A stretch of DNA of 25,234 nt from contig JAHQWW010000051.1 in assembly GCA_029856365.1 (NCBI GenBank), forward strand, positions 1 to 25,234, in the 5' to 3' direction. Shown piece by piece: positions 1 through 25,234 of this stretch. The notes beneath the pieces are model-generated. The model was not told where the DNA came from. It ran no database searches and saw only the letters and a list, made by a program, of their open reading frames with translations. Every line of letters starts with the position of its first letter. The first letter of the stretch is position 1. The translations under genes and the position numbers were made by a program. Origin of the DNA: Candidatus Hodarchaeota archaeon. Lineage in GTDB: Archaea > Asgardarchaeota > Heimdallarchaeia > Hodarchaeales > Hodarchaeaceae.

Positions 1-1465
1 AGATTTCTTCGAGAGATTCTTCCTCCTCTGAAGCTTTCCACTCTATGATGAGAATGTCAAATAGATTTAATAAGGCAAGAATTTTAATTCTTCCCTCAAC
101 ATTCGTTAATGAGATCAGCTCAAGCAGTATATTTTGGGCGTGTCCTTTTTCGATGAGTTTTCTGCTTTGCATTAATATGAGAGCTTCAGCTAGTTGAGTC
201 CGAATTTTAATAATTGGGTTGTGAATTTCAATATTAAGATGTTTCAGAGTCTGCAACTGTTCTTTGGCTTTTTCTGAATTCTTCAGTTCTAAATTTACTA
301 AAAATAGGTTAAATAAAGATCTGGTTATATCAATTTTATTCCCTAGCTCTTCTCTAACCTTCAGAGCTTCATTCAAATAGGTTAATGCTTCTTGAAAATC
401 CCCTTTCTCCCAGTGCAACTCTCCTAGAAAATCTAACGCCCACCCCTCTGCATTCTTATACCCTATTTCTTGGATTTTCTCTAATCCAAAAAGAAAATAT
501 TTGATAGCTAAATCTTGTTCCCCCCTCATTCGATGAACTAAACCCAGCCATGAAATCGGAAAATAAACATGGAGTGTCTCACTTGATTCCCAGTTTTTCC
601 ATGCTGCGCGGAACATTTCTTCTGCTTTGATAAAGTCTCCCATTGTTAAAAATATCCTACCAAGAGTACGTTGGGTGTATCCCAATACAAACACGTTGTC
701 TCGTTCTTTGGCCAAAGTATTAGCTCTAAGGCCATACTTCTCAGCATTGATTAAGTCGCCTTTCTCGCAGTATGAATTAGCAATGTGTCCTAAATTTAAG
801 TTATAATTATGACTAAAACCTCTTTGTTGATTAAATTCGGCGCTTAATTTCAATAGATCAAGAGCTTGCTTATACTCTCCCATCTCAGAATAATACATTC
901 CCTTAAATAACAATCCCAAACCAACTAACCAGTTGTCGGTGTTTAATTGCTGTAAAGTATCCAGACCATTTTGAAGATTTGCTAAACCTTGCTTATAGTT
1001 ACTCGTATACAGCAGATTTAATCCCCTTGAAAGTGAGATTAATGCATTGTATCTTTTTTTGTCTACTTGTGATATCTGTTTTATCCTACCTAATAGTTGC
1101 GTTGCTCCTTTAATTATCTGAGAATTTTCATCGATCCGTCCAAGAAAGAATAATGGAATTGTCTTAGCAACCAATCCAGTTAATTGGACTTCAGATGTTA
1201 AGTTTTGCAATTCTTTACTTTCCTCTAATATTTCATCAATTAGAGTGAGAGCTTGGGTAAATTTACCTCTCATTTCATATATTTTGCACTTAAGAAAAAG
1301 GAATTGCCATTTCTCCTTCCAAATGGCGATGTAAGTTTCTATAGGAACCTGAAATTTTGAGAATTTATCTTGGTTAAGTTGTTTGTCAATGATATTTAGA
1401 GCTGCTTCAAATTTTTCTTGATCAATTAGCTCTAAGAGTTCATTTTTTAAGCTTTGATATTGCAT
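1..1465 (-). CDS. Tetratricopeptide-repeat (TPR) protein, 3' end runs off the window (at least 488 aa)
   Basis: Not in the ORF track; translated by hand. ATG at 1465 gives MQYQSLKNELLELIDQEKFEAAL..., open to position 2. Repeated TPR-like units: GMYYSEMGEYKQALDLL, LGRIFLTMGDFIKAEEMF, LGLVHRMRGEQDLAIKYF, LGELHWEKGDFQEALTYLNEALKVREELGN. Confidence 0.9.
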   Translation of the reverse strand, partial: MQYQSLKNELLELIDQEKFEAALNIIDKQLNQDKFSKFQVPIETYIAIWKEKWQFLFLKCKIYEMRGKFTQALTLIDEILEESKELQNLTSEVQLTGLVAKTIPLFFLGRIDENSQIIKGATQLLGRIKQISQVDKKRYNALISLSRGLNLLYTSNYKQGLANLQNGLDTLQQLNTDNWLVGLGLLFKGMYYSEMGEYKQALDLLKLSAEFNQQRGFSHNYNLNLGHIANSYCEKGDLINAEKYGLRANTLAKERDNVFVLGYTQRTLGRIFLTMGDFIKAEEMFRAAWKNWESSETLHVYFPISWLGLVHRMRGEQDLAIKYFLFGLEKIQEIGYKNAEGWALDFLGELHWEKGDFQEALTYLNEALKVREELGNKIDITRSLFNLFLVNLELKNSEKAKEQLQTLKHLNIEIHNPIIKIRTQLAEALILMQSRKLIEKGHAQNILLELISLTNVEGRIKILALLNLFDILIIEWKASEEEESLEEI

Positions 1466-1511
1466 ACATATCCTTCGTTCAATTCGTGTTCATTCATTGA
1501 AGTCATCTGAA

Positions 1512-2204
1512 CTATATAGTTTCAAGGATTAAATTAAAGATGTGATGATAATCATCCAGTTTATATTTATAATTTCTGGATAACGAGTAATCTACAAAAT
1601 TATCAGGAAATATATCTGGTACCAAATCTCGAATATCATCGGAAATAATAGTGAATTCAGAGAGGTCATTTAAGTCTTGAACCCATGGTGTATTTAAATT
1701 TACAGTTGGGGTCAAAATTCCGATTCTGGGGCAATCAACTGGCACAATGTAGGAATCCTTTATATCCTCTTTCTTAATGGATGGGAATCGTTTCTTTTTG
1801 GCTGTGATTAGTTTTTCTTGAAAAATATGGCTAATCCTCTTTATTGAGTATATCAAATGGCTTCTATTATAACCCTCAAAGGTAAGTAAATTCATACCAT
1901 GTAGGTAAGAGTATTTATCATCATATTTAGGCCCATGTGGTGAATAAAAGTGCTGAGTTATTCCATGTCGTTGGAGATAGTCTAATGAAATGACATGAAT
2001 ACTAATCTCAAATTCACCAAAAGAAGTACCTTTCATTAAATCCGTTGTCCATCCAAAAATTTCTTTTACTCGGCTACGAATGTGATTATTAAATGGATAC
2101 TCCTCAAAAGTAGAATAAGGAGGTAAATTCTCCTCTTCTTCTAATGTCCTCCTCCTCCTTCGATCATCAACCAAATCAATGAAAACACATTTCAGTTTTT
2201 TCAT
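1512..2204 (-). CDS. Hypothetical protein (230 aa), possible degenerate Ras-like G-domain fold without a P-loop
   Basis: ORF with AGGAG upstream of the ATG, ending 46 bp before the TPR gene on the same strand. The fold call is inferred from the residue pattern (see findings). Confidence 0.7.
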   Translation of the reverse strand: MKKLKCVFIDLVDDRRRRRTLEEEENLPPYSTFEEYPFNNHIRSRVKEIFGWTTDLMKGTSFGEFEISIHVISLDYLQRHGITQHFYSPHGPKYDDKYSYLHGMNLLTFEGYNRSHLIYSIKRISHIFQEKLITAKKKRFPSIKKEDIKDSYIVPVDCPRIGILTPTVNLNTPWVQDLNDLSEFTIISDDIRDLVPDIFPDNFVDYSLSRNYKYKLDDYHHIFNLILETI

Positions 2205-2637
2205 GAGGTTTCTCCTATAATAATAACAAAAGAATGAGAAAATTCTTAAAGATTTCCTATCGGAATGACATTCACGGTCTGGACTCTTAAATGATTGTAA
2301 ATAATCCTTATTATTAACGAAATATCCCCATTTGAGAACATTACCTCAAAGAAATTAAGTTGAAATAAAGCCCTTTTTTCACAAACTAGACTCAAATAGC
2401 TCTAAATGGAATGAATCATATTATCTTTGTTTTTCAAATAACGATAACTGCCTATAGGAAATGTCAAGAATAGGTTTCAATCCCAATAAATCCTAAGGAA
2501 TGACCTTTTTATTCCTTTCTTTACTTGGTGGGTCTATAATATACATTTACAGTAGAAAATATGCGACTTTTTCTGTCTCCTATTGGTGTAGTAGAGAGAA
2601 CATCGCGCTGTCAAAAAAAACAGTACTAAAAAGAAAT

Positions 2638-3987
2638 CTATTGTATCAAGAAAAACTTAGCAAGATTATAATATACTTTTTGGGACAACTCAATTGTTTT
2701 AATGCTTATTCGCTCATCAGTCCCATGTGCGAGACTTGCTAGATGACTCATTGGAGTTTCTGGATCAAACAGGGAGAAACCATATGCTTCCACTCCTCGT
2801 TCACGGAAGAACCTACAATCAGAAACAGCAGGCATGATGAATGGAACTAGAGTACTATCAGGCAGTTCTTGTTGAACAGCTTTTTCCATAGCAGAGACAA
2901 ACTCTGAAGAAGCAGGACTTGCATTTCCATAAGAAGTAAAGCCTCCTTCTTCAGCTGATAAAGCTTCAATCGTTGCTTCTTTAGCTAAAACTCCTAGTGC
3001 TTTTTTTAGATGTGTTACAACATATTCATCGTCTTGTCCTGGTAATGTTCGAATATCTACATCAATATAAGCAGTTGCAGGAATCACATTAACTTTGGTT
3101 CCTCCTTGGACAATATTTGGGGATAAGGTCATTCTAGTTAAGCCATGAACTACTTTAGCCATTTGGAGATCTCTTTTTTTTAAATTATTGAGAGTAAATG
3201 GTAGTAATCTTTTATTTATAAGCATAATACGTTGAATAAAACCTAATTCCAAGCCTTTGGCTAAGTAATTCAGATATTCAGTCGTTAAAGGTATTTTTGA
3301 ATCGCAATAATCCCGCAACTTTATTATTGCTTGAGCAGCTTTATGAGCAGCATTGTCTGAATCAAATGGCATTGAACCATGGCCAGGTGTTCCCTTGAAG
3401 GATATTCGTTTCCATGCACCTCCCTTTTCACCAATCATAAATACCAATTTCCCTGGTGCAATGGAAAGACCTCCTGCTTCTGTAACGAGGTAATCGGTTT
3501 TTATCTGTTCAGGGTGATTTTCTAGCATCCATTCGGCACCATATCTCCCTCCTGCTTCTTCATCACTTACTATTAGTAATATTAAGTCCCCCTTAGGTTG
3601 AAAATTCTCTTTTTGGAGTTGGATAAAGGCTTGTACTTGAGTTACAACAATATAAAGCATATCTAGAGCCCCGCGGCCCCATACAAATCCATCCTTCACA
3701 GTCCCAGAGAAAGGGTCAACTTCCCATTCATCAGGATTCTCTACAGGAACCACATCCACATGAGCGGGGCCAAACATCAGTTTAGGCCCATTCTTCGTTC
3801 CAGGAATTCGTGCAACAAGATTCCCCCTGTTTGGAGCGGATTCAAATACCTGACACTCAATATCATGCTCCTGTAAGAATCTTTGAATGGACTGAATCGA
3901 TTTAATTTCATTACCCGGAGGGTTAACGCATTTGTTCTGAATTAGCTCTGAAAGTAATGCAATAGATTCCTTCAAGTAATTTTCCAT
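2638..3987 (-). CDS. M20/M25/M40 family metallopeptidase or amidohydrolase (ArgE/DapE/ACY1-like)
   Basis: Motifs AHVDVVP, WGRGALDM, SDEEAGG, TEAGG, GHGS, KVNVIP, HGTDERI. ATG 3987 preferred to the track start 3999 because GGTG lies just upstream of it. Confidence 0.92.
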   Translation of the reverse strand: MENYLKESIALLSELIQNKCVNPPGNEIKSIQSIQRFLQEHDIECQVFESAPNRGNLVARIPGTKNGPKLMFGPAHVDVVPVENPDEWEVDPFSGTVKDGFVWGRGALDMLYIVVTQVQAFIQLQKENFQPKGDLILLIVSDEEAGGRYGAEWMLENHPEQIKTDYLVTEAGGLSIAPGKLVFMIGEKGGAWKRISFKGTPGHGSMPFDSDNAAHKAAQAIIKLRDYCDSKIPLTTEYLNYLAKGLELGFIQRIMLINKRLLPFTLNNLKKRDLQMAKVVHGLTRMTLSPNIVQGGTKVNVIPATAYIDVDIRTLPGQDDEYVVTHLKKALGVLAKEATIEALSAEEGGFTSYGNASPASSEFVSAMEKAVQQELPDSTLVPFIMPAVSDCRFFRERGVEAYGFSLFDPETPMSHLASLAHGTDERISIKTIELSQKVYYNLAKFFLIQ

Positions 3988-4394
3988 TCTAAACACCAAT
4001 ATAGAAAGGTTTTACAGTAAAAACAGTATTTTTATTCAACATTTATCTTTTTATTCCCAATAATTATTTACAGGTAGTGATACATGTTATTGCAAATAGA
4101 TTGGCTGTTAGAAACATTCTAATTATCTCAATTGCTATTTTCTCTATTATAATTAGCTCATATCTTAATTTGAGGGACAACATAAAATAACAAGCATTAT
4201 AACGTTTAATTTCGTTCTAATTATACTTCTATATCTCCAATTCATCTCAGAAAAAAAGAATATTAATTTTGATAAAAATGTTGACTCTATCACTTAGAAT
4301 TAGATAATTCTTTCTAATACTTTATGTTAGGAGATACCTTAATTAACTAAATGACTTTTTTCTTAATAATCATATGAAATTCTGGTGAGATATG

Positions 4395-5768
4395 TTGTGT
4401 GACACCTTAGTGGCATTAAAAAACAGTACTGCTGATGGAAGTGTACTTCTGGCAAAAAATTCCGATAGAGTGGTGAATGAAAGCCATTATCTTCAATTTT
4501 ATCCTCGTCAAACACATGATCCTGACCGAGAGGTTGTGAAAACTACAAATTTGGATATCCCTCAAGTTGAAGAGACCTTTGCTCTCCTCCTCTCCTCCCC
4601 TTACTGGTTATATGGATGTGAAATGGGCGCAAATGAGTATGGGGTAACCATCGGAAATGAAGCAGTGTTTACTAAAGAACCAGAACGAGATAAAGGATTA
4701 CTCGGGATGGATTTCATTCGTTTGGCCCTAGAGAGAGCTGAAACTGCTGCCCAAGCAGTTGATGTAATCATAAATTTATTAGAAAAATATGGTCAAGGGG
4801 GGAATCATACATGTCCAGGTTATTCTGAAGGGGGTTATCATAATTCATGGCTTATTACAGATCTTAAAGAAGCATGGGTATTAGAGACTGCAGACCGATT
4901 CTGGTGTGTTGAGAAAGTTGAGGATATTAGGACTATTTCGAACGCGCTCACTATCGGAAAGAAATTCGATCGTATCCACCCTGAGGCCATCAATTACGCT
5001 GTGAAAAAGGGGTATAGTAAACGAAAAGATTTCCATTTTGCAAGAGCATTTACCGCGAGAATAACTGATATAAGAACTTGGGGAGGAAAAGGACTTAAGA
5101 GACATAAATTCACAACTCAAAAGCTTCTTGAAAAAAAAGGGAGCATAGATACAGCGTTCATGATGGCTATACTCCGAGATCATAACATCAAAGATCCTAA
5201 AAAGATTGATAAGTGGAATCCATCGAAAAGCTCATTCAATGATATTTGCATTCATTGCAGGCCAATTTTTGTTATAAGTCAAACAACAGGATCTTTAGTA
5301 TCACATCTACACCCAGATCTTCAAACACATTGGGTTACTGGAACAGCTGCTCCTTGTACTTCCCTTTTTAAGCCTGTTTTCATCAAAGCAGGACTTCCTG
5401 ATATTGGTCCAAGGCCAACAAATAATTTTGATCAAGAAAGTTTGTGGTGGCAACATGAAAGGGTTCATCGTGCGATTCTTGAAGATTATCAAACAAGAAT
5501 TCGAATAATTCATCCTGACATCGAACATTATGAGAAGAAATGGATTGCAAAAGTTGCTGAAACAAAATCTCGACTAGCCTCCCAACCATTCGATCAGCAT
5601 AAAGATAATTTAACTCAATTATCGAAGAAAGCTTTTGAAGAAGCACGTGAAATCGAAAGAAATTGGATTTTTGACATCAATAAAGTTCCTATCAGAAAAA
5701 GAACTGGGGGATGTTACTATAGGAGATTATGGCGAAAAGAGAATTCTAAAGCTGGAATTAAGCTATAA
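4395..5768 (+). CDS. Peptidase C69 (dipeptidase/secernin-like Ntn hydrolase)
   Basis: N-terminus (M)CDTLVAL...AKNSDR, GCEMGANEYGVTIGNEAV, GLLGMDFIRLALER, EAWVLETA, WWQHE. GGTGA at 4384-4388 is better spaced to TTG 4395 (giving Met-Cys, which exposes the Cys nucleophile) than to ATG 4392. Confidence 0.9.
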   Translation: MCDTLVALKNSTADGSVLLAKNSDRVVNESHYLQFYPRQTHDPDREVVKTTNLDIPQVEETFALLLSSPYWLYGCEMGANEYGVTIGNEAVFTKEPERDKGLLGMDFIRLALERAETAAQAVDVIINLLEKYGQGGNHTCPGYSEGGYHNSWLITDLKEAWVLETADRFWCVEKVEDIRTISNALTIGKKFDRIHPEAINYAVKKGYSKRKDFHFARAFTARITDIRTWGGKGLKRHKFTTQKLLEKKGSIDTAFMMAILRDHNIKDPKKIDKWNPSKSSFNDICIHCRPIFVISQTTGSLVSHLHPDLQTHWVTGTAAPCTSLFKPVFIKAGLPDIGPRPTNNFDQESLWWQHERVHRAILEDYQTRIRIIHPDIEHYEKKWIAKVAETKSRLASQPFDQHKDNLTQLSKKAFEEAREIERNWIFDINKVPIRKRTGGCYYRRLWRKENSKAGIKL

Positions 5769-5852
5769 TACGATATAGTTTACTAATCATCGTCTCCAGA
5801 ATCTTATAATAGAGAAAGAAGTCTCTTTGATAAATTTATACATTAAACAAAG

Positions 5853-8849
5853 TTAATAATATTGTCCTCTCAATCTATTAATCCATTTTGTTGTTTCAAG
5901 TATAAAAAGTGGAATGAGTGCAGCAATGATACATAAGATCCAATCTCCAAAATCAAGACCAATAATATCCACATAAATTCCAAATCTAGCAACTAACTCC
6001 TGAATTTCTTTGATGTACATTAAGATTAGATGTAAAGGTAAGATTGAGAACGCAAGTACATAAGTATACCAATAAGAATCTTCTCTGATAGCCATTATTA
6101 ATGATTTATCTATCCGTCTAATAGACAGAATAATCAGGGGGATTGCAATATACAAGATAGTATGCATATAAGTCCGTGCTTTGGCATGATTCCAACTTTG
6201 GGGTTTTAGATTGGGAGATTTAGCTTCATTCTGAAAAATTGGTATATAGAATTGTTGATTAAAGTCGTTTATAGGAACAAATCCAAAATATGTTGCAAAA
6301 TAAATAATATAAATAATAGTAGCCAGACTGATCGAAGTTAGTAACAATGTTAGAGCTAATCTCTTGTTGAATATTCCAGCAGTATCTATTGGTTTTCTAT
6401 CCATGATATCCTTGGGAATACCATCAATGATCAGTGCCAGAGGAGGAAAAGAGTGTGCAATACCAAAAATATAGGCTCGTTGGAGATGATCCATTAATTC
6501 AAAACCTGGGATAAATCCTGAAATGAAGGAGGAACCAATATAACAACCAGCTTCAGCCAGATTAGCACATATATAGAAAAAGATGACAACACGAATCCTT
6601 TGAAAAAGTGCACGTCCCTCTCTAATTCCTGTTACAATGGAATTAAACGAATCATCGGCAATGACAAGATCTGCAGCTTGTTTACTTACTTCTGTACCAG
6701 CAATTCCCATAGCTATCCCCGCATCTGCCATACTAAGAGCGAGTGCATCGTTGACTCCATCACCTGTCATAGCGACAACTCGCTGTTGCTGTTGATACCG
6801 TGCAACAATGATCTGTTTGTCTTGAGGTGCCACCCGTGCAAAAACCCGAGTGTTTGTGAAATCTCTATCCGCTAATTGTGATGCCATTTTCCCCTCATGT
6901 GTTTGGTGTTCTTCCAAGTATACCATTCCAATATTATTAGCAATGGAGGAGGCAGTTAGAGGTGAATCGCCTGTGATCATAATTGGAATGATTCCTGCTT
7001 GCAAAGTTTCATTTACTGATTCATCAACACGATCACGAGGAGGATCTAGTACTGTAACAAAACCGAGGTAAGATAGATCGACTTCTACTTCATCTCGCTC
7101 CTCATCTCCTTTCGTTGGAAGTTTATCTATGTTTCTATATGCAAAAGATAATATTCTATAACCTTGGCCGGCAAATTTTTCCATATAATCCATTATTATA
7201 TTCTTATGATCTTTTGTCAATTTTTCTCTATTCTTTCCAAATCCAATGTAAGTACATTTCGGTAAAAGAACCTCAGTAGCTCCCTTACAGAACACAAAGA
7301 TCTCGTTCTTGGTATTGAAGACTTTACTCATCCGTTTTAAGGAGGAGTCAAAAGGATATTCTCTTAAAAGCTCAAATTCTTCTTTAATCTTACTTTTTTC
7401 CATCCTTGTTTTATTGAATAACGCTAAAAGGGCCGACTCGGTTGGACTTCCAGTCCCATTATATACATATTGACCTGTTGCTTCAACAAATTCCTCAAGA
7501 ATTTCAGAGTCATTATTTAACATGCCAGATGTTATCAACATACCTAAAGATGAGTTTAATTCAACAGTTTGCTCGGAATAAGTTTTAGCATCCTTTTCAA
7601 TTATCTTATCATCATCTTCTTTTAATTCAACTATCTTACCCTCTGGAGAATACCCTAAACCAGTAACAAAGTAATGCTTACCTGTTGATGCATCCCAAAT
7701 CCTTTTCACTGTCATCTGACCAGCAGTGATAGTTCCTGTCTTATCAGAACAGAGTACACTGATTCTTCCCAAACTTTCTATAGAGGCCAGATTTCGAATG
7801 ATTACCCGATGCTTAGCCATAGCTAAAACACCAGTAATCAAAATAATTGTAGTTAATAGAGGGATATTGATGGGGACAACGCTCATGGCTTTGATGATAA
7901 TATTGCTGAGGGAGAAAATAATCTCCCCAATTAATATAATTGGTTCGGCAAAGCTGAGTTCTCCTTCTTCCAATCGGTCAAGAATCACAGCTCCTTGATA
8001 GATAATCAGCATACTAAAAACAATCAACATACCAAATGCCAAATAATTTCCAATGACATTCACTTTCTGACGGATTGGAATGTCTCCTGTGTTTAATTGC
8101 TCCAATTCAAGACTTATTTTTCCAAATTCTGTATTTCCTCCAGTATTAACAACTAATGCTAAGCCTGAACCCATTGTCGCAAAAGTTCCATTAAATAACA
8201 TATTTTTTCGATCACCAATAGGTGTATCTTCAGGATAAGCTGTTTCACCAGTTTCTACTTTAGTAGTAGGAACACTTTCACCTGTTAATGATGATTCATT
8301 TACACGTAAAGAACTAGATTTAATAACACGAGAATCAGCAGGAATCTTATCCCCCTGAGCGATTTTTATTAGATCTCCAGGAACCACTTGTTCAGTAGGA
8401 ATTTCAGACTCCGTTCCCCCCCTAATTACCCTGGCTTCTGGGGCAGCCATTTTGTGGAGAGCTTCAATCTTTTTCTGAGCTCTTGCTTGTTGAATAATAG
8501 CAATTAAGAAATTCACACCAACAATCAATATCCATTGAGCTGCTGTGATCCAGATAGAAGTATCTTTAGGATTGATTAACAGATATATTAACGCTAGAAA
8601 AAGAATAAAAGCCGTCATAATCAAATAAATAACAATTAAAGTGTTCAATAACGGAGCTAAATATACTTGCCAGAAGCTCTGTTTTGGTTTGGGGATTATA
8701 TTGAGCCCAAAGTTCTCAAGCCTCTTCTCAGCTTCCTCTTGAGATAATCCTTTTTCAAGATTAGTATCCAAATTGATGACTAGCTCCTCTAACTCGATTG
8801 AATGACCACTAATAGCGGCGGGTTTCATTTCTATGTCATTAGTTGGCAT
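5853..8849 (-). CDS. P-type ATPase, P2A-like scaffold with non-canonical transport site (substrate unknown, probably not Ca2+)
   Basis: Motifs LTGES, CSDKTGT (D369), KGATE, DPPR, MITGD, GDGVNDA and about 10 TM segments. M4 reads VVPINIP instead of IPEGLP; M6 reads QRAYIFGIAHSFP instead of QILWINLVTDGLP. Confidence 0.93.
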   Translation of the reverse strand: MPTNDIEMKPAAISGHSIELEELVINLDTNLEKGLSQEEAEKRLENFGLNIIPKPKQSFWQVYLAPLLNTLIVIYLIMTAFILFLALIYLLINPKDTSIWITAAQWILIVGVNFLIAIIQQARAQKKIEALHKMAAPEARVIRGGTESEIPTEQVVPGDLIKIAQGDKIPADSRVIKSSSLRVNESSLTGESVPTTKVETGETAYPEDTPIGDRKNMLFNGTFATMGSGLALVVNTGGNTEFGKISLELEQLNTGDIPIRQKVNVIGNYLAFGMLIVFSMLIIYQGAVILDRLEEGELSFAEPIILIGEIIFSLSNIIIKAMSVVPINIPLLTTIILITGVLAMAKHRVIIRNLASIESLGRISVLCSDKTGTITAGQMTVKRIWDASTGKHYFVTGLGYSPEGKIVELKEDDDKIIEKDAKTYSEQTVELNSSLGMLITSGMLNNDSEILEEFVEATGQYVYNGTGSPTESALLALFNKTRMEKSKIKEEFELLREYPFDSSLKRMSKVFNTKNEIFVFCKGATEVLLPKCTYIGFGKNREKLTKDHKNIIMDYMEKFAGQGYRILSFAYRNIDKLPTKGDEERDEVEVDLSYLGFVTVLDPPRDRVDESVNETLQAGIIPIMITGDSPLTASSIANNIGMVYLEEHQTHEGKMASQLADRDFTNTRVFARVAPQDKQIIVARYQQQQRVVAMTGDGVNDALALSMADAGIAMGIAGTEVSKQAADLVIADDSFNSIVTGIREGRALFQRIRVVIFFYICANLAEAGCYIGSSFISGFIPGFELMDHLQRAYIFGIAHSFPPLALIIDGIPKDIMDRKPIDTAGIFNKRLALTLLLTSISLATIIYIIYFATYFGFVPINDFNQQFYIPIFQNEAKSPNLKPQSWNHAKARTYMHTILYIAIPLIILSIRRIDKSLIMAIREDSYWYTYVLAFSILPLHLILMYIKEIQELVARFGIYVDIIGLDFGDWILCIIAALIPLFILETTKWINRLRGQYY

Positions 8850-9114
8850 ATATATCCTTCCAACAAGGAAAAAATCTTTAACGATGTTAATATTTCATGC
8901 TTGTTTAAATAATGTTTTGTACTTCAAAAAATCAATAAATTAATAAAAATTTTTACACAACAGACAAGAAAATCCAACCTCTTGATTTAATACGAAGAAT
9001 TTTCAAGAAAAATTTATTATAAATACTTTGACCACCACTACTAGCTCTTGAGGTGTTTTTATAGAGAATGAAAACAAAGGTCGCATTATTTTAGAAAATA
9101 ACATAAGGTTAGGT

Positions 9115-9134
9115 ATAAGTTCAATGGAACTTAT
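9115..9134. promoter_or_regulatory. Perfect 8-bp inverted repeat, candidate operator
   Basis: ATAAGTTC-AATG-GAACTTAT in the divergent intergenic region, ending 42 bp before the ATG at 9177. Confidence 0.35.
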
Positions 9135-9176
9135 CGATGAGTTTAAACGTAATCATTATTTTTAGAGGGGTTACAA

Positions 9177-10343
9177 ATGAAGAATGACTATGATGTAATT
9201 ATAATTGGTGCTGGACCTGCTGGTTTGGCAACAGCATTAGGAGCTAAACGAAGTGGTGTAGAAAAAGTATTAGTTATAGAACAACAGTCAACAATCGGTC
9301 AACAATTAAAAGGCCAATCCATTCACTATCGTCCTAAATTATTAACGAAGATTTTCCCTAAAAAGCTCCCTACTATGGCATTTGTTAGTGAAATTAAGTC
9401 ATTTGGTAGAAATTATTACTCTCCTTCAGGAAAAAAAACCTTCCGCTTAGAAGATAAGATTAACAGAGTATGGATTGATTTCCGTCTTTTTCTAACTGAA
9501 CTTGCTAAACAAACAGTAACGGAAAACGTGTGTCTTCGAGTAAACACCAAAGCAACCAACCTTGTCACATTAGCTAATGGACGACTACAAGTAGTTATAG
9601 AAGATGTGTTAAAAAATACATCAGAAATTCTAACCTCACGAGTAGTGGTTGGAGCAGAAGGGGCGAATAGTTTAACAGCAGAACTTCAGCATTTACCTCA
9701 ACCAGGTCCTCTTTGTCCGATTATTAGAGGGCATTTTTTTGGTGAATATAATGAGAATGATATGGAATTTCTCTTTTTCTCCGATACAAATTTAAATGTA
9801 GGAGGTACAAGTTTTATTTTTCCTCACGAACACCAAAATGCTGAATTTGGATTTATTATTTTTCCAGAAGTCTCTAGTGACCCACTACCAAATTATTGGG
9901 AAATTTGGGAAGAGGTATTACAGAGTCCTATAATTAAAGAAAAAATCCAAACATCGAGATTCTATGAAACAATCCAATCAACAATACCCATGGGTGGACC
10001 AGTTTCTAAGATCTATGCAAACAACTGTTTTATTATCGGTGAAGCCGCAGGACATGTCACCCCTTCTGGAGGTTCTGGGATTCTAACGGGATTAGAACTA
10101 GGTCTATTTTTAGGTGAGCAATTTGGAAAATATTATCCAAATTGGGAGAAAGAATCGCTTAAGAATATTGAAAGGGAGATCTTAAAGCATCCTACTCACG
10201 AAAAGCTTTCATTAATGACTCAAATGATCATTCCTTTTCGTAGACGGTTATTCCAAGAACTCCGAACCTGGGAAAAAATTGATGAAGAATGGGAAAGCAT
10301 TACTGAAATTCTTACACTTGCTTTTGCACCAAAAGATGAATAG
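9177..10343 (+). CDS. Geranylgeranyl-reductase-family FAD-dependent oxidoreductase (divergent)
   Basis: YDVIIIGAGPAG dinucleotide-binding motif, VVGAEGANS, GGTSFIFP, IPMGGP, IGEAAGHVTPSGGSGI; RBS GAGGGG. Confidence 0.85.
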   Translation: MKNDYDVIIIGAGPAGLATALGAKRSGVEKVLVIEQQSTIGQQLKGQSIHYRPKLLTKIFPKKLPTMAFVSEIKSFGRNYYSPSGKKTFRLEDKINRVWIDFRLFLTELAKQTVTENVCLRVNTKATNLVTLANGRLQVVIEDVLKNTSEILTSRVVVGAEGANSLTAELQHLPQPGPLCPIIRGHFFGEYNENDMEFLFFSDTNLNVGGTSFIFPHEHQNAEFGFIIFPEVSSDPLPNYWEIWEEVLQSPIIKEKIQTSRFYETIQSTIPMGGPVSKIYANNCFIIGEAAGHVTPSGGSGILTGLELGLFLGEQFGKYYPNWEKESLKNIEREILKHPTHEKLSLMTQMIIPFRRRLFQELRTWEKIDEEWESITEILTLAFAPKDE

Positions 10344-10442
10344 GTAACAATAAGATTAATTAGCTATTCCAAAGCATTTGATCAGAATGAAAAAGAAATT
10401 TTTTTAATTTAGAGAAATGGAAAGCCTGGAGATTTCTCGATC

Positions 10443-11066
10443 ATGATTACCTGTATTGTGCTAGCTGCTGGTGAGTCCAAACGATTCGATGGAAATAAAT
10501 TACTGTTTGAGATCAAGCCAAACGTCACAGTTATAGAATTTCTTTTGAAGTCTATAATAGCCTCGAAAGTTGATCGTACAATAGTAGTATTAGGTCATGA
10601 AGCAGATTTAGTAAGTAAAATGGTTTTAAGGTTAAACGATGCATCTCTACAAACAGTTGTTAATCCAGATTACAGAATAGGTGGTATGTCATCCTCTGTC
10701 CGTCAGGGAGTGGAAGAGGTTTTAGACAGTCATGCAATCATAATAACTCCAGCTGATATTCCTTTCATACCTTCCAAAGTCTTTAACCAACTTATCGCCT
10801 ATTATTATAACCATAACCCTCGTTTAATCATCCCTATCTATCAGAATCAGAAGGGTCACCCCATTCTAATTAGTTCAGAGCTTTTTAGCCATGTTAGGAA
10901 GATTTCAGAAGAAAAACGGGGGATGAAAGAAATCATTACTCGTTTTTCAGAAGATATTGTTTTTGTCCCTACTGAATCACCAGAGATTCTTCAAGACGTG
11001 GATAAATATGAAGATTTAATTAAACTAAAATCTATTTTAAAGACAAAAGAAAAGAATTTAATATAA
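10443..11066 (+). CDS. mocA: Molybdenum cofactor cytidylyltransferase (MocA-type NTP transferase)
   Basis: IVLAAGESKRF.GNKLL, NPDY..GMSSS, ADIPFI, KGHPILI, DVD..ED; adjacent to xanthine-oxidase-family genes, which use MCD. Confidence 0.85.
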   Translation: MITCIVLAAGESKRFDGNKLLFEIKPNVTVIEFLLKSIIASKVDRTIVVLGHEADLVSKMVLRLNDASLQTVVNPDYRIGGMSSSVRQGVEEVLDSHAIIITPADIPFIPSKVFNQLIAYYYNHNPRLIIPIYQNQKGHPILISSELFSHVRKISEEKRGMKEIITRFSEDIVFVPTESPEILQDVDKYEDLIKLKSILKTKEKNLI

Positions 11067-11137
11067 CTAAAGACATTAATCATAATTCTTTTTAATAACG
11101 TGACTTTCTCCCTAAAATACCCTTCGGAAAGATAGAT

Positions 11138-11389
11138 ATGATCTCAGTAACCATAGAATTGATGGCTGCTGTTCGGAATCCTTTTCCAAATAAAAAAAGA
11201 AAGAATAAGCTTGCTGAGCTCACACAAGACTTAACCCTTAAAGAACTCCTTTTACAGGTAGGCTTCTTGAAAAAGGAATTAGAGCATTTAATCCCAATCG
11301 TTAATGGTTCAAGAGTTCCAACGGATTATCAGCTTAAAGATGGAGATTACATATGGATAACCTTCCCCTTAGGTGGAGGTCTGCAATGA
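11138..11389 (+). CDS. MoaD/ThiS/SAMP-like ubiquitin-fold sulfur-carrier protein with a 2-residue C-terminal extension
   Basis: 83 aa; TLKELL, IVNG, LKDGD.I..FPLGGG followed by LQ-stop. Confidence 0.85.
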   Translation: MISVTIELMAAVRNPFPNKKRKNKLAELTQDLTLKELLLQVGFLKKELEHLIPIVNGSRVPTDYQLKDGDYIWITFPLGGGLQ

Positions 11390-11390
11390 T

Positions 11391-12221
11391 ATGAAGCAAT
11401 TACAAGAATTTATTTATCCTAATAGTATCGAGGAGGCACTCTCTTTTCTCGATGAATCTACTGAAATAATAGCGGGGGGAACTCACATAACAGTATCGAA
11501 AAATCAGTCCTTCAAAAGATTAGTTGACATAACTCGAATAGGACTGAATTATATTAAAAAGGAGGATCATCAGGTACGGATAGGGAGTACAACCACGGTT
11601 ACTGAGATGATTGAATCGTCTATTGTGAGAAAAATTGGTAATGGAATATTGACTAAAGCCTGTCAATTGATTGCTGATACTCCCCTTCGGAATATCATAA
11701 CCCTTGGAGGAAATATCGCGAGATATTATCCTTGGGCAGGATTACCCGTTGTATTACTTGTAATAGATGCAGAAATTATTATAGTAGATAAAGAGGGACT
11801 AGAACAAACAATATCGGCTACAAAGTATTTTAAGAACGCTAAGGTAAAAACAGGTGAGATCATCAAAGAAGTTGTTTTTCCTGTGCAAAGCGATTGGTTC
11901 TACCGATATGAGAAGTTTGCTTTAACAACAGTGGATTATTCATGGTTAACAATGGCTTTTGGGGCCAAGAATGAGGGAGGATCCATTGTTGATCCCCATA
12001 TTGCAGTATCCCGAATAACCAAGGTAACACGAGTGAGTGAAGTTGAAAAATTACTTGAAGGGAAAGAGCTTTCCAAATTAAACATAAATGAAGTCATTCA
12101 AACACTACGAACATCAGTGAATGTTGTTTCTGATTATAGATCCTCAAAAGAATACCGAGAACATCTATTAGGGATTCTTTTCAAACGGATGCTAAATGAA
12201 ATGAAAGAGGAGGGAAAATAA
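11391..12221 (+). CDS. Molybdenum hydroxylase FAD-binding (medium) subunit, cluster 1 (YgfM/CoxM-like)
   Basis: PNSIEEAL, IAGGTH, IGSTTT, LRNIITLGGNI, SDYRSSKEYR. ATG 11391 with GGAGGT RBS preferred to the track GTG 11373. Confidence 0.9.
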   Translation: MKQLQEFIYPNSIEEALSFLDESTEIIAGGTHITVSKNQSFKRLVDITRIGLNYIKKEDHQVRIGSTTTVTEMIESSIVRKIGNGILTKACQLIADTPLRNIITLGGNIARYYPWAGLPVVLLVIDAEIIIVDKEGLEQTISATKYFKNAKVKTGEIIKEVVFPVQSDWFYRYEKFALTTVDYSWLTMAFGAKNEGGSIVDPHIAVSRITKVTRVSEVEKLLEGKELSKLNINEVIQTLRTSVNVVSDYRSSKEYREHLLGILFKRMLNEMKEEGK

Positions 12222-12694
12222 TGGCACTAGAGATTGAAGTAATAATTAATGGTCAGCAAAAAGTTCTGACGATTGAGCCTTATGATCTTTTAATTGATGT
12301 TCTCCGAAGGGAGGGATATAAGAGTGTGAAGCGTGGATGCTCTGAAGGTACCTGTGGCACTTGTACAATCATTCTGAATGGAAGAGCAGTGAAGTCCTGT
12401 ATTCTCTTAGCGGCGCAAGCTCACAAAGGTTCTATCGTCACAGTCGAAGGCATTGGAACTCGTGATCAACCACACCCACTTCAACAAGCATTTGTAGAGG
12501 AAGGAGCTATTCAATGTGGCTTTTGCATTCCTGGTATAATCCTGTCAGCAAAAGCGTTACTAGATAACAATCAATCACCTACAAAAGAGGAAGTTAAACA
12601 AGCAATGGATGGTAATCTGTGCAGATGTACGGGTTACTCTGGACAAATCAAAGCTATACTTTCTGCAGCAGCAATGATGAGAGGTGAAAAATAA
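12221..12694 (+). CDS. Molybdenum hydroxylase 2x[2Fe-2S] (small) subunit, cluster 1
   Basis: GCSEGTCGTCT...SC, QCGFC, NLCRCTGY; TAATG stop/start overlaps on both sides. Confidence 0.95.
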   Translation: MALEIEVIINGQQKVLTIEPYDLLIDVLRREGYKSVKRGCSEGTCGTCTIILNGRAVKSCILLAAQAHKGSIVTVEGIGTRDQPHPLQQAFVEEGAIQCGFCIPGIILSAKALLDNNQSPTKEEVKQAMDGNLCRCTGYSGQIKAILSAAAMMRGEK

Positions 12695-15039
12695 TGACCC
12701 AAAAAGTGTTTGAAGGAAAAGTTGTTGGTAAGAGTGTTGCTAAAATAGACTCATTAAGCTTAGCATTAGGGAAACCTCTTTTTACTGATGATAAATCCTT
12801 TAAAGATATGGTTTACGTTAAGATGTTGTTTAGCCCCCATGCCCATGCTGAGATCATCACCATAGATACAACTGAAGCAGAAAAAGTCCCAGGTGTATTA
12901 GGAGTTCTCACCTATAAAAATGCGTCGCAAGTCCTTCATACAACCGCTGGCCAGGGGTACCCTGAACCATCTGTGTATGATACACGAATGTTCAACAAAA
13001 AAGTAAAATTTGTTGGAGATAGTGTCGCTGCGGTGGCTGCAGAATCCATTCAAATCGCTGAGAAAGCTATACAGCTAATTAAGGTAGAATATAAAGTTCT
13101 AGAACCAATTTTTAACTGGGACGAGGCCCTTGGCAATCCAATCATCATTCATGATGAAGAAGAAGCAGGATATCTCATTCCAGTGTTTTATGATAGTAAA
13201 AATAACCATGTAGCTCATATTGACGCGTTAGTAGGAGACATCGATCAGGGTTTCAAAGATGCTGATATTCTTGTTGAAAAGATCGTACGTAACCACTATG
13301 CGCAGCACTGCCCATTAGAACCTCATGTTTCCATTGCTTATTTTGACGAAAATGACAGATTAGTTGTCCGATCTGCTACCCAAGTTCCTTACCATGCTAG
13401 AAGAATTATTGCTCAGGTTTTAGATCTTCCAATTGCAAAAGTTCGGGTTATTAAACCCCGTATTGGTGGAGGTTTCGGCTCAAAACAGGAAATAGTTACA
13501 GATTTAATTGCTGCCTCCTTTACGCTCCAATTAAAGAGACCAGTTAAGTTGGAATATTCACGAAGAGAGGAATTCATTTCAGCACGGACACGCCATCCAA
13601 TGACCACGAGATTAAAAGCTGGTGTCAAGAAAGATGGTTCAATCACTGCTATGGATATGAGAGTAACTAGCAATACTGGAGCCTATGGAACTCATGGATT
13701 AACAGTTTTAAGTAATACTGGCAGTAAAACCTTACCATTGTACCATTGTGACAATATCCGATTTATTGGCGATACTGTTTACACAAACCTCCCCATAGCT
13801 GGAGCATATCGAGGATATGGCGGTACTCAAGCTGCTTTGGCAATGGAAATTGTGATGGACGAATTAGCAATCCAAATTGGGATGGATCCAGCAGAATTTA
13901 GGTTAAAAAATCACATTAAACCTGGTGAGACTTCTCCTATTTTCAAGGTTCTTGGAGAAGGTACAGAAGGAGTAGAACAGACAATAGATTCGTGTGGGCT
14001 CTCAGATTGCATTAAACAGGGTGCAAATGCTATAGGGTGGTGGTCTCGTGAAGATCATAAGGAAAAATTTAACACTGAAACCAAAAAGAGAGGATTTGGA
14101 CTCGCTTGCATCATGCAGGGTTCATCAATTCCGCATATAGACATGGCAGCTGCCTATGCCAAAATGAATGATGACGGATCATTTAATCTCCTAGTTGGTG
14201 CAACTGATATAGGAACTGGGAGTGATACAGTTTTGGCTCAGATCTTTGCTGAAGTGTTAAACCTCGACATTGAGTCCGACATTGTTGTACTATCTTCAGA
14301 TACAGACATTACTCCTTTTGATAAAGGAGCTTATGCTTCATCTACAACCTATCTCTCTGGAATGGCGGTGAAAAACTTAGCTGAAAAGATAAAGAAACAG
14401 CTTCTCGATTATGCAGCGGAACAAATGGATCTTCCAGTTAACGAACTTGAACTAGTTGGTAAAACTGTATTCCATCTAAAAACCAAAAAATCAATGAGTT
14501 TTGCTGAAATAGGTACTAAGGCTCTATATACAGAAAATCAGCAGCAAATTGGTGCTGTTGCATCAGAATTATCTAAAAAATCACCTCCCCCATTTTGTGC
14601 CCATTTCGCCGAAATTGAGGTTGACATCGAGACTGGAAAAGTTAGAGTTTTGAAATATGTTGCAGCAGTGGACTGTGGAACCCCAATTAATCCTAAATTA
14701 GTTATTGGCCAAACAGAGGGAGCATTAGTAAACGGATTAGGATATGCATTAAGCGAACATTATTATTTTAATGCCCAAGGAAGAATGCTGAATCCTTCAT
14801 TTGGGAATTATAAAATAATGACAACTACTGACCTACCAGAAATAGAAACAATTATTGTAAAAACTTATGAGCCGACAGGGCCATTTGGCGCAAAATCAAT
14901 TGGAGAACCAAATATCAGTGGTCCTATGCCCTGTCTTTCGAATGCAATTTATGATGCTATTGGTATTCGTATTACTGAACCTCCCTATACTCCAGATAGA
15001 ATTTTGAAAGCAATTAAAGACCACCAACAAGTTATGTAG
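12694..15039 (+). CDS. xdhD: Molybdenum hydroxylase Mo-binding (large) subunit, XdhD/YgfN-like
   Basis: SPHAHA, TTAGQGYPEPS, IGGGFGSKQE, GAYRGYG, MQGSSIPHID, FDKGAYASS, GAKSIGEP. GQxxPEPS and FDKGAYASS recall E. coli XdhD/YgfN (from memory, symbol tentative). RBS GAGGTGA. Confidence 0.85.
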   Translation: MTQKVFEGKVVGKSVAKIDSLSLALGKPLFTDDKSFKDMVYVKMLFSPHAHAEIITIDTTEAEKVPGVLGVLTYKNASQVLHTTAGQGYPEPSVYDTRMFNKKVKFVGDSVAAVAAESIQIAEKAIQLIKVEYKVLEPIFNWDEALGNPIIIHDEEEAGYLIPVFYDSKNNHVAHIDALVGDIDQGFKDADILVEKIVRNHYAQHCPLEPHVSIAYFDENDRLVVRSATQVPYHARRIIAQVLDLPIAKVRVIKPRIGGGFGSKQEIVTDLIAASFTLQLKRPVKLEYSRREEFISARTRHPMTTRLKAGVKKDGSITAMDMRVTSNTGAYGTHGLTVLSNTGSKTLPLYHCDNIRFIGDTVYTNLPIAGAYRGYGGTQAALAMEIVMDELAIQIGMDPAEFRLKNHIKPGETSPIFKVLGEGTEGVEQTIDSCGLSDCIKQGANAIGWWSREDHKEKFNTETKKRGFGLACIMQGSSIPHIDMAAAYAKMNDDGSFNLLVGATDIGTGSDTVLAQIFAEVLNLDIESDIVVLSSDTDITPFDKGAYASSTTYLSGMAVKNLAEKIKKQLLDYAAEQMDLPVNELELVGKTVFHLKTKKSMSFAEIGTKALYTENQQQIGAVASELSKKSPPPFCAHFAEIEVDIETGKVRVLKYVAAVDCGTPINPKLVIGQTEGALVNGLGYALSEHYYFNAQGRMLNPSFGNYKIMTTTDLPEIETIIVKTYEPTGPFGAKSIGEPNISGPMPCLSNAIYDAIGIRITEPPYTPDRILKAIKDHQQVM

Positions 15040-15130
15040 ACTCAAAAAACCCCAGATAATCTCATTAATTTGCTAGGATAAAGGATTTGAGTTAAAAATA
15101 GAAATTCTTAAGTTAATTTATGAAATATCT

Positions 15131-15325
15131 GAAAAAAAAGTTTTTAAACCATTTGTTGCATTTAGTGAGCATAAAGGGATAGAATTAGGGCTTAGCATAG
15201 CTTTTCAAGCCATTTAATTCTTTTTAGAACGAATATGAATCGAAGATGCTAAACCATAGGGCATTATCTTTTGCTTTGAGATTCCAAAAATGGCTGAAAC
15301 CTACTTCAATCCCGCAATGTTATAA
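15131..15325 (+). pseudogene. Decayed C-terminal HATPase_c fragment of a histidine kinase
   Basis: Translates to EKKVFKPFVAFSEHKGIELGLSIAFQAI*FFLERI*IEDAKP*GIIFCFEIPKMAE..., which aligns with the C-terminus of the intact kinase at 15436-17247; three in-frame stops. Confidence 0.85.
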
Positions 15326-15435
15326 AGATCTAATTTTTCTGTTGTGATGAATATTATATACATTTGATGTAATTTAACATTATTTTAAAATATTAAATTC
15401 TTTGCTCTCAGGATATTCAAAAGGAGACATCTGGA

Positions 15436-17247
15436 ATGACCTATGAGTTTACAACATTTGCGGTCATAATGGGTGCGCTAACTGTCCTCGCGTTCTTTAT
15501 GTTCCTTTATCCGCTTATTTTCCGTCCAAAATCACGACTAGTACTTCATTTCATGGCACTAATTGGGAGTATTGTGATCTGGTCTCTGGGTTATACATTG
15601 GATATACTCGCAGTCGATAAAGCCACAAAATTATTCTGGATCAGAATTGAATATCTTGGAATAGCTACAATTTGTCCCCTCTTTCTTCTTTTCATTTTGG
15701 TCTTTACAAATCGAGCTGAGACTGCTTCTAAACCGATAATGGGATTGTTATTCTTTCCACCTGTCATTCATTGGTTATTACTAGTAACAAACGAATATCA
15801 CGGACAATTTTATGAATCCGTTACCCTAAATACAGAAACTCCATTTAATACGCTGGATCTGGTTTATGGACCAATTTTTTATAGTCATACCATCTATTCA
15901 TATCTCTTATTGGCTATTGGATTCTTTTTACTTATACAGACATATTTTGAGGTTAGTGGGAGTAATCTTTATCAGAAGCAAATTTTAATCGTAATAATTG
16001 GCTCGACCTTTCCCATTTTAGGAAATATTATACGGATCTTCAAAATTCCTCCTCTTACCTTTATTGACCTAACACCAGTGGCATTCGTCATTTGTTATAT
16101 TTTGTTCTTCTATGCATTGTTTGAGGTCGAATTTCTTGATATAGTACCTTTTGCTTATCAATTCATAATCAAAAATCTCGCAGATATTGGTATAATAGCG
16201 ACTACTAAAGATAATTTAATCGTTGATATTAATCAATCAGCCTGTGAGTACATATTCGAAGAAGAATGTCCAGATATTATCGGACGTAATCTTTTCGTCA
16301 TCCTTAGTGAACAGGAAAGACTAAAGCCTTATCACGAAAGAATAAGCCAAATAGAGAACTCGTTACTAGAAATACGTGATGACACCTTGGACTTTGAGAT
16401 GGAACTTCTATATCCCCTACAACCCCAAGGTCAATTCTATAGAATAACCATCAAAGCACTTAGAGACAAAGATAATCTTCTTGGCTTTATTTACCTCGTT
16501 CAAGATATCACATTAGAGAAAGAAATTGAGCTCTTACTCAGAAAAAGCATAGATTTCAAGAACTCATTATTAAGTGTCATCTCTCATGATTTGAAAAATC
16601 AGTTAATGGTCATTCAAGGGTTTACAGATGTATTAAGAAAGGAACTAAGTCACATTCAGAATTTTGCTGAAGTAGAAGAATCTCTGGATGGGATTAGTGC
16701 TAAAACACTCATAATGCAAGAAATAATGACTGATGTACGAAGCTACCTTAAGACAATGGGAGCTTTCGAAGAAGTAAAAGACTTAACAGTAATAGATGTA
16801 AAGGAAATAATTCAGGATGTAATAGCGAGTTTTAAATCTGCTATTAAAAACAAAAATTTGGAGCTCAATATAGATTGGCCAACAGATCCGAAGATTTTCA
16901 CATTAGCAGATCTACGTCTTCGCAGTGTTTTTAGCAATATCTTAGATAATGCTATCAAATGGAGCCCTCCAAATGATGTAATTGAGATATCAGTGAATAA
17001 AGAAAATCTATCTTGGATATTTAGTATCAGTGATCATGGCCCTGGGGTACCCAATGGTCTAAAAGACGAAATTTTCAAACCATTTGTCAGTATTGGTCCA
17101 CAAGGCAAAGTTGGCAGTGGATTGGGCCTTTCGATCAGTTTAGAGATACTCCAATCCTATAAAAGTAAGATCTGGATAGAGAATGTTAAACCCCAAGGCG
17201 CAAAGTTCGTTTTTCGATTACCAGTTGCTGAAAAAAAGGGAGAATGA
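15436..17247 (+). CDS. Sensor histidine kinase, N-terminal 7TM (HisKA_7TM-like) + PAS-like + HisKA + HATPase_c
   Basis: About 7 hydrophobic segments, IVDINQSA PAS-like start, H-box ISHDLKN, N-box NILDNAIKW, G1 DHGPG, F-box IFKPF, G2 GSGLGL; RBS AAGGAG. Confidence 0.93.
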   Translation: MTYEFTTFAVIMGALTVLAFFMFLYPLIFRPKSRLVLHFMALIGSIVIWSLGYTLDILAVDKATKLFWIRIEYLGIATICPLFLLFILVFTNRAETASKPIMGLLFFPPVIHWLLLVTNEYHGQFYESVTLNTETPFNTLDLVYGPIFYSHTIYSYLLLAIGFFLLIQTYFEVSGSNLYQKQILIVIIGSTFPILGNIIRIFKIPPLTFIDLTPVAFVICYILFFYALFEVEFLDIVPFAYQFIIKNLADIGIIATTKDNLIVDINQSACEYIFEEECPDIIGRNLFVILSEQERLKPYHERISQIENSLLEIRDDTLDFEMELLYPLQPQGQFYRITIKALRDKDNLLGFIYLVQDITLEKEIELLLRKSIDFKNSLLSVISHDLKNQLMVIQGFTDVLRKELSHIQNFAEVEESLDGISAKTLIMQEIMTDVRSYLKTMGAFEEVKDLTVIDVKEIIQDVIASFKSAIKNKNLELNIDWPTDPKIFTLADLRLRSVFSNILDNAIKWSPPNDVIEISVNKENLSWIFSISDHGPGVPNGLKDEIFKPFVSIGPQGKVGSGLGLSISLEILQSYKSKIWIENVKPQGAKFVFRLPVAEKKGE

Positions 17248-17425
17248 GGCCAATCATTTATTATTGATAAGAAAACAAAACTCAGGATTAGAAAATTCCA
17301 GTCATTGCTTGCTTATTCTATTTGTAATAGATTGAGAATGTAAATCATGGAATGGAAACCAATCTCGTGAATTTGCTTATAACTTCCTTTTCAATGAATA
17401 TCATTATTGATCAATACTTTTTTAA

Positions 17426-17545
17426 TTATTCTTTTTCGAGTGAAGCGAGGGCAGTTTTAATATAATCCTGTAATAACTTGATTTGTTCATCAGGAGAGAC
17501 TAGCCTTTCTGTTTCTAGAAGGGATGCCTTATAAGCACAGTTAAT
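17426..17545 (-). pseudogene. Possible start-less coding remnant (helical C-terminus)
   Basis: Open frame ...INCAYKASLLETERLVSPDEQIKLLQDYIKTALASLEKE* with no ATG; family not recognised. Confidence 0.25.
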
Positions 17546-17630
17546 AGAAAATAAACTAATAATTCTTTTTTGTTTAAAGTAATATTTAAGCCAAATTTAG
17601 CGCCATAGATTTCTTTATGACTTTTCAAAA

Positions 17631-18503
17631 TTATATCTGTGAGAAAAGAAATCTTGCTAATAAAACACCAGTCATGGCTTGACGATAGCTTTTATTTGAC
17701 CGAACGTCATCTATGGGAATACATTCGGTTTGAATGAGACTAGAAGCTTCATCTATTAGATCTTCAGTGAGTACTTTATTTTTAAGAAGTTTTTCGGTCT
17801 TCCTTCCACGAACCACTGTAGGAGCAACAGCCCCGAGAGCTATTCGAATATCAGTAATTTTCCCCTCACAATTTGGTCGAAACATCTCAACTCCAACAGA
17901 CACGACGTTACAGGACAATGCTTGACGTTGACGAAGGCTCAAATAATCACCTATATAATTTGGGAGTTTGGGGATAATTATTTTTGTCAGTATACCACTA
18001 GGGTCTATAGTAATAAAACCTGGGCCTGTAATAAATTCCTCAATAGGAACTAGATTAGTTCGATTATGTGTTTGAATTTCTATTTTCGCATTTCGACAAT
18101 AAAGAATAGGTAAGGAGTCAGCAGCAGGGCTTGCGTGGCACATATTACCAGCAATTGTCCCTCGATTTCGTATTTGAGGAGAGCCAATAAATGCTACAGC
18201 TTTAGCTAGAGGTGGAATGTGCTTTCTAATAAGCGGATGAGTAGATATTTCAGTATGAGTTAATAGAGGACCAATTTCAATGGTGTCAGGTGTTTCTCGG
18301 ATAAAATGAAGCTTTTGGATTTTATTTAGGTTTAGAAGTGATGGACATTCTCCCCAATTTATGTGGTTATTCCGTATACTTACAAGTACATCGGTTCCAC
18401 CAGCAAGAGGATGCAATTCTGCTCCAAAAGTGGCTTTCAGTTTCAGTGCTTCTTCTAAATTTGTGGGTGAATGGATTTCAAATTCATACATGGTTTTACT
18501 CAC
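17631..18503 (-). CDS. Xanthine dehydrogenase family FAD-binding subunit, cluster 2
   Basis: PTNLEEAL, LAGGTDV, IGSPQIRNRGTIAGN, ASPAAD, ALGAVAPT, PIDDVRS; GTGA overlap with xdhC. Confidence 0.93.
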   Translation of the reverse strand: MSKTMYEFEIHSPTNLEEALKLKATFGAELHPLAGGTDVLVSIRNNHINWGECPSLLNLNKIQKLHFIRETPDTIEIGPLLTHTEISTHPLIRKHIPPLAKAVAFIGSPQIRNRGTIAGNMCHASPAADSLPILYCRNAKIEIQTHNRTNLVPIEEFITGPGFITIDPSGILTKIIIPKLPNYIGDYLSLRQRQALSCNVVSVGVEMFRPNCEGKITDIRIALGAVAPTVVRGRKTEKLLKNKVLTEDLIDEASSLIQTECIPIDDVRSNKSYRQAMTGVLLARFLFSQI

Positions 18504-19309
18504 TCTTTCTTATTCCGCACGTCAATTATTTCAGCTGCAATGGAAATAGCGATTTCCTCTGGAGTTTGACTCCTTATTGGTATTCCAATAGGGGCATGAA
18601 CCTTTTCTAAGAGGTTTGGATCCATTCCCTGAGATTCCAACCGACTGAATATTTCTGAAACTTTTCTTTTACTTCCAATCATCCCAAGATATTTCCAGGT
18701 CTCAAATTCTTGTTCTCGTTTTGTTAAAAGGTGTTTCAAGATCTTTTCGTCTAAATCATGAGAATACGTCAGGATAACAATATAACTACCTTTTTCAAAT
18801 TCAATTGAGTCAATGATTTGAGGTAAATTACCTGTAATCGTTTCAGCGACATTTAAATTCTTGAAATTCTCATCAAGATATTCTTTCCTATCGTCGATAA
18901 CAACTGTCCAAAATCCTAAAGAGGCTAGTAATGGAACTAATTGCTGACTGATATGGCCTGCTCCAAAAATGTAAGTTTTTGTACCTGCACCTTGTATATC
19001 ATAGAATAGACTCATTTTCCCTCCACAAAGCATTCCTGTGGCTTCTTCCCCTTCCTCTGTTAGTTCATATTCTTTAAGAAGTGGTATGTTTATATTAATT
19101 TGAGCTTGTGCTTCTTTAAGAGCTAAGTTCTCAATAGTTCCTCCTCCTATTGTTCCCCAAAGACGTTTTCCAGTCGAAGAAACTAACATTTTGGCTCCTA
19201 TTCGTTGAGGGGCAGAGCCACTGACGTCAACAACGGTGACAAGTGCGAAAGTCCTACCTTTATGAAATTGTTCAGTCATAATCTTGATAAACTCTTTCTG
19301 TGTGCTCAT
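18500..19309 (-). CDS. xdhC: XdhC/CoxI-family Moco insertion/sulfuration accessory protein
   Basis: GSAPQ..GAKM, GTIGGG.IE, GMLCGG, IFGAGHI, DDR, YLGMIGSKRK, APIG..I.SQTPEEIAISIAAE. Confidence 0.92.
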   Translation of the reverse strand: MSTQKEFIKIMTEQFHKGRTFALVTVVDVSGSAPQRIGAKMLVSSTGKRLWGTIGGGTIENLALKEAQAQININIPLLKEYELTEEGEEATGMLCGGKMSLFYDIQGAGTKTYIFGAGHISQQLVPLLASLGFWTVVIDDRKEYLDENFKNLNVAETITGNLPQIIDSIEFEKGSYIVILTYSHDLDEKILKHLLTKREQEFETWKYLGMIGSKRKVSEIFSRLESQGMDPNLLEKVHAPIGIPIRSQTPEEIAISIAAEIIDVRNKKE

Positions 19310-19770
19310 TTTTGTACCAACCCTCTCTGAGTGTCTTTGATTGCGTCAAATATCTTTTGATACCCCGTACAACGACAAATAACACCACTTAATCCTTCAC
19401 GAATTTCATTCAAATTGGCATCAGGTTTTTCTCTCAGTAATGCCGAAGATGCCATGATCATCCCTGGAGTACATGCCCCACACTGGGCAGCTCCATTTTC
19501 AATAAATGATTCTTGAAGGGATAAGATAAGTGAATCAGAGGATTCAATAGTTTCAATTTCACTACGTTCTGGGACTTGAGCCATTAATATCAAACAGGAA
19601 TTTACAACTTTTCCGTTGAGAAGTACGCTACAGGCGCCACATTCACCTTGATCACAACCTTTTTTTGTTCCTTTTAACCCTAAATCATCACGTAAGAAGT
19701 CTAGGAGTCGTTGATCAGGAGAGGTTTCTTCTCGGTACACTACACCATTAACAATGATTTCTATCTTCAT
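19306..19770 (-). CDS. Xanthine dehydrogenase family 2x[2Fe-2S] subunit, cluster 2 (154 aa)
   Basis: GCDQGECGACS...SC, QCGAC, ICRCTGY. True start is ATG 19770 (GGAGG RBS, ATGA overlap with the large-subunit stop); the track's extra 58 N-terminal residues lie inside the upstream gene. Confidence 0.93.
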   Translation of the reverse strand: MKIEIIVNGVVYREETSPDQRLLDFLRDDLGLKGTKKGCDQGECGACSVLLNGKVVNSCLILMAQVPERSEIETIESSDSLILSLQESFIENGAAQCGACTPGMIMASSALLREKPDANLNEIREGLSGVICRCTGYQKIFDAIKDTQRGLVQK

Positions 19771-22079
19771 TCTGGCTCCTCCTGAAGTTTGTCTTGGATT
19801 GCTTGCCAAACTCGTTCTGGTGTAGCAGGAATTTCTGATATTCTCACACCAATTGCATTGTAGATCGCATTTGTAATTGCAGGTGCTATCCCCATCAGAG
19901 GTTGCTCTCCAATACCTTTTGCCCCATAAGGACCACTTTTCCAAGGATCTTCTACAATAATTGACTGAATATTGGGTGTGTCTTTTGTTGTTGGCACAAG
20001 ATAAGTCCCTAAATTGTTTGATAATATTCCTCCTTCAGGTGTAAAAATTATCTCCTCATAGCGTCCATATCCCACTCCCTGTAGTGTACCACCTTCAATT
20101 TGACCTTTAAGGGTCTGAGGATTGATAGCTCGTCCCACATCATGAGCAGCCCAGATATTTTTAATCAAAACGGTCCCAGTTTGGGTGTCAACCTCCACTT
20201 CGGCAATATTTGAGCACCATGCATAAATTGCGTATGGATTTCCCTGTCCTTTTTCATTATCATAATCTGTAGGCGGAGCTACATCCCAACCTGCCTTGGC
20301 TACCTGTCCTCGTTCTTGGTACATAATTTCAATGGCATCTTCAACTAATATTTTCTTTTCAGAGGACGTAGAGATAATATAATTTCCTTCTATTTGCAAA
20401 TTGCATGAATCACTTTCCAAGTGGGGGGCAATTATTTCAAACATTAGAGATCGTATTTGCTGGCAAGCATTTTGGAGTGATCGTCCAGAGAAAGTTGTTG
20501 CTCTGGATGCTACGGTTGGTCCAGAGTCAGGGACGCGGCTGGTATCAACAGGCATCATATTAACTTTAGAATAATTTATTCCTAATTCTGAAGCGACAAT
20601 CTGGGAAAGAACTGTTATCATTCCTTGACCTATTTCGGTAGTCCCGACTGCGAATCGTACACTTCCATCAGGTTCAAGCTGAACATACGAACCTGTACGT
20701 GATAACTGTTTTCCCGCTGAACCCAAACCAACACCATAAAATATTGTCGAGATTCCGATTCCACTCCATTTATAATTCCCCCTCTTACTTTCTTCCATTA
20801 CGTAATTGAAATCAGGTGCAGGTTTCCATTTATTTTCCCAATCACTTTTCTTCTTTGCTTGTTTGAGAGTTTCTAGCATGCCAACAGAATTATCAATAAT
20901 TTGACCGAATGAAGCAGTATCTCCTTGTTTAATTAAATTTCTCTCACGAAACTCTATAGGATCAATGTTTAATTCTGCTGCAATACGATCCATCTGTTCT
21001 TCACAAGCGAAAAGGACTTGTGGAGATCCAAAACCTCTAAAAGCTCCAAATGGGACAAGATTCGTGGCAATAGCATAAGATTGAACATCAACATTGGGAC
21101 AGCGATAAGGACCAACAGCATGTAAGCATCCCCGATAAAGAACTGCTGGTGTCAGAGTTGCATAAGCCCCTGAATTCATTAAATGTTCCACTTGAACTGC
21201 TGTTAGCACACCATCCTTGGATGCACCTGTTTTCATACGAATGATTGCAGGATGACGTTTTGAGGTATTTTCTATATCTTCTTCTCGAGATAATATGTAT
21301 TTGACAGGTTTTCTCGTGAGATATGCTCCCAATGCAACTAGACTAGCAAGCTGATTAGGTTGATCCTCTTTACCACCAAACGCTCCCCCAGTAGTCGTTT
21401 GTATTATTGTAACTTTAGACCAGGGATACCCAAGAATGTCAGCTACTGCTCGTTGAACATAAAATGGACACTGCATCGATCCATATACAGTTATCTCATC
21501 ATGTCCTAGGGGGACAGCGATACATCCTTGGGTTTCAATGTACGCGTGTTCTTGTGCAGGTGTTCGATATTCTCCTTCAACAATGATGTCTGCTTCTTCA
21601 AATCCTTTATTTATGTCTCCCTTCCTTTGTTGCCAATAAGATACGATATTATTGTCTCCATATATATGAATACTTGAATGATCTTTAGCTTCAGTAGGAT
21701 CAAACAATTCAGGCAGTTTTTCATATTCCACATGAACAGCAGAAATAGCTTTCTTCGCATTTTTAGGATTTTTCGCAACAACGATTGCTACTGGTTCACC
21801 TACATGTCGTACAACATTTTCTGCGAGAAGAGGCCAATCATCAAGTATGACATGGACAATATTTTTTCCAGGAATCTCCTTGGCTGTCCCAATTGTAGCT
21901 CCTAACTGTTTTGCCTTTTCATTATCAATTTTAATCTTCTTAATTCGAGCATGAGCATGTGGACTACGTACGACTGCAAGGAAATGTTCATCGGGAAAAC
22001 TTAAGTCATAAATATATTGAGCTTCCCCCTTAACTTTGAGTCGAGCATCCTTTCGTGGAAGAGGTTTTCCTATAACCAA
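19767..22079 (-). CDS. xdhA: Xanthine dehydrogenase family Mo-binding (large) subunit, cluster 2
   Basis: RSPHAHA, QEHAYIE, GGAFGGKED, KRHP, VLYRG, GAFRGFG.PQ, EIGQG, PDSGPTVASR, GQIEGG, GAKGIGEQ; TTG start with GGAG RBS. Confidence 0.9.
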   Translation of the reverse strand: MVIGKPLPRKDARLKVKGEAQYIYDLSFPDEHFLAVVRSPHAHARIKKIKIDNEKAKQLGATIGTAKEIPGKNIVHVILDDWPLLAENVVRHVGEPVAIVVAKNPKNAKKAISAVHVEYEKLPELFDPTEAKDHSSIHIYGDNNIVSYWQQRKGDINKGFEEADIIVEGEYRTPAQEHAYIETQGCIAVPLGHDEITVYGSMQCPFYVQRAVADILGYPWSKVTIIQTTTGGAFGGKEDQPNQLASLVALGAYLTRKPVKYILSREEDIENTSKRHPAIIRMKTGASKDGVLTAVQVEHLMNSGAYATLTPAVLYRGCLHAVGPYRCPNVDVQSYAIATNLVPFGAFRGFGSPQVLFACEEQMDRIAAELNIDPIEFRERNLIKQGDTASFGQIIDNSVGMLETLKQAKKKSDWENKWKPAPDFNYVMEESKRGNYKWSGIGISTIFYGVGLGSAGKQLSRTGSYVQLEPDGSVRFAVGTTEIGQGMITVLSQIVASELGINYSKVNMMPVDTSRVPDSGPTVASRATTFSGRSLQNACQQIRSLMFEIIAPHLESDSCNLQIEGNYIISTSSEKKILVEDAIEIMYQERGQVAKAGWDVAPPTDYDNEKGQGNPYAIYAWCSNIAEVEVDTQTGTVLIKNIWAAHDVGRAINPQTLKGQIEGGTLQGVGYGRYEEIIFTPEGGILSNNLGTYLVPTTKDTPNIQSIIVEDPWKSGPYGAKGIGEQPLMGIAPAITNAIYNAIGVRISEIPATPERVWQAIQDKLQEEPE

Positions 22080-22300
22080 TTTAATGACTCCATTTTAGAA
22101 ATTATGCAATCTATTTTGGGAACCAATAATATTCTATTACTTATTGCACCCTTTTATATTAGGAAAAATATTTCGTAAGGCCTTTTAATCCAGATTACTC
22201 TTTTTCTTTAGACTAGAATTTCTTTATTAATAAACTTTAAAAGGCTTGGATTTATCTTTAAGATGATTTTTTTTCATAGAGTTAAATATCTGGATTAGAA

Positions 22301-22498
22301 ATGCGGACGAAAAAGAAGGATGAACTAGATAAGGAATTAGAAAAAAGGTCAATTGGAGCATGGATCGGAGTATTATTTGGTCTGAATCCAGGATCAATCT
22401 CTTATCTTCTTTCTAAACGAAAACTTCGAAATAAAGCCCGGAAAATGGGAAGGTATCCTAGATATCAAGAATATGAACGGATAGAAAAAATAAGATAA
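22301..22498 (+). CDS. Small basic hypothetical protein (65 aa) with one hydrophobic segment
   Basis: ATG ORF divergent from xdh cluster 2, with charged ends flanking IGAWIGVLFGLNPGSISYLL. Confidence 0.55.
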   Translation: MRTKKKDELDKELEKRSIGAWIGVLFGLNPGSISYLLSKRKLRNKARKMGRYPRYQEYERIEKIR

Positions 22499-22656
22499 GA
22501 GATTAAATGTTGTTATGTTAAACTTCCCTCCCTAATCAATAAAAGGATACTCAACTTCTTTTTCTCTTAATTATTCTTTTTTCAAAAGTCCTTAATTCCT
22601 TAAACAAGCATTTAAATTATAATTCTAATGATCTAGTATTCTAGTTTATCATCTAA

Positions 22657-22788
22657 GTTTATTATTTAACAGAAATCCGAAAGGAATTATACATGGCATG
22701 GAAACAGGAAACGAAGAGATTCCTATTAGGCCGAAAAAGGATAAAAGTGATGAAAAATAACCTTTCCTCTTCTATTTTGGAAATTTAA
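22657..22788 (+). pseudogene. Possible remnant of a PadR-type winged-helix regulator C-terminus
   Basis: *VYYLTEIRKELYMAWKQETKRFLL resembles the PadR KxYxLTxxGxxxL..W wing and helix; short match only. Confidence 0.3.
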
Positions 22789-22828
22789 ACCTTTAACTCA
22801 CTCCGTGTGATTCACTCTTGAATAGAAG

Positions 22829-23446
22829 CTAAAGCCATCTGATAAAGGCCAGACCACTTCCAATAGGTAATATTATACTAGATACTCTTGAGTTGCTTTT
22901 TATTTGTTCAATGAAATCTGGCATGTCATCCGCATGACTAATCACATTATCAGCTATTAACACAGAACCCCGGGTTAATCGTGCAACAAGAAAATTAAAA
23001 AAATAAGCATAATCTTCTTTTTCACAATCCATGAAAATATAGGAGAATCTATCTTGAGATTTTCTTTTTAAATAATTCTTTGCATCTTCATGAATCAATG
23101 TGACATATTTCCCAACTTCAGTGGATGTAATATTCTCAGAAGCTAGTAGGTACTTTTTGGGATCATGATCTAGTGAAATCAATCTTCCCTGGTGACTTAG
23201 TACTAGTGCCATCCCTTGCCATAATGTTGAATACCCCCCTGATGTGCCTACTTCGAGACCCACAAAATCAGAGAACTGAGGAATGAATGTTATAAGAAAC
23301 TGAAAAAGAAATTCACCTGTTTCACGGGGAATCTGACGGAGGCGTTGGAACCGACCTAGATCAACTTCTCGTTCTTCTCTATCTCTTTCCTCTAGTTTAA
23401 TCAAAACTTTTTGAATGGAAGAAGGAATTAAATCGAAAGGCTGCAA
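22829..23446 (-). CDS. SAM-dependent O-methyltransferase (CCoAOMT/YrrM-like)
   Basis: ETGEFL, LEVGTSGGYSTLW, IFMDCEKEDY, LIADNVISH, IGSGL; TTG start. Confidence 0.88.
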   Translation of the reverse strand: MQPFDLIPSSIQKVLIKLEERDREEREVDLGRFQRLRQIPRETGEFLFQFLITFIPQFSDFVGLEVGTSGGYSTLWQGMALVLSHQGRLISLDHDPKKYLLASENITSTEVGKYVTLIHEDAKNYLKRKSQDRFSYIFMDCEKEDYAYFFNFLVARLTRGSVLIADNVISHADDMPDFIEQIKSNSRVSSIILPIGSGLAFIRWL

Positions 23447-23543
23447 TTAAACCACACTAATCGAATCATACTTCCTTTTTTTCAGTATATTGGATTATTG
23501 CATCGAAAGTAATCTTATTAGAATATATATCGAGAGGATTGTG

Positions 23544-24461
23544 ATGGTAAAAATGAAAGTCAATTATAAATATTATGAACCAAATAAGGGATTTGAGGAG
23601 CTTCAAGCTCAAATATATAATGAGGACACCAAAAAATATGAGATCCGAGTAACTGCAACTGCAGAGTCGATCCAACAAAGGTATGAGAACGAAAAACCAG
23701 ATTCTAAAGGCATAAGATACGCCTTTAAAGAGGATGGTAGCCCTCTTGCCTATATCCAGACGCGGGTGACAGAAGCAAACGAAAACACTAAAAGACGTAC
23801 TTGGATTGGTTACCCCTGGGCAGTGGAAGAATGTCCTGATGTACAAGAAAAACTCTACAATGAAGTATTTGAATACGTAAAACAACGTGACCCAGAGAAT
23901 GAAATTGTGATGGGTTATTTTTCTGACAATTTTACCGAATCAGTTTCTTTTGCAAAGAGTAAAGGTTTTGAAATAATTGATAAAGGGTACCAATATGCTA
24001 TTGATGTTCAAGAAGCCAGCAAAGAAGAAATATCAGGGTGCACAGTGCGGATGGCAACCATGGACGATTTGAAGGTGTTAATAGAATTATGTAAATCTGA
24101 TTCCAATTTAAAAAATGCCTTTCCCAACGAAGAAGCTTGGATAAGCTACTTCAAAGATCGAGTTCTTCCTGATAAGCACACGGTAATGATATTAAAAGAT
24201 AACCAGCTAGTATGTGCTGGTGCACCATTGGAAGGTATTACTGAGGATGGTCTAATCGTTAGATTCTTAGCTACTAGGCCTGGTTACGAAAATTTAAGAA
24301 AAGCCTTATTAATCGAAATTTCTAAACATAACATTGAGACAGGGTGGCACGATAAACCGCTATTAATCTATGTTGGAAATCAAGAAGACCTAATAGCTAC
24401 AGTTAAGGAAATAGGAGGAACAATCCGAGATACACAAATATTATTTGGATTAAAGGATTAA
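23544..24461 (+). CDS. Hypothetical protein, probable tandem GNAT-fold
   Basis: GNAT-like elements (FAKSKGFEII; VRMATMDDLKVLIEL; FLATRPGYE..RKALL). Start ATG 23544 follows GAGAGGA; the track start 23490 is less likely. Confidence 0.7.
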   Translation: MVKMKVNYKYYEPNKGFEELQAQIYNEDTKKYEIRVTATAESIQQRYENEKPDSKGIRYAFKEDGSPLAYIQTRVTEANENTKRRTWIGYPWAVEECPDVQEKLYNEVFEYVKQRDPENEIVMGYFSDNFTESVSFAKSKGFEIIDKGYQYAIDVQEASKEEISGCTVRMATMDDLKVLIELCKSDSNLKNAFPNEEAWISYFKDRVLPDKHTVMILKDNQLVCAGAPLEGITEDGLIVRFLATRPGYENLRKALLIEISKHNIETGWHDKPLLIYVGNQEDLIATVKEIGGTIRDTQILFGLKD

Positions 24462-24745
24462 CTAATCTTACTTAGTTTTTTTATGAATACATCAAAATAT
24501 AATTGAATGAGCCCATTCTTCACCAAAAAATGAAAATTTTCTTCATTCAATAAGACTAGAAGTTCAGTACTTAATAAGGAAGTTTCATGTGTCATATCTG
24601 TCTTTCCACCAAAATATCCTTTTAGTGTTTCTCCCAACTTAGTTAGAGTATTTTTGTCATAAGAAAAACTCAGTGTAGATTATGGTTTCGTGACTAATTC
24701 ATCTAAAGCAGATTTGCTTAAATTACATTGAATTAAATAGAAGGA
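24458..24745 (-). pseudogene. Possible decayed or small ORF in frame with the upstream membrane protein
   Basis: About 95 codons with a single internal TAA (24680-24682); the terminal stop overlaps the GNAT gene stop (TTAA). Confidence 0.3.
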
Positions 24746-25234
24746 TTAAGGAGGGATAAACGCAAACAGAAGGGCAAAGATAAATATAACGAAAAATACA
24801 AAAATAAAGAATGCAATGATAGGAGACTCTTGTAGAAATTCACGAGAAAATAATCGTGCTATTTCCTTTCCTAGGCTCAACTGCCTACGTAATGATAACT
24901 TACGTCTATCAAAAATAGTAAAACCAAAAATTTTAATTGTTGGAACCATATGTATTAGACACCAAATGACAATGAAAGGTAAGGCAATCAGGGCAAGTAA
25001 TCCAACTAAAATGAACCTTGGGTTTACGACACCGAATAAGAAGATGGAAAAACACGCAAAGCCACTGAAAATCATTGCCCAGAACCAAGCCCAAGTAGAA
25101 AAATAGATCTCCTCTGCAGTACTGGTATCTGCTGCTCTACGTTGAACAGTAGTTTTTATTTCCTCAGTTTTTTTGGTTGTATAATCCCTGGTTTTTTCTT
25201 TAGTAGTGGCTTGAACAGTCTGAATTTCTTCTTT
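24746..25234 (-). CDS. Membrane protein (about 3 TM) with hydrophilic helical N-terminal region; 5' end outside the window
   Basis: The frame is open from 25234 to the stop at 24746: KEEIQTVQATTKEKTRDYTTKKTEEIKTTVQRRAADTSTAEEIYFSTWAWFWAMIFSGF...; the track start 25075 is internal. Confidence 0.8.
   Translation of the reverse strand, partial: KEEIQTVQATTKEKTRDYTTKKTEEIKTTVQRRAADTSTAEEIYFSTWAWFWAMIFSGFACFSIFLFGVVNPRFILVGLLALIALPFIVIWCLIHMVPTIKIFGFTIFDRRKLSLRRQLSLGKEIARLFSREFLQESPIIAFFIFVFFVIFIFALLFAFIPP

Follow-up and report, generated by a model that had tools for sequence, protein, structure and literature searches.

A P2-type ATPase of a Hodarchaeota archaeon belongs to a largely Asgard clade with an apparently rebuilt ion site

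The gene considered here occupies positions 5853..8849 on the minus strand of the window, a stretch of 25,234 nucleotides from Candidatus Hodarchaeota archaeon, an Asgard host, which an earlier sequence-only reading of this DNA had raised as a possibility. The list of open reading frames and the translation give a complete protein of 998 amino acids with no internal stops, here called P0001, which carries the full P2-type set of Pfam domains (Cation_ATPase_N, E1-E2_ATPase, Cation_ATPase, Hydrolase and Cation_ATPase_C) and which public records do annotate as a Ca2+ or cation ATPase, as that reading predicted. Its catalytic motifs, claimed to be intact, are all present in the translation: the A-domain dephosphorylation motif TGES at residues 189-192 (8274..8285, minus strand), which is of P2/P3 type and not the DGET of P4 pumps, with G190 and E191 invariant in alignment A1; the phosphorylation motif DKTGT at residues 369-373 (7731..7745, minus strand), headed by D369 and likewise invariant in A1; and KGA at 522, DPPR at 602 and GDGVND at 696-701. 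The motifs that mark the P-type superfamily (DKTGT, a TGES-type loop, the TGD and GDGxND hinge, and the M4 proline) are thus all found and invariant, and with 249.5 bits against a cut-off of 62.3 for TIGR01494 (P-type superfamily, HAD-IC) P0001 belongs to the superfamily. Judged from these motifs, the machinery for ATP hydrolysis and phosphoenzyme formation is complete, and P0001 looks like an intact, active pump, though very probably not a Ca2+-ATPase of the canonical kind. The intergenic stretch at 8850-9176 holds only one weak AT-rich inverted repeat.

The departure from Ca2+ pumps lies in the membrane, where SERCA positions in M4, M5 and M6 were assigned through a HMMER alignment to Listeria LMCA1. 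The M4 motif P326-I327-N328-I329-P330 (7860..7874, minus strand) aligns on P-E-A-L-S of LMCA1, so that I327 takes the position of SERCA E309 and is followed by a clade-specific asparagine; across 143 clade members the proline is invariant, the isoleucine occurs in 133 and the asparagine in 122 (serine in 17), while Met at 322 is conserved and Met at 325 is found in most. At the cytoplasmic end of M2, QQARAQKK (residues 120-127; 8469..8492, minus strand) replaces the canonical QExxAExA and neutralises the acids of QExxAE, with Q121 in 136/143 and Q125 in 121/143 members where PEGLP pumps have Glu in 93/96 and 87/96. M5 retains the site-I ligands N763-L-A-E766 (6552..6563, minus strand), which align with the canonical N..E and are conserved in 136/143 (N763) and 143/143 (E766) members. 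In M6, QRAYIFGIAHSFP (residues 790-802; 6444..6482, minus strand) aligns on QLLFINLVNDSLP of LMCA1, and F795, A798 and H799 take the places of the ligands N, N/T and D, which correspond to SERCA N796, T799 and D800; H799 is kept in 141/143 members, Phe or Tyr at 795 in 126/143 and R791 in 86/143. The M8 segment ARTYMHTILYIAIP (residues 891-904; 6138..6179, minus strand) places I903 at the SERCA E908 position, a column mapped through the PEGLP outgroup rather than by direct alignment to SERCA, in which the clade has Glu in 105 and Ile in 34 of 143 members and PEGLP pumps have Gln or Glu.

Most of what the sequence-only reading had said about this site therefore stands, namely the P2-like spacing of 42 residues between I327 and D369, the neutralised M2, the retained M5 pair and the substitutions at the three M6 positions. 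Two of its points hold in part: the intramembrane R791 is present in P0001 without being conserved clade-wide, and the missing M8 Glu is a trait of P0001 and its 34-member subclade and not of the clade as a whole. The Ile form at M8 defines this crown subclade, in which the M8 Glu and Met325 are lost and R791 is kept, leaving one carboxylate against an Arg and a His; R791 itself is an Arg added by the crown group, two turns towards the outside. Compared with PEGLP pumps, the membrane segments of the clade are twice as rich in His, Tyr and Trp and half as rich in acidic residues. As read from the alignment, Ca2+ site II appears to be erased in P0001 (E309 to Ile, N796 to Phe) and site I appears to be rebuilt around the M5 Glu E766 and the M6 His H799, M4 and M5 each contributing an Asn.

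The signature is a property of a lineage. Sequences with PINIP-type M4 motifs form a monophyletic clade with support 1.0, comprising at least 142 sequences of 31-82% identity whose named members are almost all Asgard; the tree of 142 tips has no PEGLP sequence inside the clade, and monophyly was recovered again with P3A and P3B pumps added. P0001 carries the complete diagnostic pattern (P-Phi-N/S-Phi-P in M4, N..E in M5, Phi..H in M6) and sits in the crown subclade with Ile in M8, whereas basal branches, reading PWNFP, PFNFP or PINLV in M4, already carry the Glu of M5, the His of M6 and the Glu of M8. The check set by the sequence-only reading, whether PI[NS]x and the M6 His are shared across a clade, thus comes out positive, and because the ion-site pattern is conserved across the whole clade it reflects neither chance nor decay; lineage-specific decay, which would have shown as close homologues with an ordinary Ca2+ site, could be ruled out on the same ground. 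The clade adjoins prokaryotic P2A-like pumps, with P3A and P3B separate from the group formed by the clade and the PEGL pumps; the references in the tree were P2A-like/PEGL, P3A and P3B pumps, and placement relative to P2B, P2C, P2D, P4 and P5 comes from HMM scores and fold matches. P0001 shares its genome with three PEGL-type P2 pumps, a P3B pump resembling MgtA and a P1B pump of the CPC kind, and P0001 would therefore be a specialised paralogue and not the Ca2+ pump of the cell.

Profile scores and predicted structure both relate P0001 to P2 pumps. It reaches no equivalog cut-off in NCBIfam, where its highest scores, 421 bits for PMR1, 412 for IID and 387 for SERCA, fall short of cut-offs that range over 645-798; for the two P2A models the values are 420.7 (TIGR01522, cut-off 798.3) and 386.6 (TIGR01116, cut-off 703.4), where canonical neighbours score 671-778. 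Ratios of NCBIfam scores (IID, IIIA, IIB and V relative to IIA) were also tried as a pointer to one family and were set aside, as all climb together in the clade, a loss of P2A-specific signal. The architecture is that of P2 pumps, with N- and C-terminal cation-ATPase domains and ten transmembrane segments, and the AF2 model (pLDDT 90.3, pTM 0.85) predicts a SERCA-like fold with ten transmembrane helices in which M4 is unwound at 323-327 and M6 breaks at 799-800. With P2A Ca2+-ATPases (LMCA1, SERCA1/2, SPCA1/PMR1) P0001 shares the domain set, TGES, DKTGT, the 42-residue distance from M4 to the Asp, ten transmembrane helices and N..E in M5; its best sequence match is LMCA1 (E 1.5e-109), its best fold match SERCA2b (TM 0.77-0.78), and the P2A-like pumps are its sister group. 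It differs from them in lacking the ligands by which Ca2+ pumps are recognised, the Glu of PEGLP in M4 and N..TD in M6, having I327, F795, A798 and H799 instead and Asn for G310, and further in its neutralised M1/M2 entry acids, in equivalog scores of about half the cut-offs and in forming a separate clade with support 1.0. The P2D (ENA-type) Na+/K+ efflux model TIGR01523 aligns end to end (residues 26-857) and its 412 bits nearly equal the best P2A score, but they lie below the cut-off of 645, in a comparison made by HMM score. ENA pumps, too, are not known to carry Glu at the E309 position. A search of a protein atlas for look-alikes returned generic P-type clusters only.

There is a parallel with the P3A H+-ATPases (AHA2, Pma1 and the Asgard P3A pumps), in which, as in the clade, the E309 position is hydrophobic (IPVALP in P3A), the M2 Asn is conserved, one acid/base pair fills the places of SERCA E771 and D800, the exit side bears a positive residue and the membrane core is rich in Tyr; the logic of a built-in counter-ion is set out in PMC5387105. 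AHA2 R655 is the equivalent of SERCA E771 and D684 that of D800 (PMC5387105), and the polarity of the pair is swapped: P3A pumps have Arg or His in M5 as counter-ion and Asp in M6 as proton acceptor, as at AHA2 D684 (PMC5387105), whereas the clade has Glu in M5 and His in M6. In the aligned Asgard P3A pumps M4 reads IPVALP, the E766 column is Arg and the H799 column is Asp, and PEGLP pumps resemble them in having Asp at the latter. By descent P0001 is no P3A pump, scoring 306 bits against the TIGR01647 cut-off of 615.5, and the clade lies outside P3A in the tree, which counts against a P3A-like reading.

We consider P0001 to be probably a small-cation or proton pump. It would run a normal E1/E2 cycle and move a small cation other than Ca2+, with H+ as first choice and a monovalent cation such as Na+ as a possibility. 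E766 would serve as a titratable or ligating carboxylate, while H799 and R791, like E766 placed here by alignment to SERCA positions, would act as built-in counter-charges, such that the ion is expelled in E2P and dephosphorylation proceeds without a counter-transported ion, the counter-charge logic of P3A proton pumps. That the substrate is specifically H+ or a monovalent cation we put forward tentatively, from the identity of the site residues, at somewhat under an even chance. Most clade members keep the M8 Glu together with the His, a combination also suited to a divalent or transition metal, and this counts against the H+ reading. Of the Asgard genomes sampled for them, 21/120 encode genuine P3A-type pumps, and mostly these genomes have the PINIP clade too, and because of this co-occurrence a plain H+ pump would be partly redundant there.

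The sequence-only reading had taken I327 for the hydrophobic gate of P4 lipid flippases and P0001 for a prokaryotic translocase of lipids or other large amphipathic substrates, either intermediate between P2 and P4 or convergent. There is a resemblance, in that P-I-N/S-I in M4 recalls the PISL of Drs2, ATP8A1/2 and Neo1, with Ile after the proline and then a small polar residue, and some Heimdall members read PISIP; the acidic entry funnel of M1/M2 is neutralised, the host is an Asgard archaeon, and the gene stands head-to-head with a GGR-family gene in the window. Eukaryotes are the only organisms in which P4 pumps are known. The features that define them are DGET, with an Asp unique to P4, and a P4-specific insert in the M4-P linker (PMC11460456); their TM1 carries GA/QQ, and a Cdc50 subunit usually accompanies them (PMC11460456; PMC10654040), although P4B pumps do without this subunit (PMC10654040). 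P0001 instead reads L-T-G-E-S at 188-192 and has no TM1 GA/QQ, and since its I327-D369 spacing is the 42 residues of P2 pumps it has no P4 insert in that linker. The P4 model TIGR01652 gives it 108 bits against a cut-off of 431, with other clade members at 89-147 (P0137 fell under the listing threshold) and ordinary PEGLP Ca2+ pumps at 91-95, so that neither its score nor the tree, which groups the clade with P2A-like pumps, makes it a P2-P4 intermediate. All 50 best Foldseek matches are P2 pumps, led by SERCA2b, SPCA1 and LMCA1, and Ile at the E309 position is no P4 hallmark, given that Asgard P3A-type pumps are hydrophobic there as well (IPVALP or IPAALP). A Glu-His pair that is both buried and invariant suits an ion or proton site better than a lipid groove. 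The absence of a CDC50 match (PF03381) in its own genome weighs little, that genome being 83.6% complete and the positive-control genomes silent too. Beyond the 82%-identical relative the GGR-like/MobA/M20 block is not shared, and even in that relative an ABC transporter separates the two genes; four diverse members (82%, 48%, 45% and 38% identity) have no neighbours in common that would hint at a substrate. We regard a flippase as very improbable, and a link of P0001 to the eukaryotic lipid flippases is supported neither by its sequence nor by its predicted fold.

More serious is a pump for divalent or transition metals (such as Mn2+, Fe2+, Zn2+, Co2+, Ni2+ or Mg2+), with site I rebuilt from the side chains of an M5 Glu, an M6 His, an M8 Glu and Asn. 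A His with two carboxylates is a common ligand set for transition metals, and it matches the signature E(M5)/H(M6)/E(M8), which is ancestral, prevails among the members and is joined by N763 and N328; M4 has a conserved Met at 322 and most members have another at 325, and a ZnuABC-type transporter lies 3.5 kb from one relative. That proximity, however, is seen at one locus only, M4 offers no Cys ligands, His- or Cys-rich terminal metal-binding domains occur in 0/142 members, and the subclade of P0001 itself, with its single carboxylate facing Arg and His, would make a poor divalent site. We judge such a substrate unlikely, though worth keeping in view. A pump that still carries Ca2+, or exchanges Ca2+ for H+, through a modified site I would fit the public annotation, the nearest relatives in sequence and fold, and the retention of the site-I ligands N763 and E766 (with the M8 Glu in most members). 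Against it, 141/143 members have His in place of Asp800, the ligand common to both Ca2+ sites, the E309 and N796 positions are hydrophobic, all Ca2+-ATPase equivalog models score about half of their cut-offs, and three PEGL-type pumps are encoded in the same genome. The single-site Ca2+ pumps that are known (PMCA, SPCA, LMCA1) retain site II and not site I, and transport of Ca2+ strikes us as quite improbable. An ATPase turned sensor, scaffold or regulator, with its substrate site lost, would account for the disappearance of most classical ligands and for the failure of M5-M10 on its own (residues 740-998) to match any PDB sequence at E <= 0.001. Yet the rebuilt site is under strong purifying selection down to 31% identity (E766 143/143, H799 141/143, P-Phi-N in M4) and confidence is high in the predicted unwinding of M4 and M6, so that a non-transporting role is hardly credible.

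Taken together, sequence comparisons make it rather likely that P0001 represents a near Asgard-specific, uncharacterised family that branches beside the prokaryotic P2A-like Ca2+ pumps and consists of active P-type ATPases moving a small cation other than Ca2+. What the canonical M4/M5/M6 site binds is the basis on which subfamilies of P-type ATPases are defined, and a field review of 2023 records a single addition to the original five families and foresees further ones among prokaryotes (PMC10654040). The clade may, more speculatively and with the balance somewhat against it, be a new subfamily of a rank comparable to P6, itself named only recently, that runs through most Asgard lineages, with a transport chemistry new among P2 pumps, either a proton pump based on the Glu (M5)/His (M6) pair of swapped polarity or a pump for a substrate that no P-type family has yet been assigned. 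It appears to supply no prokaryotic ancestor for the eukaryotic lipid flippases. Asgard pumps of this type are labelled Ca2+-ATPases in public records and in a transporter survey, and the label has served to argue for Asgard Ca2+ signalling (PMC7997004), an argument that should not rest on the PINIP family. The clade is deep and well populated, occurring in about 70-80% of sampled Asgard genomes with a site that matches no characterised one; among genomes sampled from the phylum 142/200 contain a clade-level match, as do 69/85 of those of high quality, often as tandem pairs.

Our analysis indicates that P0001, a 998-residue P-type ATPase, has kept its catalytic machinery while its ion site has been rebuilt. 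The uninterrupted 998-codon reading frame (5853-8849, minus strand; ORF list and translation) carries the complete P2-type Pfam set (Cation_ATPase_N, E1-E2_ATPase, Cation_ATPase, Hydrolase, Cation_ATPase_C). All five catalytic motifs are intact where the sequence-only reading had placed them, as located in the translation of the minus strand: TGES at residues 189-192, DKTGT at 369-373, KGA at 522, DPPR at 602 and GDGVND at 696-701. PINIP in M4 spans residues 326-330 (7860-7874, minus strand), and the claimed spacing of 42 residues from I327 to D369 holds. HMMER aligns P-I-N-I-P onto P-E-A-L-S and QRAYIFGIAHSFP onto QLLFINLVNDSLP of the solved Listeria Ca2+-ATPase; I327, F795, A798 and H799 are therefore the equivalents of SERCA E309, N796, T799 and D800. 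This alignment bears out the proposal of substituted M4 and M6 ligands with N763 and E766 retained in M5. Judged by sequence, the divergence of P0001 is concentrated in its C-terminal membrane part.

These features extend to P0001's own, almost wholly Asgard group of pumps, the PINIP clade. In a full-length alignment of 239 sequences, including 143 clade members, P326 and E766 are invariant (143/143 each), H799 occurs in 141 members, N763 in 136, I327 in 133 and N328 in 122 (Ser in 17), position 795 is Phe or Tyr in 126, and the M2 acids are replaced by Q121 and Q125. All 119 word-index homologues (44-82% identity), named Hodarchaeales, Heimdallarchaeota, Thor-, Odin- and Promethearchaeota plus one Bathyarchaeia, carry M-P-I-[NSTA]-I-[PT]-L-L-T-T. 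In an exhaustive phmmer scan with 1.84 billion cluster representatives, the M4 signature holds to ~440 bits, below which PEGLP pumps, the ordinary P2A-like Ca2+ pumps, take over; deep variants read PIMIP, PINLP, PINIV, PFNFP, PVNFP, PWNFP or PWSFP, and deep members bear the names Promethearchaeota, Helarchaeota and Korarchaeota. The PI[NS]x-type M4 and the M6 His are thus clade-wide, and this conservation rules out lineage-specific decay. Two other proposed hallmarks describe P0001 but not the clade: the intramembrane R791 is shared by only 86 of 143 members, and the Glu missing from the E908-equivalent position of M8 is present in 105. Ile at that position is found only in P0001's 34-member subclade, together with Val for Met325.

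In a FastTree phylogeny (LG+G) that takes the CPC P1B pump of the window's genome as root, the clade is monophyletic (support 1.0) and contains no PEGLP sequence. Its basal branches already have E(M5)/H(M6)/E(M8) and are hydrophobic at 791, so R791 is a later addition. With P3A (plasma-membrane H+-ATPase type) and P3B (MgtA type) included, PEGL-type pumps plus the clade oppose P3A plus P3B, with weak deep support (0.49 and 0.55). Of 200 genomes sampled from the phylum, 142 have a clade-level match (E <= 1e-130), as do 69 of the 85 that are of high quality; several small-genome families have none. Tandem pairs are frequent among the matches (genome:contig:positions G128:C86:1976-7773, G025:C86:1223-7492 and G180:C13:22237-28297, and contig G040:C32), which points to an old duplication whose two copies possibly differ in specificity. 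Such pairs, with members ~40-45% identical to P0001, are common in the large Asgard family f13 and occur in some other genomes. The genome behind the window, 83.6% complete, has three further P2 pumps, of PEGL type, as well as one MgtA-like P3B pump and one CPC P1B pump, which makes P0001 a specialised paralogue. The MgtA-like Mg2+-ATPase (G000:C122; L016:1360-3939, minus strand) scores 774 bits with TIGR01524 (cut-off 611), and its top PDB match is MgtA (E 1e-177); its M4 reads TPQLLP, versus PEMLP in MgtA.

The suggestion that Ile at the E309 position marks a lipid flippase rests on an incomplete premise, as Asgard P3A pumps have IPVALP or IPAALP there. P4 flippases are defined by a DGET loop and PISL with a P4-specific M4-P linker insert, and further by GA/QQ in TM1 and, usually, Cdc50 (PMC11460456; PMC10654040). 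P0001, in contrast, has TGES and P2 spacing, as had been conceded, and lacks the linker insert, PISL and the TM1 GA/QQ; a weak search of its own genome gave no CDC50 match. The P4 model TIGR01652 (cut-off 431) scores 108 bits on P0001, 89-147 on five of six further clade members (P0137 falls under the listing threshold) and 91-95 on PEGLP Ca2+ pumps, with the same pattern for the P5 model. In the AlphaFold2 model (pLDDT 90.3, pTM 0.85), M4 is unwound at 323-327 and M6 broken at 799-800. The fold search spoke against P4: the best 50 PDB fold matches are all P2 pumps, led by SERCA2b E2-BeF3 (TM 0.77-0.78). By sequence, the M5-M10 half alone (residues 740-998) matches no solved structure at E <= 0.001, the whole protein reaching E 1e-109. 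With TGES, P2 spacing, TIGR01652 scores not appreciably above those of Ca2+ pumps and P2-only folds, we find no support for a P4-like pump; neither motifs, P4 HMM, fold matches nor any test run supports a flippase or P2-P4 intermediate.

A closer parallel lies in the proton pumps. SERCA E771 and D800 correspond to AHA2 R655 and D684 (PMC5387105), positions that are Arg (M5) and Asp (M6) in Asgard P3A but Glu and His in the clade; the same two proton-pump positions are therefore used with swapped polarity. Further features of the clade are the hydrophobic M4 residue, N113 as the conserved Asn of M2 and, near the outer end of M6, an Arg that the crown group carries. The clade does not fall within P3A in the tree and co-occurs with true P3A pumps, which 21 of the 120 Asgard genomes sampled encode (TIGR01647 up to 1077 bits, cut-off 615; loci L020-L027 in genomes G041, G034, G108, G061, G082, G112, G059 and G052), some with 2-4 copies. 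A review of P-type families describes P3A pumps of prokaryotes chiefly from methanogens (PMC10654040).

Relative to PEGLP pumps, acidic residues in the clade's membrane segments are halved and His, Tyr and Trp are about twofold enriched; no clade member examined has a terminal metal-binding domain. From these features and the swapped pair we infer a small-cation pump, with H+ or a monovalent cation as first choice, in which E766 would bind the ion or serve as titratable group, with H799/R791 as built-in counter-charge. The main rival takes the clade's majority form, Glu-His-Glu, for a divalent or transition-metal pump, a reading less attractive for P0001, which keeps one carboxylate only. The earlier view of P0001 is thus partly supported: it looks like an active pump for something other than Ca2+, and its Asgard clade is conserved; the flippase part finds no support.

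We found no description of this family in the literature, and full-text searches gave nothing relevant on Asgard flippases or P4, nor on new P-type subfamilies. An Asgard transporter survey classes such proteins as putative Ca2+-ATPases (PMC7997004); a 2023 P-type family review leaves Asgard pumps unmentioned and expects further prokaryotic families (PMC10654040).

P0001 neighbours two peptidases, a geranylgeranyl reductase (GGR)-family flavoprotein, MobA, a molybdoenzyme and a histidine kinase. The GGR-family gene (9177-10343, plus strand; TIGR02032 97.5 bits, under the cut-off of 158.8) lies head-to-head with P0001 across an AT-rich 327-bp spacer. This adjacency is not conserved in more distant relatives, and the loci of four diverse relatives have no common neighbours save synteny in an 82% relative; with neighbourhoods unshared beyond that, the GGR gene is not evidence for lipid handling. 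The MobA-like NTP transferase and three-subunit molybdoenzyme (10443-15039, plus strand), of xanthine-dehydrogenase/CO-dehydrogenase type with FAD_binding_5, 2Fe-2S and MoCoBD subunits, are followed by the kinase (15436-17247, plus strand), which has an N-terminal 7TM sensor (HisKA_7TM), PAS, HisKA and HATPase_c.
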